A stretch of DNA of 64,000 nucleotides from an uncultured Collinsella sp. Its GTDB lineage: Bacteria > Actinomycetota > Coriobacteriia > Coriobacteriales > Coriobacteriaceae. The notes under the pieces are model-generated. The model saw nothing but the letters and a program-made list of their open reading frames with translations, did not search any database and was not told where the DNA came from. The stretch spans positions 34,498-98,497 of the forward strand of contig CAZRPL010000002.1 of assembly GCA_964602045.1 (NCBI GenBank). Reading direction: 5' to 3'. The position numbers and the translations under genes are program-made. Positions 1 to 64,000 of the stretch are shown one piece after another; the first letter of the stretch is position 1; the number at the start of each line of letters is the position of its first letter.

Positions 1-3000
1 TCGGTGATGGTGTAATCGTACTCGCCGGCCTTCTCATAGGAGATCTCGCCGAAGTTCACCGAGCCGTCAGCCGCGTTGGCAACGGTCGTCTTCTCGGGCA
101 TGGGCGCGCCCTCGGAGCCGGTCAGCTCAAAGCTGAACTGGCCCTCGGCAAGCGTACCGCCCTTGAGCTCCTTGCTCACACCAAACGAAGCGCTCGTCGC
201 TTCGGCCTTGTAGGTATTGGCGAACGTAATGTCGCTCACCTCGTTGTCTTCGGCGTCGGTTACGGTCCACGTCACCGTAAGCGCGCCCGCTCCGTCATCC
301 TCAACATGGGCCACGGCCGTGTACGTCGCCTCGTCATAGTCCACGCCGCCGAGACCATTGTTGTCCTCGCTGATGGTGAAGGAGTAGTCACCGGACTCGC
401 TGAACGTGAAGCCGTCACCGAAGACCACGCTGCCCGTACCGTCATCGTTCACGGTATTGGTAGCGGTAATAGAAGTGGGGCTCACAGTCTCACCATACTC
501 GCCGTTGGCGGACATGGTGAAGCTGAACTCGCCCTCCTTGAGCGCGCGGCCGGCAAGCGTCTTGGTGATGGTCAGGTTCCCGGTCGCAGGATCGGTCGGG
601 TTGGTGGGAACGGTCGGGTCGGCATCGTACTCGTTCGTGAAGCTGAACTGCTGGCCCGCGGCCTGCTGAGCGTCCGCGTCGACACTGATGGTGCCGTTCT
701 GATTATCGGTCAGCGTCACCTCGAAGGTCTTACCCTTCGCGGCCTCAGAGTCGTTCTCCACACCCTCAACGGAGCGCTCCTCGGTCACCGTGTAGGTGAA
801 CGTGATGGAGTCCTTACCCTTCAGGTCCTCGATGTCATACTCGATGGTGCCGAAAGATACCGAGTTGGCCGGCTGATTCGTGGCAGTTACCGCATTGTCC
901 ACGGCACCTGCGGGCAACGGAGCAGAGCCGCCGTCCTCATCAACGCCCGTCAACGTGAAGGTGTACTTGCCCGTAATGTCCGGAGCGTTCTTGAAGCCGT
1001 TGGTCTCGTAGATCTTCGTGCCGGCGACGACGAGATCAGCCGATGCATCCTCGCCGTACGTGTTCACGAAATCAAGGCCATCCTCATAGCCCTGGGGATA
1101 CGTGACCTCGATATCGAGCGTGCCGTCACCGTTGTCGGTCACCACGACTGTCACGTTAAACTGCGCCGTCGAGGTAGTCAGACCCTCATCGGCAAAGCCG
1201 CTCGTGTCCTCCTTGACGCGGTAGATGTACGTATAGGTGGTGTTGCCGTCGGCGTCCGCGCCCTTCTGGGCGATGCCGTTCTCGACGGCAGACTTGAGCG
1301 TGTCGGTCGTGTACTCGATGGCCGGGAAGACGATGTCGCCGTCGGCGTCGTTCTTCGCCTCGACGAGCTTATCGACGGTGTCGCCATCCCGGTTCACCGA
1401 CCACACGCTAAAGGTGAAGTCGTCGCCGTCAAGTGTGTCGTTCTCAAGCGTCTTGTGGGCCTTGATGCTCGTGGCACCCTCGCCGCCGAGCTGGCCCTCT
1501 GCCTTGTAGGTATTAACGAAGGTGGCGACAGGCAGCGTGCTCCAGTTGCTCGACGTCGTGATCGCATCACGCAGCACGCCCGTCTCATTGGAGACCACCG
1601 TCTCCGCCGAAACCACGCCTTCGCTATCCACCGAAACTTCGATAGTCAGCGTGTACTCATGAGTATCGTACGTGACGCCCCCGGTCGGGTTCTGCGCTGG
1701 AATCTGCTCGTACACCTTATACGTGAACTTCTTGCCCGCATCTTGGGCGGTAAACGCAATGCCATTCAGTCCGTCGAGAATATCGACAGTGACCTCAACG
1801 CCGTCGGACGCAGCGGGCATTGAAATAACCTTGTTCTCGTCCGCGCTCTCCAAGCCGAACAGCTTCGCAGAAGCACCATCGGCGGGGTCGACAATAACTG
1901 AGAACTCGCCCCGCCCCATGTCACGGCCGTTGAGCTTCTTACTCACCGTGAGATTGAGATGCGCGGTGTAGTCGACCGAGCCGCCCCAGAAGGTGTTACT
2001 GAACAAAACGCCGTTGTCCGCTGGGTCTTCCTTGATGGTACCCGTAGTCGACAGGTTCCCGGTAGCCTCGTCAAGCGTGCCAGGACCGGGGAGAACTTGT
2101 GCATTGTAGTACGCAGCAGCAGTCTCGGTCACGGTATAGGTGACGCCAACGGGCAGGCCAGCGATCCAGATGCTCTCATGGCTCTTAAGCGTGAACTGGT
2201 ACCGGCCATCAACGAGCGTAATGGTCCCGGGCTTCGGGACGTTATCCGTCGTGCGCATCGCCTCGAACTCACCCGTCACCGCTGTGCCGTCGGCGTTCTT
2301 CACCTCAAGGTCGAACGTGAACTCTTTGCCTTCGGGCGCACCTGTGCCATCCACCGTCTTGGTAATGGTGAGACCGGAGGTCTTGAGAACCTTCTCGTTC
2401 GTCACGTGGATGGTCACGTCGCCGGTGAACAGGCCGTTCAGGCTCTGGTTGCCCAGGCTCTGCTTGTAGTCGGTGTTGTTGCCGCCCTCGTGCTCGTCAG
2501 ACATGCACTGCGTCACGTTGAAGCGCGACCAGCCGGCATCGGCGGTGTAGGTGGCATCGCTGCCGTTGGACGGCTGGTAGGTGAACCTGTTGTCGTCGGT
2601 CTCGTCACGATACTGGAAGTGCAGCTCGACGCCGTCGACACCCTTCCAGTCGGTCTGCTCGCCCTCATAGGTCGTCGCAGTCTGCGGCTGCGCCTTCACC
2701 TCGTGGAGGGTGGCGTCAATCTGGTCATCGGCGGCAAAGCTGCGCATGCTGTACACGAGGTCGCCGATGCCCGTCTCGACGGAGATGTTATCGGAGTCCG
2801 TGCCGGCGTTCACGTGCACGCCGTCGTCGTCCACCACGATCTGGATGGGCGTCTCGTCCAAGACATAGTCCGCGGGCGCCGTGGTCTCCACGAGCACGTA
2901 GTCGCCATTGGCCAGCAGCTTCTCGTCAACGTCGGAGTAGATCTCCACCATGCCGTTCTGGTCCGTGGTCAGGTTCTCCGCCACCGGCTGCTCACCAGTG

Positions 3001-5159
3001 TCAAGCTGACCGTTACCATTCGCATCTGCGTACAGCGTGTAGACAGCACCCGCCAGATTCTCGGTGCCGTCGGCGGTGGTCTTGTGGAGCGTCAGCTCGT
3101 TTTTGATGTTGGGGATGGAGAGCGTCACCGAGAACATGCGGTCAAAGCCCTGGCCGGCTTCGGGGTTGATCTCGACGATGTCGCTCTGATCGGACAGGTT
3201 ATCGAGCGAAGTCGCATTGGACCAGTAGTACTTGACCGCATACTGGGCCGTCTGCGTGCTACCCTGGCCGTTCTTGATCATGTACTCGTAGGTGGTGATG
3301 TCGCCCGGCAGGTCCTCGATAGTGGTCTGGTAGGCACCGCCCGAACCGAGCAGGAAGATGTAGCCCGACGCCTTCGCGGCATCCACGATGGCGCCCTTGC
3401 TGGAAGCGGCGTCATCGATCGCAGTCGTGGCAACATCCCAACCGCTGAAGGCATCACCGGTCACAGCGTAGTGCCCACCGTCGTTGATCTTGGTCACGAC
3501 GGCAAACATCAGGCCGTCCGCGGGGTCATGGGTGCCACCGTTGAAATCGGTAACCGTCGTGGTCGCGGTGGCGGTCGCGTGCGCCTGCGAGTAGGCGCCG
3601 GTCTCCCACTGGTTACTCGAAAGCAGCACGCCGTCGCCGGTGCCGTCGTTGTTAATCTTGGAGAAACGCAGCTTGACCGTACCCACGCTGCGATAGCCGT
3701 TGGTCGCCGTATCGATGGTCTCGGTCAGGATCCAGTAGCCGCTCCGGCTGCCCAGCTGCTCGAGGGTGATGGGGATCTCCTGGCCGGCGTTGTTCTCGTA
3801 GGTGAAGATCATCTCACCGTTGGCGTTGGTGCAGCCGGTAACAGGCGTCGTGCCCGTAACAGCCTCATAGTTGGCGTTGGCCTGCTGCAGCGTGAACTGG
3901 ATGCCCGAAAGGCCGGTGCCGTACTGGTCGACCTTCACGATGCCGGACTCGGGGATGTTCACGAGGTTGTACTTGAGCGACATGTTGGAGTCGGTGTTGC
4001 CGCGCTCAAGGTAGAAGAAGTCGAGGGTGTGGTAGGTGCCGTCGGCGAAGGTGTCGCCGTCAAGGTTGGCGGTCACGCCGGCAGCGGTCATGATTTCAGC
4101 GAGCGTCTCGCCGCGGCCGTTGCCGTTGTAAATTGTCTCGCCCTGATCGTACTGGTTGTTGCCGTTTATGTCGTCGTAAACATAGACGCGACCGCTGGAA
4201 TTGCGATTGTTGTTCGCAAAATTGATTTCGATGGACGTGGCGTCGTGGATACCGCCCAAGTCGCCTACGAGCACGCCATCGATGTAGATCCACACGTCAT
4301 CGTCGCCGGAGAAGTTATAAGTGACCGCTTGGCGCCCCGCTGTACCCTCGGGTGCGTTGTAACCGCCGTCCTGCTAGATGAAGCGGGTGGACATATGCAT
4401 GCCGAAGTAGTGGTTGATAACCTCATTGGTCGATTTGATATTCTTCGGCTCGATGCCGTTGTTCGTCTCGTTAAACACCTGTGCACCAGTGTTAAACGGG
4501 AAGAACTGGCCCTCCGGGGAGCTACCTCCCGGATAGACGGCCCACTCGTCATACAGCGTGAAGTCGCCGCTGCCGCTGCCGTCATCGTTGAACTGCGCGA
4601 AGTTCTCCTGGCTGTTGTAATAGTAGTAACCGTTCTCGTCGACCTGCAGCAGACCGTCAACGTCGGAGTAGGCCGCCTTGCCATCAAAGCTCGAGCTGTC
4701 AAAGAGGTAGTCGAGGGACTCGGTGCCGATACCGCCACGACCGCTCAGCGAGGGATAGCCGTCTTCTCCGAGCTTGCTCGCCACGATGCCTTGACGAGGC
4801 TCTGCATCGCCCGTCCAATCGTTGATAGAGCCGGGATTAACCAGATCGGCGTTTTGTTCGGTGCCCATGCCCGCACCGAACTTGAGCACGTGGCCTGCGT
4901 TAATACCGCGGTTCTGCCAATCCTGCCCATTGTTCTGGTCGTTATCGGTACGGCCCTGAATCCAATAATCGAACAGGTTGATCGTCGTGCCGCGGGGCGA
5001 CACGCCGGTCACGGTGTTCTGCGGGCTGTCGATCGCCGCCTGCGCGATACCCGGCGCGACGGTCAGGGCCGACAGAGCAAGCGAAGCCGTAGCCAGCGCG
5101 GCGACCAAACGAGATGCGCCGCCGTGCTCCGTACCCTTACGGAAGAGATTCCGACTCAT
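1..5159 (-). pseudogene. Giant secreted cell-surface adhesin, 5-prime ~5.1 kb only (C-terminus beyond left edge); frame interrupted by one in-frame TAG at 4374-4376
   Basis: Minus frame hand-translated at four places. 4251-4373: QDGGYNAPEGTAGRQAVTYNFSGDDDVWIYIDGVLVGDLGG. 2881-3097: ELTLHK...ANGDYVLVETT, Cna-B/SpaA-like. 1980-2039: TIKEDPADNGVLFSNTFWGG. 3-59: VNFGEISYEKAGEYDYTIT, pilin-isopeptide-domain-like. The ORF track lists no stop-bounded ORF in this frame left of 4374, so it appears open to the window edge. Confidence 0.7.
4374..5159 (-). CDS. N-terminal fragment of the adhesin: signal peptide plus first part of PA14/fibro-slime-like domain, ending at the in-frame TAG
   Basis: 261-aa ORF. 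Signal-peptide-like start MSRNLFRKGTEHGGASRLVAALATASLALSALTVAPGIAQAA. AAAGGGG Shine-Dalgarno upstream of the ATG at 5159. G/N/D/Y-rich secreted-domain composition. Confidence 0.75.
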   Translation of the reverse strand: MSRNLFRKGTEHGGASRLVAALATASLALSALTVAPGIAQAAIDSPQNTVTGVSPRGTTINLFDYWIQGRTDNDQNNGQDWQNRGINAGHVLKFGAGMGTEQNADLVNPGSINDWTGDAEPRQGIVASKLGEDGYPSLSGRGGIGTESLDYLFDSSSFDGKAAYSDVDGLLQVDENGYYYYNSQENFAQFNDDGSGSGDFTLYDEWAVYPGGSSPEGQFFPFNTGAQVFNETNNGIEPKNIKSTNEVINHYFGMHMSTRFI

Positions 5160-5611
5160 AGCAAACCCCTTTACGTGAGTTCGTTTCAGTGCTGCGTTTA
5201 AAACCCGACCGAACTGCCCGCGGTTTGAACAGGCAGAACGAATCCGCGACGAATCGCAGATATGAAAACTTTATCACGCAAAACGCGCGCAGAACCCCAC
5301 GTTTATCTGCTCTTTTATGTTGACCCCGCCCGGGATGCGCTCGGTTTCTCACCTCTTATGGCCTGTAACAGGGGGTTATTCGAGATGAGCCGGTGTGCCC
5401 ACCGACCACATCTCCACAAAAACTCAACAGATTTCCAGCTAAAGCCGACCCATTTCCAACCAATACGCGAAGGTCTTACTCACTCAGGAAGGCGAGCGAA
5501 CCCATCCCACGGCCCCAACGCCCCGATGCGACGCCCCAAAACGCACTACCTCGCCATAGCGACACCGCTCGAGTACATGCCCAACGGCACGACGCGACGC
5601 CCAAAACGCAC

Positions 5612-5750
5612 TACCCCCGTTTAGAAGACGGTTTTGCGAGGGGCGTCCGAGTATACAAGCATATAAGCGCATTAAAACTGCAGGTCACAAGGTTGGCCTT
5701 TTTTGGTCTACTTAGGGTGGGCGCGCAAAACCGTCTTCTAAACGGGGGTA
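5612..5750. repeat. Inverted-repeat (MITE/REPIN-like) element, copy A
   Basis: 25-nt arm CCCCCGTTTAGAAGACGGTTTTGCG (5614-5638) is perfectly complementary to 5724-5748. Flanking TA on both sides. ~85-bp interior. Confidence 0.8.
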
Positions 5751-5850
5751 TTGTCTTCCACGCCGTGAAATGCTGCTTGACGGACGTTATTCACGCACGC
5801 CGCATCGCAAGAACAGCGGGATTGCCCCAGAGTCAGCCCCGCGAACTCGG

Positions 5851-5990
5851 TACCCCCGTTTACGGTTCGGTTTTGAGGCCTCCCTTCGAGTAGACCACGA
5901 TCACAAATCAAGAAAGTCGCTGGTACAGCTTGTGCGGACAAACTTGTGTACTCGGAAAGTCGCTCCAAAACCGAACCGTAAACGGGGGTA
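5851..5990. repeat. Inverted-repeat (MITE/REPIN-like) element, copy B
   Basis: Arm TACCCCCGTTTACGGTTCGGTTTTG (5851-5875) is perfectly complementary to 5966-5990. Shares the outer GTTTA and CGGTTTT blocks with copy A. Confidence 0.8.
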
Positions 5991-6040
5991 TCGTCCCGGC
6001 CGCCGCCAAACGGGCAGCCCGACAGGCAAGATGACTATAT

Positions 6041-6290
6041 AAGAGTGCGCCGCGGTCGCCCCGAGACGCAGCAGACACGGGCGGCGGGCAAGGCAGCGCG
6101 GATGCTGTGCGCCGCGGTCGCCGCCGAGGTGAAACAGCACGAACGGGACGGGCATCTCGGGTTCCGCACGCCGTGGTCGTCCCGAGACGCAGCGAGCGCG
6201 GACGGCGGACGAGGCGGTGCTGCGCACGCGGCGGGGTGCCCAGGACGAAGCAGCGCGGGGGCGCTCCGCGCCCCCGCTCCCACCCAAGCG
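6041..6290. repeat. Four degenerate ~60-bp GC-rich tandem units
   Basis: Related units start near 6044 (GTGCGCCGCGGTCGCCCCGAGACGCAGC), 6108, 6167 and 6223. The last unit ends in the perfect hairpin GCGGGGGCGC-TCC-GCGCCCCCGC. Confidence 0.55.
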
Positions 6291-6307
6291 GCCCCGCAGC
6301 CTCGCAC

Positions 6308-6342
6308 ATAAAAGACGGTGCGCCGAAACCCAACGCACCGTC
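6308..6342 (-). terminator. Rho-independent terminator downstream of purD
   Basis: 9-bp stem GACGGTGCG/CGCACCGTC (6314-6322 / 6334-6342), followed on the minus strand by TTTTAT. Confidence 0.6.
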
Positions 6343-6382
6343 CTGACGGTTCAACTCGTTTCAGACAGCCAAGAACTCCCAG

Positions 6383-7693
6383 CTAGTCCCAGGCCTCGCG
6401 ACCGCGCAGCGCGCGCAGGCCGATGTCGCGGCGCAGGGTCTTGCCCTCGAAGTCAATCTTCTCGCAGGCCTCGTACGCCAGATCGCGCGCCGCCTCAAAC
6501 GTGGGCGCCAGCGCCGTCACGTTGAGCACGCGGCCACCGTTGGTGAGCACGCGGCCCTCGTCGTCCATGCGCGTACCGGCGTGGTACACCGTCACATTGT
6601 CCATGGCCTCGGCATCCTCGATACCGGTGATGACCTTGCCCTTCTCGTAGCTGCCAGGGTAGCCCGCGCTCGTCAACACCACGCTCACGGCGTACTCGGG
6701 ACGCCAGGAGAGCTCGATCTCGTCCAAGCGCCGCTCGGCGCAGGCAAGCATGACCTCCACGAGGTCGTTTTCCAGACGCGGCAGGATGACCTGCGTCTCG
6801 GGGTCACCGAAGCGGGCGTTGAACTCGAGCACCTTGGGACCGGTGGGTGTGAGCATGAAACCGCCGTACAGGCAGCCGCGGTAATCGATACCCTCCGCGG
6901 CGAGCTCGGCGACCGTGGCCTCCATGATGCGGACCATCTCGGCGTACTCGGTCTCGGTCACGATGGGCACGGGGCTGTAGACGCCCATGCCCCCGGTATT
7001 GGGGCCCAGGTCGCCCTCGAGGGCGCGCTTGTGATCCTGCGAGGTATCCATCGGACGGACGCAGCGACCATCGGTGAACGCCAGCAGCGAGCATTCCGGG
7101 CCGGTCAGCATCTCCTCGATGACCACCGTGGAGCCGGCATCGCCGAACGTGCCGCCGAAGCACTCGTGCACGGCCTCCTCGGCCTGCGCGAGCTCGGTCG
7201 CCACGATCACGCCCTTACCGGCAGCCAGGCCGTCGGCCTTCACCACGAGCGGAGCGCCCTGCTCACGCACATAAGCGAGCGCCGACTCCTCGTCGGTAAA
7301 GGAGCCATAAGCGGCCGTCGGCACGCCGGCACGACCCATGACCTGCTTGGAGAAGAGCTTGGAACCCTCCATCTGGGCGCCGGCCGCACCCGGGCCGAAG
7401 CAGGGAATGCCCGCCTCGCGCACCGCGTCGGCGACACCGACCACGAGCGGGGCCTCGGGGCCGATCACGACCAGACCGCAGCCCGTCTCGCGTGCAAAAT
7501 CGGCGACGGCGGCAGGATCCTCGGCGTCGAGCGTGACGTTCTCGCCCACGGCGACCGTGCCGCCGTTACCCGGGGCGATATAGAGTTTGCCGCAGCGCGG
7601 GGACGCGGCGAGCTTGCAGGCGAGCGCATGCTCTCGGCCGCCGCTACCGAGCAGCAGGATGTCGAGGGTGGAAACGTCGTTGGTAATGGCCAT
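6383..7693 (-). CDS. purD: Phosphoribosylamine--glycine ligase
   Basis: 436 aa. N-terminus [18 protein letters not shown]...APGNGG and overall ATP-grasp PurD-like sequence. Confidence 0.95.
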
Positions 7694-7703
7694 GGGTCCT
7701 CCT

Positions 7704-8615
7704 TTAGAACGCAGCCTCGAGGAACATATCCGAATCGTCCAGAAGCGGGCTGTGGAGCGCGGCGGGGTAGCTCAGCAGACCCACGGCCCCCTCCCCCACG
7801 TGCGTGGCGATGCACGGACCGATCGTGGCGACGCCGCCGCAGACACCCTCGAGCTCGTTGGTCTCGAGCGGCTTTTCCAGCATGGCGATCGCCTTGGGGG
7901 AACGGGTATGCAGCTTGTAGTAGACGAGCGGTCCGAGCTCCTGGGAGCGGCGGGCAACCTTTCGGGCCATGAAGGCGACGGCGTTGCGCATGCCCTTGGC
8001 CTTGTGGGCGACCTCGATACGGCCCTGCTCGCCCACCTCGATCACGACCTTCACGTTGAGGATGGAGGTCGCCAGGTGCTGGGCACGCGTGGCGCGACCG
8101 CCCTTGACCAGGTTCGCCAGGTTGTCAGGGATGAAGAAGATCTTCGCGCTGTCGCGAATAGCGCGTACACGCTCGATCGCGTCATCGATCGTGCCGCCCT
8201 GCTCGGCGATGGCGGCGGCCTCGAGCACCATGGCGCCCTCGCCGACTGTGGCCGAATAGCTGTCGATCACCTCGAGCCGCACGCCCGAGGGCATCTGCCG
8301 CGACAGGAAGCGCGGGGTCTCGATGGTCGAGGACAGCTCGCGTGCGATGTGGATGGACAGGATGTCCTTGTAACCCTCATCCACCAGCTCGCGATAGACC
8401 TCGATGAAGTCGGCGGGAGCAGGCTGCGAGGTCTGCGGAAGCTCCTTGGCCCCCTGCATCAGGTCGAGGTACTCGCCGATCTGGATGTCCACGCCGTCGC
8501 GGTAATCGCGCCCGTCCGCCACGATGTGCAGCGGAATCACACGGATACCCAGGCGCTCGGCCGTCTCGTGATTGATATCGGACGCGCTGTCCGTGACAAT
8601 TGCAAACTTGCGCAT
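7704..8615 (-). CDS. DegV family fatty-acid-binding protein
   Basis: 303 aa. FAIVTDSASDI start and typical DegV length and pattern. Confidence 0.88.
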   Translation of the reverse strand: MRKFAIVTDSASDINHETAERLGIRVIPLHIVADGRDYRDGVDIQIGEYLDLMQGAKELPQTSQPAPADFIEVYRELVDEGYKDILSIHIARELSSTIETPRFLSRQMPSGVRLEVIDSYSATVGEGAMVLEAAAIAEQGGTIDDAIERVRAIRDSAKIFFIPDNLANLVKGGRATRAQHLATSILNVKVVIEVGEQGRIEVAHKAKGMRNAVAFMARKVARRSQELGPLVYYKLHTRSPKAIAMLEKPLETNELEGVCGGVATIGPCIATHVGEGAVGLLSYPAALHSPLLDDSDMFLEAAF

Positions 8616-8627
8616 TGTCGAGGTTCC

Positions 8628-9914
8628 TTAATTCCAGAAACGGTTGATGGTCTGCTCGCGGTCGGGACCGACGGACACGAAGCTCACGCGGGTGTGGGCG
8701 AGCTTCTCGATGTAGGCCACGTAGTCCTGAGCCGCCTGCGGCAGCTCGTCGAAGCTGCGGCAGGCGGAGATATCGCACTTCCAGCCGGGCAGCTCCTCGT
8801 AGACGGGCACCGCGGCGGCAAACGCGCTCTCGTGCTCGGGCACGGTGGTGTAGCGCACGCCGTCGCACTCGTAGGCCACGCACACCTTGATGGTATCGAA
8901 GGCCGACAGCACGTCCAACTTGGTGAGGGCGATGTCGGTCAGGCCGTTCACACGGGCGGCATAGGTGGCGATCACGCCGTCGAACCAGCCGCAGCGACGG
9001 CGGCGACCGGTGGTCACGCCGTACTCGTAGCCGTCCTCGGTGAGGGTATGGCCCTCGGGCGTCTCGTAGGCGAGCTCGGTGGGCATGGGGCCCTCGCCCA
9101 CGCGGGTGATGTAAGCCTTCATGATGCCGAGCACGCGGTCGATGTTCTTCATGCCCACGCCGGAGCCCGTGACGGAACCACCGGCCGTGCAGTTGGACGA
9201 GGTCACATACGGATAGGTACCGTGATCGATGTCGAGCAGCGTTGCCTGGGCGCCCTCGAACAGGATGGACTTGCCCTCCTCCACCAGACCGTTCAGCAGA
9301 AGGCCGCTCTCGCAGATATAGGGACGTAGGCGCTCGGCATAGGCCAGGTACTCCTCGCAGATCTGGTCCACGGTGTAGGTCGGCATGCCGAAGATCTTCT
9401 CGAGCTGCGGGTTCACGCGATCGAGTGCGCGGGCGAGCTTGGCGCGGAAGACGCCCTCGTCGAGCAGGTCCTGCATGCGCAGGCCGATGCGCGCCATCTT
9501 GTCCTGGTAGCACGGGCCGATGCCGCGCTTGGTGGTGCCGATGCTATGGTCGCCGAGCAGCTGCTCGTAGGCGCCGTCGAGGTCCATGTGGTACGGCATG
9601 ATGGCATGTGCGTTGCCCGAGACCTTGAGGTTGGCGGTCGAGATGCCGTCCGCCTCGAACATGTCGATCTCCTCGAGGAGCACCTTGGGATTGACGACGC
9701 AACCGTTGCCGATCACCGAGATGCAGCCCGGATACATGATGCCCGAGGGAACCTGGTGCAGACCGTATTTGCGGTCGCCCACCACGATGGTGTGGCCGGC
9801 GTTGTTGCCGCCCTGATAGCGAACGACGCAGTCGAAATCACCGGCGATCAGGTCGCAGATCTTGCCCTTGCCCTCATCGCCCCACTGGGTTCCGACCAAC
9901 ACTGTCGAAGGCAT
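8628..9914 (-). CDS. purA: Adenylosuccinate synthase
   Basis: 428 aa. VLVGTQWGDEGKGKICD and QGGNNAGHT motifs. Confidence 0.96.
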   Translation of the reverse strand: MPSTVLVGTQWGDEGKGKICDLIAGDFDCVVRYQGGNNAGHTIVVGDRKYGLHQVPSGIMYPGCISVIGNGCVVNPKVLLEEIDMFEADGISTANLKVSGNAHAIMPYHMDLDGAYEQLLGDHSIGTTKRGIGPCYQDKMARIGLRMQDLLDEGVFRAKLARALDRVNPQLEKIFGMPTYTVDQICEEYLAYAERLRPYICESGLLLNGLVEEGKSILFEGAQATLLDIDHGTYPYVTSSNCTAGGSVTGSGVGMKNIDRVLGIMKAYITRVGEGPMPTELAYETPEGHTLTEDGYEYGVTTGRRRRCGWFDGVIATYAARVNGLTDIALTKLDVLSAFDTIKVCVAYECDGVRYTTVPEHESAFAAAVPVYEELPGWKCDISACRSFDELPQAAQDYVAYIEKLAHTRVSFVSVGPDREQTINRFWN

Positions 9915-10086
9915 GTCTTCTCCTTACATACAGACGATGCGTGCATCGTCTTGGCACTCAAACATTTCCATTATACGGCGGGGCGGCAACGCCGTGCCCT
10001 GCCAATTCATCGTGTTCGGCGGGCGCGACGCTTTCCCCATGCGCATCACCGCGCCGGCGCACAGCCCGCGCGCACAGGCAGGCACG

Positions 10087-10112
10087 CAAAAGGGCGGACC
10101 GAAGCCCGCCCC
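10087..10112 (-). terminator. Probable terminator downstream of dnaB
   Basis: GGGCGG...CCGCCC hairpin at ~10092-10112, followed on the minus strand by CTTTTG. Confidence 0.45.
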
Positions 10113-10123
10113 GCAGGTTGCCG

Positions 10124-11521
10124 TTATTCCTCGGCGTGCTCGTTGAGCTCGTAGAACTTGGTGGATGCCGGTAGGAACACCAGGTCCACGTCGCCGATCG
10201 GGCCCGAACGGTTCTTTGCGACGATCACGCGCGTGATGCCCTCGGGCGGACGATCGTCGCGCGTCGCCTCCTGCTCGGAGTTCGAACGGTCCAAGAACAT
10301 GACGATGTCGGCGTCCTGCTCGATGGAGCCCGATTCGCGCAGGTCGGACAGCTGCGGGCGCTTGCCGGTACGGGACTCGACGGCACGCGAGAGCTGTGAC
10401 AGCGCGATGACGGGCACGCCCAGCTCCTTGGCCATGATCTTGAGGGCGCGGCTCATCTCGGAGACCTCGACGGCGCGGTTCTCGGCGCGGCGGCCCGCCG
10501 GCGGGCTCACCAGCTGCAGATAGTCGAGGATGATGATCGATTTCTCCTTGTTGTGGAGCATACGGCGCGCCTTGGCGCGGATCTCGGTCACCGTGGTGCC
10601 GGGCGTGTCGTCGATCAGGATGTCCAAGCGCGACAGATCCTGCGTCGCCTCGTTGATGTTGGCCCACTCCTGCGGCGAGATGCGGCCGGTGCGGAAATTG
10701 GACATGTTGATCTGGGCGTGCGCGCAGATGAAGCGTTGCGCGATTTCCTTGCCCGACATCTCGAGCGAGAAGAACGCGACCGTGTAACCTTCCGATGCGG
10801 CATTCAACGCGAGGTTCAACGCGAACGAGGTCTTACCGACGGCGGGACGCGCACCGATGATGACGAGCTGGCCCTCGCGCAGGCCCATGAGCATACGGTC
10901 GAGGCTCGGGTAACCGACGGGCGCACCGTGCACATCGCCGCCGGCCGCACAGACCTCCTCGGCCTCGTTGTACGCCTCGATCATGAACTCGGTCAACGAC
11001 TTGTAGGAACTGCGGACCTCACGTGCGGTCACCGACAGCAACATGGACTCGGCGCGCTCGATGACCTCCTTGGTGTCGGAGGGGGCGTCGTAGGCGAGCG
11101 CGTTGATCTGGTTGGTCGCACCGATGATCTCGCGCAGCATGGAGTCGCGCCGCACGATGCCGGCATGATGCTGCCAGTTGACGAGACTCAAGGTCTGACC
11201 CATCAGCTCGAGGATGTAGGCCTCCCCACCCACCGCCTCGAGTTTGTCGATGGACTTGAGATAGTCGACCAGCGAGATGGCATCGATCGGCAGGTTGCGG
11301 TCGTACATTTCGTGCATCGCGCTGAACAGCGTCTTATGGGCGGGGCGGTAGAAATCGTCGGGCAGGAGCTCCACGAGTGCTTCCTCGACGACCTCACTCG
11401 ACAGCAGCATGGCGGCCAGGACGTTCGCCTCGGCTTCGGTGTTGTTGGGCAGGCCCATGCGGGCACCGCGGTCGGTCACGCCCGACGGCGACCACGAATA
11501 GTCGGACGAAGTTGACGGCAT
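10124..11521 (-). CDS. dnaB: Replicative DNA helicase
   Basis: DnaB N-domain (EAEANVLAAMLLS), Walker A (GARPAVGKTSFALN), and SLEMS and LSQLSR motifs. Start moved to the ATG at 11521, which has a GAAGGGAG SD 5 nt upstream. The track ORF extends to 11578 without an SD. Confidence 0.93.
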   Translation of the reverse strand: MPSTSSDYSWSPSGVTDRGARMGLPNNTEAEANVLAAMLLSSEVVEEALVELLPDDFYRPAHKTLFSAMHEMYDRNLPIDAISLVDYLKSIDKLEAVGGEAYILELMGQTLSLVNWQHHAGIVRRDSMLREIIGATNQINALAYDAPSDTKEVIERAESMLLSVTAREVRSSYKSLTEFMIEAYNEAEEVCAAGGDVHGAPVGYPSLDRMLMGLREGQLVIIGARPAVGKTSFALNLALNAASEGYTVAFFSLEMSGKEIAQRFICAHAQINMSNFRTGRISPQEWANINEATQDLSRLDILIDDTPGTTVTEIRAKARRMLHNKEKSIIILDYLQLVSPPAGRRAENRAVEVSEMSRALKIMAKELGVPVIALSQLSRAVESRTGKRPQLSDLRESGSIEQDADIVMFLDRSNSEQEATRDDRPPEGITRVIVAKNRSGPIGDVDLVFLPASTKFYELNEHAEE

Positions 11522-11624
11522 GCTGGCTCCCTTCGAGCGATCGATTGCTTGCTCGCGCTCTCCATGGTAAAGCATCACAGGGTCGCAACCGGTCTTTTCT
11601 TACCCCTCACCTGCACGTATGCCA

Positions 11625-11953
11625 TTATCAACACGGGGGTGTGGAAAGCTCGGTACCGCTTTCTTGCTCGAATACCGCTTATCAACGTTTTCCACATTTT
11701 ACCGGCTCGATTTAGACGAGTTTTCCACAACACGCCTTGTACCTGCGAATATACATAACTAACCGGCGTTTTACAGCGTTTTTATTAAAGCTATACTTGA
11801 AGGTTTAATGAAAGTGCAGGTAATTGCACATGCTTTATTCATTCCGCAGGAAAACGGTATCGTGCAATATGCAAAGAACCCGCGACCCATATCCAATACC
11901 GGTCGGTATCGATTTCAAAGCCGACTGGTCTAGCAGGGCATACCTGTGGATTT
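11625..11953. promoter_or_regulatory. Cluster of DnaA-box-like 9-mers plus AT-rich tract upstream of dnaB
   Basis: Plus strand: TTTTCCACA at 11688-11696 and 11721-11729; TTATCAACA at 11625-11633; TTATCAACG at 11679-11687. Minus strand: CTTTCCACA at 11640-11648; AAATCCACA at 11945-11953. AT-rich stretch at ~11761-11860. Confidence 0.5.
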
Positions 11954-11993
11954 CTCAACTGGTTTTCAAATCGTGAACCAGCAGGGGACATAC

Positions 11994-12042
11994 GCGCCAT
12001 CCGATGTAAAAACGCCAGACGTAATTTCACATCGGATGGCGC
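11994..12042 (-). terminator. Hairpin downstream of the LCP gene
   Basis: 14-bp perfect inverted repeat GCGCCATCCGATGT (11994-12007) / ACATCGGATGGCGC (12029-12042) with a 21-nt loop. Confidence 0.4.
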
Positions 12043-12061
12043 TCAGAAGAGGAATATCAGA

Positions 12062-13426
12062 TCACTCCGCGACGTCATCGGTAGTGAGCGGGGACTGGGC
12101 GAGCAGGTCTTCGTAATTATGCGGGCTGGCGCCGTTCGTCGCCGCGCCGAGGTCTTGGTCGTTCATCTGATCGACCGGGATCCGCCCTGCGGAGCTCTCG
12201 GGGTCGAGCCCTGCATCCACACGCCTCATCATGTCCTGCCACTCCTCGTACGCCGTTCCCACATACGAGATCCCGTCGACGTTGAGCGCATAGCTCGGTG
12301 CCGCAGCGGAATAGATCGTCAGTCCGTTTTCGGCCCTATAGAGCTCGAGCGCATACGAGACGATCCGATCAAGCGAAAGGTCCGTCGTCACCGTCTTGGC
12401 GAGCTCCGCGACAAGCCCCGGAATCTCGAGAGGCCCGGAGGCGAGCACTTCCCGCACGATCGCCTCGAGGATCTGTCGCTGCGCTTGAGCACGCCCGAAG
12501 TCGCCTCCGGACACGTTGTAGCGCTCCCGTGCGTACGCCAGGGCCTGTTCGCCGTCGAGCACCTGCGTTCCGGCCGAGAACGATATGCCGCCATTGCCGG
12601 CATGGATGTCCTCCGGAATATCCACGGTAACTCCCCCGAGGATATCGACGACCTCCTTCAGGCCCGAGAAGTCCACCTCGACATAGTGGGAGATCTGAAC
12701 GCCGGCGAACTCGGATACGGTTCGAACCGTGGACGCGGGCCCGTAATTGTAGGCGGCGTTGATCTTCTCGACTCCGCCGCTCTCGCCATAGACCATGGTA
12801 TCGCGCGGGATGGAGACGAAGGTCAGCACGCCCGACGAGGCATCGACCCGTGCGAGCATGATGACATCCGAGCGCGCGGCCTCTCCGTTTCGCGAATCCG
12901 AACCGATGACGAGCGCGTAGAACGCATCGGAACCCTGCTTGCCCTCCGGGTCCTCGAGCACCTGCTCCATCTCCTCGCGGTCCCCTTCATCCAGACCCAT
13001 CATGTTGTTCACACTGTTCATCCACGCGAAGCAGGTAACGACTCCTATGGCGGCGATGAAGAGGATGCAAAGCAGGGCGACCTTCAGCTCGAAGTGCTTT
13101 TTGCGCCCCTTGCGAGGCGTTTGCGTTGCTTGCATGTCCTCTTGGAATCCGCTGCTTTCGGCGTACCTCCCCCTCGCCGCGGCAGGCTGTGGATCCCTGA
13201 CCGCGACGGGCTGCGGGACCTTCAGCAACGATGGCGACGTATCCCCAGGTCGCTCGCTCCCATGCGACCCTGCATCCGTCTGAGCGGCGTCCGATTGGGC
13301 GAAGTGAGCGGGAAGGCGACCGTCGCGAACGATCGACTCGAGCTGCTCGCCCTCGACGCTGCGACGCATATGACGGGGAGCGCCCTTTAGCTCGGCGGCG
13401 CAATCATGAACTTCCTTTTCTTCCAT
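12062..13426 (-). CDS. LCP (LytR-CpsA-Psr) family cell-wall glycopolymer transferase
   Basis: 454 aa. Single TM helix, then VIGSDSRNGEAARSDVIMLARVD...FVSIPRDTMV. AGGAGAG SD before the ATG. Confidence 0.88.
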   Translation of the reverse strand: MEEKEVHDCAAELKGAPRHMRRSVEGEQLESIVRDGRLPAHFAQSDAAQTDAGSHGSERPGDTSPSLLKVPQPVAVRDPQPAAARGRYAESSGFQEDMQATQTPRKGRKKHFELKVALLCILFIAAIGVVTCFAWMNSVNNMMGLDEGDREEMEQVLEDPEGKQGSDAFYALVIGSDSRNGEAARSDVIMLARVDASSGVLTFVSIPRDTMVYGESGGVEKINAAYNYGPASTVRTVSEFAGVQISHYVEVDFSGLKEVVDILGGVTVDIPEDIHAGNGGISFSAGTQVLDGEQALAYARERYNVSGGDFGRAQAQRQILEAIVREVLASGPLEIPGLVAELAKTVTTDLSLDRIVSYALELYRAENGLTIYSAAAPSYALNVDGISYVGTAYEEWQDMMRRVDAGLDPESSAGRIPVDQMNDQDLGAATNGASPHNYEDLLAQSPLTTDDVAE

Positions 13427-13581
13427 ACCCTCTCCTAGAAATCGTTGCCCCTTGGACGTTACCGCAGTATGGCAGAGGATGCGATAGGAAGATCGCCCAT
13501 TCCCCGGCCCGGATCTTCGATATCACGATATAACCTCTTTCCTTCCCCGTAAATCGGCATTCATCCCCATCGGCCGGTCGT

Positions 13582-14233
13582 TTGTTCAGGCGAACGGATA
13601 AAGTGCTTTTTCGAAATCAGAAGAACCACATCGGGCGTGAATGTGGCGAAGAAGGAAGCATCGCTGGCAACTTGACCCATCCCGACAAAAGCGGCTTGCC
13701 CAATCTCATTGCTCGCCTGGCCGTTTACCACCACCGAAAGGACTTCGACTCCGTCCCGGAGCATCTCTCATCGAACTGCTTACCCATCGGAGCAGGCTCG
13801 GATGTATCCCATGGCGCAGAGCGCATCGCGGAGGTCTTTTGGGCGCACTCCCCGAAGCCCGCGCATCTCATTCGCGAGCCTCGCATGCACCTTATCGCTT
13901 TCAACAATCCATTCGAGGCCATCGTCGTGGGCATCTACACAATCTACTCAGACACGGTCCACATGATGTTCTCGTTCGAGATGTGGCGGCCCACCGTCGA
14001 TTGCCGATGGGACGATCACGGCAAAGCTGCTGCTGGCGAACGTCATGGATCTGCTGTCCGGGCAGTTCATGCGCATCCACCTAAGCCATTTCGCCAATCG
14101 CAGCCATATCTCCGCCTTCATCGCCGGTGAGACGGTCATGTCGAACGGAGACCGCATCCCCAGCCCCTCGCGACGAAGAAGTGATATCGAAAGTCGCCTC
14201 CCGCGAGCATGTGAAAAACGTCAGATGCACTGA
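13582..14233 (+). pseudogene. Decayed/frameshifted hypothetical gene in a lower-GC patch
   Basis: My hand count of third-position GC is ~43/53 in the frame of ORF 13582..14130 over ~13840-14000. It then moves to ~47/56 in the frame of ORF 14045..14233 from ~14003 onward. That implies a frameshift near 13995-14005. No family recognised. Confidence 0.3.
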
Positions 14234-14325
14234 CCCGCTCAACGCCTCGACAACATCGACATACAGAAAAACGACCCGGGCGCACAAGCACCCGGGTCGC
14301 ATCACATCGGTTCGAGAGACGAGCG

Positions 14326-14847
14326 CTACTCGGCGGCAGCCTCGGTCTCGACGGCCTCAGCGGCCTCCTCGGCGACCTCGGCCTCAGCCTCAGGCTCCTC
14401 GGGGGTGACGCCCACGGCGACATTGACCGCGGCACGGATGTCGCGGTACAGCGAGATGACCACAGGGTGGACACCGGCCATCTTGATGGGCTTACCGAGC
14501 TCGACGCGCTTGCGGTCGATCTCGACGTCCAGCTGGGCCTTGATCGCATCGGCGATCATGCCGCTGGTAACGGAACCGAACAGGACGCCCTCGTCGCCGA
14601 CCTTCGCGTCGATGGTGACGGTCTTGCCGTCGACGGCATCCTTGAGCGCGTTGGCGTCGGAGATGCGGACGGCCTCGCGCTTGGCGATGTTGTTGCGGCG
14701 CTCCTCGAGCTGCTTCAGATTGCCCTTGGTAGCCGCAACGGCGAGCTTCTTAGGGAAGAGGTAGTTCTCGGCGTAGCCCTGGGCAACGTCCACGACGTCG
14801 CCTTCGCCACCCTTGCCCTTGATCTCACCAAGAAGAACGACTTTCAT
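14326..14847 (-). CDS. rplI: 50S ribosomal protein L9
   Basis: MKVVLLGEIKGKGGEGDVVDVAQGYAENYLFPKKLA, plus an acidic C-terminal tail. Confidence 0.95.
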   Translation of the reverse strand: MKVVLLGEIKGKGGEGDVVDVAQGYAENYLFPKKLAVAATKGNLKQLEERRNNIAKREAVRISDANALKDAVDGKTVTIDAKVGDEGVLFGSVTSGMIADAIKAQLDVEIDRKRVELGKPIKMAGVHPVVISLYRDIRAAVNVAVGVTPEEPEAEAEVAEEAAEAVETEAAAE

Positions 14848-14888
14848 GAGATCTCCTTGCGATGTGCGCCGCGTGCGCGACGCAGTGA

Positions 14889-15875
14889 TTACTGCTTTGC
14901 CTGTGCGTGGGAACCATCTCGCTCAAGCTTGCGAAAGTTGGCCCACACGTCGATCAGGCCGACGATGCTCATTGCGAAGAACATCATCTCGGACCAGAAG
15001 ACGAGCAGAATGCAGATGAAGCGCGTCACGCATCCGAAGCGCCTGCGTGCCATGAGGGCGGAAAGCACCCCGAAGCCCTGGCAGGCGAAGATGATCCTGA
15101 CGCCCATGATCGCCGTCACGCTCACGGTGCGGACGATCTGAGCCTCGGGAAAGCCCGTGAACGATGCGCCGACGCACACGATCGAAACCGCGAGAACGGC
15201 GACGCTCCACATGGGTGCATCGAAACGTGACAACGACGGTCTGCGGGGGTCTCCCGTGCAGCGCGTCTGCATCACATGGGAACCGAGCCCGGCAAACAAC
15301 GCGTAGCTTGCCGCGCTCACCACATACACGAGCGGCCAAAGGGCCACCATGATCGGCTCGAGACCGCTGGCGAGCAACTCACCCTCGACCCCCGTCCCCA
15401 CGGACTGCGCGACGGCCGCCATGAGATACGACACCATGACGTCCTGCACCGACGGACCGGTCATCGCTGCGATCACCGCATCGATGCCAAGACTCGTCAG
15501 TGCCGTGAGCACGACCACCACGGAGACGTTCGTCACCGTGGCGCCGCGCCACATACACCACGCGATGCCCAGGCTGCACACGATAACGGGAGCCAAAAGC
15601 ACCGTATACGTGACGTTGGCGATGAAGGAGACCGCGAGCAGGCCGATACCCTCGAACAGGATCAGACCGACACCGCGGCGCGCCTTAGCGCACAGGACCT
15701 CGCGCGCGCCATACGCGGCGAGGAGGATTCCCGCATACGGAAGGAAGATCGCCACGACGCACCCGAGCGCGAGCATGAACGCACCATGGGCGTTACGCGG
15801 CGGGACCACCCGACGCACCGGCGTGCCGTTCGGCACGATGGCGCCTTGCCGAGGATCCGAACTTCCGTCCTGCAT
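14889..15875 (-). CDS. Polytopic membrane protein, DUF2232 (YybS)-like
   Basis: 328 aa, many hydrophobic helices. Sits between rpsR and rplI, as yybS does in Firmicutes. Family call is by position and topology only. Confidence 0.65.
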   Translation of the reverse strand: MQDGSSDPRQGAIVPNGTPVRRVVPPRNAHGAFMLALGCVVAIFLPYAGILLAAYGAREVLCAKARRGVGLILFEGIGLLAVSFIANVTYTVLLAPVIVCSLGIAWCMWRGATVTNVSVVVVLTALTSLGIDAVIAAMTGPSVQDVMVSYLMAAVAQSVGTGVEGELLASGLEPIMVALWPLVYVVSAASYALFAGLGSHVMQTRCTGDPRRPSLSRFDAPMWSVAVLAVSIVCVGASFTGFPEAQIVRTVSVTAIMGVRIIFACQGFGVLSALMARRRFGCVTRFICILLVFWSEMMFFAMSIVGLIDVWANFRKLERDGSHAQAKQ

Positions 15876-15897
15876 CTACTCGACCCTTGCCCCTCGC

Positions 15898-16164
15898 CTA
15901 GCCGCGATTGCGCTCGCCGCGGGAAGAGACCACGGGAACGGTGTAGGGCAGAAGCGCCATCTCGCGAGCGCGCTTGATGGCGTTCGCGATGTCGTGCTGA
16001 TGCTGCGTGCAAGCGCCAGTGACACGACGGGGCTTGATCTTGCCGCGATCCGTCATGTACTTGCGGAGAAGCTGAGTATCCTTGTAATCGATGTACTCGG
16101 TGTTCTCCTTGCAGAACTGGCAGTACTTACGACGCGGCTGACGTGCTGAATAATCATTAGCCAT
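15898..16164 (-). CDS. rpsR: 30S ribosomal protein S18
   Basis: [29 protein letters not shown]...ITGACTQHQ-like S18 pattern. Start trimmed to the ATG at 16164. Confidence 0.93.
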
Positions 16165-16244
16165 GTCAAAATACCTTTCGTTTGGCACCGCCCGCACAAA
16201 ACGCGACGGCACCGCTCACTTACCACGTGACCCCGTTCGAAACC

Positions 16245-16724
16245 TTAGAACGGAATGTCCTCATCGTAGACGTCGACCGCCGGCGGAACCTGCGCGGGCG
16301 CAGGAGCCGGGTGCGGCGCGGGCGCGGAATAGCCGCCACCATAGGAGGACCCACCATACGAGCCGGAGCTCTCCTGGCCATAGCCACCCTGGTTCTGTCC
16401 ACGGCTCATGAACTCGATCTCATCGACGATGACCTCGAGCTTGCTGCGACGCTGGCCGTCGCGCTCCCACGAGCTGTAGCGCAGCTTTCCCTCGATCGCG
16501 ACCTTCGACCCCTTCTGGAGGTAGCGGGAGACGGCCTCGGCGCGGGCGCCGAACATCGTGCAGTCCACGAAGTTGGGGTAATCCTCCCAGTCGCCGGTCT
16601 GGGGGTTGCGGCGGCGATCATTGACCGCCACGCCGAAGCTGAGCACCTGCGTGCCGCTTGCGGTCGCACGCAACTCGGGGTCGCGGGTGAGATTACCGGA
16701 GATGTTGACTCGATTGATGCTCAT
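16245..16724 (-). CDS. ssb: Single-stranded DNA-binding protein
   Basis: MSINRVNISGNLTRDPELR OB-fold start, Gly-rich linker, acidic DEDIPF tail. Start trimmed to the ATG at 16724. Confidence 0.94.
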   Translation of the reverse strand: MSINRVNISGNLTRDPELRATASGTQVLSFGVAVNDRRRNPQTGDWEDYPNFVDCTMFGARAEAVSRYLQKGSKVAIEGKLRYSSWERDGQRRSKLEVIVDEIEFMSRGQNQGGYGQESSGSYGGSSYGGGYSAPAPHPAPAPAQVPPAVDVYDEDIPF

Positions 16725-16791
16725 GTATGACTCACTACCTCTCTGTTCGAGCGATCGGATAAAACCCCGCCGCTCGATTTCCAAACGGTTC

Positions 16792-17085
16792 CTACTCCAC
16801 GTCGTCGCGACGGACGATCATGTGACGAACCACGGCATCGGTGATGCGCAGCACGCGATCGAGCTCGGCGATCTGGGTAGGATCTGCATGGAAGTTGATG
16901 AGGGTGTAGTCACCTTCGGTGAGCTTGTTGATCTCGTAGGCGAGCTTGCGCTTGCCCCACTCGTCAACGTTGTCGACCTTGCCGTTACCCTCGGCGATCG
17001 TGGTGTCGATACGCTTCATCACAGCGAGACGGGTCTCGGGATCGAGAGCAGGGTCAACAAAGAACAGCAGTTCATAGGCCTTCAT
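16792..17085 (-). CDS. rpsF: 30S ribosomal protein S6
   Basis: MKAYELLFFVDPALD...KRKLAYEI. AGAGGAGGTG SD directly upstream of the ATG at 17085. The track ORF over-extends to 17355. Confidence 0.93.
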   Translation of the reverse strand: MKAYELLFFVDPALDPETRLAVMKRIDTTIAEGNGKVDNVDEWGKRKLAYEINKLTEGDYTLINFHADPTQIAELDRVLRITDAVVRHMIVRRDDVE

Positions 17086-17561
17086 GTGGTCACCTCCTCT
17101 GGACATAAGGCTCCAGGTCGTGAAGGTGCGCCCGGAGCAGGAAAAGACCGGTTTACTGTAGACCAACCGCCGTCTCTTCTCAAGTTGCCGCAGGTACGCC
17201 CTCATGACCTCCATATTTTCGGCATGATGGCAAACGCCTCGCACGCTCGCCGTGCCGCGCTCCCCCATCTTCGCCGCCCGCGCCGATACAAAGCCGACAG
17301 GGCGATGCGAAACCGCCGACACCATTCGCGGCATCCTGGGCACAGACCCCGACATTCGCAGGTCGGTACCGTGTCCAAAAACTCAAACTACGCAGAAGCG
17401 GCCCTACGAGACATGAAAACGTCACGGTTTCGACCTGTCGCTCAACGCGATCGGCCCGTTCACGGCCCGATTGCTCCCGCTCATGACAATGGCCTCGGGA
17501 TGAACCGCTTCGAGCGTTACGCCGGCAAGACCACTCCCACATCTTTACCGGGCCTTCAGCA

Positions 17562-18482
17562 TCAACAGGCCGGCGGGACAGGCGGCGTCGAGGAGATATC
17601 CGACACATCGCGCTGCGGCACGCCATCGGGTAGCGGAGCCGACGAAACGCCCCAACGCCCGACCTCGAATCGGCAGAACCACTGACCGGCCGCATTGATG
17701 CACACCAGGTTCATCGCAGTCGAGACAACCGACCCCGCGAAGGTGACCAATACGAACGCGACGACGGTCAATACCACGATTCCCGGCCCAAGACCGAACA
17801 GCAACCGCTCGATATCGCTGCCGGGACCCACCGCGAGCTCGACAGCCACACCCATAACGCCACCGAGCGCGATACCGCTCGCAACCAAGGAGACCAAAAG
17901 GCCGTACAAAACGTTGATCGCCCCGCCGATCAACGAGATCGCATAGAGATGGAGGAAGCCGCTCACATCGCGCGCCACCATCTGGAACAGCCTGTCCAGA
18001 CGCCAGCCCGCGGCAAAGCTGTCGTAGAGGGTCGCCCGCAGCATCGCTGCTGCGCAAAACGTTCCCGCAAGCAGATTGAAGGCGAGCATCACCGGCACGA
18101 CAAGGGGGGACACCCGGCGCATGATGTCGAGCAGCGATCCGGTGAACAGGTTCGCGCCCGCCGGGAACAACGCGGCGGAATACCAGTCGCCGAACAGGAG
18201 CATGTCGACGAGCATGAGCACGAAGCCCATCGTCACGCTGACCAAAAACGCGATACCGCCCGTGGCGAGGACCTTGCCGTACGCGACACCGCGCTGCTTG
18301 GGCGCCGCGTCGACGCCCCATGCCGTCAGCCGCGCCCATTCGAGTGCGTAACCGAGCACCGCGATCTGCCCCAAAATGGGAATCCATCCCACCAAGGTGA
18401 GCACGAGGACGGGCTTGATCCATCCCTTGTCCCTCGTCAGCATCTTCCACGAAGACGCGAAGCCAAGCTGTCGGGCGTACAT
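17562..18482 (-). CDS. Polytopic membrane protein (DUF4013-like by eye)
   Basis: 306 aa from the ATG at 18482 (AAGGAGGG SD). W/G-rich TM segments; family uncertain. Confidence 0.7.
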   Translation of the reverse strand: MYARQLGFASSWKMLTRDKGWIKPVLVLTLVGWIPILGQIAVLGYALEWARLTAWGVDAAPKQRGVAYGKVLATGGIAFLVSVTMGFVLMLVDMLLFGDWYSAALFPAGANLFTGSLLDIMRRVSPLVVPVMLAFNLLAGTFCAAAMLRATLYDSFAAGWRLDRLFQMVARDVSGFLHLYAISLIGGAINVLYGLLVSLVASGIALGGVMGVAVELAVGPGSDIERLLFGLGPGIVVLTVVAFVLVTFAGSVVSTAMNLVCINAAGQWFCRFEVGRWGVSSAPLPDGVPQRDVSDISSTPPVPPAC

Positions 18483-18710
18483 GCACCCTCCTTGTTCGTA
18501 AACATCCGATGCGCACAACGCACGTCATGGCAAGTGTAGCCGTCCGATCTGGTCGGCCGGCACGAAATGAATACATTTAAGGGCTATTTAAGCGGCCCTC
18601 CACGTGTAACGGCGAGTCGGATTGAAGCGAATCCGCCACATTTTTCAACGGACTTGAGATTGGCACTTGATTGCGACCGCGTTTACGGTACAATTGCCTG
18701 TGCATTTCAC

Positions 18711-18801
18711 GGAGAGTTGTCCGAGTGGCCGAAGGAGCACGATTGGAAATCGTGTAGGCGCCAAAAGCGTCTCCAGGGTTCAAATCCCTGACTCTCCGCC
18801 A
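18711..18801 (+). tRNA. tRNA-Ser (anticodon GGA)
   Basis: Acceptor GGAGAGT/ACTCTCC. Anticodon arm CACGA-TTGGAAA-TCGTG. Long variable arm. T arm CAGGG-TTCAAAT-CCCTG. Encoded CCA. Confidence 0.93.
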
Positions 18802-18849
18802 GCATCCTCTCATGGCGCGCCTTCGGACGCGCCATGTTTCACTCCATGC

Positions 18850-18941
18850 GGAGGAGTGGCAGAGTGGTTGAATGCGGCGGTCTCGAAAACCGTTTACCCG
18901 GTAACCCGGGTACGAGGGTTCGAATCCCTCCTCCTCCGCCA
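18850..18941 (+). tRNA. tRNA-Ser (anticodon CGA)
   Basis: Acceptor GGAGGAG/CTCCTCC. Anticodon loop CTCGAAA. Long variable arm. T arm GAGGG-TTCGAAT-CCCTC. Encoded CCA. Confidence 0.92.
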
Positions 18942-19123
18942 TTTTTAATCCCTTCAACAACGCAATAGCCCCTCAAGCTCCAAGCTCCTCGCTGCCCCAC
19001 GCAGGAAGGATTCGAACACGCGGGGCCTCATACCGCGCAAAGCGCGTGGGTGTCTTTGCCAGCATGAGTCGCAAGAAGGCCGCAGGCCTCCGCAGCGACC
19101 GCCTGCTCCGCAGGTGGTCGACA

Positions 19124-19137
19124 TCCTCCTCCGCCAT
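19124..19137 (+). repeat. 14-nt direct repeat of the tRNA-Ser(CGA) 3-prime end
   Basis: TCCTCCTCCGCCAT occurs at 18929-18942 (tRNA 3-prime end) and again at 19124-19137. Confidence 0.7.
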
Positions 19138-19267
19138 CACTGCTTTTCAGCAGGAATAATCCCACGGTGAGAGCCGCCTTGCCGCAACGCCGATGACGGC
19201 ACGTCTTTTCGCGCATCCGCTATACTGGAAGAACGCTATACACGGGAATTTCTCGAATGGAGCCACC

Positions 19268-19819
19268 ATGATTCCGACCATTATCGGCATCGTTGTCGTC
19301 ATCGCCATCATCTGCGCGATCGCCGGCATCTATAACAACATGGTCACGCTGCGCAACCGCATCGACAACGCGTGGCAGAACATCGATACGCAGCTGCAAC
19401 GCCGCAACGACCTCATCCCCAACCTGGTGGAAACGGTCAAGGGCTACGCCGCCCACGAGAAGGAGGCGCTCGCCGCCGTGACCAACGCGCGCAACAGCGC
19501 CGTTGCCGCCACTACCCCCGAGGATAAAATGGCCGCCGACGGCATGCTCGCCGGCGCGCTTCGCCAGCTGTTCGCCGTAGCCGAAGCGTATCCCGACCTC
19601 AAGGCCAACACGAACTTCATCCAGCTGCAGACCTCGCTCGAGGATACCGAGAACAAGGTCTCCTACGCACGCCAAAGCTATAACGACTGCGTGCTCAACT
19701 ACAACAACGCCATCCAGACCTTCCCCGGCGTCATCTTCGCCGGCATCTTCCAGTTCAAAGAGCGCTCGGGCTTCGAAGCCGAGGAGGCGGCGCGCACCGT
19801 TCCCGAGGTCAAGTTCTAG
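19268..19819 (+). CDS. lemA: LemA family membrane protein
   Basis: N-terminal TM helix, then NNMVTLRNRIDNAWQNIDTQLQRRNDLIPNLVETVKGYAAHE. Start at the ATG at 19268. Confidence 0.9.
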   Translation: MIPTIIGIVVVIAIICAIAGIYNNMVTLRNRIDNAWQNIDTQLQRRNDLIPNLVETVKGYAAHEKEALAAVTNARNSAVAATTPEDKMAADGMLAGALRQLFAVAEAYPDLKANTNFIQLQTSLEDTENKVSYARQSYNDCVLNYNNAIQTFPGVIFAGIFQFKERSGFEAEEAARTVPEVKF

Positions 19820-19930
19820 GCGGCACCATCCGCGCAACTGAATCAACCTATAAGGCACCCGGACATCCACTCGTTCGGGCGGCTCAGTTCATAAACAGGA
19901 CCTATCACGTTCCATTCGAGATCGCGTGTC

Positions 19931-20074
19931 TTTAGGGGACGGTTTATCGGGAACCAATCGGATGCTTCATCAATTTCTCCATCGCAACCTGCGATAACTA
20001 TCGACTGTCAGCCCCCCTCCACCATCTATCGCCGCCACCTTAGGTGATAGCTTTCAAATAAACCGTCCCATAAA
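19931..20074. repeat. Inverted-repeat element, copy D (left flank of the DUF559 gene)
   Basis: Arms TTTAGGGGACGGTTTAT (19931-19947) and ATAAACCGTCCCATAAA (20058-20074); one mismatch. Confidence 0.75.
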
Positions 20075-20111
20075 CGCCGTTAGTCAACCAGTCTCGAGTA
20101 CCATCGTCCGA

Positions 20112-21314
20112 TTATCGTCCCGATTGCCCCTGCTCATGCGAAAACAAGCCTTCATGCAGTTTTTTCCGGCGCGCGAGAAACCGTGCGGAGACATCTGCGG
20201 GGGAAACATTGGCAACCCGAGCATACGTCTGCAGAAAAGCATCGAATCGCTCAAGGTCGCTCAGGATTTCGTAATCGATATCCAAAACGGTATACCCCAT
20301 GTTAGCCAACGCCGCGCGCCGTCGCGAACTGTATCTGAACTCCTCGCGCCCGGCGTGAAACGCCTCGCCGTTGACTTCAATGATGAATTGGCCCTCCGTA
20401 TCTACCATGTCACCGATGCAATAGGGCTGACGTGCCAAGATAGCTGCATCTTGAGTGAACTTGATGACTCGATTGAGGTGCGGTGCGCGCAGGCCCTCTC
20501 CTCCCTCGGAGCGCGGGGCGAACAGCATGATCGACGCCTTGGTTTCGAGAGGCGACCCTGACCCACCGATAACGCAGCGCGCGAGATCGACCGCTCGACG
20601 CGTGCCTCGGGATCGTGGTGTGGCAGCTGCCTCCGCGCTGGCGATAAGACGATCGCATGTGGTTAACGGCGGTCTTTTCCAAAGGTCGGTCAAATTGCCC
20701 TGCACGTCGAAGGCGGGTTTCCAGCCAAGCGGTTCCCCTTCCTTATCGACATGGAAAATCTCACATCCAGAAGCATCACGGTAAGCGTTAATCCCGCGCA
20801 TCGTCTGTGCTGCCGTCTTCAAATCTTCAATCAGCGAAATCACCGCAGAAACTCGAGATGTCTTAGCGATGACACTGTAGATCCCACATGCCTCGAACAT
20901 CTTTTCCAGCACGATAGCCTCATCGGTGTAACGGATTAGATGTCTCAACGTGCTTTCGACAGACGTCACAGCAAGCCCGTTACCAAGATCGACAAGCTCG
21001 TCATCGCGCAAATCAATGCGAGTACGGCACGGGTGGACGAGTAGGCTTTTCCTCCCTGAATAACCGTCCTCCATAATTGCGTGGACAGGTAACGACACGC
21101 CCTTCAAATCCGTGAGCACGTGCGAGCGAACCGCCCTGTCAGCCGCGCGCTCGTTGCATCGAGACAGCAGCACGCGCCTCGGAACACCCAAGTTCTCCGA
21201 ATCTTCTGCGCATGCCAGCTCTGGCGGTAACTCGACATCGCGTATGGCTGGCGGGGTCGACCAGTACTGCCAAGCCGACCAATCGCACACGATGGCGTCG
21301 AATCTCTTTCGCAT
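20112..21314 (-). CDS. Protein with C-terminal DUF559/Vsr-like endonuclease-fold domain; N-terminal ~260 aa unassigned
   Basis: 400 aa. C-terminus GSPLETKASIML...GDMVDTEGQFIIEVNGEAFH...RRRAALANMGYTVLDI fits the DUF559 pattern. Visibly lower GC than neighbours, with an AT-rich upstream region. Confidence 0.8.
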   Translation of the reverse strand: MRKRFDAIVCDWSAWQYWSTPPAIRDVELPPELACAEDSENLGVPRRVLLSRCNERAADRAVRSHVLTDLKGVSLPVHAIMEDGYSGRKSLLVHPCRTRIDLRDDELVDLGNGLAVTSVESTLRHLIRYTDEAIVLEKMFEACGIYSVIAKTSRVSAVISLIEDLKTAAQTMRGINAYRDASGCEIFHVDKEGEPLGWKPAFDVQGNLTDLWKRPPLTTCDRLIASAEAAATPRSRGTRRAVDLARCVIGGSGSPLETKASIMLFAPRSEGGEGLRAPHLNRVIKFTQDAAILARQPYCIGDMVDTEGQFIIEVNGEAFHAGREEFRYSSRRRAALANMGYTVLDIDYEILSDLERFDAFLQTYARVANVSPADVSARFLARRKKLHEGLFSHEQGQSGR

Positions 21315-21335
21315 AGATTAAGGCTAGCATAATTA

Positions 21336-21366
21336 GATGATAATTTTACTGAGATTAAATTATCAT
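21336..21366. promoter_or_regulatory. AT-rich palindrome just upstream of the DUF559 gene
   Basis: GATGATAATTT (21336-21346) and AAATTATCAT (21357-21366), within the AT-rich tract 21315-21420. Confidence 0.3.
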
Positions 21367-21507
21367 ATTTTGTAATGTTGATGTTAGATTACCGTTAGAC
21401 TCCGCCTGAATCCCCTGAACTGGCCTGCGCTACGAAACCGAGACGAGCACTTGGCTTTCATTCCGGTAGCATGAAGCGCTCAGAGGGCATGCAACGTTTG
21501 CCCAGCG

Positions 21508-21629
21508 TTTATGGGACGGTTTATCCCGCTCAAAAGCAATGCTGCGTATGCCGCCCAACAAAAGCCCAGTTATTCAAAGAGCAGTGGTGGCCGCCTATTC
21601 AAGTGGTGCAGACTAAACCGTCCCATAAA
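21508..21629. repeat. Inverted-repeat element, copy E (right flank of the DUF559 gene)
   Basis: Arms TTTATGGGACGGTTTAT (21508-21524) and CTAAACCGTCCCATAAA (21613-21629). Confidence 0.75.
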
Positions 21630-21724
21630 GGTCCTTCAAGACAATACCGAGGATTGAGCGAAATCGAGCACGCTCGGTTATCGCGTCGGCGCCCCATCGA
21701 CGATACGACTCCGCCGACGCCCCC

Positions 21725-22966
21725 TTAGTAACCGAGGGCCTGCAGCGCGAACATCACGGCGGTGAGGACCGTGATGACCACGATGGTCGCCCAGGTCAAC
21801 GCGTTCCAAACGCGCCCGTTGCGGTACTCGCCCATGATGTGGCGGTCCTTGGCGATAAACAAGAGGAACACGAGGAGCACCGGAAGCAGCACACCGTTGA
21901 TGACCTGCGCGCTCATCATGATCTGGAACAAGTTGACGCCCGGCATGATGACCAGCAGCGCCGATGCCACGATAACGGCGGTGATGATGCCGCGGTAGAC
22001 CGGCGCCTCTTCCCAGCTGCGGTCGGCACCGCGCTCCCAACCGAACGCCTCGCAGATCGCGCTCGACGTCACGCCGGGCAACACGCAGGCGGCGAGGAAG
22101 CTCGCCGCAACCAGACCCGAGGCGAACAGGACCGTCGAGAACTTGCCGGCGATCGGCTCGAGCGCAAGCGCGGCATCGGCGGCGTCGGCCACCTGTACGC
22201 CCGCCGGGTAGAGCACCGCGCCGGTCGTCACGACGATAAACCACGCGACGGCGCATGCGATCACCGACCCCGATGCGGTATCGATGCGCTGCAACACGAT
22301 GCCGTCCTCGTCGACATTCTTGTCCACGACGTTGTTCTGCGCCAGGAATACCATCCACGGGGCGATGGTGGTGCCGATGGTCGCCACCAGCAGACTGACG
22401 TACTCCGGCTCGGCGACGATATGCGGCGACACCGTCGCCACGGCAACCTCGTCCCAATCGGGGCCGGCGAGAAACGCCGCCACCACGTAGGTCACGAAAA
22501 CGCAGCTCACCATGAGCAGGATCTTCTCGATGCGCTGAAAACTGCCGGACATGGTGAGCAGCCAGATCGTCAGACCGACGAGCGGCACCGAAACCGTCGC
22601 GGGCACGCCGAACAGGGCAAGTCCGCTGGCGATGCCGGCGAATTCCGAAATGGTCACCGCCGTGTTGGCGATAAGCAGCGCCATCATGGCAAGCGCGCTT
22701 TTGCGTATGCCGAAGCGCTCACGGATGAGCGAGGCGAACCCCTTGCCCGTCACGCAGCCGCAGCGGGCGGCCGTCTCCTGCACGACGACGAGCAGCAGCG
22801 CCATGAGCGGCAGCATCCACAGCGTGCCGTAGCCGTAGCTCGCACCGGCGCTCGAATAGGTGGCGATGCCGCCGGCATCGTTGCCCGATAGCGCCGCGAG
22901 CAGACCAGGCCCCATGGCTCCGAGGACCGCGCCCACGGTCAGTTTTTCGCGATGTTCCCTCCGCAT
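21725..22966 (-). CDS. NRAMP/SLC11-family transporter with NRMT-type (Mg2+) binding-site signature
   Basis: 413 aa, LeuT-fold-like. TM1 motif is NDAGGIATYSSAGASYGY where canonical MntH has DPGN. TM6 is IGTTIAPW where canonical has GATVMPH. Confidence 0.85.
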   Translation of the reverse strand: MRREHREKLTVGAVLGAMGPGLLAALSGNDAGGIATYSSAGASYGYGTLWMLPLMALLLVVVQETAARCGCVTGKGFASLIRERFGIRKSALAMMALLIANTAVTISEFAGIASGLALFGVPATVSVPLVGLTIWLLTMSGSFQRIEKILLMVSCVFVTYVVAAFLAGPDWDEVAVATVSPHIVAEPEYVSLLVATIGTTIAPWMVFLAQNNVVDKNVDEDGIVLQRIDTASGSVIACAVAWFIVVTTGAVLYPAGVQVADAADAALALEPIAGKFSTVLFASGLVAASFLAACVLPGVTSSAICEAFGWERGADRSWEEAPVYRGIITAVIVASALLVIMPGVNLFQIMMSAQVINGVLLPVLLVFLLFIAKDRHIMGEYRNGRVWNALTWATIVVITVLTAVMFALQALGY

Positions 22967-22981
22967 GATCTGCCCCGCAGC

Positions 22982-24886
22982 CTATACCGCGATCGCGACG
23001 AGGGCGAGCACCGCGAGCACCGAGTACAGCGCGCATGCGATCAGCACCGCCGATACCGAAAGCGCCGTACCCGAGGTGTTGAGGTCATGCTCGTCGCGCC
23101 AGAACAGCACCTTGAGGTAGATGACCGCCGTCGCGCAGGATGCAAGCGACACCGCGGCGGCGCAGGCGAAGCACGACGCGAGCGCTGCAGCGGACGTGGC
23201 AGCCATGGTGACCTCGCCGGCAACCATCGCGGGCGCGTCGAACAGACGGATGGTCGCCAGCAGATCATCGGGATAGGCGGCGCCGAGCACGAGCTGGCCG
23301 CACAGGTAGATCACGAGCGCCAGCGCGATGCCGATCACCGACATCTGCAGGAAGAAGCCGAGATACGGCTTATCCTGCTCGTCGTCCTCATCGTACTCGA
23401 GGTAGTAGTTGCGCACGAACGACACGACGCGGTTGGCGGCGAGCAGCACCACGGGCATGACGCACATGGGATACACGAACAGGCCGGTCGCAACGCCTGC
23501 CGCCTCGAGCGCGGCAGCGATGACGCCGGAGGCGATCGCCCAGATGAGCAACCAATACTGTCGACGCGCGAACCACGAGAACGCGTGGATCGATTCACCG
23601 GCGCTGCCCTCGCCGGAGCCGACGCCGGCGATCTGCAGGTCTTCCTGGTGCTCCTCGGTCATGACCTCCATGGCGTCGTCGACCGTGACGATGCCCAGGA
23701 TGTGACGGTTCTCGTCGCAGACCGGCATCGCCGCGAGGTTGTACTTGGACATCTCCTCGGCGACGTCCTCCTGGTCCTCGTCGGGAGCGACCCAGACCAC
23801 GTCGCGGTACGCAAGACTGTTCAGGCGCGCATCGCGATCGGCCACGATCAGCGTCCGCAGGGACAGCACGCCGGTCAGCGCGCCGGAGGGATCGGTGGTG
23901 TACACGTAGTAGACGCTCTCGAAGTCCTCGTCGAGACGACGTAGGCCCTCGATCGCATCGGAGACGGTGGCGGTCGCCGGCAGCGCGACGAACTCCGAGG
24001 TCATGATACGACCGGCGGTGTTTTCCTCGTATCCCAGCAGGGTGCGGATCGCGCGCTCCTCCTTGACGCCCATCAGGCGCAGGAGTTTCTCGGCTTTCTC
24101 GTAGTCGAGCTCGTCGATGAGCGCGGCGGCGTCATCGGGGTCCATGAGGGCGAGCATCGAGGACGCATCGCGGTCCGACAGGCCCTCGAGCATCTCGGCG
24201 ACGAGCCCGTCATCGTCGAACTCCGAGATGGCTTCGGCCGCCTGAGCGGTGTCGAGCTGGGCGAACACTTCGCCGCGCAGGCGCGGATCGAGCTGCTCGA
24301 TGATGTCGGCGATGTCGGCGGGATGCAGCTCGCCGAGCGTCTTGTGCGACACGGAGAGCTTGATGGTCTGCGTGGAGCGCTCGAGCAGGTCCATGTAGGA
24401 CCAGGCGATGATATCCTCGGGCAACGTCTTACCCATGGCGCGGGCGATCTTGACCACCGCGCGCTCGAGCACCGGGTGCAACGTACGCAGCAGTCCGCGC
24501 ATGCCCACCTCGGCGCCGAGCAGGCGCAGCTGGTTCTCGCCGGAAGCGGAGAGTTTGATATCGTTCACGCGGACGACCTTCATGCCCTGCGTGTCGACGA
24601 TCTGCTTGTTCATGATGTCGCGGGCGAGCAACACCTCGTCGGGCTGCAGGTACGAGAAGCGGATGTCGGTCGCGGGAACCTTCAGGAAAACCCCGTCGTC
24701 ATCGATGCGCTCGACGTACTTGCGCCACGAGATCATAAACGGCGTCTTGCCCGGCCCTTGGAAGGCCAAAGACGTCACATGGGGAAAGACCTCGCCGGTG
24801 GCGATGCCCAGGTCGTTGACGATGCCGATCTTCTCGCCGGTCGAATCGACGACGGGAAGCTTGAGCATCTCGGAAAGATAGTTCAT
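22982..24886 (-). CDS. PRC-barrel + MgtE_N + CBS-pair membrane protein with divergent/degenerate MgtE-like TM region
   Basis: 634 aa. N-terminus LKLPVVDSTGEKIGIVNDL (PRC-like). ELHPADIADIIEQLDP...MDPDDAAALIDELD (MgtE_N). Two CBS-like repeats. C-terminal ~190 aa hydrophobic, without the MGGNAG loop. Confidence 0.8.
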   Translation of the reverse strand: MNYLSEMLKLPVVDSTGEKIGIVNDLGIATGEVFPHVTSLAFQGPGKTPFMISWRKYVERIDDDGVFLKVPATDIRFSYLQPDEVLLARDIMNKQIVDTQGMKVVRVNDIKLSASGENQLRLLGAEVGMRGLLRTLHPVLERAVVKIARAMGKTLPEDIIAWSYMDLLERSTQTIKLSVSHKTLGELHPADIADIIEQLDPRLRGEVFAQLDTAQAAEAISEFDDDGLVAEMLEGLSDRDASSMLALMDPDDAAALIDELDYEKAEKLLRLMGVKEERAIRTLLGYEENTAGRIMTSEFVALPATATVSDAIEGLRRLDEDFESVYYVYTTDPSGALTGVLSLRTLIVADRDARLNSLAYRDVVWVAPDEDQEDVAEEMSKYNLAAMPVCDENRHILGIVTVDDAMEVMTEEHQEDLQIAGVGSGEGSAGESIHAFSWFARRQYWLLIWAIASGVIAAALEAAGVATGLFVYPMCVMPVVLLAANRVVSFVRNYYLEYDEDDEQDKPYLGFFLQMSVIGIALALVIYLCGQLVLGAAYPDDLLATIRLFDAPAMVAGEVTMAATSAAALASCFACAAAVSLASCATAVIYLKVLFWRDEHDLNTSGTALSVSAVLIACALYSVLAVLALVAIAV

Positions 24887-25046
24887 GGTGCTCCTTTGCG
24901 AAAGCTATGGCGACGCTACCCCAGCGTGCGCCGGCAAAAGGCACCCGCAGGGGTCAGCTACTGTGTGGTCGAGGTTTGGGTTTCACCTGTATCCTTCTCT
25001 CGTGACCCTGCAAAATAAGAGCCCGACATCCGTCGAGCCCTCATAT

Positions 25047-25055
25047 TCTATAGCA
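25047..25055 (-). promoter_or_regulatory. Extended -10-like element (TGCTATAGA) upstream of the MgtE-like/NRMT operon
   Basis: Minus-strand AAAATGCTATAGAATATG, ~160 nt upstream of the ATG at 24886. Confidence 0.3.
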
Positions 25056-25102
25056 TTTTCCACATCCCATGGGAATGGATGCCGAAACAGGATGAACCGA
25101 AA

Positions 25103-25137
25103 GCGCGGGGGACGGGCATACAACCCGTCCCCCGCGC
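25103..25137 (-). terminator. Terminator hairpin downstream of deacetylase 1
   Basis: 14-bp stem GCGCGGGGGACGGG / CCCGTCCCCCGCGC, followed on the minus strand by TTTCGGTT. Confidence 0.55.
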
Positions 25138-25167
25138 ACGCGTCACATGCTCGATCCGCGGTACGGG

Positions 25168-26994
25168 CTAAGCCTCGGGCAGCACGGCGCTCTTCGGCAT
25201 CTTGACGGTACCGTTGATGACATCCTCGGGGAAACGTCCATCGAGCTCCATCAGTTCGGAGACCGTGACCAACTCGTATCCGGCATCCTGCAGCCCCTCG
25301 ATGATATCCGGCAGCGCCTCGATATCCTGGGAGCGGTCCCCGCCGCCGTCGTGCATGAGCGCGATGGCGCCGTTGAAGGCCTGCGACAGGACCGTGTCGG
25401 TGATGGCGTCGGCTCCCGGCAGCTCCCAGTCGAGCGTATCGATGTTCCACAGGACGTTGCAGCTGATCAAGTCGGCGGCGCGCGCCCACTCGACCGTCGT
25501 GAACGCGCCGTACGGTGCACGGATCATCTGCACGCGCTCACCCGACGCCTCCTCGATCGAGTCGAACGCCGTCGAGATCTCGGAGCGCAGCGTATCGCGA
25601 TCGCACTCGGGCAGGTTCGCGTGGCTGTTGGTGTGGCTCGCCATCTCGTGACCGTCCGCGACCACCGTGGCGCTCATCGAGTTCGCGTTCGTACCCAGAT
25701 TGAAGAACGTCGCCTTCACGCCGTACTCCTTGAGGATAGCCAGGATCTCGGAGGTGTAGGAACTGGGGCCATCGTCGAAGGTGAGGGCGATGTACTTCTT
25801 GCCGTCCTGGGGGTTGGGGTTGAGGTAGCTGACCACCATGTCGGTCGGCTCCTCCACGACCTCCTTGTCGACCGTCTCGCCTGACTGCTTGCCGGTCCAA
25901 ACGGTCTTCTTGCCGCTTTTGCCCCACTGCGAGACGAACTGGATGGCACCGGTACCCTCCGTCGTGAGCTCGGGAGCGAGTTCGACGGTCTTCTCGGTGT
26001 GTTCCTCGGTCGTGTCGCCGCCGTCCTTGACGCTGAACGTCGACCCTTCCTTGATCTCCAGCGAGGCGAAATCCTTGGACGCGACACCCTCCCCGTTGAC
26101 CTCGAGGGTGCACCGGTCGCCCCCGTCCTTGTCGAGTTCCTTGCCGCTCACCGACAGCAGCCTGCCGGGCTTGGCGCCGAAGTAGCCGTTGTCCTCGAGC
26201 AACGTCGCGGCATCGGTCCCGATATGGACACTGACCGGCTCCCCGTTGACCGTGATGTCGATGTTGCGCCAGAAGAACTGGTATCCGATGCCCAGTGCGA
26301 TCGCGCCGAGCACCACGAGCGCCACGACGGCGGCGATCAGGGGCGTGCGCGGATTGCCGGGCTGATGGCTTTTCGCCGTTGACGGCGTGCGCCGTGCCGG
26401 GGCAACGCCCGCGCGGTTCGCGGGAGCATGTCCGGTGGTGGGGCGCCTCGCCTGCGTGGAGACACGTTGCGTCTGCGCCGTGGTCTTGCGCGTCTGCGGA
26501 TGCGCCTGAGCCCGTGCCGTGGTTTTGCGAACCTGGGTCTGTGTCGTGGCCTTGCGGGGATGCGGATGCATCTGGGTGGACGCTTTTCTGGCTTTCGGAT
26601 GCGCCTGAGCTTGGGCCGTGGCCTTGCGGGGATGCGGATGCGCCTGCCCTTGCACCGTTACCTTGCGCGCCTGCTGGCGCGTCTGCTTTTGGGCCCGAGG
26701 CTGAGCGGGCGCTGACGATTGGGGCGTCACACGCGTCGCGGAGGTCGAGGTGGCAGCGGTGCGCGGACGGGCGGTCCCGCCGGAGTTTTCGGTGCTCTTC
26801 GCAGCGGAAGTGGCCTGAGGACGGACGGCGTCATCGGACCCCTTGGTCACCTTCGAAGCGGAGTGGTATTGCGGCGAGGTGATCGACGCCGCCGTGCGAG
26901 GCCGCGTGACACGGCTCCCCTGGGCCGATGCCGTCGGCTTCTTCGCTGAGGACTGACGAGGGGTTTTGTTCTCGTTTCCGTTCATCATCTTCAT
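25168..26994 (-). CDS. Membrane-anchored polysaccharide deacetylase (NodB domain) with long basic N-terminal tail
   Basis: 608 aa. TM helix PLIAAVVALVVLGAIALGIGY. YabE/G5-like middle region. NodB motif IALTFDDGPSSYT...ATFF...H. Confidence 0.88.
   Translation of the reverse strand: MKMMNGNENKTPRQSSAKKPTASAQGSRVTRPRTAASITSPQYHSASKVTKGSDDAVRPQATSAAKSTENSGGTARPRTAATSTSATRVTPQSSAPAQPRAQKQTRQQARKVTVQGQAHPHPRKATAQAQAHPKARKASTQMHPHPRKATTQTQVRKTTARAQAHPQTRKTTAQTQRVSTQARRPTTGHAPANRAGVAPARRTPSTAKSHQPGNPRTPLIAAVVALVVLGAIALGIGYQFFWRNIDITVNGEPVSVHIGTDAATLLEDNGYFGAKPGRLLSVSGKELDKDGGDRCTLEVNGEGVASKDFASLEIKEGSTFSVKDGGDTTEEHTEKTVELAPELTTEGTGAIQFVSQWGKSGKKTVWTGKQSGETVDKEVVEEPTDMVVSYLNPNPQDGKKYIALTFDDGPSSYTSEILAILKEYGVKATFFNLGTNANSMSATVVADGHEMASHTNSHANLPECDRDTLRSEISTAFDSIEEASGERVQMIRAPYGAFTTVEWARAADLISCNVLWNIDTLDWELPGADAITDTVLSQAFNGAIALMHDGGGDRSQDIEALPDIIEGLQDAGYELVTVSELMELDGRFPEDVINGTVKMPKSAVLPEA
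26449..26673 (-). repeat. In-frame tandem peptide repeats (AHPxxRKxTxQ-like) within deacetylase 1
   Basis: QAHPHPRKATAQAQAHPKARKASTQMHPHPRKATTQTQVRKTTARAQAHPQTRKTTAQTQ. Confidence 0.7.
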
Positions 26995-27149
26995 CCGGTC
27001 CTAGGTTCCGACACGTAGCGACCCCGCACGTCGACGTGGGCGGCCGTACACCCTGAACATATCCGGCAACAGTATGCCGGCAGTTTGTCTAGATTCATCC
27101 TACCCCTTCCGGGAAACGCGACACCCGATTGTAGTCGCTCCCGGCACCT

Positions 27150-28610
27150 TTATTCGCCCTCCCCTTCATCATCAGCATTTAGTTGAGGCAGCACGGCATC
27201 CTCGGGCATATCGACCTTCGCGAGATCGACCGCATCGGCCATCTCCTCGTCGGTCGCGATGAGCTCGGAGAGGGTGACGAGCGTGTAGCCTTCATCCTGA
27301 AGTTGCTTGATGATCTGGGGCAGCGCTTCGATCAGCTGCTCGCCGGTCGTCTCGCTGTCGGTAAGCAGGATGATGTTGCCGTTTCCGACCGATCCCACCA
27401 CGTTGTCGACGACCTGGTCGGCACCGGGCAGCAAGTAGTCACCCGAATCGAGGTTCCACGTCACCACGGCGCCCACCAGATCCATGGCGTCCGCCCAGTT
27501 CCGCTCGGAGAACAACCCATATGGAGGCCGAAGGGCCGCGGTCGACACCCCGGCGGCACCCTCGACGGCATCGAAGCCCTCGGTCAGCTGTGAGCGTAGA
27601 TCATCTGCCGAAAGCTCGCTCATATCGGTGTCGTTCATACCGTTCGAAGCGACCTCGCAACCGGCCTTCACGATTGTGGAAGCAGCCGCTCGGTTGTCGA
27701 GCAGCCGATCGCCCTGCAAAAAGAAGGTCGCCTTGGCATCGTACTCTGCCAGGATGCCCAGGATCTCGTTCGTGTAGGAGCTTGGCCCCTCATCGAACGT
27801 CAGCGCCACGTAACTGCCCGAATCCGGCGAGATGGAACGCGCACGCACCACGCAGTCCTGAGCCTCCTGCACGATGCCACGATCCTCGGTCTTGCCCGAT
27901 ACCCTGCCAGTCCACACCTCGGAACGCCCAGGCACGCCCCATGTCTCGACGTAGGCCACGGCACCGCTGCCCTCGACCGTGAGCGACGGCTCGATGGCGG
28001 TCGCCTCGATATCGTGCTCCTCGTACTCATCGCGCCCGTCGCCGATCTCGACCTCCTCGCCGCCCGCGAGCTTCGTCGTGGCGAGGTCGTCGTTATCGAT
28101 CTGCCTGCCGTTCACCTTGACGGAGTATGCCTCACCTCCGCGCTTCTCGAGCACGCTGTCGTCGACGGCAAGCAGGTCGCCGGCACGGACGCTCAGCTCC
28201 TGGTCGGCGATGAGCGTCTCGATACTCGAGTTGATGCGCACCGAGGCGTCCGCCCCGTTGAGGGATATGGTCACGTTGCGATTGACGTACCACACGATGC
28301 TCGCCACGAACAGCAGCGCGGCGCACCCGATCGCGATGATCACGTACGGGCGGCGCGAATCGCGGCGGCGAGGGCCGCGCATGATGCGCTTTGCGCGGCC
28401 GAATCCCTGCGTATGCCGCAGGTAACGCTCGCCCGGTCGACGCGCGCGCTGCTGAGCGCGGGGCAGCTGCCCCGTCGAGGCGCGGCGTTTGTGCGGTTTG
28501 CGTCCTTTTGTGGAGTAGGAGGTGGTGTAGTTAGGCAATGGTTCTCCCCAGTCCAAATCGAATCTAGAAAAGACTGTACCACGCCGTGATGGAGACGGCG
28601 CCTGCCGCAC
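27150..28610 (-). CDS. Membrane-anchored polysaccharide deacetylase paralogue
   Basis: 486 aa from a GTG start (start uncertain). TM PYVIIAIGCAALLFVASIVWYV. VALTFDEGPSSYT NodB motif. Same architecture as 25168..26994. Confidence 0.85.
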   Translation of the reverse strand: MRQAPSPSRRGTVFSRFDLDWGEPLPNYTTSYSTKGRKPHKRRASTGQLPRAQQRARRPGERYLRHTQGFGRAKRIMRGPRRRDSRRPYVIIAIGCAALLFVASIVWYVNRNVTISLNGADASVRINSSIETLIADQELSVRAGDLLAVDDSVLEKRGGEAYSVKVNGRQIDNDDLATTKLAGGEEVEIGDGRDEYEEHDIEATAIEPSLTVEGSGAVAYVETWGVPGRSEVWTGRVSGKTEDRGIVQEAQDCVVRARSISPDSGSYVALTFDEGPSSYTNEILGILAEYDAKATFFLQGDRLLDNRAAASTIVKAGCEVASNGMNDTDMSELSADDLRSQLTEGFDAVEGAAGVSTAALRPPYGLFSERNWADAMDLVGAVVTWNLDSGDYLLPGADQVVDNVVGSVGNGNIILLTDSETTGEQLIEALPQIIKQLQDEGYTLVTLSELIATDEEMADAVDLAKVDMPEDAVLPQLNADDEGEGE

Positions 28611-28648
28611 GCCCCAAACCCATGAACGGACGGGGGCGGCAGGCGTGC

Positions 28649-29404
28649 CTACTTCCTCTTCTTCTTCGCAGGGCCTGCAGCCTTGCGATATTCGCTGGCG
28701 AACGCCGAGAACATGCCGCGCGTCTTGCCAAGTTGCCTGCCCAGTGCACGGCTCCCCTTGTCGAGGGCCTTCGACCCCTTCTCGTCGATCGTCGCCGCGC
28801 CTTTCTTGACCTTATCGCCGATCACCACGCTCGCCTCCGCCGCCTTGGCGGCAACGCCGCCAGTCAGCTGGAGATCGAGCGTCTCGTCGGCAACGATCAT
28901 GGCACCGTCGCGGTAACCGCGCAAATAGCCTGCCGGCACCTCGAAATTGCCGACGAGCGCCGAGGCGGCCTCCCCTTCGGTGAGCACGAAATGCTTGACC
29001 TTGCCGGTGCGGCTGTCGAACAGGACATCGGAGCAGTAGCCCACGCGCGCACCGGAAGTCGTCATCGCATCCATACCCGTCCAGATCAGACAGGCATCCA
29101 GATCGACGCCGAGCCGCTTGGCGGCAGCGTCATCGAAATTGCGCTTTTCGTCGGTAACCGCAAGGACGCCCTCGTACACATCGAGGGCGTCGAGCGCCAC
29201 GAACCGATCGGGCTGCTTGATCATGCCGACCACGTCGGGCAGCTTGACCATGAAGCCGACGACATGCAGGCCATCGGGGGCGAACACCGGAAAGTGGATC
29301 TTTCCGAGGCGCTTGGGGTCGCGCGGCGTGCCGTCCTTGTTCGTCCGCCGGTCTTCGGCGGGCGCGCGGTAGACCCGCACGCCCTGGATATCGGAAACGA
29401 GCAT
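28649..29404 (-). CDS. PRC-barrel domain protein with basic C-terminal tail
   Basis: 251 aa. Two PRC-like halves (VSDIQGVRVY..., WTGMDAMTTSGARVGYCSDVLFD). Its ATG directly abuts the TAG of the upstream gene. Confidence 0.75.
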   Translation of the reverse strand: MLVSDIQGVRVYRAPAEDRRTNKDGTPRDPKRLGKIHFPVFAPDGLHVVGFMVKLPDVVGMIKQPDRFVALDALDVYEGVLAVTDEKRNFDDAAAKRLGVDLDACLIWTGMDAMTTSGARVGYCSDVLFDSRTGKVKHFVLTEGEAASALVGNFEVPAGYLRGYRDGAMIVADETLDLQLTGGVAAKAAEASVVIGDKVKKGAATIDEKGSKALDKGSRALGRQLGKTRGMFSAFASEYRKAAGPAKKKRK

Positions 29405-29800
29405 CTACGCCTCGGCGACCGGCTCAGCGGGATCGGCGGGCGCGGCATCGTCGGCCACGGACTCGACGACCACATCGGCGGCGGGGGTCACGTTGCCGCC
29501 GGCGATGGCGTCGTTCAGCTGCTCGCGCAGCTGGTCCATGCGCTCGCGGGCGAGATCGACCTTGGCGCGCAGCTCGTCGGTCTTGGCATCGACCATCGGG
29601 CCGAAGTCGGTCGCAGCGGCACGTGCCTGATCGACACCCTGCTCGTACATGTCGCGGGCGTTGTCCCAAGCATCATTGGCCATATCGGCGGCCATCGCAC
29701 GGGTCTCGGCACCGGAACGGGGAGCCATGAGGATGCCCGCGATGGTACCGGCTGCGGCGCCGATCACGGCACCTGCGACGAAACTGAATCCCTTACCCAT
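29405..29800 (-). CDS. YtxH domain protein
   Basis: MGKGFSFVAGAVIGAAAGTIAGILMAPRSGAETR start. GGAGGAG SD before the ATG at 29800. Confidence 0.8.
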   Translation of the reverse strand: MGKGFSFVAGAVIGAAAGTIAGILMAPRSGAETRAMAADMANDAWDNARDMYEQGVDQARAAATDFGPMVDAKTDELRAKVDLARERMDQLREQLNDAIAGGNVTPAADVVVESVADDAAPADPAEPVAEA

Positions 29801-29920
29801 GTTGCTCCTCCCATTCAGAGCCGATAGTTCAGTGGAAACCCCATTATACCCGCGCGCGCCCCTCGGCGACACACGGGTCCTTGCGCGGCTGCACGCAAGC
29901 GCGACTTCGGACGATGCGCC

Positions 29921-30634
29921 TTATCGATCCTCGGTCGGGGCGTGCGTGGCGGCACCGCCGAACACCGCGTCGACATCGGCCACGCGCTTGGCGGGGGCGG
30001 CACCCATCTTGGGCTTCATGCGAAAGCGGTCGGCAAGGCTACGGCGCGGCTGCTCGGGCTGGACCTGCTCCGCAGCCTCGACGGGCGCGGGAGCCTCGGT
30101 CTCGGAAGGCTCCTGTTCGGTGGCATCCCAACCATCGTCAGACGCCTCGTCGTCCTCGCCGCGCAGGTTCAAGACGAGCTTGCGCAGGGCGGCGACGGTC
30201 CCCGCGAAATCCGGCGACGGGGACTGCGCGTGCAGATACGCCCAGTCCATCATGAAGGCGGCGCTCGAGAGGGCGCCGACGGTCAACGCGTCGTCGGGAC
30301 AGGACAGCTCGACGTCGAACAGGCGCTCGTCACCGGGAATCTGGCGCGTGCGGCCGCAGGAGATCGAGCCGGCGAGCCCGGTCTCGTTCATGATCTCGAC
30401 CGTGACATGCTCGAGCAGGTGCGCGAGCTCGGTGTCGCCCATGCACTCCTGGAACTCGCTGCCGGCGTCACCCAGGCACAGGTGCTTGGCGATCGCCGGG
30501 GCAAGGTAGTACACACGCGCCGTGGCCTCGATGTCCTCGGAGGTCCGAAGCGGCATACCGGGATTGACGAGCACGCGCGCGCAGAGCGTCTCCTTACCGA
30601 CGGTGATTTTCAGGATGTTGAACAGCTGCGCCAT
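29921..30634 (-). CDS. Hypothetical protein resembling the cyanophycin-synthetase N-terminal domain, with acidic disordered tail
   Basis: 237 aa. ELAHLLEHVTVEIMNETGLAGSISCGRTRQI...LFDVELSC resembles, from my memory, the HIVEHVALELQ...GFGRTRE region of CphA. AAGGTGGA SD. Confidence 0.7.
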   Translation of the reverse strand: MAQLFNILKITVGKETLCARVLVNPGMPLRTSEDIEATARVYYLAPAIAKHLCLGDAGSEFQECMGDTELAHLLEHVTVEIMNETGLAGSISCGRTRQIPGDERLFDVELSCPDDALTVGALSSAAFMMDWAYLHAQSPSPDFAGTVAALRKLVLNLRGEDDEASDDGWDATEQEPSETEAPAPVEAAEQVQPEQPRRSLADRFRMKPKMGAAPAKRVADVDAVFGGAATHAPTEDR

Positions 30635-30691
30635 GGTGTATCCACCTTACCTAACGTCTGACCTTCCGTGTATGCCGCACGATGCGGGCGC

Positions 30692-32038
30692 TTAGGCGTC
30701 CTTGCCCTCGCCCTTATCGGCACCGTCCTCGTGCTCCCGGACGACCTGATCGGGGTCGGGCCCGGTGACGCGGATCAGCGAGATGCGCTGACCGCGCATG
30801 GACTGCACCTTGAACTTGTACCCGTCCTGCTCGAACACCTCTCCGATATCGGGCACCGAGCCGCACAGATCCAAGATCCAGCCGGCCACGGTCTCGTAAT
30901 CGTCGCTCTCCTCGATCGGCCATCCGAGCTCGATGGCATCATCACATGAGAAGCGGCCATCGACCAGCCACTCGCGACGCGAGAGGCGCGTGAGGTACTT
31001 GTTGTCGGGATCGAACTCGTCCTCGATCTCGCCCACGAACTCCTCGACGATATCCTCGATGGTGATGATACCAGCCGTACCACCGTACTCGTCCACCACG
31101 ACGACCATCTGCTCATGAGCGGTCTGCATCTCGGAGAGCAGCGGCAGGATGTCCTTGGTGTCGGGCACGAACGTGGCGTCACGCACGAAGGAGGCTACCA
31201 TCGCGTCGCCGTGCCCCGCGAGCACCGGCTCGATCAGGTCCTTGATGTGGGCTATGCCCACGATGCAATCCTGGTCCTCGCGGAAGATCGGCACGCGCGA
31301 GAAGCCGGTGTCGCGCATGATGGCGAGCACCGAGGTGATCTCGTCACTGTCCTCACACATCGTCACGTCGACGCGCGGCACCATGACCTCGCGGGCAACG
31401 GCGTCGCCCAAGTCGAACACCTCGTGGATGATGCGCTTCTCCTCGTCGAGCAGGGTATCCTGCTCGCTGATCATGTACTTGATCTCCTCTTCGGACACGT
31501 TCTGGCGGTCGTCGGCGCTCTTGATGCCGAGCAGCTTGGACAGACCGTTCGCGGAGGCCTGCGTGAGCCACACGAGCGGCTTGGCGATCTTGCGGAAGGC
31601 GCTGATGGGACCGGCGACGGATTTGGCCATGCCCTCGGCGTCGGACAGGCCGATACGCTTGGGAACGAGCTCGCCGATGACGATGGACAGATAGGACACG
31701 ATCAGCGTGATGATGATCGGCGAGACGACGGGTGCCACCGCGCTGAGCGGTTCGATGTCGAACGACTCGAGCCAGCTGGACAGCGGATCGGACAGCGTGT
31801 TGGACGAGACGGTCGCGGAGAAGAAGCCGACGAGCGTGATGGCGACCTGGATGGTAGCCAAAAAGTCGGTCGAGTCGGTCGATAACTCGAGCGCCTTGGC
31901 GGCGCGGCGGTCGCCCTCCTCGGCGTCATGCTCGAGGCTGGCGCGCTTAGCCGTGGTGAGAGCCATCTCCGACATGGAGAAGTAGCCGTTCAGGATGGTG
32001 AGCAGCAGGGTGGCAATGATGGAAATCGCTATGCCCAT
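30692..32038 (-). CDS. CNNM/CorC-type hemolysin-family protein (DUF21 + CBS pair + CorC_HlyC)
   Basis: 448 aa. NGYFSMSEMAL DUF21 start, CBS pair, C-terminal CorC_HlyC-like domain. Confidence 0.9.
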   Translation of the reverse strand: MGIAISIIATLLLTILNGYFSMSEMALTTAKRASLEHDAEEGDRRAAKALELSTDSTDFLATIQVAITLVGFFSATVSSNTLSDPLSSWLESFDIEPLSAVAPVVSPIIITLIVSYLSIVIGELVPKRIGLSDAEGMAKSVAGPISAFRKIAKPLVWLTQASANGLSKLLGIKSADDRQNVSEEEIKYMISEQDTLLDEEKRIIHEVFDLGDAVAREVMVPRVDVTMCEDSDEITSVLAIMRDTGFSRVPIFREDQDCIVGIAHIKDLIEPVLAGHGDAMVASFVRDATFVPDTKDILPLLSEMQTAHEQMVVVVDEYGGTAGIITIEDIVEEFVGEIEDEFDPDNKYLTRLSRREWLVDGRFSCDDAIELGWPIEESDDYETVAGWILDLCGSVPDIGEVFEQDGYKFKVQSMRGQRISLIRVTGPDPDQVVREHEDGADKGEGKDA

Positions 32039-32113
32039 AAGATGAGATCGAACCTCCGAGGTCAGGATGCAAAGGACGGGATTTGACGGCGGGCGCCGCC
32101 ATATACGGCTGGC

Positions 32114-32941
32114 CTAGATCACGAAAAGGATCACCACCATGAAGATGAAGATACTTCCGGCGAGCACCCACAGGTGCCAGACGCTGTGCATATAGCGGAT
32201 CTTCTTCATGAGATAGAAGGCGCATCCGATGGTGTAGCACAGCCCGCCGACCACGAGCAGCGCCAAAGCCAGCGGCTCCAGGGCGCCCACAAGTTGCGGC
32301 AGACGGAAGACGACGAGCCATCCCATGATGAGGTAGATGAGGATGGTGACCCAACGGGGCTGACGCTGACGGCCGATGATCTCGAACGAGATGCCGGCGA
32401 ATGTGAGCGCCCAGATGATGACGAACATGACGATGCCGCCGTAGGGCTCGAGCGTGATGAGCAGAAACGGCGTGTACGACCCGGCGATAAGCAGGTAGAT
32501 GCAGCTGTGGTCGATGATGCGGAAGATGCGCTTGGCGGCAGGCACCTGGATGGCATGATAGAGCGTGGACGCCAGGTACTCCAGGATGATGGAGACGCCG
32601 AACACGATGGCGCTCGCCATATGCGCGGGCACGGCACCGCCCACGGCGGCCTTGACGATCAGCAGGACGAGCTCGGCGATACCCAGCAGCACACCGATGC
32701 CGTGCGTGATGGAGTTGGCGATCTCCTCGCCCACCGTGTAGCGCGGAGGTTCCTTGCGGTGATCGTCCGCACGTTCGGGGCGGGGAAATCTTGGACACGA
32801 TTTGCGACGCTTGGGGCAGGCCGCGCACACGTCGACACCCGTCGACGCTGGGAGGGATTCGTCAGATTGGGGCACCGGGGCGGCCTGAGCGTCCGGCCCC
32901 GTGGTACTTCGCGATGTGGAACTGTCGCCTGATGCGGACAT
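32114..32941 (-). CDS. Hemolysin III / PAQR family channel protein
   Basis: EEIANSITHGIG...STLYHAI...DHSCIYLLIAGSYTPF motifs. Start set at the ATG at 32941, because the longer track ORF would run through the REP pair at 33006-33129. Confidence 0.85.
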   Translation of the reverse strand: MSASGDSSTSRSTTGPDAQAAPVPQSDESLPASTGVDVCAACPKRRKSCPRFPRPERADDHRKEPPRYTVGEEIANSITHGIGVLLGIAELVLLIVKAAVGGAVPAHMASAIVFGVSIILEYLASTLYHAIQVPAAKRIFRIIDHSCIYLLIAGSYTPFLLITLEPYGGIVMFVIIWALTFAGISFEIIGRQRQPRWVTILIYLIMGWLVVFRLPQLVGALEPLALALLVVGGLCYTIGCAFYLMKKIRYMHSVWHLWVLAGSIFIFMVVILFVI

Positions 32942-33005
32942 GTTGCTGAGCGATCCTCCAAATATAGACTGCTCAAAATCATAGCAGAATCGCCCCACCC
33001 CGCTA

Positions 33006-33129
33006 GCGACAAGATGGTGCCAGGCGCAAACTTGTCGCGCGATAGAGCGAGGGCGACCCCGCTGGATGCAGGATCGTCCTTGTCGTGCATCTGATGGCGA
33101 CAGGTTTGCACCTGGCACAAACCTGTCGC
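33006..33129. repeat. REPIN-like pair of inverted REP palindromes
   Basis: GCGACAAGATGGTGCCAGGCGCAAACTTGTCGC (33006-33038) is nearly the reverse complement of GCGACAGGTTTGCACCTGGCACAAACCTGTCGC (33097-33129). Confidence 0.75.
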
Positions 33130-33137
33130 CTTGGGGT

Positions 33138-34334
33138 TTATTTCATGGTGATGAGCTCGTAGCGGCTCGTACCAAGGCCGATCTTCTCGGCGTGCTCGAT
33201 CATCGAGCGCCAGTTGGTGTCCGGGTGCGTCATGTTGAAGTGGTCGTGCTCGCAGCGTTCGGGGATACCGCCTTCGGCCTCCAGCTTGTCGCGCATGTCG
33301 GTGAGCTCGGTGTTGGGCAGCGCCGGCGCGGCAAGCGCCATGTCGATCGCGGCCTGGTCGATGGCGACCGGGTCGAAGCTCGCGAACATGCCCAGGTCGG
33401 GCACGATGGGCGTGTCGTTCTCGGCATGGCAGTCGCAGTTGGGCGAGATATCCATGGCGATGGAGATGTGGAAGTTGGGACGGTCCTGCACCACGGCCTG
33501 CGTGTACTCGGCGATCTTGTAATTGAGCACATCGACGGCGGCGTCGTAATCGGGTTCGATGGCATCCTGGTTGCAGGCGCCGATACAGCGACCGCAGCCC
33601 ACGCAGCGGTCGTGATCGATGTGCGCCACCGGCACGGTCACGGTCTTGCCGCTTTTGAGCTCGCGCTCGCGAGTCTCCTCGAAGCTGATCGCGCCGTGCG
33701 CGCAAATCCGTTCGCAGGCATGGCAACCGATGCAAGACTCCGTGGCCACGCTGGGCTTGCCGGAGGCGTGCTGCTCCATCTTGCCGGCGCGGCTACCGCC
33801 ACCCATGCCCAGGTTCTTCATGGCGCCGCCGAAACCGGCCTGCTCATGACCCTTGAAGTGCGTGAGCGAGATGACGATGTCGGCATCCATGAGGGCATGA
33901 CCGATCTTGGCCTCCTTCACGTACTCGCCGTTCTTGACCGGCACGAGCGTCTCGTCGGTACCCTTGAGACCGTCGGCGATGATCACATGGCAGCCGGTCG
34001 CGTACGGGGTGAAGCCGTTCTGGTACGCGCAGTCGATATGCTCGAGCGCGTTTTTGCGGCTGCCCACATATAGCGTGTTGCAGTCGGTGAGGAAAGGCTT
34101 GCCGCCCAGCTCCTTGACCACGTCGGCGACGGCGCGGGCGTAGTTGGGGCGCAAAAAGCTCAAGTTGCCCAGCTCGCCGAAGTGGATCTTGATGGCGACG
34201 AACTTGTTCTCGAAATCGATCTGATCGATGCCGGCCTTCTTGATGAGACGCTTGAGCTTGTCGAGCTGGCTCTCGCGGCCGTGACTGCGCAGGTCGCAGA
34301 AGTAGACCTTGGCAGGTGCGGTATTCTCGGACAT
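33138..34334 (-). CDS. DUF362 domain protein with 2x[4Fe-4S] ferredoxin insert
   Basis: 398 aa. KIHFGELGN...PFLTDCNTLY (DUF362-like), plus CIGCHACERIC and CVGCGRCIGAC cluster motifs. Confidence 0.85.
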   Translation of the reverse strand: MSENTAPAKVYFCDLRSHGRESQLDKLKRLIKKAGIDQIDFENKFVAIKIHFGELGNLSFLRPNYARAVADVVKELGGKPFLTDCNTLYVGSRKNALEHIDCAYQNGFTPYATGCHVIIADGLKGTDETLVPVKNGEYVKEAKIGHALMDADIVISLTHFKGHEQAGFGGAMKNLGMGGGSRAGKMEQHASGKPSVATESCIGCHACERICAHGAISFEETRERELKSGKTVTVPVAHIDHDRCVGCGRCIGACNQDAIEPDYDAAVDVLNYKIAEYTQAVVQDRPNFHISIAMDISPNCDCHAENDTPIVPDLGMFASFDPVAIDQAAIDMALAAPALPNTELTDMRDKLEAEGGIPERCEHDHFNMTHPDTNWRSMIEHAEKIGLGTSRYELITMK

Positions 34335-34387
34335 GGCATATCCCCTCTCTGTCATATTCCATGCATCGATTGTAAACCGGAAACGTT

Positions 34388-34477
34388 ATGGGTCAGTTGG
34401 GGACGTGTTCCTTCCAACCCATCGTGGGCGACATCGCCCACGATGGGTTGGAAGGAACACGTCCCCAACTGACCCAT
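34388..34477. repeat. 90-bp perfect palindrome (44-nt arms, 2-nt centre)
   Basis: ATGGGTCAGTTGGGGACGTGTTCCTTCCAACCCATCGTGGGCGA - CA - exact reverse complement. Checked base by base. Confidence 0.9.
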
Positions 34478-34486
34478 TTCAGCTGC

Positions 34487-36013
34487 TTACAGCGTGCCGG
34501 CCTCGAAGGCGGCGAGGGCCTCCTGCAGCACCGGACCGTCGGCACGGCAGGGCACCGAGCCGTTCTTGCGCAGCATGCGGGTCTCGTGGCCCTTACCGGT
34601 CACGATGACCACCGCCGGCCGCGTGGTCTCGCGCACGCAGGTGCGGATCGCCTCCTCGCGGTCGAGGACGATCTGCCAGTTGCCGTTCCCCTGTTCCTCC
34701 ACGCGCTTGGCGATCGTCGCGCAGATATCCGCCGGATCCTCGGGGCCCGGGTCGTCCTCGGTGATCACGATACGGTCGGCGTACGCACCCGCCGCGACGC
34801 CCATGGTGTCGCGACGATCGACGCCCTTGCCGCCCGTCGCGCCGAACACGACGGCGAGTTCGCGATCAGGATAGTTCTCGCACAGGTCGCGCAGCATGGT
34901 CTCCAGACTCATACCGTTATGGGCGAAGTCGACGACGCCCACGATGCGACCGCTCTCGGTGGGATAGAGCTCCATGCGACCGGGAACGCGCAGATGCTCG
35001 AACCCGTGCACGATGGCCTCGCGCTCGATGCCCAGCGCCTCGGCGACGGCGATCGCGCCCAACGCGTTGGAGATATTGAACTTGACGGGCGTGGCGACGA
35101 GCACGTCGTCGGTGAAGCGCGGGGTGCGTACGCGCGCGACGATGCCGCGATCGGTATGGGTGAGCTGCTCGGCGAACACGTCGGCGCGCTCGTCCGCAAG
35201 AGAATAGGTCACCACGCGCTCGCAGGCGCAGGCCGCGGCGAGCACGCGCTCGACTTGGTCCATGTCGAGGTTCACCACCGCCGCATGACTCTGCGCGAAC
35301 AGCTTCAACTTGCTGCTGAAGTAATCCTCGAAGGTGGGGTGCTCGATCGGGGAGATATGATCCTCGCCGATGTTGGTGAAGGCGCCGACCGCGAACTCGA
35401 CGCAGGCGGTTCGATCGTACTTGAGCGCTTGGCTCGACGCCTCCATCACCACGTGCTCGATACCGCTGTTCACGGCGTTGGCGAGCTGGCGCTCGAGCTG
35501 GAACGACTCGGGCGTGGTGAGCTTGGAGATGCCGGCATCGACGCCGTCATCGAACTCGATGCTCGAGAACAGCCCGGCGGTGTGGCACCCTGCCAGACGC
35601 GCATGCTCGTCCAACACGCTTTTCAGGTAATACGCGCTCGTCGTCTTGCCCTTCGTGCCCGTGAAGGCGCATACCTGCACGCGACCCGACGGGTGGTCGT
35701 AAGCGGTATCGGCGAGCACCGCGAGCGTGCGACGGATATCATCCACGAGCAGGCAGGGAACCTCGACGCCGTAATCGGTCTCGGAGACGTAGGCGACCGC
35801 GCCCGCCTCGATGGCACCCACCAGGTATTCGCGCTTGAACGCGGCGCCCTTGCAGACGAACAGCGTCCCGGGGACGGCCGCACGCGAGTCGTCCGTCGCG
35901 AAGTCGATCCGGATATCACCCGCATCCTGCGGTGCGCACCGAAGCACGCCCGCTCGATCGAGCACCTCGATGTAGTGCGCGAGCGAATAGGTTGTCTGGG
36001 TTGCCTGCGGCAT
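34487..36013 (-). CDS. murE: UDP-N-acetylmuramoyl-L-alanyl-D-glutamate--diamino-acid ligase
   Basis: 508 aa from the ATG at 36013 (AAGGAGG SD). TGTKGKTT P-loop and DNPR-free MurE-like layout. The track ORF over-extends to 36394. Amino-acid specificity not determined. Confidence 0.9.
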   Translation of the reverse strand: MPQATQTTYSLAHYIEVLDRAGVLRCAPQDAGDIRIDFATDDSRAAVPGTLFVCKGAAFKREYLVGAIEAGAVAYVSETDYGVEVPCLLVDDIRRTLAVLADTAYDHPSGRVQVCAFTGTKGKTTSAYYLKSVLDEHARLAGCHTAGLFSSIEFDDGVDAGISKLTTPESFQLERQLANAVNSGIEHVVMEASSQALKYDRTACVEFAVGAFTNIGEDHISPIEHPTFEDYFSSKLKLFAQSHAAVVNLDMDQVERVLAAACACERVVTYSLADERADVFAEQLTHTDRGIVARVRTPRFTDDVLVATPVKFNISNALGAIAVAEALGIEREAIVHGFEHLRVPGRMELYPTESGRIVGVVDFAHNGMSLETMLRDLCENYPDRELAVVFGATGGKGVDRRDTMGVAAGAYADRIVITEDDPGPEDPADICATIAKRVEEQGNGNWQIVLDREEAIRTCVRETTRPAVVIVTGKGHETRMLRKNGSVPCRADGPVLQEALAAFEAGTL

Positions 36014-36221
36014 GAAAGGCCTCCTTGATCGACGCGTGCGGCGTGGATGGCGATCGGTTTCGAATATTTGCTCGTTGGACATTATGCGCATCGACTCGAT
36101 ACGTGCAGTGCAGACGGTCCAAGAACATGAAAAATGAGCAGGATACGCGGCGTTGCCGGATACGGTGGCTCGCACGCGATCCCCCGCAAAGGCAAAACAA
36201 CCCGATGGCAACGCCACTCCG

Positions 36222-36372
36222 GCGCACGATTGCGTTTCCGGTTCGGTTTTGCGGGTACCTGTCGAGTAAATCAAAAAGCCATTACCCTTACTACCTGCGA
36301 TTTTGCTGTGCTTCGCTGTCAGTCTATTTGGAAACCCCACACAAAGCCGAACCGTAAACGCAAAACTGCGCA
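36222..36372. repeat. Inverted-repeat element, copy C (imperfect)
   Basis: GCGTTTCCGGTTCGGTTTTGCG (36232-36253) versus the reverse complement of CAAAGCCGAACCGTAAACGC (36342-36361); 3 mismatches. Same GTTT-CGGTTCGG-TTTG core as copy B. Confidence 0.65.
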
Positions 36373-36514
36373 TTTGGAGCGCGACATCCCGCACATGACG
36401 CCCGGAAGCGCCTTTCCCCTGTTATGACTCGGCGCAGACCTTATGCAAAAGACGTCCTTGCGCGCGAGCGTGTTATTCTTCTTGTACCGTATGTCGCCGG
36501 ACGAAGGGCTTTCC

Positions 36515-38536
36515 ATGCCTCATCCATACCAGGCCCTGCAACCTCGCCGTCGAATCGCGCACCTGCTCGGCGTAGCGATCCTCCTTGTAGCCTGCCTGCT
36601 CGGCGGGTGCTCCACCTCGGACACCTCGACCCATGAGTTCGAACTCGTCGAGAACGGCAAGCTCACCGTGGCGAGCGACCTCGCAACGCCGCCGTTCGAG
36701 TACACCGACGATGCGGGCAACCCGCAGGGATTCACCTACGACCTCATGGGCATGATCGCCGAGGAGCTCGGCCTCGAGCTCAACTACCTGCCCGCGCAGA
36801 AATTCGACAGCATCATCCCGATGACCAAGCAAGCCGTCAAAACCGATGTCGGCGCCTGCAACATCACCATCAACGACGAGCGCCTGGAAGAGGTCGATTT
36901 CACCGACCCCTATATGGATTCCAACCAGGGCATCGCCACCACCAAAGACGGTGGCTACGACACTGTCGAGGCGCTCAACACCGCAGGTGTCCGCATCGCG
37001 GTGCAGGCGGGCACGACGTCCGAGGAATGGGCGATCGAGCATCTGCCGAACGCTCAGACGGTGAACTTCGACGACTGGACCGCCGCGTTCACCGCAGTCA
37101 TGAGCGGCCAATGCCAGGGCGTCGTCTGCGACCTGCCCGTCGAGCAATGGATGGTCTCGAACTCCTTCACCGGCATGCAGATCATCGAGGAGGTTCCCAC
37201 CGGCGAGCAGTTCGGCATCGCCGTGAGCAAGGACAATCCCGAACTGACCGAAGCCATCAACGCGGCGCTGGCCGAGATCCGCGCCGACGGGCGCTACGAT
37301 ACGCTGTACGAGGAGTGGTTCGGCGTGGCGCCGAGCAGCTCCGAGCAGGACGGCGAATCCGAGACGGCCGAGATCCCCGATGCCCTCACCGTCACCAAAG
37401 CGAGCGCCCAGTCCAACGAGGACGGCGGCACGGCGGTGCTCGGCGGTATCGCGACGCGCCTGACCTGGGAAGCCACGGTCGGAGCGGATGCCGAGGTATC
37501 GCAGCTGACACTCACCCTGCCCGAGGGCGGTTCCTTCGAGGATTCCGGTGCCACGGTATACGCCGTGGAAGACCTGACCCGCACCGAGCTCGTCTGCACC
37601 TCGCATATCGACGGCTCCGCCCTCGTCATCGACTTCGCCGAGGCCATCGCCGCCGGCACGCAGCTGACCGTCGAGGTCGAGGGCGTGTTGTTCCCCAGCA
37701 CCGCCGGCGCCTACGCGGTTGGCGGCACGTACACCTCGGCCGACGGCGAGGTACGCGACCTGCCCGACAGCCCCACCATCGCGGTGAGCGAGAGCACGGC
37801 CGTCCAGTCTATCGTAAGCTGGCTCGACGACCAGGCGTGGGTGCAGGCGTGGAACGCGAACCCGTTTTTGGGGATGTTCCTGCGCCCGCAGTACATCGTG
37901 ACGTCGATCGCCTCGCTGTCCCAGGGCTGGGGCGCCGCCCTGCTCGTCACGGCGATCGGCTTCCCGCTCGCCGTACCGCTCGCGCTGTTGATCACCTTCA
38001 TGAAGATCAGCCACTACAAGCCGCTGCGCGCCATCGCCATCACCTACATCAACGTGCTGCGCGGCACACCGCTGTTCCTGCAGATCTACATCGCGTTCTT
38101 CGGCTTCCCCATGTTGGGGCTGAACTTGCCCAACCTGCCGCTCGGCATCGGCGTGCTCGCCATCAACTGCTCGGCGTACCTCGCCGAGATCTTCCGCGCG
38201 GGCATCCAATCCATCCCGCGTGGGCAGTTCGAGGCCGCGCGGTCACAGGGCTTCGGCTTCATAAGCACCATGTGGCTCATCATCCTGCCGCAGACGTTCC
38301 GCCGTGTGATCCCCACCATGACCAGCGAGCTTGTCATGCTCTACAAGGACACCTCCCTGCTGTCGAGCGTGGGTGTCATGGAGCTCATGATGTTCTCCAA
38401 GAATCTCACCGCGGTGACCGGCAACATCACGCCCTACATCGTGGCCGCCCTGTACTACTTGGTCGTGACCATCCCGCTGATCCACGTGATCACCAACGTC
38501 GAGAAGAAGATGGCGGCAGGCGAGGGTCGCCGCTAG
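36515..38536 (+). CDS. Fused amino-acid ABC transporter: lipoprotein substrate-binding domain + ~170-aa insert + permease
   Basis: Lipobox LLGGCS. Type-3 SBP (LTVASDLATPPFEY...). His/Glu/Gln/Arg-opine permease motifs (LRGTPLFLQIYI, EAARSQGF...ILPQ). Alternative starts at 36443 and 36491. Confidence 0.85.
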   Translation: MPHPYQALQPRRRIAHLLGVAILLVACLLGGCSTSDTSTHEFELVENGKLTVASDLATPPFEYTDDAGNPQGFTYDLMGMIAEELGLELNYLPAQKFDSIIPMTKQAVKTDVGACNITINDERLEEVDFTDPYMDSNQGIATTKDGGYDTVEALNTAGVRIAVQAGTTSEEWAIEHLPNAQTVNFDDWTAAFTAVMSGQCQGVVCDLPVEQWMVSNSFTGMQIIEEVPTGEQFGIAVSKDNPELTEAINAALAEIRADGRYDTLYEEWFGVAPSSSEQDGESETAEIPDALTVTKASAQSNEDGGTAVLGGIATRLTWEATVGADAEVSQLTLTLPEGGSFEDSGATVYAVEDLTRTELVCTSHIDGSALVIDFAEAIAAGTQLTVEVEGVLFPSTAGAYAVGGTYTSADGEVRDLPDSPTIAVSESTAVQSIVSWLDDQAWVQAWNANPFLGMFLRPQYIVTSIASLSQGWGAALLVTAIGFPLAVPLALLITFMKISHYKPLRAIAITYINVLRGTPLFLQIYIAFFGFPMLGLNLPNLPLGIGVLAINCSAYLAEIFRAGIQSIPRGQFEAARSQGFGFISTMWLIILPQTFRRVIPTMTSELVMLYKDTSLLSSVGVMELMMFSKNLTAVTGNITPYIVAALYYLVVTIPLIHVITNVEKKMAAGEGRR

Positions 38537-38554
38537 CCCGAGCAACACCGTAAC

Positions 38555-38592
38555 GGGCGCAGCAGACAGCCTGCAGCGCCCCTGATCTTTGT
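38555..38592 (+). terminator. Possible terminator after the ABC fusion gene
   Basis: GGGCGC...GCGCCC hairpin (38555-38581), followed by CTGATCTTTGTT. Confidence 0.4.
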
Positions 38593-38650
38593 TAAGATGC
38601 TATTCTTAATATAGGGATTTAATCGGTAGTCCAGCCGTGGCACTCACTGC

Positions 38651-38776
38651 GCGAAGTGGGTGTTTTGATTCGGAACCGCTTTGCATACACCAGCAGCAGC
38701 AATTTTGATGCCTGCGGTTTTAATCTTCTGGCACACGCATCTACTGGGACACTCCGAAATAAAACACTCACTTCGC
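38651..38776. repeat. 16-nt inverted repeat pair in the low-GC spacer
   Basis: GCGAAGTGGGTGTTTT (38651-38666) versus AAAACACTCACTTCGC (38761-38776); one mismatch. Confidence 0.55.
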
Positions 38777-38887
38777 AAAAGCCCTGGACCGAGACCTCTC
38801 CAAAACATGCCTGGGATGGGCCAGAAGACTGCTTTGTCCTATTTTGGGATGGAGAAAGCGGGCATGGTTGCGCCTCAAGGACACGAA

Positions 38888-38920
38888 CGGGGCCGCCGAC
38901 CCGTGTGGTCGGCGGCCCCG
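38888..38920 (-). terminator. Strong hairpin downstream of the hydrogenase operon
   Basis: 13-bp stem CGGGGCCGCCGAC / GTCGGCGGCCCCG with a 7-nt loop. No clear U tract. Confidence 0.5.
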
Positions 38921-38950
38921 TTGCCACCATGCGATTCCTGAGCCCATCCG

Positions 38951-39484
38951 CTACTCGGCGGCCTTCTTCCCATCGGAAGTCGCGGCTCCTTCGTCGGCAG
39001 TCTCCGCGGCCTTAGCAGCCTTTTTGGCGGCCGCGGCCTTGCGAGCAGCCTCGACACGGGCCTGCTGCTCGGGCGTCAGCTCGCGCTTGGGCCTGGCGGC
39101 ACCGGCGCCGGCGGCCTTGGCGGCGGGCTTAGCCGGCATGTCCTTATGCTCGGTCACCGTGTGGAGCTCCGTGGTGGGCTCGGTGTTGTACACATCCATG
39201 CTCAGACAGTGCTTGGGGCAGTCGTTCACGCACGAGGAACACTGGATGCAGCGGTACGGATCGATCGTCCAGTCGCCGGCCTTGCGGTCGACCGTGATCG
39301 CGTCGGCCGGGCACACGCGGGCGCACATGCCGCACATGATGCAGCTCTCGACGTCATTCACCACGTGCCCACGCATATGCGGGAACAAGCCGGGGATATC
39401 GCGTTTCTCGTACGGGTAGCGCACCGTCGCGGGCTTTTTGAACAGCGACCCGAGCGTCATCTTGGCAAGATTGAAAGATCCCAT
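38951..39484 (-). CDS. echF: Ech-type hydrogenase 2x[4Fe-4S] subunit (NuoI-like) with Ala/Lys-rich C-terminal tail
   Basis: CIMCGMCARVCP and CIQCSSCVNDCP motifs. Tail PAKPAAKAAGAGAARPK...AAAAKKAAKAAE. Start at the ATG at 39484. Confidence 0.88.
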   Translation of the reverse strand: MGSFNLAKMTLGSLFKKPATVRYPYEKRDIPGLFPHMRGHVVNDVESCIMCGMCARVCPADAITVDRKAGDWTIDPYRCIQCSSCVNDCPKHCLSMDVYNTEPTTELHTVTEHKDMPAKPAAKAAGAGAARPKRELTPEQQARVEAARKAAAAKKAAKAAETADEGAATSDGKKAAE

Positions 39485-39491
39485 CCGGCAC

Positions 39492-40586
39492 CTACCTTTC
39501 CGTGCAGCTGATGCACGGGTCAATCGTCAGGATGATCATGGGCACGTCGGCCAGGTCCACACCCTGCAGCGCACGCACCATGCCGGCGAGGTTCTGCGAG
39601 GTCGGTGTGCGCAGGCGGAAGCGGTCGAGGAACTTGGTGCCGTTGCCGCGCACGTAGTAGAACGCCTCGCCGCGGGGCTGCTCGATGAGCACGTGCGCGC
39701 GGCTGTTCTCGGAAGGCAGCACCTTGGGACCGGGCTTGCCACCGATGCCGTCGTGCGGAATCTTGGCGACGAGCTCCTTGATGATGTCGATGGCCTGGTA
39801 GACCTCCTCGCAGCGCACCTTGCAGCGGGCGTAGCAGTCGCCCTCGGTGGAGATGATGGGCTGGAAGTGCTCCAGGTCGCCATAGGCGCCGAAGCCAGTC
39901 GTGCGCATATCGTGCTCGATACCCGAACCCTTGGCGAACGGACCGACCATCGACAGCTCGAGCGCATCCTCGAACGAGATGTAGCCCACGCCGCACAGAC
40001 GGCTGCGTACGGAGCTGTCATTCAGCATGGTGTCTACGATGATCTTATACTCGCGACGCAGGCCATCGAGCTCGTCGCACACCTCGCGCAACATCGCGTC
40101 GTCGATGTCGTGCGCCATGCCGCCCACGATGCAGATGGACAGGATGATGCGGCCGCCGCAGGTCTTCTGGAAGATATCCAAGATGGTCTCACGCAAGCGC
40201 CAGCAATGGTTGAACAGGCTCTCGAAACCGAAGCCGTCGGCGAGCAGGCCCAGCCACAGCAGGTGCGAATGGATGCGCGAGAGCTCCTCCAGGATGGCGC
40301 GTAGGTAATCCACACGGCGCGGAACCTCGATACCGAGCAGCTTCTCGGTCGCGGCGGCGTAGCCGTACCCATGGCCGAAGCTGCAGATGCCGCAGACGCG
40401 CTCGGCGACGTAGACGAACTGGTTGTAGTCGCGCTTCTGGACGAGCTTCTCCAGACCGCGATGGACGAATCCGATCTGCGGGATGGCCTCGACCACGCGC
40501 TCGTCTTCGACCACGAGGTCCAGGTGCACCGGCTCGGGCAGCACCGGATGCTGAGGACCGAACGGGATGACGGAACGTGTTGCCAT
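39492..40586 (-). CDS. echE: Group 4 [NiFe]-hydrogenase large subunit (NuoD-like)
   Basis: 364 aa. FGPQHPVLPEP, N-terminal RVCGICS and C-terminal DPCISCTER Ni-binding cysteine pairs. Confidence 0.92.
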   Translation of the reverse strand: MATRSVIPFGPQHPVLPEPVHLDLVVEDERVVEAIPQIGFVHRGLEKLVQKRDYNQFVYVAERVCGICSFGHGYGYAAATEKLLGIEVPRRVDYLRAILEELSRIHSHLLWLGLLADGFGFESLFNHCWRLRETILDIFQKTCGGRIILSICIVGGMAHDIDDAMLREVCDELDGLRREYKIIVDTMLNDSSVRSRLCGVGYISFEDALELSMVGPFAKGSGIEHDMRTTGFGAYGDLEHFQPIISTEGDCYARCKVRCEEVYQAIDIIKELVAKIPHDGIGGKPGPKVLPSENSRAHVLIEQPRGEAFYYVRGNGTKFLDRFRLRTPTSQNLAGMVRALQGVDLADVPMIILTIDPCISCTER

Positions 40587-40587
40587 G

Positions 40588-41295
40588 CTACTCCCCTTCC
40601 TTGGCGGTATCGGCAGCCGGCGTCTCGGCGGCGGCGCGGGCGGCGTCCTTGGCCTTCTTGGCCTCGAGCGCGGCGCGGACCTTAGCCGCCTTCTCGGGAT
40701 CCATGTTCGCGAGCTTGGCCTCCATCATGGCGGCGCGCTCCTCCTCGCTCGGCTTGTCGGCCTTCGCGGCGGCAGGCGCCATCTCGTTCACCGCGGCGAC
40801 GGCGGCCGCATCGGCGGCGGCGCGGTCCTCGGTGAGGGCACGCTCAGCGCTTTTGGCCTCGGCGGCCTCGCGGGCGGCCTTGGCCTCCTTGGCGGCCTTC
40901 GCGGCGCGCAGCTTGGCGGCCTTCTCGCGCTCGGCCTTCATCTCGGGCGTGATGACCGTCATGGGCGAAGTCTCGGCGAGGCTGAAGAAGTGCCCGCCGA
41001 AGTCGAGCTTCATGTTGATGAAGTTCACGCCGAACAGATCGTGGGCCTCGTTCTCGTAAGAGAACGCCGCGAAGTACAGGCCCTGGATCGAGGGCACCTC
41101 GGCGCCCTCGGGCACGCTCACGCACAGATTGAGCGCGTTGTCGCACGTCTCGTCGTAGAACGTGTACACCAGGTCGATCCCGCTCTCGGGGAACTCGGCG
41201 CACAGCTGGACGAAGCGCATGCCCTCGTGCTTTAAGCTCTGGACGCGCTGGAGCAGCTCGATCAGCGGCACGTCGACGAACTCGGTCGTATACAT
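40588..41295 (-). CDS. echD: NuoC-like hydrogenase subunit with ~115-aa Ala/Lys/Glu-rich C-terminal extension
   Basis: AAFSYENEAHDLFGVNF NuoC-type motif. Tail KAEREKAAKLRAAKAAKEAKAAREAAEAK... Its ATG abuts the TAG of the upstream gene. Confidence 0.85.
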   Translation of the reverse strand: MYTTEFVDVPLIELLQRVQSLKHEGMRFVQLCAEFPESGIDLVYTFYDETCDNALNLCVSVPEGAEVPSIQGLYFAAFSYENEAHDLFGVNFINMKLDFGGHFFSLAETSPMTVITPEMKAEREKAAKLRAAKAAKEAKAAREAAEAKSAERALTEDRAAADAAAVAAVNEMAPAAAKADKPSEEERAAMMEAKLANMDPEKAAKVRAALEAKKAKDAARAAAETPAADTAKEGE

Positions 41296-41808
41296 CTAGT
41301 CCTCCCTCGCCTTCATGGCCTTGAGGCGGGCGTTGACCGCCTCGTCGTCCAGCAGGTCCGCAGGTTCCTGCAGGGTCTCACCGGCGGCGAGGCGACGGGC
41401 CTTCTCGTCCAAGATCTCGACACCCTTCAAAACGGCGTCGATGATGGTCTCGGGGCGCACGGCACAGCCCGGAGCGTACACGTCGACCGGAATCGCCTTG
41501 TCCACGCCGCCGATCACGTTGTAGCAGTCGCGGAACACGCCGCCCGTACACGCGCAGATGCCGCAGGCCACGACGACCTTGGGCTCGAGCATCTGGCTAT
41601 AGATGTGGCGCACCACGCGGATGTTCTGCGCATTGATCGAACCCGTCACCAAGAAGATGTCGGCGTGCTTGGGGTTACCGGTGTTGATGATGCCGAAACG
41701 CTCGATATCGTAGAGCGGCATGAGGGAATCGAGCACCTCGATGTCGCAGCCGTTGCAGCTCGAGCCGTCGTAGTGGATGAGCCACGGCGATTTGGAGTTG
41801 TATGCCAT
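41296..41808 (-). CDS. echC: Hydrogenase small subunit (NuoB-like)
   Basis: 170 aa. CNGCDIE...ACGICACTGG...APGCAVRPE cysteine pattern. Confidence 0.92.
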   Translation of the reverse strand: MAYNSKSPWLIHYDGSSCNGCDIEVLDSLMPLYDIERFGIINTGNPKHADIFLVTGSINAQNIRVVRHIYSQMLEPKVVVACGICACTGGVFRDCYNVIGGVDKAIPVDVYAPGCAVRPETIIDAVLKGVEILDEKARRLAAGETLQEPADLLDDEAVNARLKAMKARED

Positions 41809-41820
41809 ATCCCTCGCTCC

Positions 41821-44694
41821 TTAGATGAACGGCGTGATGAGCACGTAGAACAGGTTGACGACGCCCACCACGAGCGCGATGAGCCATGCCAGCTTGAGGC
41901 AGTTCTGCCACTTGGTACGGGCGAAGTTGTTGTCGATCGCGACCTCGAGGAACCAGGTGATCGCAACCACGACGATCGCGACGATGATCGAGATGGGCGA
42001 GTCCCAGATGAAGAACATGCCGATCCACATGAGGAACAGCACGCTCTCACACCAGTGCATGACCTCGATCTTGGCGAGCGTGCGGCCGGTCATCTCGGTC
42101 GTGATGCCCTTGAGCAGCTCCTGGTGCGCATGATGGCTGTAGGACAGATCGAACGGCGACTTGCGCAGCTTGATGGTCAGGATGAACAGCAGGCCGATGA
42201 AGATCGGGATGAGCGTCACGATGATGGGCTGCTCGAGCGAGAACAGGCGCGCGATGTCGAACGACTGTGTCGCGGTGAAGAAGCCCACCGTCATGATGAG
42301 CAGCATGGGCTCGTAGGACATGACCTGCAGGCACTCGCGATCCGCACCGGCGTCGGCCCACGGGGAGCGCGAAGAGTACGCGGCGATGATCACGAACAGC
42401 GTGGCGAGCGTCACGAGGAACACGCACAAAAGCAAGTTGGAACCGGAGATGAACATGCCGCCGGCGAGGATGCAGAAGATGAGCGCGCAGGTGACGTAGG
42501 TCTCGTCGATGGCGTTGACGCTCGTCTGCTCCTTGGTCAGCAGCTTGCGCACGTCGTAGTAGGGCTGGAGCAGGCGCGGTCCCACGCGGCCCTGCATGTG
42601 GGCGCTCACCTTGCGGTCCAGGCCGTCGAGCAGGCAGCCCACGACGGGTGCCGCGATGGCGAAGACGACGCAGCCAGCCGCGATACCGAGCAGACCCGGG
42701 CCGACGAGCATGACCTCGCGCTCGACGAGGAACGTACCGCCGGCGAGCAGGTCGGTGTGGAAGATGAAGCAGGCGGCGAAGGCCATGAGCATGCCGGCGC
42801 CGCAGATGATCTGACCGACGAGGGTGAGCAGGTGCTCGGGGAAGACGCCGGCGAGATACCAGTTGCGCTTGGTGGAGCGCATCGTGCGGCCCATGGAGCC
42901 CAGATAGGTGCGCGAGTCGGCGTCAAGGCACACGCCCGACAGATACACGTGCTGGCGCGCCTTGGAGAAGCGGCCCCACGGCGTGAGCAGCACGATGGCG
43001 ATGAACAGCACGATGACGACCATGATGAGCATGTTGTCGAGGTCGATGAGGCGCGGGACCTTGTTGTAGGTGACCTCGAGGTAGGGCCCGATCACGAACT
43101 GCGAGATGACGGGCAGCAGCATGCAGCACAAGACGAGTAGGGCGGAGATGAAGCCGATCGCGGTCCACTCGCTCTTGTGCACGCCGCCCTCGACGTTCTC
43201 GGCCTTCTGCGACACGCCGGCGAGCTTGCCGAGCCATTTGGCCCAGAAGAAGAACGTGGCGGCAGAGCCGAAGGCGAGCAGGATCAAGAAGAGCACATTG
43301 CCCGTCTCGGCGAACGACACGAGCGTGGCCCACTTGGAGATGAGCATGCCGAACGGCGCCACGAACATACCCATGATGCCGAGCATCATGAATCGCGTGA
43401 GTCGCGGCAGGCGGCTGAACAGACCATCCATGTCCTCGATGTTGCGGCTCCCGATACGGTGCTCGACGGTACCCACGCACAGGAACAGAACCGACTTGGA
43501 CACGGTGTGGAAGATGATCAGGAAGATGGCGGCCCACACGGCCTCGGAGGTGCCCACGCCCGCGCAGGCGGAGATGAGGCCGAGGTTGGCGATCGTGGAG
43601 TACGCGAGCACGCGCTTGGCGTTACTCTGCGAGACGGCCATGAACGAGCAGAGCACGAAGGTCACGCCGCCGACGGCGACGACCATGGCCGAGGCAATGG
43701 GATACACCAGGTAGAGCGGGGCGAGCTTGACGAGCAGGAACACGCCGGCCTTGACCATGGTGGACGAGTGCAGAAGGGCGCTCGTGGGGGTCGGGGCAAC
43801 CATGGCACCGAGCAGCCACTGGTGGAACGGCATCTGCGCGGCTTTGGTGAGACCGGCGACCGACAGCAGCATGAGCGGCATGATGAGCATATCGGCCTGC
43901 GCGCCGGCGGCGACCTCGACCATGCCGTTGATGGACAGCGGTACGCCGGTGGTGTGCATGACGACAAGCGCCACGTGGAACGCCAGACCGCCGACCATGT
44001 TGAGGTTGATCTGCAGGATGGCGCTCTTCTTGGCCTCGGGCGTACGCGTATAGCCGATCATGAGGAAGGAGCATACGGTCGTGATCTCCCAGCCCGCGAC
44101 GAGCCAGTCGAAGTTATCGGAGGTCACGATGATGAACATCGCCGACAGGAACAGGAACATGAGGGCGATGAACTGATGGCGACGATCGATCGCCTGCGTT
44201 CCCGCGCGGCGGGCCGCCTCATCCTCATGATGCTGGAAGTCCTTCATGTAGCCGAGCGCGTAGATGCAGATGGCGCTACCGACCAGACCGACGATGAGCA
44301 CCATGATCACCGACAGCGTGTCGATGTACATGGGCTCGGCCATGGCATCCTCGGGATGCAGTGCAAACGAGCCGCACCAGATGGAAACGGCGAGCTGGAT
44401 GGCGGAAAGCAGGAACATCACCGTGTTCCGATACCGGATCGCCATGACAAACACGAAACCGCACAGGAACAGGTCGACGGCGACCGCCACGTAGTTGCCC
44501 GCGAGCGAGAGGTCGGGCGACATGGCGAACGTCGTCGGATCGCCCATGTACGTGACGGCGGTGACGATGCTGGCGATGGCGATGACCACCGCGGACCCGA
44601 CCACGATCGGATCGCGCTGCGCATCACCCTTGAACAGCATCAATGCGATCGCGACGACCAAGGGAAAGGCGATCAGGAACCCCAGTAAAGCCAT
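41821..44694 (-). CDS. Fused membrane subunit: NuoL/HyfB-like antiporter module (EchA-like) + NuoH/HycD-like module (EchB-like)
   Basis: ~957 aa. The N-terminal ~650 aa is antiporter-like. The last ~300 aa carry LDGLDRKVSAHMQGRVGPRLLQPYYDVRKLLTKE (NuoH/HycD hallmark). Start at 44694 (AAAGGGG SD) or 44712. Confidence 0.88.
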   Translation of the reverse strand: MALLGFLIAFPLVVAIALMLFKGDAQRDPIVVGSAVVIAIASIVTAVTYMGDPTTFAMSPDLSLAGNYVAVAVDLFLCGFVFVMAIRYRNTVMFLLSAIQLAVSIWCGSFALHPEDAMAEPMYIDTLSVIMVLIVGLVGSAICIYALGYMKDFQHHEDEAARRAGTQAIDRRHQFIALMFLFLSAMFIIVTSDNFDWLVAGWEITTVCSFLMIGYTRTPEAKKSAILQINLNMVGGLAFHVALVVMHTTGVPLSINGMVEVAAGAQADMLIMPLMLLSVAGLTKAAQMPFHQWLLGAMVAPTPTSALLHSSTMVKAGVFLLVKLAPLYLVYPIASAMVVAVGGVTFVLCSFMAVSQSNAKRVLAYSTIANLGLISACAGVGTSEAVWAAIFLIIFHTVSKSVLFLCVGTVEHRIGSRNIEDMDGLFSRLPRLTRFMMLGIMGMFVAPFGMLISKWATLVSFAETGNVLFLILLAFGSAATFFFWAKWLGKLAGVSQKAENVEGGVHKSEWTAIGFISALLVLCCMLLPVISQFVIGPYLEVTYNKVPRLIDLDNMLIMVVIVLFIAIVLLTPWGRFSKARQHVYLSGVCLDADSRTYLGSMGRTMRSTKRNWYLAGVFPEHLLTLVGQIICGAGMLMAFAACFIFHTDLLAGGTFLVEREVMLVGPGLLGIAAGCVVFAIAAPVVGCLLDGLDRKVSAHMQGRVGPRLLQPYYDVRKLLTKEQTSVNAIDETYVTCALIFCILAGGMFISGSNLLLCVFLVTLATLFVIIAAYSSRSPWADAGADRECLQVMSYEPMLLIMTVGFFTATQSFDIARLFSLEQPIIVTLIPIFIGLLFILTIKLRKSPFDLSYSHHAHQELLKGITTEMTGRTLAKIEVMHWCESVLFLMWIGMFFIWDSPISIIVAIVVVAITWFLEVAIDNNFARTKWQNCLKLAWLIALVVGVVNLFYVLITPFI

Positions 44695-44736
44695 AGGCAC
44701 CCCTTTTTGCATGAAGCTTCACATAAACAACGCTTC

Positions 44737-44747
44737 ATTATAGTGCA
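44737..44747 (-). promoter_or_regulatory. Putative -10 (TGCACTATAAT) for the hydrogenase operon
   Basis: Minus-strand TGCACTATAAT, ~25-45 nt upstream of the start codon. Confidence 0.35.
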
Positions 44748-44815
44748 GAAGCACCCCGATGGACGCATGGGCTTCACCGACGGGTGAGCAAACGTGCGGA
44801 CAACGCGATTTGACG

Positions 44816-44869
44816 AAAAGGCCGGTGCCACGCAGGCGGGGCGCGTGTCCCACCAACACGGCACCGGCC
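44816..44869 (-). terminator. Terminator downstream of fprA
   Basis: 10-bp stem GGCCGGTGCC / GGCACCGGCC (30-nt loop), followed on the minus strand by TTTTCGTC. Confidence 0.5.
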
Positions 44870-44918
44870 GCATGTCCCAAGTTTCTCCTGGCTACTTTTG
44901 GGACAGGAACAGACGGTG

Positions 44919-46103
44919 TTAGGCCTGGGCGGCCTCGATCATCTTGCAGACGGTGTCCTGCAGCTCGGCCAGATTCTCGGCCGAGGGGATCCACTGCTGC
45001 GCCACCACGGGCACGGGCAGTTGGAACTTGGCGTTCTCGAGCTCGGCGTAGACCTGCTTGGGACCGAGCGGTGCCCAGCCGTAGGAGCCGAAGGCCAGGC
45101 CGATGCGCTGCGCGTTGTTGGGCGACAGGCCACGCATATAGGTGAGGAAGCCGGCCACCGTCGGCATCATGTTGGAATTGAGGGTCGGCGAACCCACGGC
45201 AACGTACTTGGCGTCGCACAGCTCGAGCATGATGTCCGAGATGTGCGTGTGCTTGACATCGATCAGCTCGACGGTGATGCCCTCCTTGATGAAGGCATCG
45301 GTGATCTCGCGAGCCATGGACTCGGTGGAATGCCACATGGAATCGTAGACCACGACGGCCTTATCGACCGTCTGATAGGTGGTCCAGGCCTCGTACTTGT
45401 CGAGGATGTCGGCGATGTGACTGCGCCAGATCACACCATGGCTCGGGCAGATCATGTTCAGATCGAGCGTCTTGACCACGTCGAGGGCCTTATGGGCCTG
45501 CATGCCGTAGGGCCACACGATGTTGGCGTAGTACTTCTTGGCCTGCTTGTAGACCTCGCACAAGTCGTTTTCGTCATCGAAGCGCTTGGTGGAGGCGAAA
45601 TGCTGACCGAAAGCGTCATTGGAGAACAGGATCTTGTCGACGTCGGAATAGGTGACCATGTTGTCGGGCCAGTGGACCATGGGCGTGGTCACGAAGGTAA
45701 GGGTGCGCTCGCCGATGTTCAGGGTCTCACCGGACTTGACCGGTGTTGCCTCGATGCCGAAGTGCGCGCGGACCTCGTTGACGCCGGCACCGGCCGACGC
45801 GTAGATCGTGGCGTTGGGAGCGACCTTGTGGATGGCCGGCAGCGAACCGGAGTGGTCCATCTCCACATGGTTGGTGATCACGATATCGATCTTGGAGGGA
45901 TCGACGACCTGCGAGATGCGCTGCAGGAACTCGTCGGTGAAGGTCGCCTTTGCCGTATCGATGAGGGTGACTTTCTCGTCCATGATCAGATAGGCGTTGT
46001 AGGTGATGCCCTTCTCGGTGGTGTAGCCGTGGAACGAGCGCTCGTTCCAGTCGATGCCGCCGACCCACCAGACCTTGGGCGAGATCTCGATAGCGTTGAG
46101 CAT
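44919..46103 (-). CDS. fprA: A-type flavodiiron protein (O2/NO reductase)
   Basis: 394 aa. Metallo-beta-lactamase-like HVEMDHSGS diiron motif, plus a C-terminal flavodoxin-like domain. Confidence 0.9.
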   Translation of the reverse strand: MLNAIEISPKVWWVGGIDWNERSFHGYTTEKGITYNAYLIMDEKVTLIDTAKATFTDEFLQRISQVVDPSKIDIVITNHVEMDHSGSLPAIHKVAPNATIYASAGAGVNEVRAHFGIEATPVKSGETLNIGERTLTFVTTPMVHWPDNMVTYSDVDKILFSNDAFGQHFASTKRFDDENDLCEVYKQAKKYYANIVWPYGMQAHKALDVVKTLDLNMICPSHGVIWRSHIADILDKYEAWTTYQTVDKAVVVYDSMWHSTESMAREITDAFIKEGITVELIDVKHTHISDIMLELCDAKYVAVGSPTLNSNMMPTVAGFLTYMRGLSPNNAQRIGLAFGSYGWAPLGPKQVYAELENAKFQLPVPVVAQQWIPSAENLAELQDTVCKMIEAAQA

Positions 46104-46238
46104 GGGTGTTCCTTTCCTGAGATGAATCCGTCTCGGATTCGGTTACCTGCGATAGTACCACGCAGGCGCGATGATAGACGCCCTGCTGCGGCGAGTCTTT
46201 AATTGCTATAAAAATAGACTCAATTTACACATGACGAA

Positions 46239-46272
46239 GGCGGGGCGGACACCTCCCGGTATCCGCCCCGCC
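46239..46272 (-). terminator. Hairpin downstream of the HTH gene
   Basis: 11-bp stem GGCGGGGCGGA / TCCGCCCCGCC. Confidence 0.45.
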
Positions 46273-46310
46273 CGTATCCGCAGATTCGCCACGTGTCCGT
46301 TCGCGCACCC

Positions 46311-46706
46311 TCAGCTGAGTTTGCGGACCTTCGGCTTGCGGCCGCGCGGCTTGTTGACGAGCGCCTCCGGACCGCCCTCGCGATATTGGCGGCACCACGT
46401 CTTGACCGACGACTCGCTCGGGACACCGTGCTTGACCATCACCTCACGCACCGACATGCCGTGGTCGATACGATCGTGCACGACCGACAGCTTCAGATCG
46501 TACGGGTACACGCGATGCGTGGACCCGGCGTTCATGACGGCCGCGGACCCGCCGACCGCGTAGACACGCGCCCACTGGCGGGCGGTCGCCTCCGGGATAC
46601 CGAGCTCGACGGCGAGGGTGCGATGCCCGACGCCGGTGGATAGGACCTTGACCGCGCGACGTCGTACCTTGGCGTCGTACTTCGTACCTCTTTTGTTCTC
46701 AACCAT
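46311..46706 (-). CDS. Stand-alone double-HTH protein resembling IS3-family OrfA (no OrfB)
   Basis: 131 aa. RRRAVKVLSTGVGHRTLAVELGIPEATARQWAR and MSVREVMVKHGVPSESSVKTWCRQYREGG. No transposase catalytic ORF or terminal repeats nearby. Confidence 0.75.
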   Translation of the reverse strand: MVENKRGTKYDAKVRRRAVKVLSTGVGHRTLAVELGIPEATARQWARVYAVGGSAAVMNAGSTHRVYPYDLKLSVVHDRIDHGMSVREVMVKHGVPSESSVKTWCRQYREGGPEALVNKPRGRKPKVRKLS

Positions 46707-47193
46707 GGCAACCTACTTAGATGGCACGAGGGGATAGAAAAAGTGCGTCGTATTCAGCAAATTGCATCATAGCATGCAAATGTCTGTCTTCCTACAACAT
46801 ATCTTGGAAAAGACGACGCGCTGACCTATCTCTTGCCCTGAGCGGCAAAGGAATATCGCACTCCATGACACGCACACATGTTCCTATACATTTCATAGGA
46901 TTTATTTGCCCAGCTCATCCTGTGATAACGAGGTGGGTGCAAGGGAGAACTAGAGCCTCATAGGCGGTGGGCGACGATGTGATGTGCAAAGTGAGTGCTT
47001 ACTGCAACAAATCCCAAGCACACAACTCACCGGTCTCGATATTCCCGCAGGTAGCAAAAATGCTATCTGGACGGTATACAAAAGCGTTCCGGAATGATGC
47101 ACACACTTCGAGGAAAGGTTGCTTGCAAAGCACGCAAAATCGACCAAAACGGCTGTGGCGCATATCGGAATCACACGCACGAGGGATCCCGAC

Positions 47194-47227
47194 GAAAAAG
47201 CGGTCGGCCCGTATGCGGGCCGACCGC
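47194..47227 (-). terminator. Rho-independent terminator downstream of the EF-G paralogue
   Basis: 13-bp stem AGCGGTCGGCCCG / CGGGCCGACCGCT, followed on the minus strand by TTTTT. Confidence 0.7.
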
Positions 47228-47253
47228 TCACATCCATGCGTTGCAGACGATGA

Positions 47254-49320
47254 TTACCTGCCCTGGGCGCGCGACTCCTCGTAGAACTCGACGAGATGCT
47301 TCTGCACGTCGTAGGGAACCTGCTCGTAGCCGGCAGGCTCCATCGTGAAATCACCGGTACCGCGGGTGAGCGAACGCAGGCGCGTCGCGTAATCCACGAG
47401 CTCGGCGTACGGCACGGTGGCGGTGACCACGGTGTTGCCGCGGTCGTCGGTATCCATACCGGTCACGCGGCCGCGGCTGGCGGACACGTCGCCCATCACC
47501 GCGCCGGCGTAGCTCTCGGGGATGGTGACGGTGATGTTCTCCATGGGCTCGAGCACCACCGGATCGGCCTCGGCGCATGCCTTCTTGAGCGCGATGCGCG
47601 CAGCGGCACGGAAGGCCATCTCGTTGGAGTCGACCGGGTGATACGAACCGTCATAGCACGCCACGCGGATGCCCGTGAGCGGGTAGCCTGCGATGACGCC
47701 TTCCTTCATGGTCTCCTGGACGCCCTTGTCGACCGCGGGGATGAGGGCGCGCGGGATGCGGCCGCCCACGACCTCGTCGACGAACTCGTAGTCGGTACCG
47801 TCCATGAGCGGCTCGACGCGCAAGTAGCAATCGCCGAACTGGCCGGCACCGCCGGTCTGCTTCTTGTGGCGGCCCTGCGCACTCGCCACACGGCGGATGG
47901 TCTCGCGATACGGGATACGGATGGGCACGATGTGCGCCTCGACACGGGTGCGCTCCTCGAGGCGGTTGAGCAGGACGGACACCTGCGCCTCGCCCACAGC
48001 GGAGATGATGGTCTGGCCCGTCTCCTCGTCGCGCTCGATCTTCATGGTCGGATCGGCCTCGCACGCCTTGTCGATGAAGGTGAAGAGCTTGTCCTCCTCG
48101 CTGCGGTTGACGGCCTCGATGGCGATGCGGTACTGGCTGTTGGGGAACTTGAACGCCGCGGCCTCGACCTTGCCGGAGACGGACAGCGTGTCGCCGGTGT
48201 CGGCGGAGATCTTGGTGGTGACGATGACGTCGCCGGCCTCGGCCATGCCGACGTCGGTCATCTCGCGACCGCACATGACGTACAGATGCGCAAGGCGCTC
48301 GCTTTTACGCGTGCGGGCGTTGATGAGCTCGATGCCGGGGGTCAGCGTGCCGGTCAGAACCTTGAGGAAGGAGATGCGGCCCTGCTGGGCGTCGTTCAGG
48401 GTCTTGAAGACGAAAACGACGGGGCGCTCGTCCTCGGCCGAGATCTTGAGGGTATCGCCGTCCATGAGGGGCATCTCGCCGTAGTCGGTCGGCGCGGGGA
48501 AGTACGTTGCGATGTCGTCCATGACGGAGTGGATGCCCAGCTCCTTGGTGCACGAGCCCACGAACACCGGCACGAACAGGCGCTCGGCGATGGCCTTGGA
48601 AAGCAGGCTCTCGACCTCGTCCTGGGTGAGCGGCTCGCCCTCGAGGTACTTCATCATGAGCTCGTCGTCGGCCTCGGCGACGGCTTCGCACAGCTGCTCG
48701 CGTGCGGCCTCGGCGGCCGCCTTGTACTCGTCGGGGATGTCGTACTCGGTCTGCGTGGTGCCCTCGCAGTGGCGCGCCTTCATGCGCACGACATCGATGA
48801 CGCCCTCGAAGGCATCGCCCGTACCCCACGGCAGGGTGACCGCACCCAAGCGCATGCCGAAGCGCTCGCGCAGCTGCTCCATGCAGGCGTCGTAGTCGGC
48901 GGTCTCCTTGTCGATGCGGTTGATGAACACGGCGCGCGCCAGGCGCAGGTCCTCGGCGGCGTACCACAGCTTCACGGTCGTGGGCTGCGGGCCCTCGGAA
49001 GCGTCGACCACGAACAACGCCGTCTCGCTGACGGCCATGGCCGCATACGCGTCGCCGATGAAATCGGGATAGCAAGGGGCGTCCAGCACGTTGATGCGGG
49101 TGCCCTTCCAGTCGATGGGAGCGATGGAGGTGGAGATGGAGACACCGCGCTTGACTTCCTCGGTGTCGTAATCGAGCGTGGGCTTGGTGCCCGCGTGACC
49201 GCCCAGGCGGGTGGTCTTGCCTGAAAGATGCAACATCGATTCTGCCAGGGAGGTCTTTCCTACTCCTCCCTGGCCGACCAAGACGACGTTCCTCACATTG
49301 CCGGTTTTCGGTGCACCCAT
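47254..49320 (-). CDS. EF-G-like translational GTPase paralogue with degenerate G motifs
   Basis: ~688 aa, five-domain EF-G layout. P-loop GQGGVGKT. DAPCYPDF in place of DTPGHVDF. NRID in place of NKxD. Start at the ATG at 49320 (GAAAGG SD) or at 49329. Confidence 0.88.
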   Translation of the reverse strand: MGAPKTGNVRNVVLVGQGGVGKTSLAESMLHLSGKTTRLGGHAGTKPTLDYDTEEVKRGVSISTSIAPIDWKGTRINVLDAPCYPDFIGDAYAAMAVSETALFVVDASEGPQPTTVKLWYAAEDLRLARAVFINRIDKETADYDACMEQLRERFGMRLGAVTLPWGTGDAFEGVIDVVRMKARHCEGTTQTEYDIPDEYKAAAEAAREQLCEAVAEADDELMMKYLEGEPLTQDEVESLLSKAIAERLFVPVFVGSCTKELGIHSVMDDIATYFPAPTDYGEMPLMDGDTLKISAEDERPVVFVFKTLNDAQQGRISFLKVLTGTLTPGIELINARTRKSERLAHLYVMCGREMTDVGMAEAGDVIVTTKISADTGDTLSVSGKVEAAAFKFPNSQYRIAIEAVNRSEEDKLFTFIDKACEADPTMKIERDEETGQTIISAVGEAQVSVLLNRLEERTRVEAHIVPIRIPYRETIRRVASAQGRHKKQTGGAGQFGDCYLRVEPLMDGTDYEFVDEVVGGRIPRALIPAVDKGVQETMKEGVIAGYPLTGIRVACYDGSYHPVDSNEMAFRAAARIALKKACAEADPVVLEPMENITVTIPESYAGAVMGDVSASRGRVTGMDTDDRGNTVVTATVPYAELVDYATRLRSLTRGTGDFTMEPAGYEQVPYDVQKHLVEFYEESRAQGR

Positions 49321-49468
49321 GATGACCATCCTTTCTGCGGCACATGCCGCCGAAACGGTACGAGGCGATGCGGCAGCCTCGAATTTAGCCGTATGCGTTG
49401 AGCCTACCCCGAGCCGCGGACGGTCATAACGGTCTTTCGCCAGACGGCGCACTGCGGTGCGCTAAAGG

Positions 49469-49533
49469 GGTTGGTTGGGGACGTGTTCCGTCCAACCCAT
49501 TATGGGTTGGACGGAACACGTCCCCAACCAACC
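49469..49533. repeat. 65-bp perfect palindrome sharing its core with 34388-34477
   Basis: GGTTGGTTGGGGACGTGTTCCGTCCAACCCAT - T - exact reverse complement. The core TTGGGGACGTGTTCC-N-TCCAACCCAT is shared with the 34.4-kb element. Confidence 0.9.
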
Positions 49534-49546
49534 TACACGCGGCACA

Positions 49547-49555
49547 TGCTACAAT
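49547..49555 (+). promoter_or_regulatory. Extended -10 (TGCTACAAT) for the riboswitch-led operon
   Basis: TGCTACAAT lies ~10-20 nt upstream of the riboswitch-like sequence. Confidence 0.4.
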
Positions 49556-49564
49556 CGGCCATGC

Positions 49565-49740
49565 ATCGATATATGGCCAGATGGATGGTGCGCAGACGCA
49601 CGGTGTCGGCAAAGCCGACATCAGGGGAACGGGGTGCGAAACCCCGGCTGTACCAGCAACCGTGAATCCGGGACCGCACGCACGCGGCACCTTCGGACAA
49701 GCCGGATCGCCTCTCCATCGAACAAGGCCCTGGAGAGAAA
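49565..49740 (+). promoter_or_regulatory. Cobalamin (B12) riboswitch
   Basis: Core GGGGAACGGGGTGCGAAACCCCGGCTGTACCAGCAACCGTGAA (49623-49665). B12-box-like GACAAGCCGGATCGCCTCTCC (49696-49716). Hairpin CTCTCCA...TGGAGAG overlaps the GAAAGG SD of the next gene. Confidence 0.75.
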
Positions 49741-49749
49741 GGCATACCC

Positions 49750-50259
49750 ATGCGCAACCGAATCACCCAACCCGAAGCCCGCACGTCGCGTCGCCTGCTC
49801 GCGTCCCTCCTCCTGGCGCTCGCGCTCGCCGTAGGCGTCCTCGGCGGATGCACCCAGACCACCACGTCGACCGACGACGGCTCCGCTGCCGGCTCCGCCG
49901 TCGCGGCCCCCGCCGGCTCCGCATCGACCGATGCACCCGCGGTAAGCGATGACGCGCAGATCTCCGTCCAGGTCGTCGTCGATTCCAGCGCCGCCGACGG
50001 CAGCGTGAGCTACGACGGCACCGTCGAGCTCGCCGAAGGCGCCACCGTGCTCGACGCCATCGAGGCGACAGGTCTCGAGCTCGACGTGCAGGATTCCGAC
50101 TACGGCGCGTTCGTGAACGCCATCGACGGCCTTGCCACCGGCGACGCCGGCGACTCGAGCGGTTGGGGCTACGACCTCAACGGCGAGATGGTCATGGAAT
50201 CCGCCGACGTGGCGACCGTGGCCGACGGCGACATCCTCACCTGGACCTACCTGGTCTAA
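49750..50259 (+). CDS. DUF4430 (transcobalamin-like) lipoprotein
   Basis: Lipobox LGGCT. GAFVNAIDGL...SGWGYDLNGEM...DGDILTWTY pattern. Confidence 0.85.
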   Translation: MRNRITQPEARTSRRLLASLLLALALAVGVLGGCTQTTTSTDDGSAAGSAVAAPAGSASTDAPAVSDDAQISVQVVVDSSAADGSVSYDGTVELAEGATVLDAIEATGLELDVQDSDYGAFVNAIDGLATGDAGDSSGWGYDLNGEMVMESADVATVADGDILTWTYLV

Positions 50260-50300
50260 TTGGGAAAATAGGGACAGACACCTTTTCCCACGCCGCACGG

Positions 50301-50339
50301 AGGCGGGACCGCGCGTGCGGCGCCCGCCTTCTTTTTTTA
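50301..50339 (+). terminator. Intrinsic terminator/attenuator between the DUF4430 gene and ecfT
   Basis: Stem AGGCGGG / CCCGCCT, followed by TCTTTTTTTAT. Confidence 0.55.
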
Positions 50340-50364
50340 TCGTCGTCTCGCATCGGATCTTCCC

Positions 50365-51234
50365 ATGGACCGCGTACAGCACAATCCGTTTTCCGCCTAC
50401 CATCCCGTCGTGGCACTCATCTACCTCGTGTGCGCCGCCGCGTTCGCCATGGCCGCCATGCAGCCGGTCTACGCCGCCCTCTCGCTCGCCGGCGCGCTCG
50501 CATGCACCGCGTGCACGCGGGGCATGGAGAGCTTGCGGTATATGGCGTGGCTGGCGGTCGTCGTACTGGTGGTCGCCGGGGCGAACGTGCTGTTCGTCGG
50601 CGAGGGGACAACCGTCCTACTCTCCTGGGGAACGCGCGCGTTCACCCTCGAGGCGCTGCTGTACGGCCTGTGCTCCGGCATCATGCTCGCAGCGGTCCTC
50701 ATCTGGATGATGAGCTGGTCCGCCTGCTTGGATAGCGCCGCGATCATGGCGCTGTTGGGGCACATCGCGCCCACGGTGTCGCTCATGATCTCGCAGGCCA
50801 TGCGACTCGTTCCGCAGTTCGCGCGGCGCGGACGCACCGTTATCTCGGCGCTTGCCGCCACGCCGGCAGCCGCCCCGCAGCGTGCGCGCGAACGCACCTC
50901 GAGCGGCCTGCGCGCGGTCTCGGTCCTCATGGGATGGGGTCTCGAGGATAGCCTCGTCCGCGCGGACGCCATGCGCGCCCGCGGATACGCCTGCGGAGCC
51001 GCACGGACCACGTACCGGCGCTATCGGATGAAGCGCGCCGACATCATCGCGTTGGCGACCGTCGCCACGTTCGTGCTGGTAAACATACCCCTCGTGTCCA
51101 TCGCCTGCTCACGGTACGCCTTCTACCCCACCCCGCCGCACCTCAAGGCCTGGTGGGGATATCTGCCATACGCCGCGTTCGTGCTGTATCCCGTGTTACT
51201 CGCCTTCCGGGAGTGGTGGCCATGGCACGCGTAG
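50365..51234 (+). CDS. ecfT: ECF transporter transmembrane (T) component, CbiQ family
   Basis: 289 aa, polytopic. SQAMRLVPQF...ARG-type coupling-helix region. Sits immediately upstream of the ATPase gene, with a 13-nt overlap. Confidence 0.8.
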   Translation: MDRVQHNPFSAYHPVVALIYLVCAAAFAMAAMQPVYAALSLAGALACTACTRGMESLRYMAWLAVVVLVVAGANVLFVGEGTTVLLSWGTRAFTLEALLYGLCSGIMLAAVLIWMMSWSACLDSAAIMALLGHIAPTVSLMISQAMRLVPQFARRGRTVISALAATPAAAPQRARERTSSGLRAVSVLMGWGLEDSLVRADAMRARGYACGAARTTYRRYRMKRADIIALATVATFVLVNIPLVSIACSRYAFYPTPPHLKAWWGYLPYAAFVLYPVLLAFREWWPWHA

Positions 51235-53570
51235 AGGACGTCAAGACGAATCGGACTGTCGAGCGGACCGCGACGGACGAGACGCCCGTCGTGCGCATCC
51301 GCGAGTTCTCCTTCGCGCACGCCGACAGCGAGGACGCGCCCTTGATCGACAGCGTCTCGCTCGACGTCGCGCCGGGCGCGTTCTGCGTCGTCACCGGACC
51401 CACCGGCTGCGGCAAGACCACCTTGCTTGGCTGTCTCAAACCCGAGCTCGCGCCCGCTGGCATCCGGCATGGCAGCATCGAGGTGCTGAGCTGCGTGCTC
51501 ACGGCTGATTCCGGGGCCGACAGCGCCATGGACCCTCGGCGTTCCGCCGCCGACATCGGCTTCGTCATGCAGGACCCCGCTGCGCAGATCGTGTGCGACA
51601 CCGTCTGGCACGAGCTCGCCTTCGGGCTCGAGAACATCGGCATGCCACAAGCCGAGATGCGTCGCCGTATCGCCGAAGTCGCGCATTTCTTCGGCATCGA
51701 GCCCATCCTGCACGCCTCCACCGACGCCCTGTCCGGCGGCCAGCAGCAGCTCGTGAACCTCGCCGCGGTACTCGCCCTGCGCCCGCGTCTCATCGTGCTC
51801 GACGAGCCGACCGCGCAGCTCGATCCCAACGCACGCCGCCAATTCCTCTTCCTGTTGGAACGCGTAAGACGCGAATTGGGTATCACGGTCATCATGTCGA
51901 CGCATCTTCCCGAGGAAACGGAAGCGTACGCCACGCAGACGCTCGAGCTGGGAAATCCCATTCCCGCCGCGGCGCGCACCGAACTGGAGGGCCTGCTCGC
52001 CAGTCGTCGGAACATCTGGGAGAGGCAGGGGAAGGGCACGGATGCGCCCGCGCTCACCGCTCGCGACCTGCACTTCCGCTACGATCGCACCGGTGCCGAG
52101 ATTCTTCGCGGGGTGGATATCGCCATCGCGCAAGCCAGCGTCCATGCGATCGTAGGCGGTAACGGGTGCGGCAAGTCCACGCTGATCAAGGTCCTTGCCG
52201 GCGTCCTTCATCCGCAACGGGGACGCGTGGAGAACGCCCATGCTGGGCGACAGGCGTATCTTCCTCAGGATCCCAAGGCCTTGCTGGTATGCGACTCCGT
52301 GGCCGACGAACTCACCGAATGGCAGGATCGCTGCTGCTATGGCGCCGTCGACGTGCAGCACATCGTCCGCAAGCTGGCCCTCGACGGGCTCGAAGGCCAC
52401 CATCCCTTCGACCTTTCCGGTGGACAGCAACAGAAGCTGACGATAGCGAAGCTACTGCTCACCGATCCCGAACTGCTCTTTTTGGACGAACCGACCAAGG
52501 GACTGGACCCTGCTGGCACGGCGGAAGTCATCCGTATCCTGCGTGGCCTTGCGCGCGAGGGGCGCTCCGTGGTGCTCGTGACGCACGATCTCGACGTCGC
52601 GTTCTCCGTAGCCGATGAGGTGTCGCTGCTCTTCGACGGCGAGGTCGCCTGCACCGAGCCCGCACGCATCTTCTTCGAGCGCAGCCTGCTGTACCGTCCC
52701 CACGATCGCGCGCGGCTGTACGGGGAGCTACTCGCACGAGATGACGGGGGGAAGGTTCCGGATGCACCGGGTTTCGCCGATTCGCACCCCTCGCACTCCG
52801 CTGCAACCCTTGCAGGTAAGCCCGCACCGAATCGCTCCGGTACGGTTTATCCCGAGCCGCAACCTCGCAGCTCCTCTTTCGTGGAGGCAGCAGCGCTGTT
52901 CATCGTCCCCATCGTGCTCGTCGTCTCCGGGCTCACCGGGTTCTCGCAGACCGCCCTGCTGTCGTTTGCCGTGGTTATCGCCGCGCTTACCATCTTTTTC
53001 TCTTCGTACGAGCACGGCGGCACGCGCCTGCGCGAGATTATGCCCACCGTGGTCCTTGCAGCGCTCGCCGCTGCCGGCCGCATCCTGTTCGCCGCCGTGC
53101 CGAGCGTCAAGCCGATCAGCGCCATCGCCATCATCGCGGGCGTTGCCTTGGGTCGGCACGGAGGCTTCATGGTCGGCGCGCTCGCGGCGCTGGTTTCGAA
53201 TTTCTTCTTCGGGCAGGGTCCGTGGACGCCCTGGCAGATGTACGCCTGGGGCCTTGTGGGCTACGGCGCGGGGGCGCTCGCCCAGGCAGGGCTGTTCGGA
53301 AACGAGGAAGATCACCTTCGCGGCCGTCTGGGCGGCGTCGCCCTTCTGATATACGGTTTCGTCTCGTCGGTCGCGTACGGATGGATACTGAACGCTTGGT
53401 CGGTTCTGGGCTTTCTCCATACGGGTCTTGGCTTCGACCTGCTGACGGTCTACGCCGCGTCGCTTCCCTTCGACTTCGCCCACGGGGTGGCGACCGTCAC
53501 CTTCCTCACCGCCCTCTACGTCCCGTGGCGCCGCAAACTCGCGCGCATCATCCGCCGCTACGGCATCTGA
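51222..53570 (+). CDS. Triple fusion: two ECF/ABC ATPase domains + C-terminal S-component-like membrane domain
   Basis: 782 aa. Walker A GPTGCGKTT and GGNGCGKST. Two LSGGQQQ signatures. The last ~230 aa have ~6 hydrophobic helices. Start at the ATG at 51222. Confidence 0.85.
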   Translation: MARVEDVKTNRTVERTATDETPVVRIREFSFAHADSEDAPLIDSVSLDVAPGAFCVVTGPTGCGKTTLLGCLKPELAPAGIRHGSIEVLSCVLTADSGADSAMDPRRSAADIGFVMQDPAAQIVCDTVWHELAFGLENIGMPQAEMRRRIAEVAHFFGIEPILHASTDALSGGQQQLVNLAAVLALRPRLIVLDEPTAQLDPNARRQFLFLLERVRRELGITVIMSTHLPEETEAYATQTLELGNPIPAAARTELEGLLASRRNIWERQGKGTDAPALTARDLHFRYDRTGAEILRGVDIAIAQASVHAIVGGNGCGKSTLIKVLAGVLHPQRGRVENAHAGRQAYLPQDPKALLVCDSVADELTEWQDRCCYGAVDVQHIVRKLALDGLEGHHPFDLSGGQQQKLTIAKLLLTDPELLFLDEPTKGLDPAGTAEVIRILRGLAREGRSVVLVTHDLDVAFSVADEVSLLFDGEVACTEPARIFFERSLLYRPHDRARLYGELLARDDGGKVPDAPGFADSHPSHSAATLAGKPAPNRSGTVYPEPQPRSSSFVEAAALFIVPIVLVVSGLTGFSQTALLSFAVVIAALTIFFSSYEHGGTRLREIMPTVVLAALAAAGRILFAAVPSVKPISAIAIIAGVALGRHGGFMVGALAALVSNFFFGQGPWTPWQMYAWGLVGYGAGALAQAGLFGNEEDHLRGRLGGVALLIYGFVSSVAYGWILNAWSVLGFLHTGLGFDLLTVYAASLPFDFAHGVATVTFLTALYVPWRRKLARIIRRYGI

Positions 53571-53581
53571 TCCGACAAGAA

Positions 53582-53625
53582 GGGGCCGGGTACGAACTCG
53601 TCGCGACGAGTTCGTACCCGGCCCC
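53582..53625. terminator. Bidirectional terminator hairpin
   Basis: 21-bp perfect stem GGGGCCGGGTACGAACTCGTC - GC - GACGAGTTCGTACCCGGCCCC, between convergent genes. Confidence 0.75.
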
Positions 53626-53649
53626 GATGTGTCATGTATCGTCGATTCG

Positions 53650-54111
53650 TCAGACGGTGACCTCGGGCATGAGCTCCTCGCTCATCACCGAGAGCATCTC
53701 CTCGAACTTCGCAAGGTCATCCTCGGAGAAGCGCTCCTTGATGCGCGCCATGACATCATGGATGTAATGCGAACTGATGCTGTAGTAGTCGAGATATTTC
53801 TGGGTCGGACGCAGATGGTATTCGCGGCCATCGCTTTCCGACTGGACCTTCTCCACATAGCCCTTGCGGATCAGGCTGCCGATCTTGTATGCCGCGTTCG
53901 ACGAGGAGATGCGCATGAACTCGGCAAACTCGTGCACGGTGGGCGATCCCAGCGCGTAGATCGCCTCCATCGCGAACGCCTCCACCGTGGTGAGGCTCGC
54001 CTCGCGGTTCTGGAACCGGGCGAACGTCTCCTGGTAGAAGTGGAGTTTGAACTTGTCGTACACGCTCTCGAACATCTCTTCCAACTTTTGATGGTCCTCG
54101 GCGGCACTCAT
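53650..54111 (-). CDS. MarR-family regulator at the distal end of the FASII cluster (FabT-like by position)
   Basis: 153 aa. Winged-helix region LTTVEAFAMEAIYALGSPTVHEFAEFMRISSSNAAYKIGSLIRKGYV. Confidence 0.8.
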   Translation of the reverse strand: MSAAEDHQKLEEMFESVYDKFKLHFYQETFARFQNREASLTTVEAFAMEAIYALGSPTVHEFAEFMRISSSNAAYKIGSLIRKGYVEKVQSESDGREYHLRPTQKYLDYYSISSHYIHDVMARIKERFSEDDLAKFEEMLSVMSEELMPEVTV

Positions 54112-54124
54112 CTGAGCGCCTCCG

Positions 54125-54565
54125 CTACTGGTTATCGGCGGAACCGAGCGCGAGCGTCAGCGTCGCGCTGCAGGCGACCTTGCCGTCCACGCGGGCCTCG
54201 GCATCCACGAACGCGAACGAGCCGCGTACGCGGGTGATGCGGCTCTCGAGCTCGAGCACGTCACCGGGACGCACCTGGGAGCGGAACTTGGCATCCTTGA
54301 TGGCGGCGAAGAAGCCGAGCTTGCCGCGGTTCTCGGGCAGCGACAGCATGGCCACGGCGGCGACCTGGGCGAGCGCCTCGACGATCAGCACGCCGGGCAA
54401 CACGTGATACTGCGGGAAGTGGCCGCAGAACACCGGGCTCATGTTGCTCACGCACAGACGTCCGCGGGCCCAAGAACCCTCCTCGCCGTCCTCGATACGG
54501 TCGACGAGCGCGAACGGATAACGGTGCGGCAGGATCTGGGCGATCTGGTTCGAATCAAGCTGCAT
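54125..54565 (-). CDS. fabZ: 3-hydroxyacyl-ACP dehydratase
   Basis: ILPHRYPFALVDRI...FCGHFP...PGVLIVEALAQ. Confidence 0.94.
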   Translation of the reverse strand: MQLDSNQIAQILPHRYPFALVDRIEDGEEGSWARGRLCVSNMSPVFCGHFPQYHVLPGVLIVEALAQVAAVAMLSLPENRGKLGFFAAIKDAKFRSQVRPGDVLELESRITRVRGSFAFVDAEARVDGKVACSATLTLALGSADNQ

Positions 54566-54574
54566 GGTGTACTC

Positions 54575-55819
54575 CTAACCCTTCCACGCCTTGAGCAGCA
54601 CGCAGGCGTTGTGGCCGCCGAAGCCGAGCGAGTTGGACAGCGCGTACTCGATGTCGGCCGCGCGCCCCTCATTGGGCACGCAATCGAGATCGCATGCCGG
54701 ATCGGGCTCGACGTAGCCGATGGTCGGCGGCAGGAACCGGTCGCGCAGCGAAAGCGCGGTGAAGATGGCCTCGACCGCACCGGCGGCACCGAGCATGTGG
54801 CCGGTCATGGACTTGGTGGACGAGACGGCCATGTCGTAGGCGTGCTCACCGAAGACCGTCTTGATGGCCGCGGTCTCGCCCTTGTCGTTCAGGGGCGTGG
54901 AGGTACCGTGCGCGTTGATGTAGCCCACGGCATCGGGCGCGACGTCACCGGCGTCGGCAAGCGCCTGGGCCATGGCGCGGGCACCGCCCTCGCCGTCGGG
55001 CGCGGGCGCGGTGATGTGGTAGGCGTCGCAGGTCACGCCGTAACCGACGACCTCGGCGATGATGTCGGCGCCGCGAGCCTGGGCGTGCTCGAGCTCCTCG
55101 AGCACGAGCATGCCGGCACCCTCGCCCATCACGAAACCGCTGCGGCGGGCGTCGAAGGGCACGGAGGCAGCCTGGGGATCGTCGCCCACGTGCAGGGCGC
55201 GCATGGTGGTGAAACCGCCGATGGACAGCGGGGTGATGGCGGCCTCGGTGCCACCGGTGAGCATGATGTCGGCATAGCCGTCGCGGATGTGGCGGAACGC
55301 GTCGCCCACGGCGTTGGAACCGCCGGCGCACGCGGTGACCGGGCAGGTGCACATACCCTTGAAGCCGAACTCGATGGCGACCTCGCCGGCAGCCATGTTG
55401 GAGATGCCCATGGGGATATAGAAGGGCGAGCAGCGGTCGAAGCCACGCTTGAGGCAGCTGGTCTGCTGCGCTTCGGTCTCGCGGACGCCACCGATACCGG
55501 AGGACACGATCACGCCGGCGCGGGTGAGGTCCTCGGCCTCGAGGTCAAGGCCGCTCTGGGCGATGGCCTCGCGGGCGGACACGATCGCGAACTGCGTGAA
55601 GCGGGACTTGTGCTTGGCCTCGGGCGCGCTGAAGTGGTCCTTGGGCTCGAAACCCTTGACCTCGGCGGCGAGCTTGACCTTCTGGGCGCTCGCGTCGAAC
55701 TGCGTGATGGTGTCGATACCGAGCTTGCCGGCGCGGGCGGCGTCCCAGCTCTCGGTCGCGGTGTTGCCGATGGGCGTCAGCGCACCCACGCCGGTGATGA
55801 CGACTCTGCGTTTGGACAT
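54575..55819 (-). CDS. fabF: Beta-ketoacyl-ACP synthase II
   Basis: MSKRRVVITGVGALTPIGN start and thiolase-fold Cys/His/His pattern. Start at the ATG at 55819 (GAAAGG SD). Confidence 0.94.
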   Translation of the reverse strand: MSKRRVVITGVGALTPIGNTATESWDAARAGKLGIDTITQFDASAQKVKLAAEVKGFEPKDHFSAPEAKHKSRFTQFAIVSAREAIAQSGLDLEAEDLTRAGVIVSSGIGGVRETEAQQTSCLKRGFDRCSPFYIPMGISNMAAGEVAIEFGFKGMCTCPVTACAGGSNAVGDAFRHIRDGYADIMLTGGTEAAITPLSIGGFTTMRALHVGDDPQAASVPFDARRSGFVMGEGAGMLVLEELEHAQARGADIIAEVVGYGVTCDAYHITAPAPDGEGGARAMAQALADAGDVAPDAVGYINAHGTSTPLNDKGETAAIKTVFGEHAYDMAVSSTKSMTGHMLGAAGAVEAIFTALSLRDRFLPPTIGYVEPDPACDLDCVPNEGRAADIEYALSNSLGFGGHNACVLLKAWKG

Positions 55820-55988
55820 GATGTTCATCCTTTCAAAGGAAGGTGGGCATAACGGGACAGGCACTTTTTTCTCAGGCATCCGCCAAAGCGGCTAGCTGGC
55901 GAGGCGAGGTGCCCCGAACGAGGAGCGCCGCGTGCTTAAGGCACGCAAGCGACGAATGAGGGGCAGATCGCCCGCCAGATAGCCGCGG

Positions 55989-56729
55989 CTACATGGCCAT
56001 GCCGCCGTCGACGGATAGAACCTGACCGGTGATGTAGGAGGCCTCGTCGGACACCAGGAAGGCGACGGCATGGGCCACATCCTCGGGCTTGCCGGCGCGG
56101 GCGGCCGGAATCGCGGAGCACATGGCCTGCTGGGCCGCCTCGGGCATCGCGGCGGTCATATCGGTCTCGATGTATCCGGGCGCCACGGCGTTCACACGGA
56201 TGCCGATGCTCGCGACCTCGCGGGCGATCGACTTGGTCATGCCGATGAGGCCGGCCTTGCTCGCGGCGTAGTTGGCCTGACCGGCGTTGCCCATGATGCC
56301 GACGACGCTCGCCATGTTCACGATCGCGCCGCTCTTGGCGCGCATCATCGGACGGAGCGCGGCCTTGGTCATGAGGAACGCGCCCTTGAGGTTCGTGGCG
56401 ATCACCGCATCGAAGTCCTCCTCGCTCATGCGGGCGGCCAACTTGTCGCGGGTGATGCCGGCGTTGTTGACGAGGATATCCACGCCGCCGAGCTCCTTGG
56501 CAGCATCGACGAGCTCCTTGGCGGAGTCGGCAGAGGTCACGTCGCCCTGGACGGCGCGAGCGGTCGCACCCGTCGCCTCCACGAGCTTCACGGTTTCTTC
56601 CGCAGCGGCGGCGTTGCCGGCGTAAGAGAACACGACATTGGCGCCGCGGCGGGCGAGCTCAAGGCAGATCGCGCGGCCGATACCGCGGCTGCCTCCGGTG
56701 ACGATGGCGGTCTTACCGGTCAGATCCAT
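55989..56729 (-). CDS. fabG: 3-oxoacyl-ACP reductase
   Basis: 246 aa SDR. TGGSRGIGRAI, NNAGI, YAASKAG. Confidence 0.93.
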   Translation of the reverse strand: MDLTGKTAIVTGGSRGIGRAICLELARRGANVVFSYAGNAAAAEETVKLVEATGATARAVQGDVTSADSAKELVDAAKELGGVDILVNNAGITRDKLAARMSEEDFDAVIATNLKGAFLMTKAALRPMMRAKSGAIVNMASVVGIMGNAGQANYAASKAGLIGMTKSIAREVASIGIRVNAVAPGYIETDMTAAMPEAAQQAMCSAIPAARAGKPEDVAHAVAFLVSDEASYITGQVLSVDGGMAM

Positions 56730-56732
56730 GGC

Positions 56733-57677
56733 TTATCCCTCCTGGGTTTCGGTCAGCTTCTGCAGGTCCTCGACGGTCTCGACGGGCGTGCAGGAGATCT
56801 CCTTGGCGGTCTTGCGCACCAGACCGGACAGCACCTTGCCCGGACCGATCTCGATCACACGGTCAACGCCCAGCTCGGCCAAGCGGCGGATGGTGTCCTC
56901 CATGCGCACGGAAGACTGCACCTGGCGCTCGAGCAGGCTCACGATGTCATCGCCCTCGCCCATCTCATGACCGAGCGTGTTGAACAGCACCGGCACGCGC
57001 ATCTCACCGAGCTCCAAGCCGGCAAAGCGCTCACGCAGGGCATCACCGGCGGGCTTGAGCAGCGAGGTGTGGAAGGGGCCGCTCACCTTGAGCGGGATGC
57101 AGCGGCGGGCACCGGCCTCCTTGGCGGCGGCAGCGGCGGTCTCGACGGGCACACGGTCACCGGCGATCACGATCTGACCGGGGCAGTTGTAGTTGGAGAC
57201 CTCGACGGTCGTACCCTCGGCAGCATCCGCGGCGGCGGCAGCCACGACGGACTCCACGGTCTCGCGGTCCAGTCCCAGGATGGAGATCATCGCCGTATCG
57301 CGACCGGCGGCGGCACTCGCCATGGCGGCACCGCGGAAGGCTGCGAGCTTCACGGCCTCGACGGGCTCGAACACGCCGGCGGCGGCCAGCGCGGAGTACT
57401 CGCCGAGCGACAGGCCCGCAACGTAATCGGGGGTAACACCACTATCGGCCAGCACGGCCGTCATGCCGCAGGCGAAGGCCACCATGCAGGGCTGGGTGTA
57501 CTCGGTGAGGTTCAACTGGTCGTCGGGACCCTCGAACATGAGGGTCTTGAGGTCGAAGTCCACCGCGGCGTCGGCAGCGTCGATCACCTGGGCGAACGCC
57601 GGATAGGCTTCATACATGTCGCGGCCCATGCCCGCATGCTGCGAACCCTGACCGGCGTAGAGGAACGCGGTTGCCAT
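56733..57677 (-). CDS. fabD: ACP S-malonyltransferase
   Basis: FLYAGQGSQHAGMG and GLSLGEYSAL motifs. Confidence 0.94.
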   Translation of the reverse strand: MATAFLYAGQGSQHAGMGRDMYEAYPAFAQVIDAADAAVDFDLKTLMFEGPDDQLNLTEYTQPCMVAFACGMTAVLADSGVTPDYVAGLSLGEYSALAAAGVFEPVEAVKLAAFRGAAMASAAAGRDTAMISILGLDRETVESVVAAAAADAAEGTTVEVSNYNCPGQIVIAGDRVPVETAAAAAKEAGARRCIPLKVSGPFHTSLLKPAGDALRERFAGLELGEMRVPVLFNTLGHEMGEGDDIVSLLERQVQSSVRMEDTIRRLAELGVDRVIEIGPGKVLSGLVRKTAKEISCTPVETVEDLQKLTETQEG

Positions 57678-57680
57678 CGT

Positions 57681-58610
57681 TTACGCCTCCAGTCCGTCGA
57701 TCACGGCCTTGCACCCGGCCATCATGTCCTCGAAGATCGCGCGCAGCGGACGGACCTCGTGCACCATGCCGGCGATCTGGCCGCACATGAAGCTGCCGGT
57801 GTCCACGTCGCCGTCGAGCACGGCGCGGCGCAGGGAACCGAGGGTGAGGGCCTCGAGCTCGTCGCGCTTGGTGCCCTCCTGCTCGAGCTCCAGGTACTTC
57901 TTGGTCATCTTGTTCTTGAGGCAACGGACCGGGGCGCCGGCGGGGCGACCGGTCACGACGGTGTCGTTCACGCCCGCCTTGACGACCTTCTCCTTGTAGT
58001 TGACGTGGATGGGGCACTCCTCGCTCGCGAGCAGGCAGGTGCCCACCTGGACGCCGCAGGCGCCCAACGCGAAGGCGGCAGCCATACCGCGACCATCGGC
58101 GATGCCGCCGGCGGCGATCACGGGCAGGTCGACGGCGTCGACCACCGCGGGCACGAGCGCCATCGTGGTGGCCTCGCCCACATGACCGCCGGATTCGGTA
58201 CCCTCGGCGATGATGCCGTCGATGTCCAGACGCGCGAGGCGCTTGGCCAGGATCGGGGCGGCGACCACCGGGAAGATACGGATGCCGGCCTCCTTCCAAG
58301 CGGCGACGTACTTGGCGGGGTTGCCGGCACCGGTGGTGACGACCTTCACGCCCTCCTCCACGACGACCTTGGCGCAGTCGTCGATGTGCGGGTTCATGAG
58401 CATGAGATTCACGCCGAAGGGCTTGTCGGTGAGCTCCTTGGCGCGGCGAATCTGCGCGCGCAGGCTCTCGCCGTCCAAACCGCCACCGGCGACGAGGCCG
58501 AGCGCACCGGCGTTGGAGCAGGCGGCGGCGAACTCGCCGGTGGCGATGTTGGCCATACCGCCCTGGATGATGGGAAACTCGGTCCCCAGGATCTCGTTCA
58601 GCTTCTTCAT
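57681..58610 (-). CDS. fabK: Enoyl-ACP reductase II (FMN-dependent)
   Basis: FPIIQGGMANIA...AGALG and NMO-family layout. ATG at 58610 preferred over the TTG at 58640. Confidence 0.88.
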   Translation of the reverse strand: MKKLNEILGTEFPIIQGGMANIATGEFAAACSNAGALGLVAGGGLDGESLRAQIRRAKELTDKPFGVNLMLMNPHIDDCAKVVVEEGVKVVTTGAGNPAKYVAAWKEAGIRIFPVVAAPILAKRLARLDIDGIIAEGTESGGHVGEATTMALVPAVVDAVDLPVIAAGGIADGRGMAAAFALGACGVQVGTCLLASEECPIHVNYKEKVVKAGVNDTVVTGRPAGAPVRCLKNKMTKKYLELEQEGTKRDELEALTLGSLRRAVLDGDVDTGSFMCGQIAGMVHEVRPLRAIFEDMMAGCKAVIDGLEA

Positions 58611-58713
58611 ATCTTCAAACAGTCCTTTCTCAAGCGACAAGTCGGCACCGGGTTCAACCCTGTCGGCTCACGTGAAAAAACATCCGACGTGATTTCACAT
58701 GGCCTCATGTCAC

Positions 58714-59670
58714 CTAGGCGAATTCGGCCAAGACGCCGGCCCAGGTGAGGCCTGCACCGAAGCCGGCCATGAGCACCCGGTTTCCCGAGGCGATCTTGCC
58801 GGCGCACACGAGCTCGTCGAGCAGGATGGGCACGCTGCCGGCCGAGGTGTTGCCGGTGTGATCGATGTTTCCCTCGCATTTGGCCGGGTCGAGCCCCAGC
58901 TTCTTGACCGCGAAGTCGACGATGCGCTTGTTGGCCTGGTGGTACACGAAACGGTCGACCTCGTCCGCCGAGACCTGCGCCGTCGCGAGCACCTCGGTGG
59001 TGCAGCGCGGCATGACCTCGGTGGCGAAGCGGAAGACCGCACGGCCGTCCATGTGCAGATACGATGGCTCATCGCAGCCCACACCGGGAGCGACGAGCGA
59101 CGAGTCGTCGCCGCGCGACCCCCAGACGGCATGCAGCTCGGGGTAGCCTTCGCGGCACTCGAGCACCGCGGCGCCCGCGCCGTCACCGAACAGCACGCAG
59201 GTGGTACGATCCTCGAAATCCATCACGCGCGAGAGCGTGTCGGCACCGACCACGAGCGCATAGGGGCGCGCGGCGCCGGGAAGCAGGCACTCGGCAACAT
59301 GCAGACCGTACACGAACCCGGCGCAGGCGGCGTTGATGTCCAGGCACAACGTGTCCTCGGGAATGCCCAGATCCGCCTGCAGCAGGCAGGCGGCCGACGG
59401 CGTGCAGGTGTCGGCGGTGAAGGTCGCGACGAGGCACACGCCGACCTGCTCGGGCGCGATCCCGGCGGCGTCGAGCGCACGCGCCGCGGCGTCACGCACC
59501 AGGCTGCGATGACTCTCCCCCGCCTGCGTATCGCAATAGCAGCGCGAGCGGATACCCGTGCGGGTGGAGATCCACTCATCGGAGGTATCCACGATCTTGG
59601 CCATGTCGTCGTTGGTCATGACACGGCTCGGAAGCGCCGAACCGGTCCCGACGATCTTGACGCCCCTCAT
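58714..59670 (-). CDS. fabH: Beta-ketoacyl-ACP synthase III
   Basis: 318 aa. ACAGFVYGL active-site Cys region and NTSAGSVP. ATGA overlap with the accA stop. Confidence 0.93.
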   Translation of the reverse strand: MRGVKIVGTGSALPSRVMTNDDMAKIVDTSDEWISTRTGIRSRCYCDTQAGESHRSLVRDAAARALDAAGIAPEQVGVCLVATFTADTCTPSAACLLQADLGIPEDTLCLDINAACAGFVYGLHVAECLLPGAARPYALVVGADTLSRVMDFEDRTTCVLFGDGAGAAVLECREGYPELHAVWGSRGDDSSLVAPGVGCDEPSYLHMDGRAVFRFATEVMPRCTTEVLATAQVSADEVDRFVYHQANKRIVDFAVKKLGLDPAKCEGNIDHTGNTSAGSVPILLDELVCAGKIASGNRVLMAGFGAGLTWAGVLAEFA

Positions 59671-60509
59671 CGACGGCCTCTCTTCACGGCCGTGGAACCC
59701 ATGGCGCGGAACTTCCGGTAGCGGTCGTTGGCGAGCGCGGTCGGGCTCATCTTGGACAGCGCCTCGAGCTCACGCGTGAGCTGCGTGTCCAGGATCTGGA
59801 ACAGGGCGGCGGGATTCTCGTGCGCCCCACCGGCGGGCTCGGGGATGATCCCGTCGATGACACCGAGCTCGAGCAGGTCGTCGGCGGTGAGCTTCATGAC
59901 CTCGCACGCCTCGTCGGCGCGGCTCGAATCCTTCCACAGGATGCTCGCGAAGCCCTCGGGCGACAGCACGGAGTACACGGCGTTCTCGAGCATGATGACG
60001 CGGTTGCCCACGGCGAGCGCCAGCGCGCCGCCACTGCCGCCCTCACCGCATATCACGCAGATCACGGGGACGGTGAGCGAACTCATGAGCTCGATGGAAC
60101 GGGCGATCGCCTCGCCCTGGCCGTGCTCCTCGGCCTCGAGGCCGGGATAGGCGCCGGAGGTGTCGACGAAGGTGAAGATGGGACGGCCGAACTTCTCGGC
60201 GGCGCGCATGATGCGCTGCGCCTTGCGGTAGCCCTCGGGCGAGGCCATACCGAAGTTGCAGGCGACGCGCTCCTCGATATCGGATCCCTTACGGTTGCCC
60301 AGCACGGTCACCGGACGACCGTGGAACAGGGCGATACCGCCCATGATGCTCGGGTCGTCCTGGGACGAAAGGTCGCCGCGCTGCTCGAAGAAGTCGGTGA
60401 ACAGGGCGTCGACGATCTCGGCCACGCCGGGGCGCCCGGGGCGACGTGCGATGGCGACGCGCTGGGCGGCCGTGAGGACGTCCACGGTTGCAGGCAGGTT
60501 ATCCGACAT
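59667..60509 (-). CDS. accA: Acetyl-CoA carboxylase carboxyltransferase alpha subunit
   Basis: ARRPGRPG...GEGGSGGALA motif. Start at the ATG at 60509 (AAGGGAGGTG SD). Confidence 0.92.
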   Translation of the reverse strand: MSDNLPATVDVLTAAQRVAIARRPGRPGVAEIVDALFTDFFEQRGDLSSQDDPSIMGGIALFHGRPVTVLGNRKGSDIEERVACNFGMASPEGYRKAQRIMRAAEKFGRPIFTFVDTSGAYPGLEAEEHGQGEAIARSIELMSSLTVPVICVICGEGGSGGALALAVGNRVIMLENAVYSVLSPEGFASILWKDSSRADEACEVMKLTADDLLELGVIDGIIPEPAGGAHENPAALFQILDTQLTRELEALSKMSPTALANDRYRKFRAMGSTAVKRGRR

Positions 60510-61365
60510 GCTCGGCACCTCCCTTTCCATGAAGCATGAGAAGACGGATCAGCGTGGAGCGCATACGGGCGCGCGGCACGACGGCGTCGATGAAGCCGTG
60601 CTCGAGCTGGAACTCGGCGCTCTGGAAGCCTTCGGGGAGCTTCTCGCCGATCGTCTGCTCGATGACGCGCGGACCCGCGAAGCCCACGAGCGCGCCGGGC
60701 TCGGCCAGATGGATGTCGCCCAGACTCGCGAAGCTCGCGGTCACGCCGCCGGTCGTGGGGTTGGTGAACACCGAGATGTACAGCCCTCCCTTATCGGAAA
60801 AGCGCTGGATGGCAGCGGAGGTCTTGGCCATCTGCATGAGCGAGATGATGCCCTCCTGCATGCGCGCGCCGCCGCTGGCGGAAAACACGATGAGCGGCAG
60901 GTGCTGCTTGGTCGCGCGTTCGATGAGGCGCGTCAGGCGCTCGCCGACGACGGCACCCATGCTCGCCATGAGGAACCGCGTATCGAGCGCCGCGATCGCG
61001 ACGCGCACACCGCCGATCTTGGCGATGGCGGTCACGATGGCGTCGTTGCCGTGCGTCTTGGCGCGCAGCTGCGCGAGCTTGTCGGTATAACCCGGAAAGT
61101 CGAGCGGGTCGCTGGACACCAGTGCCGAATCCAGTTCGCGGAACTGCCCGTCATCGACGATCATCGCGATGCGGTCGCGCGCCGGCACGGCGAAATGATG
61201 TCCGCAATAGGGACACACGAGCTGGTTGGATGCCAGGTCGTCGTCGTTCAAGACGCGCTCGCAATGCGGACAGGTCTTCTCCTCGACGGTCGGTGCGGTG
61301 CCCTGCTGGCGCATCTTCTTGAGGGCGAGCAGCCTATTGCGGCGCTCGGCGAGGATACCGGCCAT
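60499..61365 (-). CDS. accD: Acetyl-CoA carboxylase carboxyltransferase beta subunit
   Basis: Zinc ribbon CPHC...CPYCGHH and SGGARMQEG. Confidence 0.93.
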   Translation of the reverse strand: MAGILAERRNRLLALKKMRQQGTAPTVEEKTCPHCERVLNDDDLASNQLVCPYCGHHFAVPARDRIAMIVDDGQFRELDSALVSSDPLDFPGYTDKLAQLRAKTHGNDAIVTAIAKIGGVRVAIAALDTRFLMASMGAVVGERLTRLIERATKQHLPLIVFSASGGARMQEGIISLMQMAKTSAAIQRFSDKGGLYISVFTNPTTGGVTASFASLGDIHLAEPGALVGFAGPRVIEQTIGEKLPEGFQSAEFQLEHGFIDAVVPRARMRSTLIRLLMLHGKGGAEHVG

Positions 61366-61368
61366 GCG

Positions 61369-62757
61369 TTACGCCTCCTTCGCGGGTTCATCGGCGGCGT
61401 TCGTCCAGGCGAGCAGCGTGTCCATGTTCTCGTCGATGAACGACGTGTTGTAGCTCGCACGGACGAAGCCGGGGTGGTACATGATCTGATGGAGGATGTC
61501 GATGTTGGTCGTGGGACCGTCGATCAAGAACTCCTCGAGGCAGCGGCGCATGCGGCGCAGCGCCTCCAGACGCGTCGGCGCCCAGACGATGAGCTTGGCG
61601 GCGAGCGAGTCATAATACGGAGGCAGCTCGCAGCCGGCGTACAGGCCGGTGTCCACACGCACGCCGTAGCCGCCGGGGATGTGGACGAAGTCGACCATGC
61701 CCGGCGAGGGCATGAAACCGTGCGCGGGATCCTCGGCGTTGATGCGGCACTCGATCGCATGGCCGCGCAGCTGGATGTCGTCCTGCGTGAACGACAGCGT
61801 GAGACCGGAGGCCACACGCAGCTGCTCGCGCACCAGGTCGATGCCCGTCACGCACTCGGTGATGGGATGCTCCACCTGGATACGGGTGTTCATCTCGATG
61901 AAGTAGAACTCACCGGAGGGATCGAGCACGAACTCGATGGTACCGGCGTTGACGTACCCGGCGGCACGGGCCGCTGCCACCGCAGCGTCGCCCATGCGCT
62001 GGCGCAGCTCGGGCGTGAGCACGCGGGCGGGCGTCTCCTCGATCATCTTCTGGCCGCGACGCTGGATGGAGCAGTCGCGCTCGCCGAGCTGCACGACGTT
62101 ACCCTGCGCGTCGGCCATGATCTGGAACTCGATGTGGTGCGGATTGAGCACGAGCTTCTCGAGATACATCTCATCGTCGTTGAAGCAGGCGCGGGCCTCG
62201 GCGCGGGCCTCCTCGAACAGGTCCTCGAACTGCGCCGGGTCGAACACCTTGCGCATGCCGCGGCCGCCGCCGCCTGCGGCGGCCTTGATGAGCACGGGGT
62301 AGCCGATCTCGTCGGCGATGCGCTTGGCGTCGGCGACGTCCTTCACGGAGCCGTCGGAGCCGGGAACGACCGGTACACCGGCGCTCTTCATGAGCTCGCG
62401 CGCGGCGGCCTTGTTGCCCATCGTGCGGATCACGTCGCCGGACGGACCGATCCAGGTGATGCCGTTTTTCTCGCACTCGTCGGCGAACTCGGCGTTCTCG
62501 GACAAAAAGCCGTAACCCGGGTGGATCGCGTCGCAGTGGGCGGCCTTCGCGACGGTGAGGATGGCATCGGTGTTGAGATAGCTTTGCGCGGAGGACGCCG
62601 GCCCGATGCAGTACGCATGCTCGGCGAGCTGCACATGCAGTGCCTCGCGGTCGGCCTCGGAGTAGACGACTACCGGCTCGATATCGAGCTCGCGGCAGGC
62701 GCGGAACACCCGGACGGCGATCTCCCCGCGGTTGGCGATCAGGATACGCTTGAACAT
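61369..62757 (-). CDS. accC: Biotin carboxylase
   Basis: MFKRILIANRGEIAVRV and ATP-grasp motifs. Confidence 0.95.
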   Translation of the reverse strand: MFKRILIANRGEIAVRVFRACRELDIEPVVVYSEADREALHVQLAEHAYCIGPASSAQSYLNTDAILTVAKAAHCDAIHPGYGFLSENAEFADECEKNGITWIGPSGDVIRTMGNKAAARELMKSAGVPVVPGSDGSVKDVADAKRIADEIGYPVLIKAAAGGGGRGMRKVFDPAQFEDLFEEARAEARACFNDDEMYLEKLVLNPHHIEFQIMADAQGNVVQLGERDCSIQRRGQKMIEETPARVLTPELRQRMGDAAVAAARAAGYVNAGTIEFVLDPSGEFYFIEMNTRIQVEHPITECVTGIDLVREQLRVASGLTLSFTQDDIQLRGHAIECRINAEDPAHGFMPSPGMVDFVHIPGGYGVRVDTGLYAGCELPPYYDSLAAKLIVWAPTRLEALRRMRRCLEEFLIDGPTTNIDILHQIMYHPGFVRASYNTSFIDENMDTLLAWTNAADEPAKEA

Positions 62758-62778
62758 GACGTCACGCTTCCTTAAAAC

Positions 62779-63270
62779 TTAGGCTTCGTGGTAGCGGATC
62801 AGCGGGGCGCCGAACGACACGAGCTCGCCGTCGGCGGCCATGATCTCGTCGATCACACAGTCGCACGGAGCGGTGACCTCGCTCATCATCTTCATGGCCT
62901 CGAGCAGGCAGACGGTGTCGCCCTTCTTGACGTGGTCGCCGGGCTGGACGTAGGGGTCCTTGTCGGGCGACGGGGCGACGTAGAAGGTGCCCACGAGCGG
63001 AGCGGTGATGCAGGGGCCGTCGGCCGCGGGAGCCTCATCGACTGCCGACTCGGCAGCAGGCGCGGTGGGGGCGGCAGCGGCGGATGCGACGGGAGCCGCC
63101 ACAGGGGCGACCGCGGGCGCAGGGGCGCCTACGGGCATCGGCGGCACGGGGGCGCAGCCGGGCTTCTCGAGCTCGATGGTGGTATCTCCGCTCGTGACCT
63201 TCATGCGGCCGATGCCGCTCGCGTCGAAGCGGCCCATGAGATCGAGGATGTCCTGAGTCTTCATAGCCAT
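62779..63270 (-). CDS. accB: Biotin carboxyl carrier protein
   Basis: Pro/Ala linker and the EAMKMM biotinylation motif. Start at the ATG at 63270 (GGAGG SD). Confidence 0.92.
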   Translation of the reverse strand: MAMKTQDILDLMGRFDASGIGRMKVTSGDTTIELEKPGCAPVPPMPVGAPAPAVAPVAAPVASAAAAPTAPAAESAVDEAPAADGPCITAPLVGTFYVAPSPDKDPYVQPGDHVKKGDTVCLLEAMKMMSEVTAPCDCVIDEIMAADGELVSFGAPLIRYHEA

Positions 63271-63297
63271 AGGTATGACCTCCAAAGTATTCGAATC

Positions 63298-63359
63298 GAC
63301 AAGTTGGGGCCAGGTTCACGCACGTCACGTGACAAGTTTGAACCCGTCCCCAACTTGTC
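63298..63359. repeat. Imperfect palindrome inside the acpP-accB spacer
   Basis: GACAAGTTGGGGCCAGGTTCA (63298-63318) versus the reverse complement of TGAACCCGTCCCCAACTTGTC (63339-63359). Central GTCACGTGAC. Shares the TTGGGGAC core with the 34.4-kb and 49.5-kb palindromes. Confidence 0.7.
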
Positions 63360-63423
63360 ACTCGGTACATAAAGAGAAGCCGGGCAGGACACGTGGCCCT
63401 GCCCGGCTGTCGGCTCGGATGTG

Positions 63424-63654
63424 TTACTGAGCCTTGTTCTCCAGGTAGTCAGCCAGGTCGCCGACGGTCTTGAACTGGTCGAGCTCGGCGTCGTCGATCT
63501 CGCAGTCGAAGGCCTCCTCGAGCGCCATGACGAGCTCCATGGCGGCCAGGGAGTCGGCGCCGAGATCCTCCTCGAGCTTGGCCTCGCGGGTGACCTTCTC
63601 AAGGTCGCAACCGACGGTCTCGGAGATAACCTCGCGCATCTTCTCGAAATCCAT
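63424..63654 (-). CDS. acpP: Acyl carrier protein
   Basis: 76 aa. LGADSLAAMELVMALEE phosphopantetheine-site motif. AAAGGAG SD. Confidence 0.95.
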   Translation of the reverse strand: MDFEKMREVISETVGCDLEKVTREAKLEEDLGADSLAAMELVMALEEAFDCEIDDAELDQFKTVGDLADYLENKAQ

Positions 63655-63782
63655 GACAGCTCCTTTCCCGGCGTGCGCACACGCCCTTCGGCCGATGCTG
63701 TGGTGTCGTGCATCGGAGTTCGGCGCAACCGGTCGGCACGCCTTCCCGTAAAACTAGCTAAAGCATTTTAGTTAAAAGTTTT

Positions 63783-63806
63783 GAGATGTTGACGACACAA
63801 CATCTC
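63783..63806. promoter_or_regulatory. Candidate operator palindrome overlapping the -35 of the acpP promoter
   Basis: GAGATGTTG-ACGACA-CAACATCTC. On the minus strand it overlaps TCAACA, placed 16 nt upstream of TAAAAT. Confidence 0.4.
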
Positions 63807-63879
63807 TTCGCAGGAACTGCACAATACGGCAAAATGGCAGGTTACATAGCCGATATAAGCATATCGGTCGCTGGACGAG

Positions 63880-63930
63880 ATGGGGTCGGCTTCGATCTTG
63901 TCGCCGCGACAGGTTCGAACCCGGCCCCAT
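63880..63930. repeat. Imperfect 25-nt-arm palindrome (REP-like)
   Basis: ATGGGGTCGGCTTCGATCTTGTCGC versus the reverse complement of GCGACAGGTTCGAACCCGGCCCCAT; 4 mismatches. Shares the CTTGTCGC/GCGACAGG ends with 33006-33129. Confidence 0.6.
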
Positions 63931-63939
63931 TTTGCCGCG

Positions 63940-64000
63940 TTACTCGGTGCGCAGGGCGGTGACGGGGTCCTTCTTGGCGGCCATGCGACTCGGGGCGAGA
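63940..64000 (-). CDS. C-terminal end of an FtsX/MacB-type ABC permease (partial, continues beyond right edge)
   Basis: Hand translation gives ...LAPSRMAAKKDPVTALRTE-stop, the typical FtsX-family C-terminus. Confidence 0.6.
   Translation of the reverse strand, partial: LAPSRMAAKKDPVTALRTE

Follow-up and report, generated by a model that had tools for sequence, protein, structure and literature searches.

The window, by which we mean the whole stretch of 64,000 nucleotides from an uncultured Collinsella sp. that was analysed, carries what appears to be a two-gene Mg2+ uptake operon. Its distal gene encodes an NRMT-clade carrier of the SLC11/NRAMP family, and its proximal gene a protein that would act as a membrane Mg2+ sensor, derived from the MgtE channel but itself not a channel, which throttles the carrier. 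We hold this overall reading at slightly better than even confidence. The adjacency of the two genes on which it is built is near-obligate.

The transporter gene (21725..22966, reverse strand) encodes a 413-aa protein matched by the Pfam Nramp model (PF01566; 2.4e-84) over positions 1-356 of 357. Alignment with EleNRMT of Eggerthella lenta (PDB 7qia/7qic; PMC8806188) gave 495 bits against 7qia and ~55% identity over residues 9-412, without a gap. The signature of the clade, taken with the residue roles from Ramanadane et al. (2022; PMC8806188), is complete: D30, G33, E108, T199, A202, W204 and Q354 correspond to EleNRMT D55, G58, E133, T224, A227, W229 and Q379, so that the two proteins share the binding-site D, G, T, A and Q. 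The motifs NDAGG and GTTIAPW, from which an NRMT-type Mg2+ binding site had been proposed in an earlier sequence-only reading of this DNA, are both present and align as expected. In the first, N29-D30-A31-G32-G33 of alpha-1 is aligned to EleNRMT D55..G58, with the Asp retained and the Asn replaced by Gly (DxxG); in the second, located in alpha-6, Ala is replaced by Thr (T199) and Met by Ala (A202). Both alpha-6b His positions of the proton pathway are occupied by non-protonatable residues in the two proteins, the first by Trp (W204; W229 in EleNRMT) and the second by Asn in EleNRMT but Ala (A209) in the window protein. These data support the assignment of the window NRAMP as an NRMT orthologue. 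EleNRMT transports Mg2+ and Mn2+ without H+ coupling, and the purified protein works without any partner protein, none being mentioned in that study (PMC8806188). EleNRMT belongs to another genus; for the Collinsella protein, H+-uncoupled uptake of Mg2+ (and Mn2+) is predicted by orthology with EleNRMT and from the M-box control of orthologous operons described below.

The gene directly upstream (22982..24886, reverse strand) encodes a 634-aa protein in which a PRC barrel, an MgtE N domain, a CBS pair and about five transmembrane (TM) helices had been proposed. This four-part architecture was recovered: Pfam assigned PRC to residues 2-72 (1.6e-8), MgtE_N to residues 187-289 (2.1e-24) and two CBS domains (1e-19), while hydropathy and the AF2 model agreed on five TM helices after residue ~436. 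The N-terminal region (24332..24883, reverse strand) comprises the PRC barrel (dN/dS 0.07), which starts at residue 1 in long and short relatives alike and is the only output domain found by Pfam in the partner, followed by a highly conserved beta-rich segment (aa ~81-185; dN/dS 0.017). The segment is possibly a second PRC-like half, a second weak PRC stretch being detected in this region at a lax Pfam threshold. The MgtE_N domain (24020..24328, reverse strand), which is the acidic Mg2+-sensing N domain of MgtE, was matched by PF03448 over its full length (1-102/102), and its dN/dS within Collinsella is ~0. The CBS pair (PF00571, twice; aa ~295-410) and the acidic plug/connecting helix that extends to aa ~421 lie at 23657..24004 (reverse strand).

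The cytosolic module was aligned with residues 21-305 of the T. thermophilus channel TtMgtE (2yvx), without gaps in the CBS part. The acidic cluster of the plug helix is conserved, with D403, D404, E407, E412, E415 and D416 corresponding to TtMgtE D246, D247, D250, E255, E258 and D259; this comparison of the Mg2+ sites is one of acidic positions only. Of the residues that contact ATP in MgtE (Y170, R187, D188, N203 and F227; PMC5529423), Y170 and R187 are retained as Y327 and R344, whereas the other three of the five are altered (D188 to T345, N203 to Y360 and F227 to L384), and thus an MgtE-like tuning by ATP is not to be assumed. A Foldseek search with the full partner model returned full-length MgtE (2zy9/2yvx) as the best matches, with E=8e-21 over 460 columns. 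The partner resembles the MgtE channel (PDB 2yvx/2zy9/4u9l; TIGR00400; PF01769) in its N domain, CBS pair, acidic connecting helix and five-helix TM topology, but the channel lacks the PRC barrel and the ~100 aa that the partner carries at its N terminus. The NCBIfam mgtE model (TIGR00400) covered only profile positions 19-297 of 450 in the partner, at 208.4 bits, which is below the cut-off of 232.75.

The C-terminal five-helix domain (aa ~436-634; 22985..23581, reverse strand) is descended from the TM domain of MgtE but pore-dead. Among the four domain models with which HMM scans had been proposed, PRC, MgtE_N and CBS matched the partner and the MgtE TM model (PF01769) did not, although it matched 18 of 37 long-form relatives. 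A profile built from the TM region of the whole family matched the MgtE TM chains 4u9n, 4u9l and 8h5e from end to end (E=1.3e-13; profile 8-173, chain 11-176), which rules out a TM region unrelated to MgtE. Using hhalign, the Collinsella domain was linked to the Pfam-positive relatives (96.5%, E=8e-10) and these to relatives with canonical motifs (98.8%, E=5e-17), while direct comparison of the Collinsella domain with two canonical-motif relatives gave no signal (probability 0.2%); the homology is therefore recovered only through intermediates and the family-wide profile. When a TM-only AF2 model (pLDDT 89), a monomer of a probably dimeric domain, was submitted to Foldseek, MgtE TM structures ranked 2-4, but without significance (E ~0.6; TM-scores of 0.40-0.48).

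The pore itself has changed. Asp432 is the only conserved acidic pore residue of MgtE and its selectivity filter (PMC4241985); in the transitive profile alignment, its position is taken in the partner by the Val of 'SAVLI', and no acidic residue is found in the last TM helix (TM5). The GGNxGxQ motif of TM2 reads LLAANRV in the partner, and of this Gly/Pro-rich stretch only Pro321 is retained, as P478. The earlier proposal of a degenerate MgtE-like pore thus holds, and the outcome that would have spoken against it, a TM region scoring as a normal MgtE pore domain, was not observed. With a dN/dS of 0.039, against 0.021 for the cytosolic part, the TM domain is judged to be functional and under strong purifying selection (omega ~0.04), which rules out a decaying relic. 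These results support an MgtE origin of the TM domain with loss of its pore residues.

The stop codon of the partner gene and the ATG of the NRMT gene are separated by 15 nt (22967..22981, reverse strand; TAG-gctgcggggcagatc-ATG); the upstream position previously noted is correct, the gap of 16 bp is not. Both genes share one reading frame, and the Shine-Dalgarno sequence before the NRMT gene is weak, so that the translational linkage put forward earlier is at most putative. A product of in-frame read-through would have only a 6-residue linker with which to cross the membrane. Most relatives also have the two genes close together, at distances between a 4-nt overlap and ~58 nt; a single locus has 313 nt. 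Upstream of the partner gene lies a conserved 5' leader element (24911..25008, reverse strand), at the site where basal relatives have an M-box. Of 79 Collinsella leaders, 78 conserve it, as do other Coriobacteriales of the gut, and the window contains a single copy, against 0 expected; 99 of the 120 metagenome matches to its pattern have the partner gene 75-163 nt downstream. The element has no match in Rfam, and RNAalifold gave two short hairpins with one covarying pair, weakly supported; the element could act as a cis-regulatory RNA or as an operator. No M-box riboswitch was found in the window, even at E<=1, and a diverged M-box was rejected as an identity for the leader, which bears no resemblance to the RF00380 consensus. 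A putative extended -10 promoter element (TGcTATAGA; 25047..25055, reverse strand), conserved as GATGCTATAGT across Collinsella leaders, closely follows the strong terminator of the gene before it (25103..25137); a consensus promoter scan did not call it. The CNNM/CorC gene that had been pointed out nearby (30692..32038, reverse strand) is indeed of the CNNM/CorB/CorC type of Mg2+ transporter (Pfam CNNM, 1.8e-42; CBS; CorC_HlyC), and we treat it as neighbourhood context without assigning it to the system. The gene order CNNM, Cyanophycin_syn-like, small protein, PRC protein, partner, Nramp, LemA is also found in locus L094, whose partner is only 52% identical. L094 was considered as an E. lenta locus and rejected: it is from another lineage, and its NRMT is 56% identical to EleNRMT.

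The two genes travel together well beyond the genome under study. Among loci with enough sequence, the pairing was present in 146 of 146, that is, 78/78 loci of Collinsella species, where the search of genome contigs with the NRMT returned this genus only and so reports within-genus synteny and not wider diversity, and 68/68 metagenome loci. It was also found in seven further Coriobacteriia-type lineages. Loci from lineages with 30-58% identity (L081-L086, L091, L092 and L094) are paired and all have the NRMT signature, and short soluble forms of the partner are likewise paired in L088 and L095. In four of the seven lineages (L081, L083, L085 and L091), the partner-NRMT operon is preceded by an M-box riboswitch (122-149 bits). 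Soluble relatives of 405-450 aa make up a separate, larger group, and P0135 joins the sensor module to an MgtA-type Mg2+ P-type ATPase in one protein. Among the intact-pore relatives, the closest are P0178, of Nitrospirota MAG origin, and P0266, which is located behind an M-box. They have the same PRC, MgtE_N, CBS and five-TM architecture and the same length as the window partner but retain AGNAGLQ/SGNTGLQ together with the TM5 Asp, and P0178 exceeds the mgtE cut-off with 349 bits. Unlike the window partner, neither has an adjoining Nramp gene.

An association of this kind was already known. According to Shin et al. [quoted passage not shown] Their examples, ACP_2976 of A. capsulatum and a split gene pair in the Ca_c0685 operon of C. 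acetobutylicum, are MgtE N+CBS homologues directly upstream of nrmT, as here, and their relatives are often, though not universally, found behind an M-box, which the window operon lacks. The protein was described as small and soluble, whereas the window partner has 634 aa and a pore-less five-TM MgtE membrane domain. The sequence-only reading had considered the coupling of an NRMT with a sensor-only relative of MgtE to be undescribed; this does not stand for the pairing, but it apparently does for the PRC barrel and the membrane-anchored pore-dead form, neither the barrel nor a retained pore-less five-TM domain being mentioned in Shin et al. (PMC4072509) or in the EleNRMT paper (PMC8806188). 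These two features are apparently what is new here.

In the model that we favour, NRMT would be the transporter proper, an H+-uncoupled importer of Mg2+ in a partly hydrated state (and of Mn2+), by analogy with its E. lenta orthologue. The partner would have ceased to be a channel, its five-helix domain being kept only as a pore-less scaffold, but it retains the cytosolic Mg2+-sensing module (acidic N domain, CBS pair and acidic connecting helix), which is presumed to bind Mg2+. As a membrane-anchored, probably dimeric sensor, it would most likely bind NRMT in or at the membrane and throttle it when cytosolic Mg2+ is high. The outcome would be a post-translational feedback on a carrier otherwise driven only by the membrane potential. 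The M-boxes upstream of the operon in four lineages and the fusion to an MgtA-type pump both tie the module to Mg2+, and the idea proposed by Shin et al. for the soluble form is of the same kind. A bolder version, which we regard as tentative and rather doubtful, makes the partner a pseudo-channel that is an obligate regulatory subunit, forming with NRMT a heteromeric complex that gates the carrier by cytosolic Mg2+. The known forms could then represent steps by which a channel was turned into a portable sensor, from the intact-pore PRC-MgtE (unpaired) to the pore-dead membrane form (paired) and the soluble form (paired), and in gut Coriobacteriales the previously undescribed leader would have taken the place of the M-box in exerting this control at the genetic level.

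The throttling model has to be weighed against other roles for the partner. PRC barrels serve generically in interactions with proteins or RNA, and the tight pairing, with a spacing that suggests balanced co-expression, would also suit an assembly, stability or metal-chaperone factor that assists membrane insertion or delivers or removes ions at the cytosolic exit, and is not an Mg2+-dependent gate. We consider this unlikely, even though the chaperone alternative was raised by Shin et al. (PMC4072509). The C. acetobutylicum NrmTs (PMC4072509) and purified EleNRMT work without the partner, in heterologous hosts and liposomes, and thus the partner is not required for transport; moreover, conservation is highest precisely in the MgtE sensor domains and the acidic helix. 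The throttling model has points against it as well: transport proceeds without the partner in the cases just named; in the sole published test, of one pair, co-expression of the soluble A. capsulatum partner with its NrmT left the rescue unchanged (PMC4072509); the long-form P0149 and the short-form P0475 are unpaired; three ATP-contact side chains of MgtE are altered; and the TM-only model gave non-significant Foldseek matches.

Slightly less probable still is that the partner remains an ion-conducting MgtE-type channel, of altered selectivity or pore chemistry, that acts in parallel to NRMT. The five-TM domain is kept across a whole bacterial class under strong purifying selection and is modelled with high confidence (pLDDT ~90), P0168 exceeds the NCBIfam mgtE cut-off (268.6 bits) though it lacks the pore Asp, and many non-Collinsella relatives have acidic AED/SDD residues in TM2 where MgtE has GGN. 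Conversely, the Collinsella clade has lost the TM2 Gly/Asn motif and lacks even AED, the selectivity Asp is a Val with no acidic residue elsewhere in TM5, the short soluble forms show that the module works without a membrane domain, and P0178 and P0266, the two intact-pore relatives examined, are those unpaired with Nramp.

We give little credence to a system mainly for Mn2+, or another transition metal, with a partner that senses that metal. EleNRMT also transports Mn2+ (PMC8806188), the A. capsulatum NrmT, which has an adjoining MgtE-like gene, behaved as a Mn2+ transporter, rescuing Mn2+ transport and Mg2+ only poorly (PMC4072509), and the window operon has no M-box; but its binding-site signature is identical to that of EleNRMT, including T224, which is needed for Mg2+ (PMC8806188), and Mg2+ riboswitches control the orthologous operons in four basal lineages. 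Least probable of all is mere co-transcription with a free-standing membrane Mg2+/nucleotide sensor that has another target: unpaired long (P0149) and short (P0475) forms exist and the same module is fused to a different transporter, but the pairing is without exception in the loci counted above and persists down to ~30% identity, and the PRC barrel is the only possible output domain.

What the MgtE-like gene beside nrmT does has been a question since 2014, and EleNRMT was studied structurally in its absence. The conservation of a pore-less membrane domain argues that the partner acts at the membrane, next to the transporter, and the throttling model offers a concrete and testable account of how an uncoupled Mg2+ carrier avoids overloading the cell. 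Essentially every locus sampled from Collinsella, an abundant genus of the human gut, contains the system. Taken with the fusion to an MgtA-type pump, the series that runs from the intact channel through the pore-dead anchor to the soluble sensor would clearly exemplify the reuse of a channel domain for regulation.

The 413-residue NRAMP homologue encoded at 21725..22966 on the minus strand matched the Pfam Nramp family (2e-84) and aligned without gaps to EleNRMT, the NRAMP-related Mg2+ transporter of Eggerthella lenta (PDB 7qia), with 495 bits and ~55% identity. Every residue by which Ramanadane et al. define the NRMT clade (PMC8806188) was found in the window protein in this alignment. Asp30 (D55 in EleNRMT) is kept, Gly33 (G58) takes the place of Asn, Thr199 (T224), needed for Mg2+ (PMC8806188), that of Ala, and Ala202 (A227) that of Met; Trp204 and Ala209 (W229 and an Asn in EleNRMT) stand in for two proton-pathway histidines, and Glu108 and Gln354 correspond to E133 and Q379. 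The NRMT binding-site signature noticed in the sequence-only reading was therefore borne out, and by these residues the window NRAMP is identified as a further member of the known NRMT family. A variant of the signature, GTTITPWG, in which the Met position holds Thr instead of Ala, was seen in the Nramp at 5263-6549 of a Chloroflexota-type contig (L088) with a soluble partner. EleNRMT carries Mg2+ and Mn2+ without H+ coupling and does not transport Ca2+ (PMC8806188), and the NrmT of A. capsulatum acted as a Mn2+ transporter (PMC4072509). A reading of the window operon as a Mn2+ system, set against the full NRMT signature, was given lower weight.

The partner, a 634-residue protein (22982..24886, minus strand), is the upstream gene of the pair and is separated from the NRMT gene by a 15-nt spacer. 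A leader of ~215 nt on the same strand lies between its ORF and a strong intrinsic terminator (25103..25137, minus strand) that ends the preceding polysaccharide-deacetylase gene. The window is Collinsella-like, its best protein match (97% identity) being from C. tanakaei. Two paralogous deacetylases (25168..26994 and 27150..28610, both minus strand), each with a TM segment and a long low-complexity N-terminal region rich in basic residues, Thr, Gln and Ala, stand between the operon and genes for a separate PRC-barrel protein (~230-250 aa; 28649..29404, minus strand) and an adjoining YtxH-like protein (29405..29872, minus strand). The deacetylase is single-copy or differently placed in relatives, and the PRC-barrel/YtxH-like pair stays near the operon across distant Coriobacteriia (loci L083, L085 and L094); in L094 the CNNM, Cyanophycin_syn-N-like and LemA genes are also ordered as in the window. 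Just downstream of the NRMT gene, a 400-aa ORF (20112..21314, minus strand) with only a weak match to DUF559 (endonuclease-like) lies in a region, 20-22 kb, of lower G+C (0.554 vs ~0.63 around it), and may be a small inserted element.

Domain scans of the partner identified a PRC barrel (2-72), a full-length MgtE_N domain (187-289) and two CBS domains. The protein aligned to the Thermus thermophilus MgtE channel (TtMgtE) from residue 21 into TM1, and a Foldseek search with its AF2 model (pLDDT 79) returned full-length MgtE as the top match (460 columns, E=8e-21). Acidic residues clustered in the CBS domains and connecting helix are kept, with D403, D404, E407, E412, E415 and D416 aligned to D246, D247, D250, E255, E258 and D259 of TtMgtE. 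Among the residues through which MgtE contacts ATP (Y170, R187, D188, N203 and F227; PMC5529423), Y170 and R187 are kept, whereas D188, N203 and F227 are changed to Thr, Tyr and Leu, so MgtE-style ATP tuning cannot be assumed. Canonical MgtE has no counterpart to the PRC barrel and the ~100 residues that follow it, both of which are very conserved among Collinsella gene pairs (omega 0.07 and 0.017, respectively).

Hydropathy and the AF2 model agreed on five helices after residue ~436. This region did not match the Pfam MgtE model PF01769; TIGR00400 scored below cut-off on the partner, its match ending at profile position 297. A family profile restricted to the TM region (29 sequences, the window sequence first) matched the MgtE TM crystal structures 4u9n/4u9l/8h5e (E=1.3e-13; profile 8-173 to chain 11-176), so the region is a genuine, highly diverged MgtE membrane domain. 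With the TM-only model, Foldseek placed MgtE TM structures at ranks 2-4, not significantly. Pro321 of MgtE is kept as P478, the Gly/Asn motif of TM2 is gone and Val occupies the position of the selectivity-filter residue Asp432, in line with the earlier observation that the helices align only loosely with MgtE and lack its pore motifs. A residual channel, built on a domain of this ancestry with these losses, was accordingly weighted lower. Across 300 Collinsella gene pairs (dS 0.15-1.2), dN/dS came to 0.039 in the TM region, as against 0.021 in the cytosolic part, and the possibility that the TM domain is a relic was rejected on the former value. Kept features include W445, W449, P478, a WRDEHDLNTSG loop and, between TM2 and TM3, an acidic loop on the cytosolic side (LEYDExDDE).

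Among 1.84 billion representatives, searched exhaustively, relatives fell into two architectures, both beginning with a PRC barrel: long forms with 4-5 TM helices (570-656 aa, ~31 clusters) and short soluble forms (405-450 aa, ~90 clusters). PF01769 matched 18 of 37 long forms (best E=1e-29), and their C-termini form a graded series. In two relatives, P0178 and P0266, TM2 retains the canonical motif (AGNAGLQ/SGNTGLQ) and TM5 its FxD. In most relatives from Coriobacteriia, TM2 reads LRTAEDxSSR or LSDDxST and TM5 is without Asp, and in the Collinsella clade the corresponding sequences are MPVVLLAANR and SAVLI. Profile-profile comparison joined the series stepwise, from Collinsella to Pfam-negative relatives (98.4% probability, E 5e-15, 167 columns), from Collinsella to Pfam-positive relatives (96.5%, E 8e-10, 171 columns) and from these to the canonical-motif relatives (98.8%, E 5e-17, 170 columns); the direct comparison of Collinsella with the canonical-motif relatives was not significant (0.2%, 41 columns). 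Three long-form relatives of ~750 aa (P0137, P0150 and P0172) extend at the C terminus into an additional tail with an extremely high content of Asp, Glu and Trp, e.g. DWDDWGEGDWDDWGDEHWGEGDWDEGYWDD.

The long form lay directly upstream of an NRMT gene in 78/78 Collinsella species loci with upstream DNA and in all 68 metagenome loci with enough sequence. The pairing extended to other lineages (L081-L086, L091, L092 and L094), with partner identity down to ~30% and the NRMT signature in all Nramps, so that it is kept well outside this genome. The soluble form was paired in one Chloroflexota-type and one Bacillota locus; one soluble and one long form were unpaired. A partner sensing independently of the NRMT, to be set beside this pairing and its exceptions, was also given lower weight. 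No Nramp gene adjoined the intact-pore P0178 and P0266, which are followed by an MtnA-like gene and a kdp cluster. Loss of the pore together with NRMT coupling fits these data, in a small sample with two intact-pore relatives.

The Mg2+ riboswitch M-box (RF00380, 122-149 bits) precedes the long-form partner-NRMT operon in four basal lineages of environmental Coriobacteriia/Anaerosomatales (L081 4487-4691, L083 4600-4795, L085 4574-4778 and L091 2575-2745), and also the intact-pore P0266 (L090 2457-2624). It is lost in gut lineages, and none was found in Collinsella. Its position is taken in the window by a strongly conserved leader (24911..25008, minus strand) with no match in Rfam, preceded by a -10 element, TGnTATAGT, that is also conserved. 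The leader reads GGGUCA, GAGAAAGG (a purine block), GGUGAAAnCnAAACCyCGACC-nnACA-GUCG-n-UGACCCC, GGUG, a variable hairpin, GGGGU and an SD sequence. It occurs once in the window and at the equivalent position in L001-L079, L094, L098, L112-L114, L150, L164 and L185; a shorter variant was seen in other gut Coriobacteriales, where partner identity is just 50-57%. A pattern scan of metagenomes gave 120 matches, 99 with a partner gene 75-163 nt downstream. Because of its nested inverted repeats (GGGUCA/UGACCC and CGAC/GUCG) and possible alternative pairings (ACCCC with GGGGU; an AAGG decoy with CCUU and the SD), there is a hint of a riboregulator. Covariation is minimal, too little for calling a structure, and RNAalifold support is weak; the leader may instead be a DNA operator.

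The claim that an NRMT-coupled MgtE sensor relative was undescribed proved wrong, since Shin et al. (2014) had reported that beside most NrmT genes lies a gene for a homologue of MgtE's cytoplasmic N-terminal domain, and that an M-box often heads their shared transcript (PMC4072509). The sequence-only reading was right in what it observed and, in part, in its interpretation (an NRMT with a degenerate MgtE partner). Missing from both that paper and the EleNRMT paper are the PRC barrel, the pore-dead form anchored in the membrane (the rule in Coriobacteriia) and the gradation that runs from an intact channel to a soluble sensor; nothing further on these was found in the wider literature. Shin et al. 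speculated that the MgtE-like neighbour acts in cytoplasmic feedback regulation or as a metal chaperone, and co-expression of the A. capsulatum pair had no effect (PMC4072509). A chaperone or assembly factor was likewise weighted lower here.

The best-supported reading, although inferential, is that the NRMT acts as the carrier and the partner as a membrane-tethered, MgtE-derived Mg2+ sensor that would restrain it. An H+-uncoupled Mg2+ carrier would require a brake; the partner retains precisely those portions with which MgtE senses Mg2+ and signals to its membrane domain, and has lost the ion-conducting ones; and its membrane domain is under selection even so, as would be expected of an interaction surface or dimerisation scaffold. 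In a 1314-aa protein from a Logan metagenome (P0135, 2 contigs), the PRC, MgtE_N and CBS module stands at the N terminus of an MgtA-type ATPase (magnesium-translocating P-type ATPase, TIGR01524, 1120 bits). This fusion suggests that one portable module for Mg2+ sensing serves three different types of transporter.
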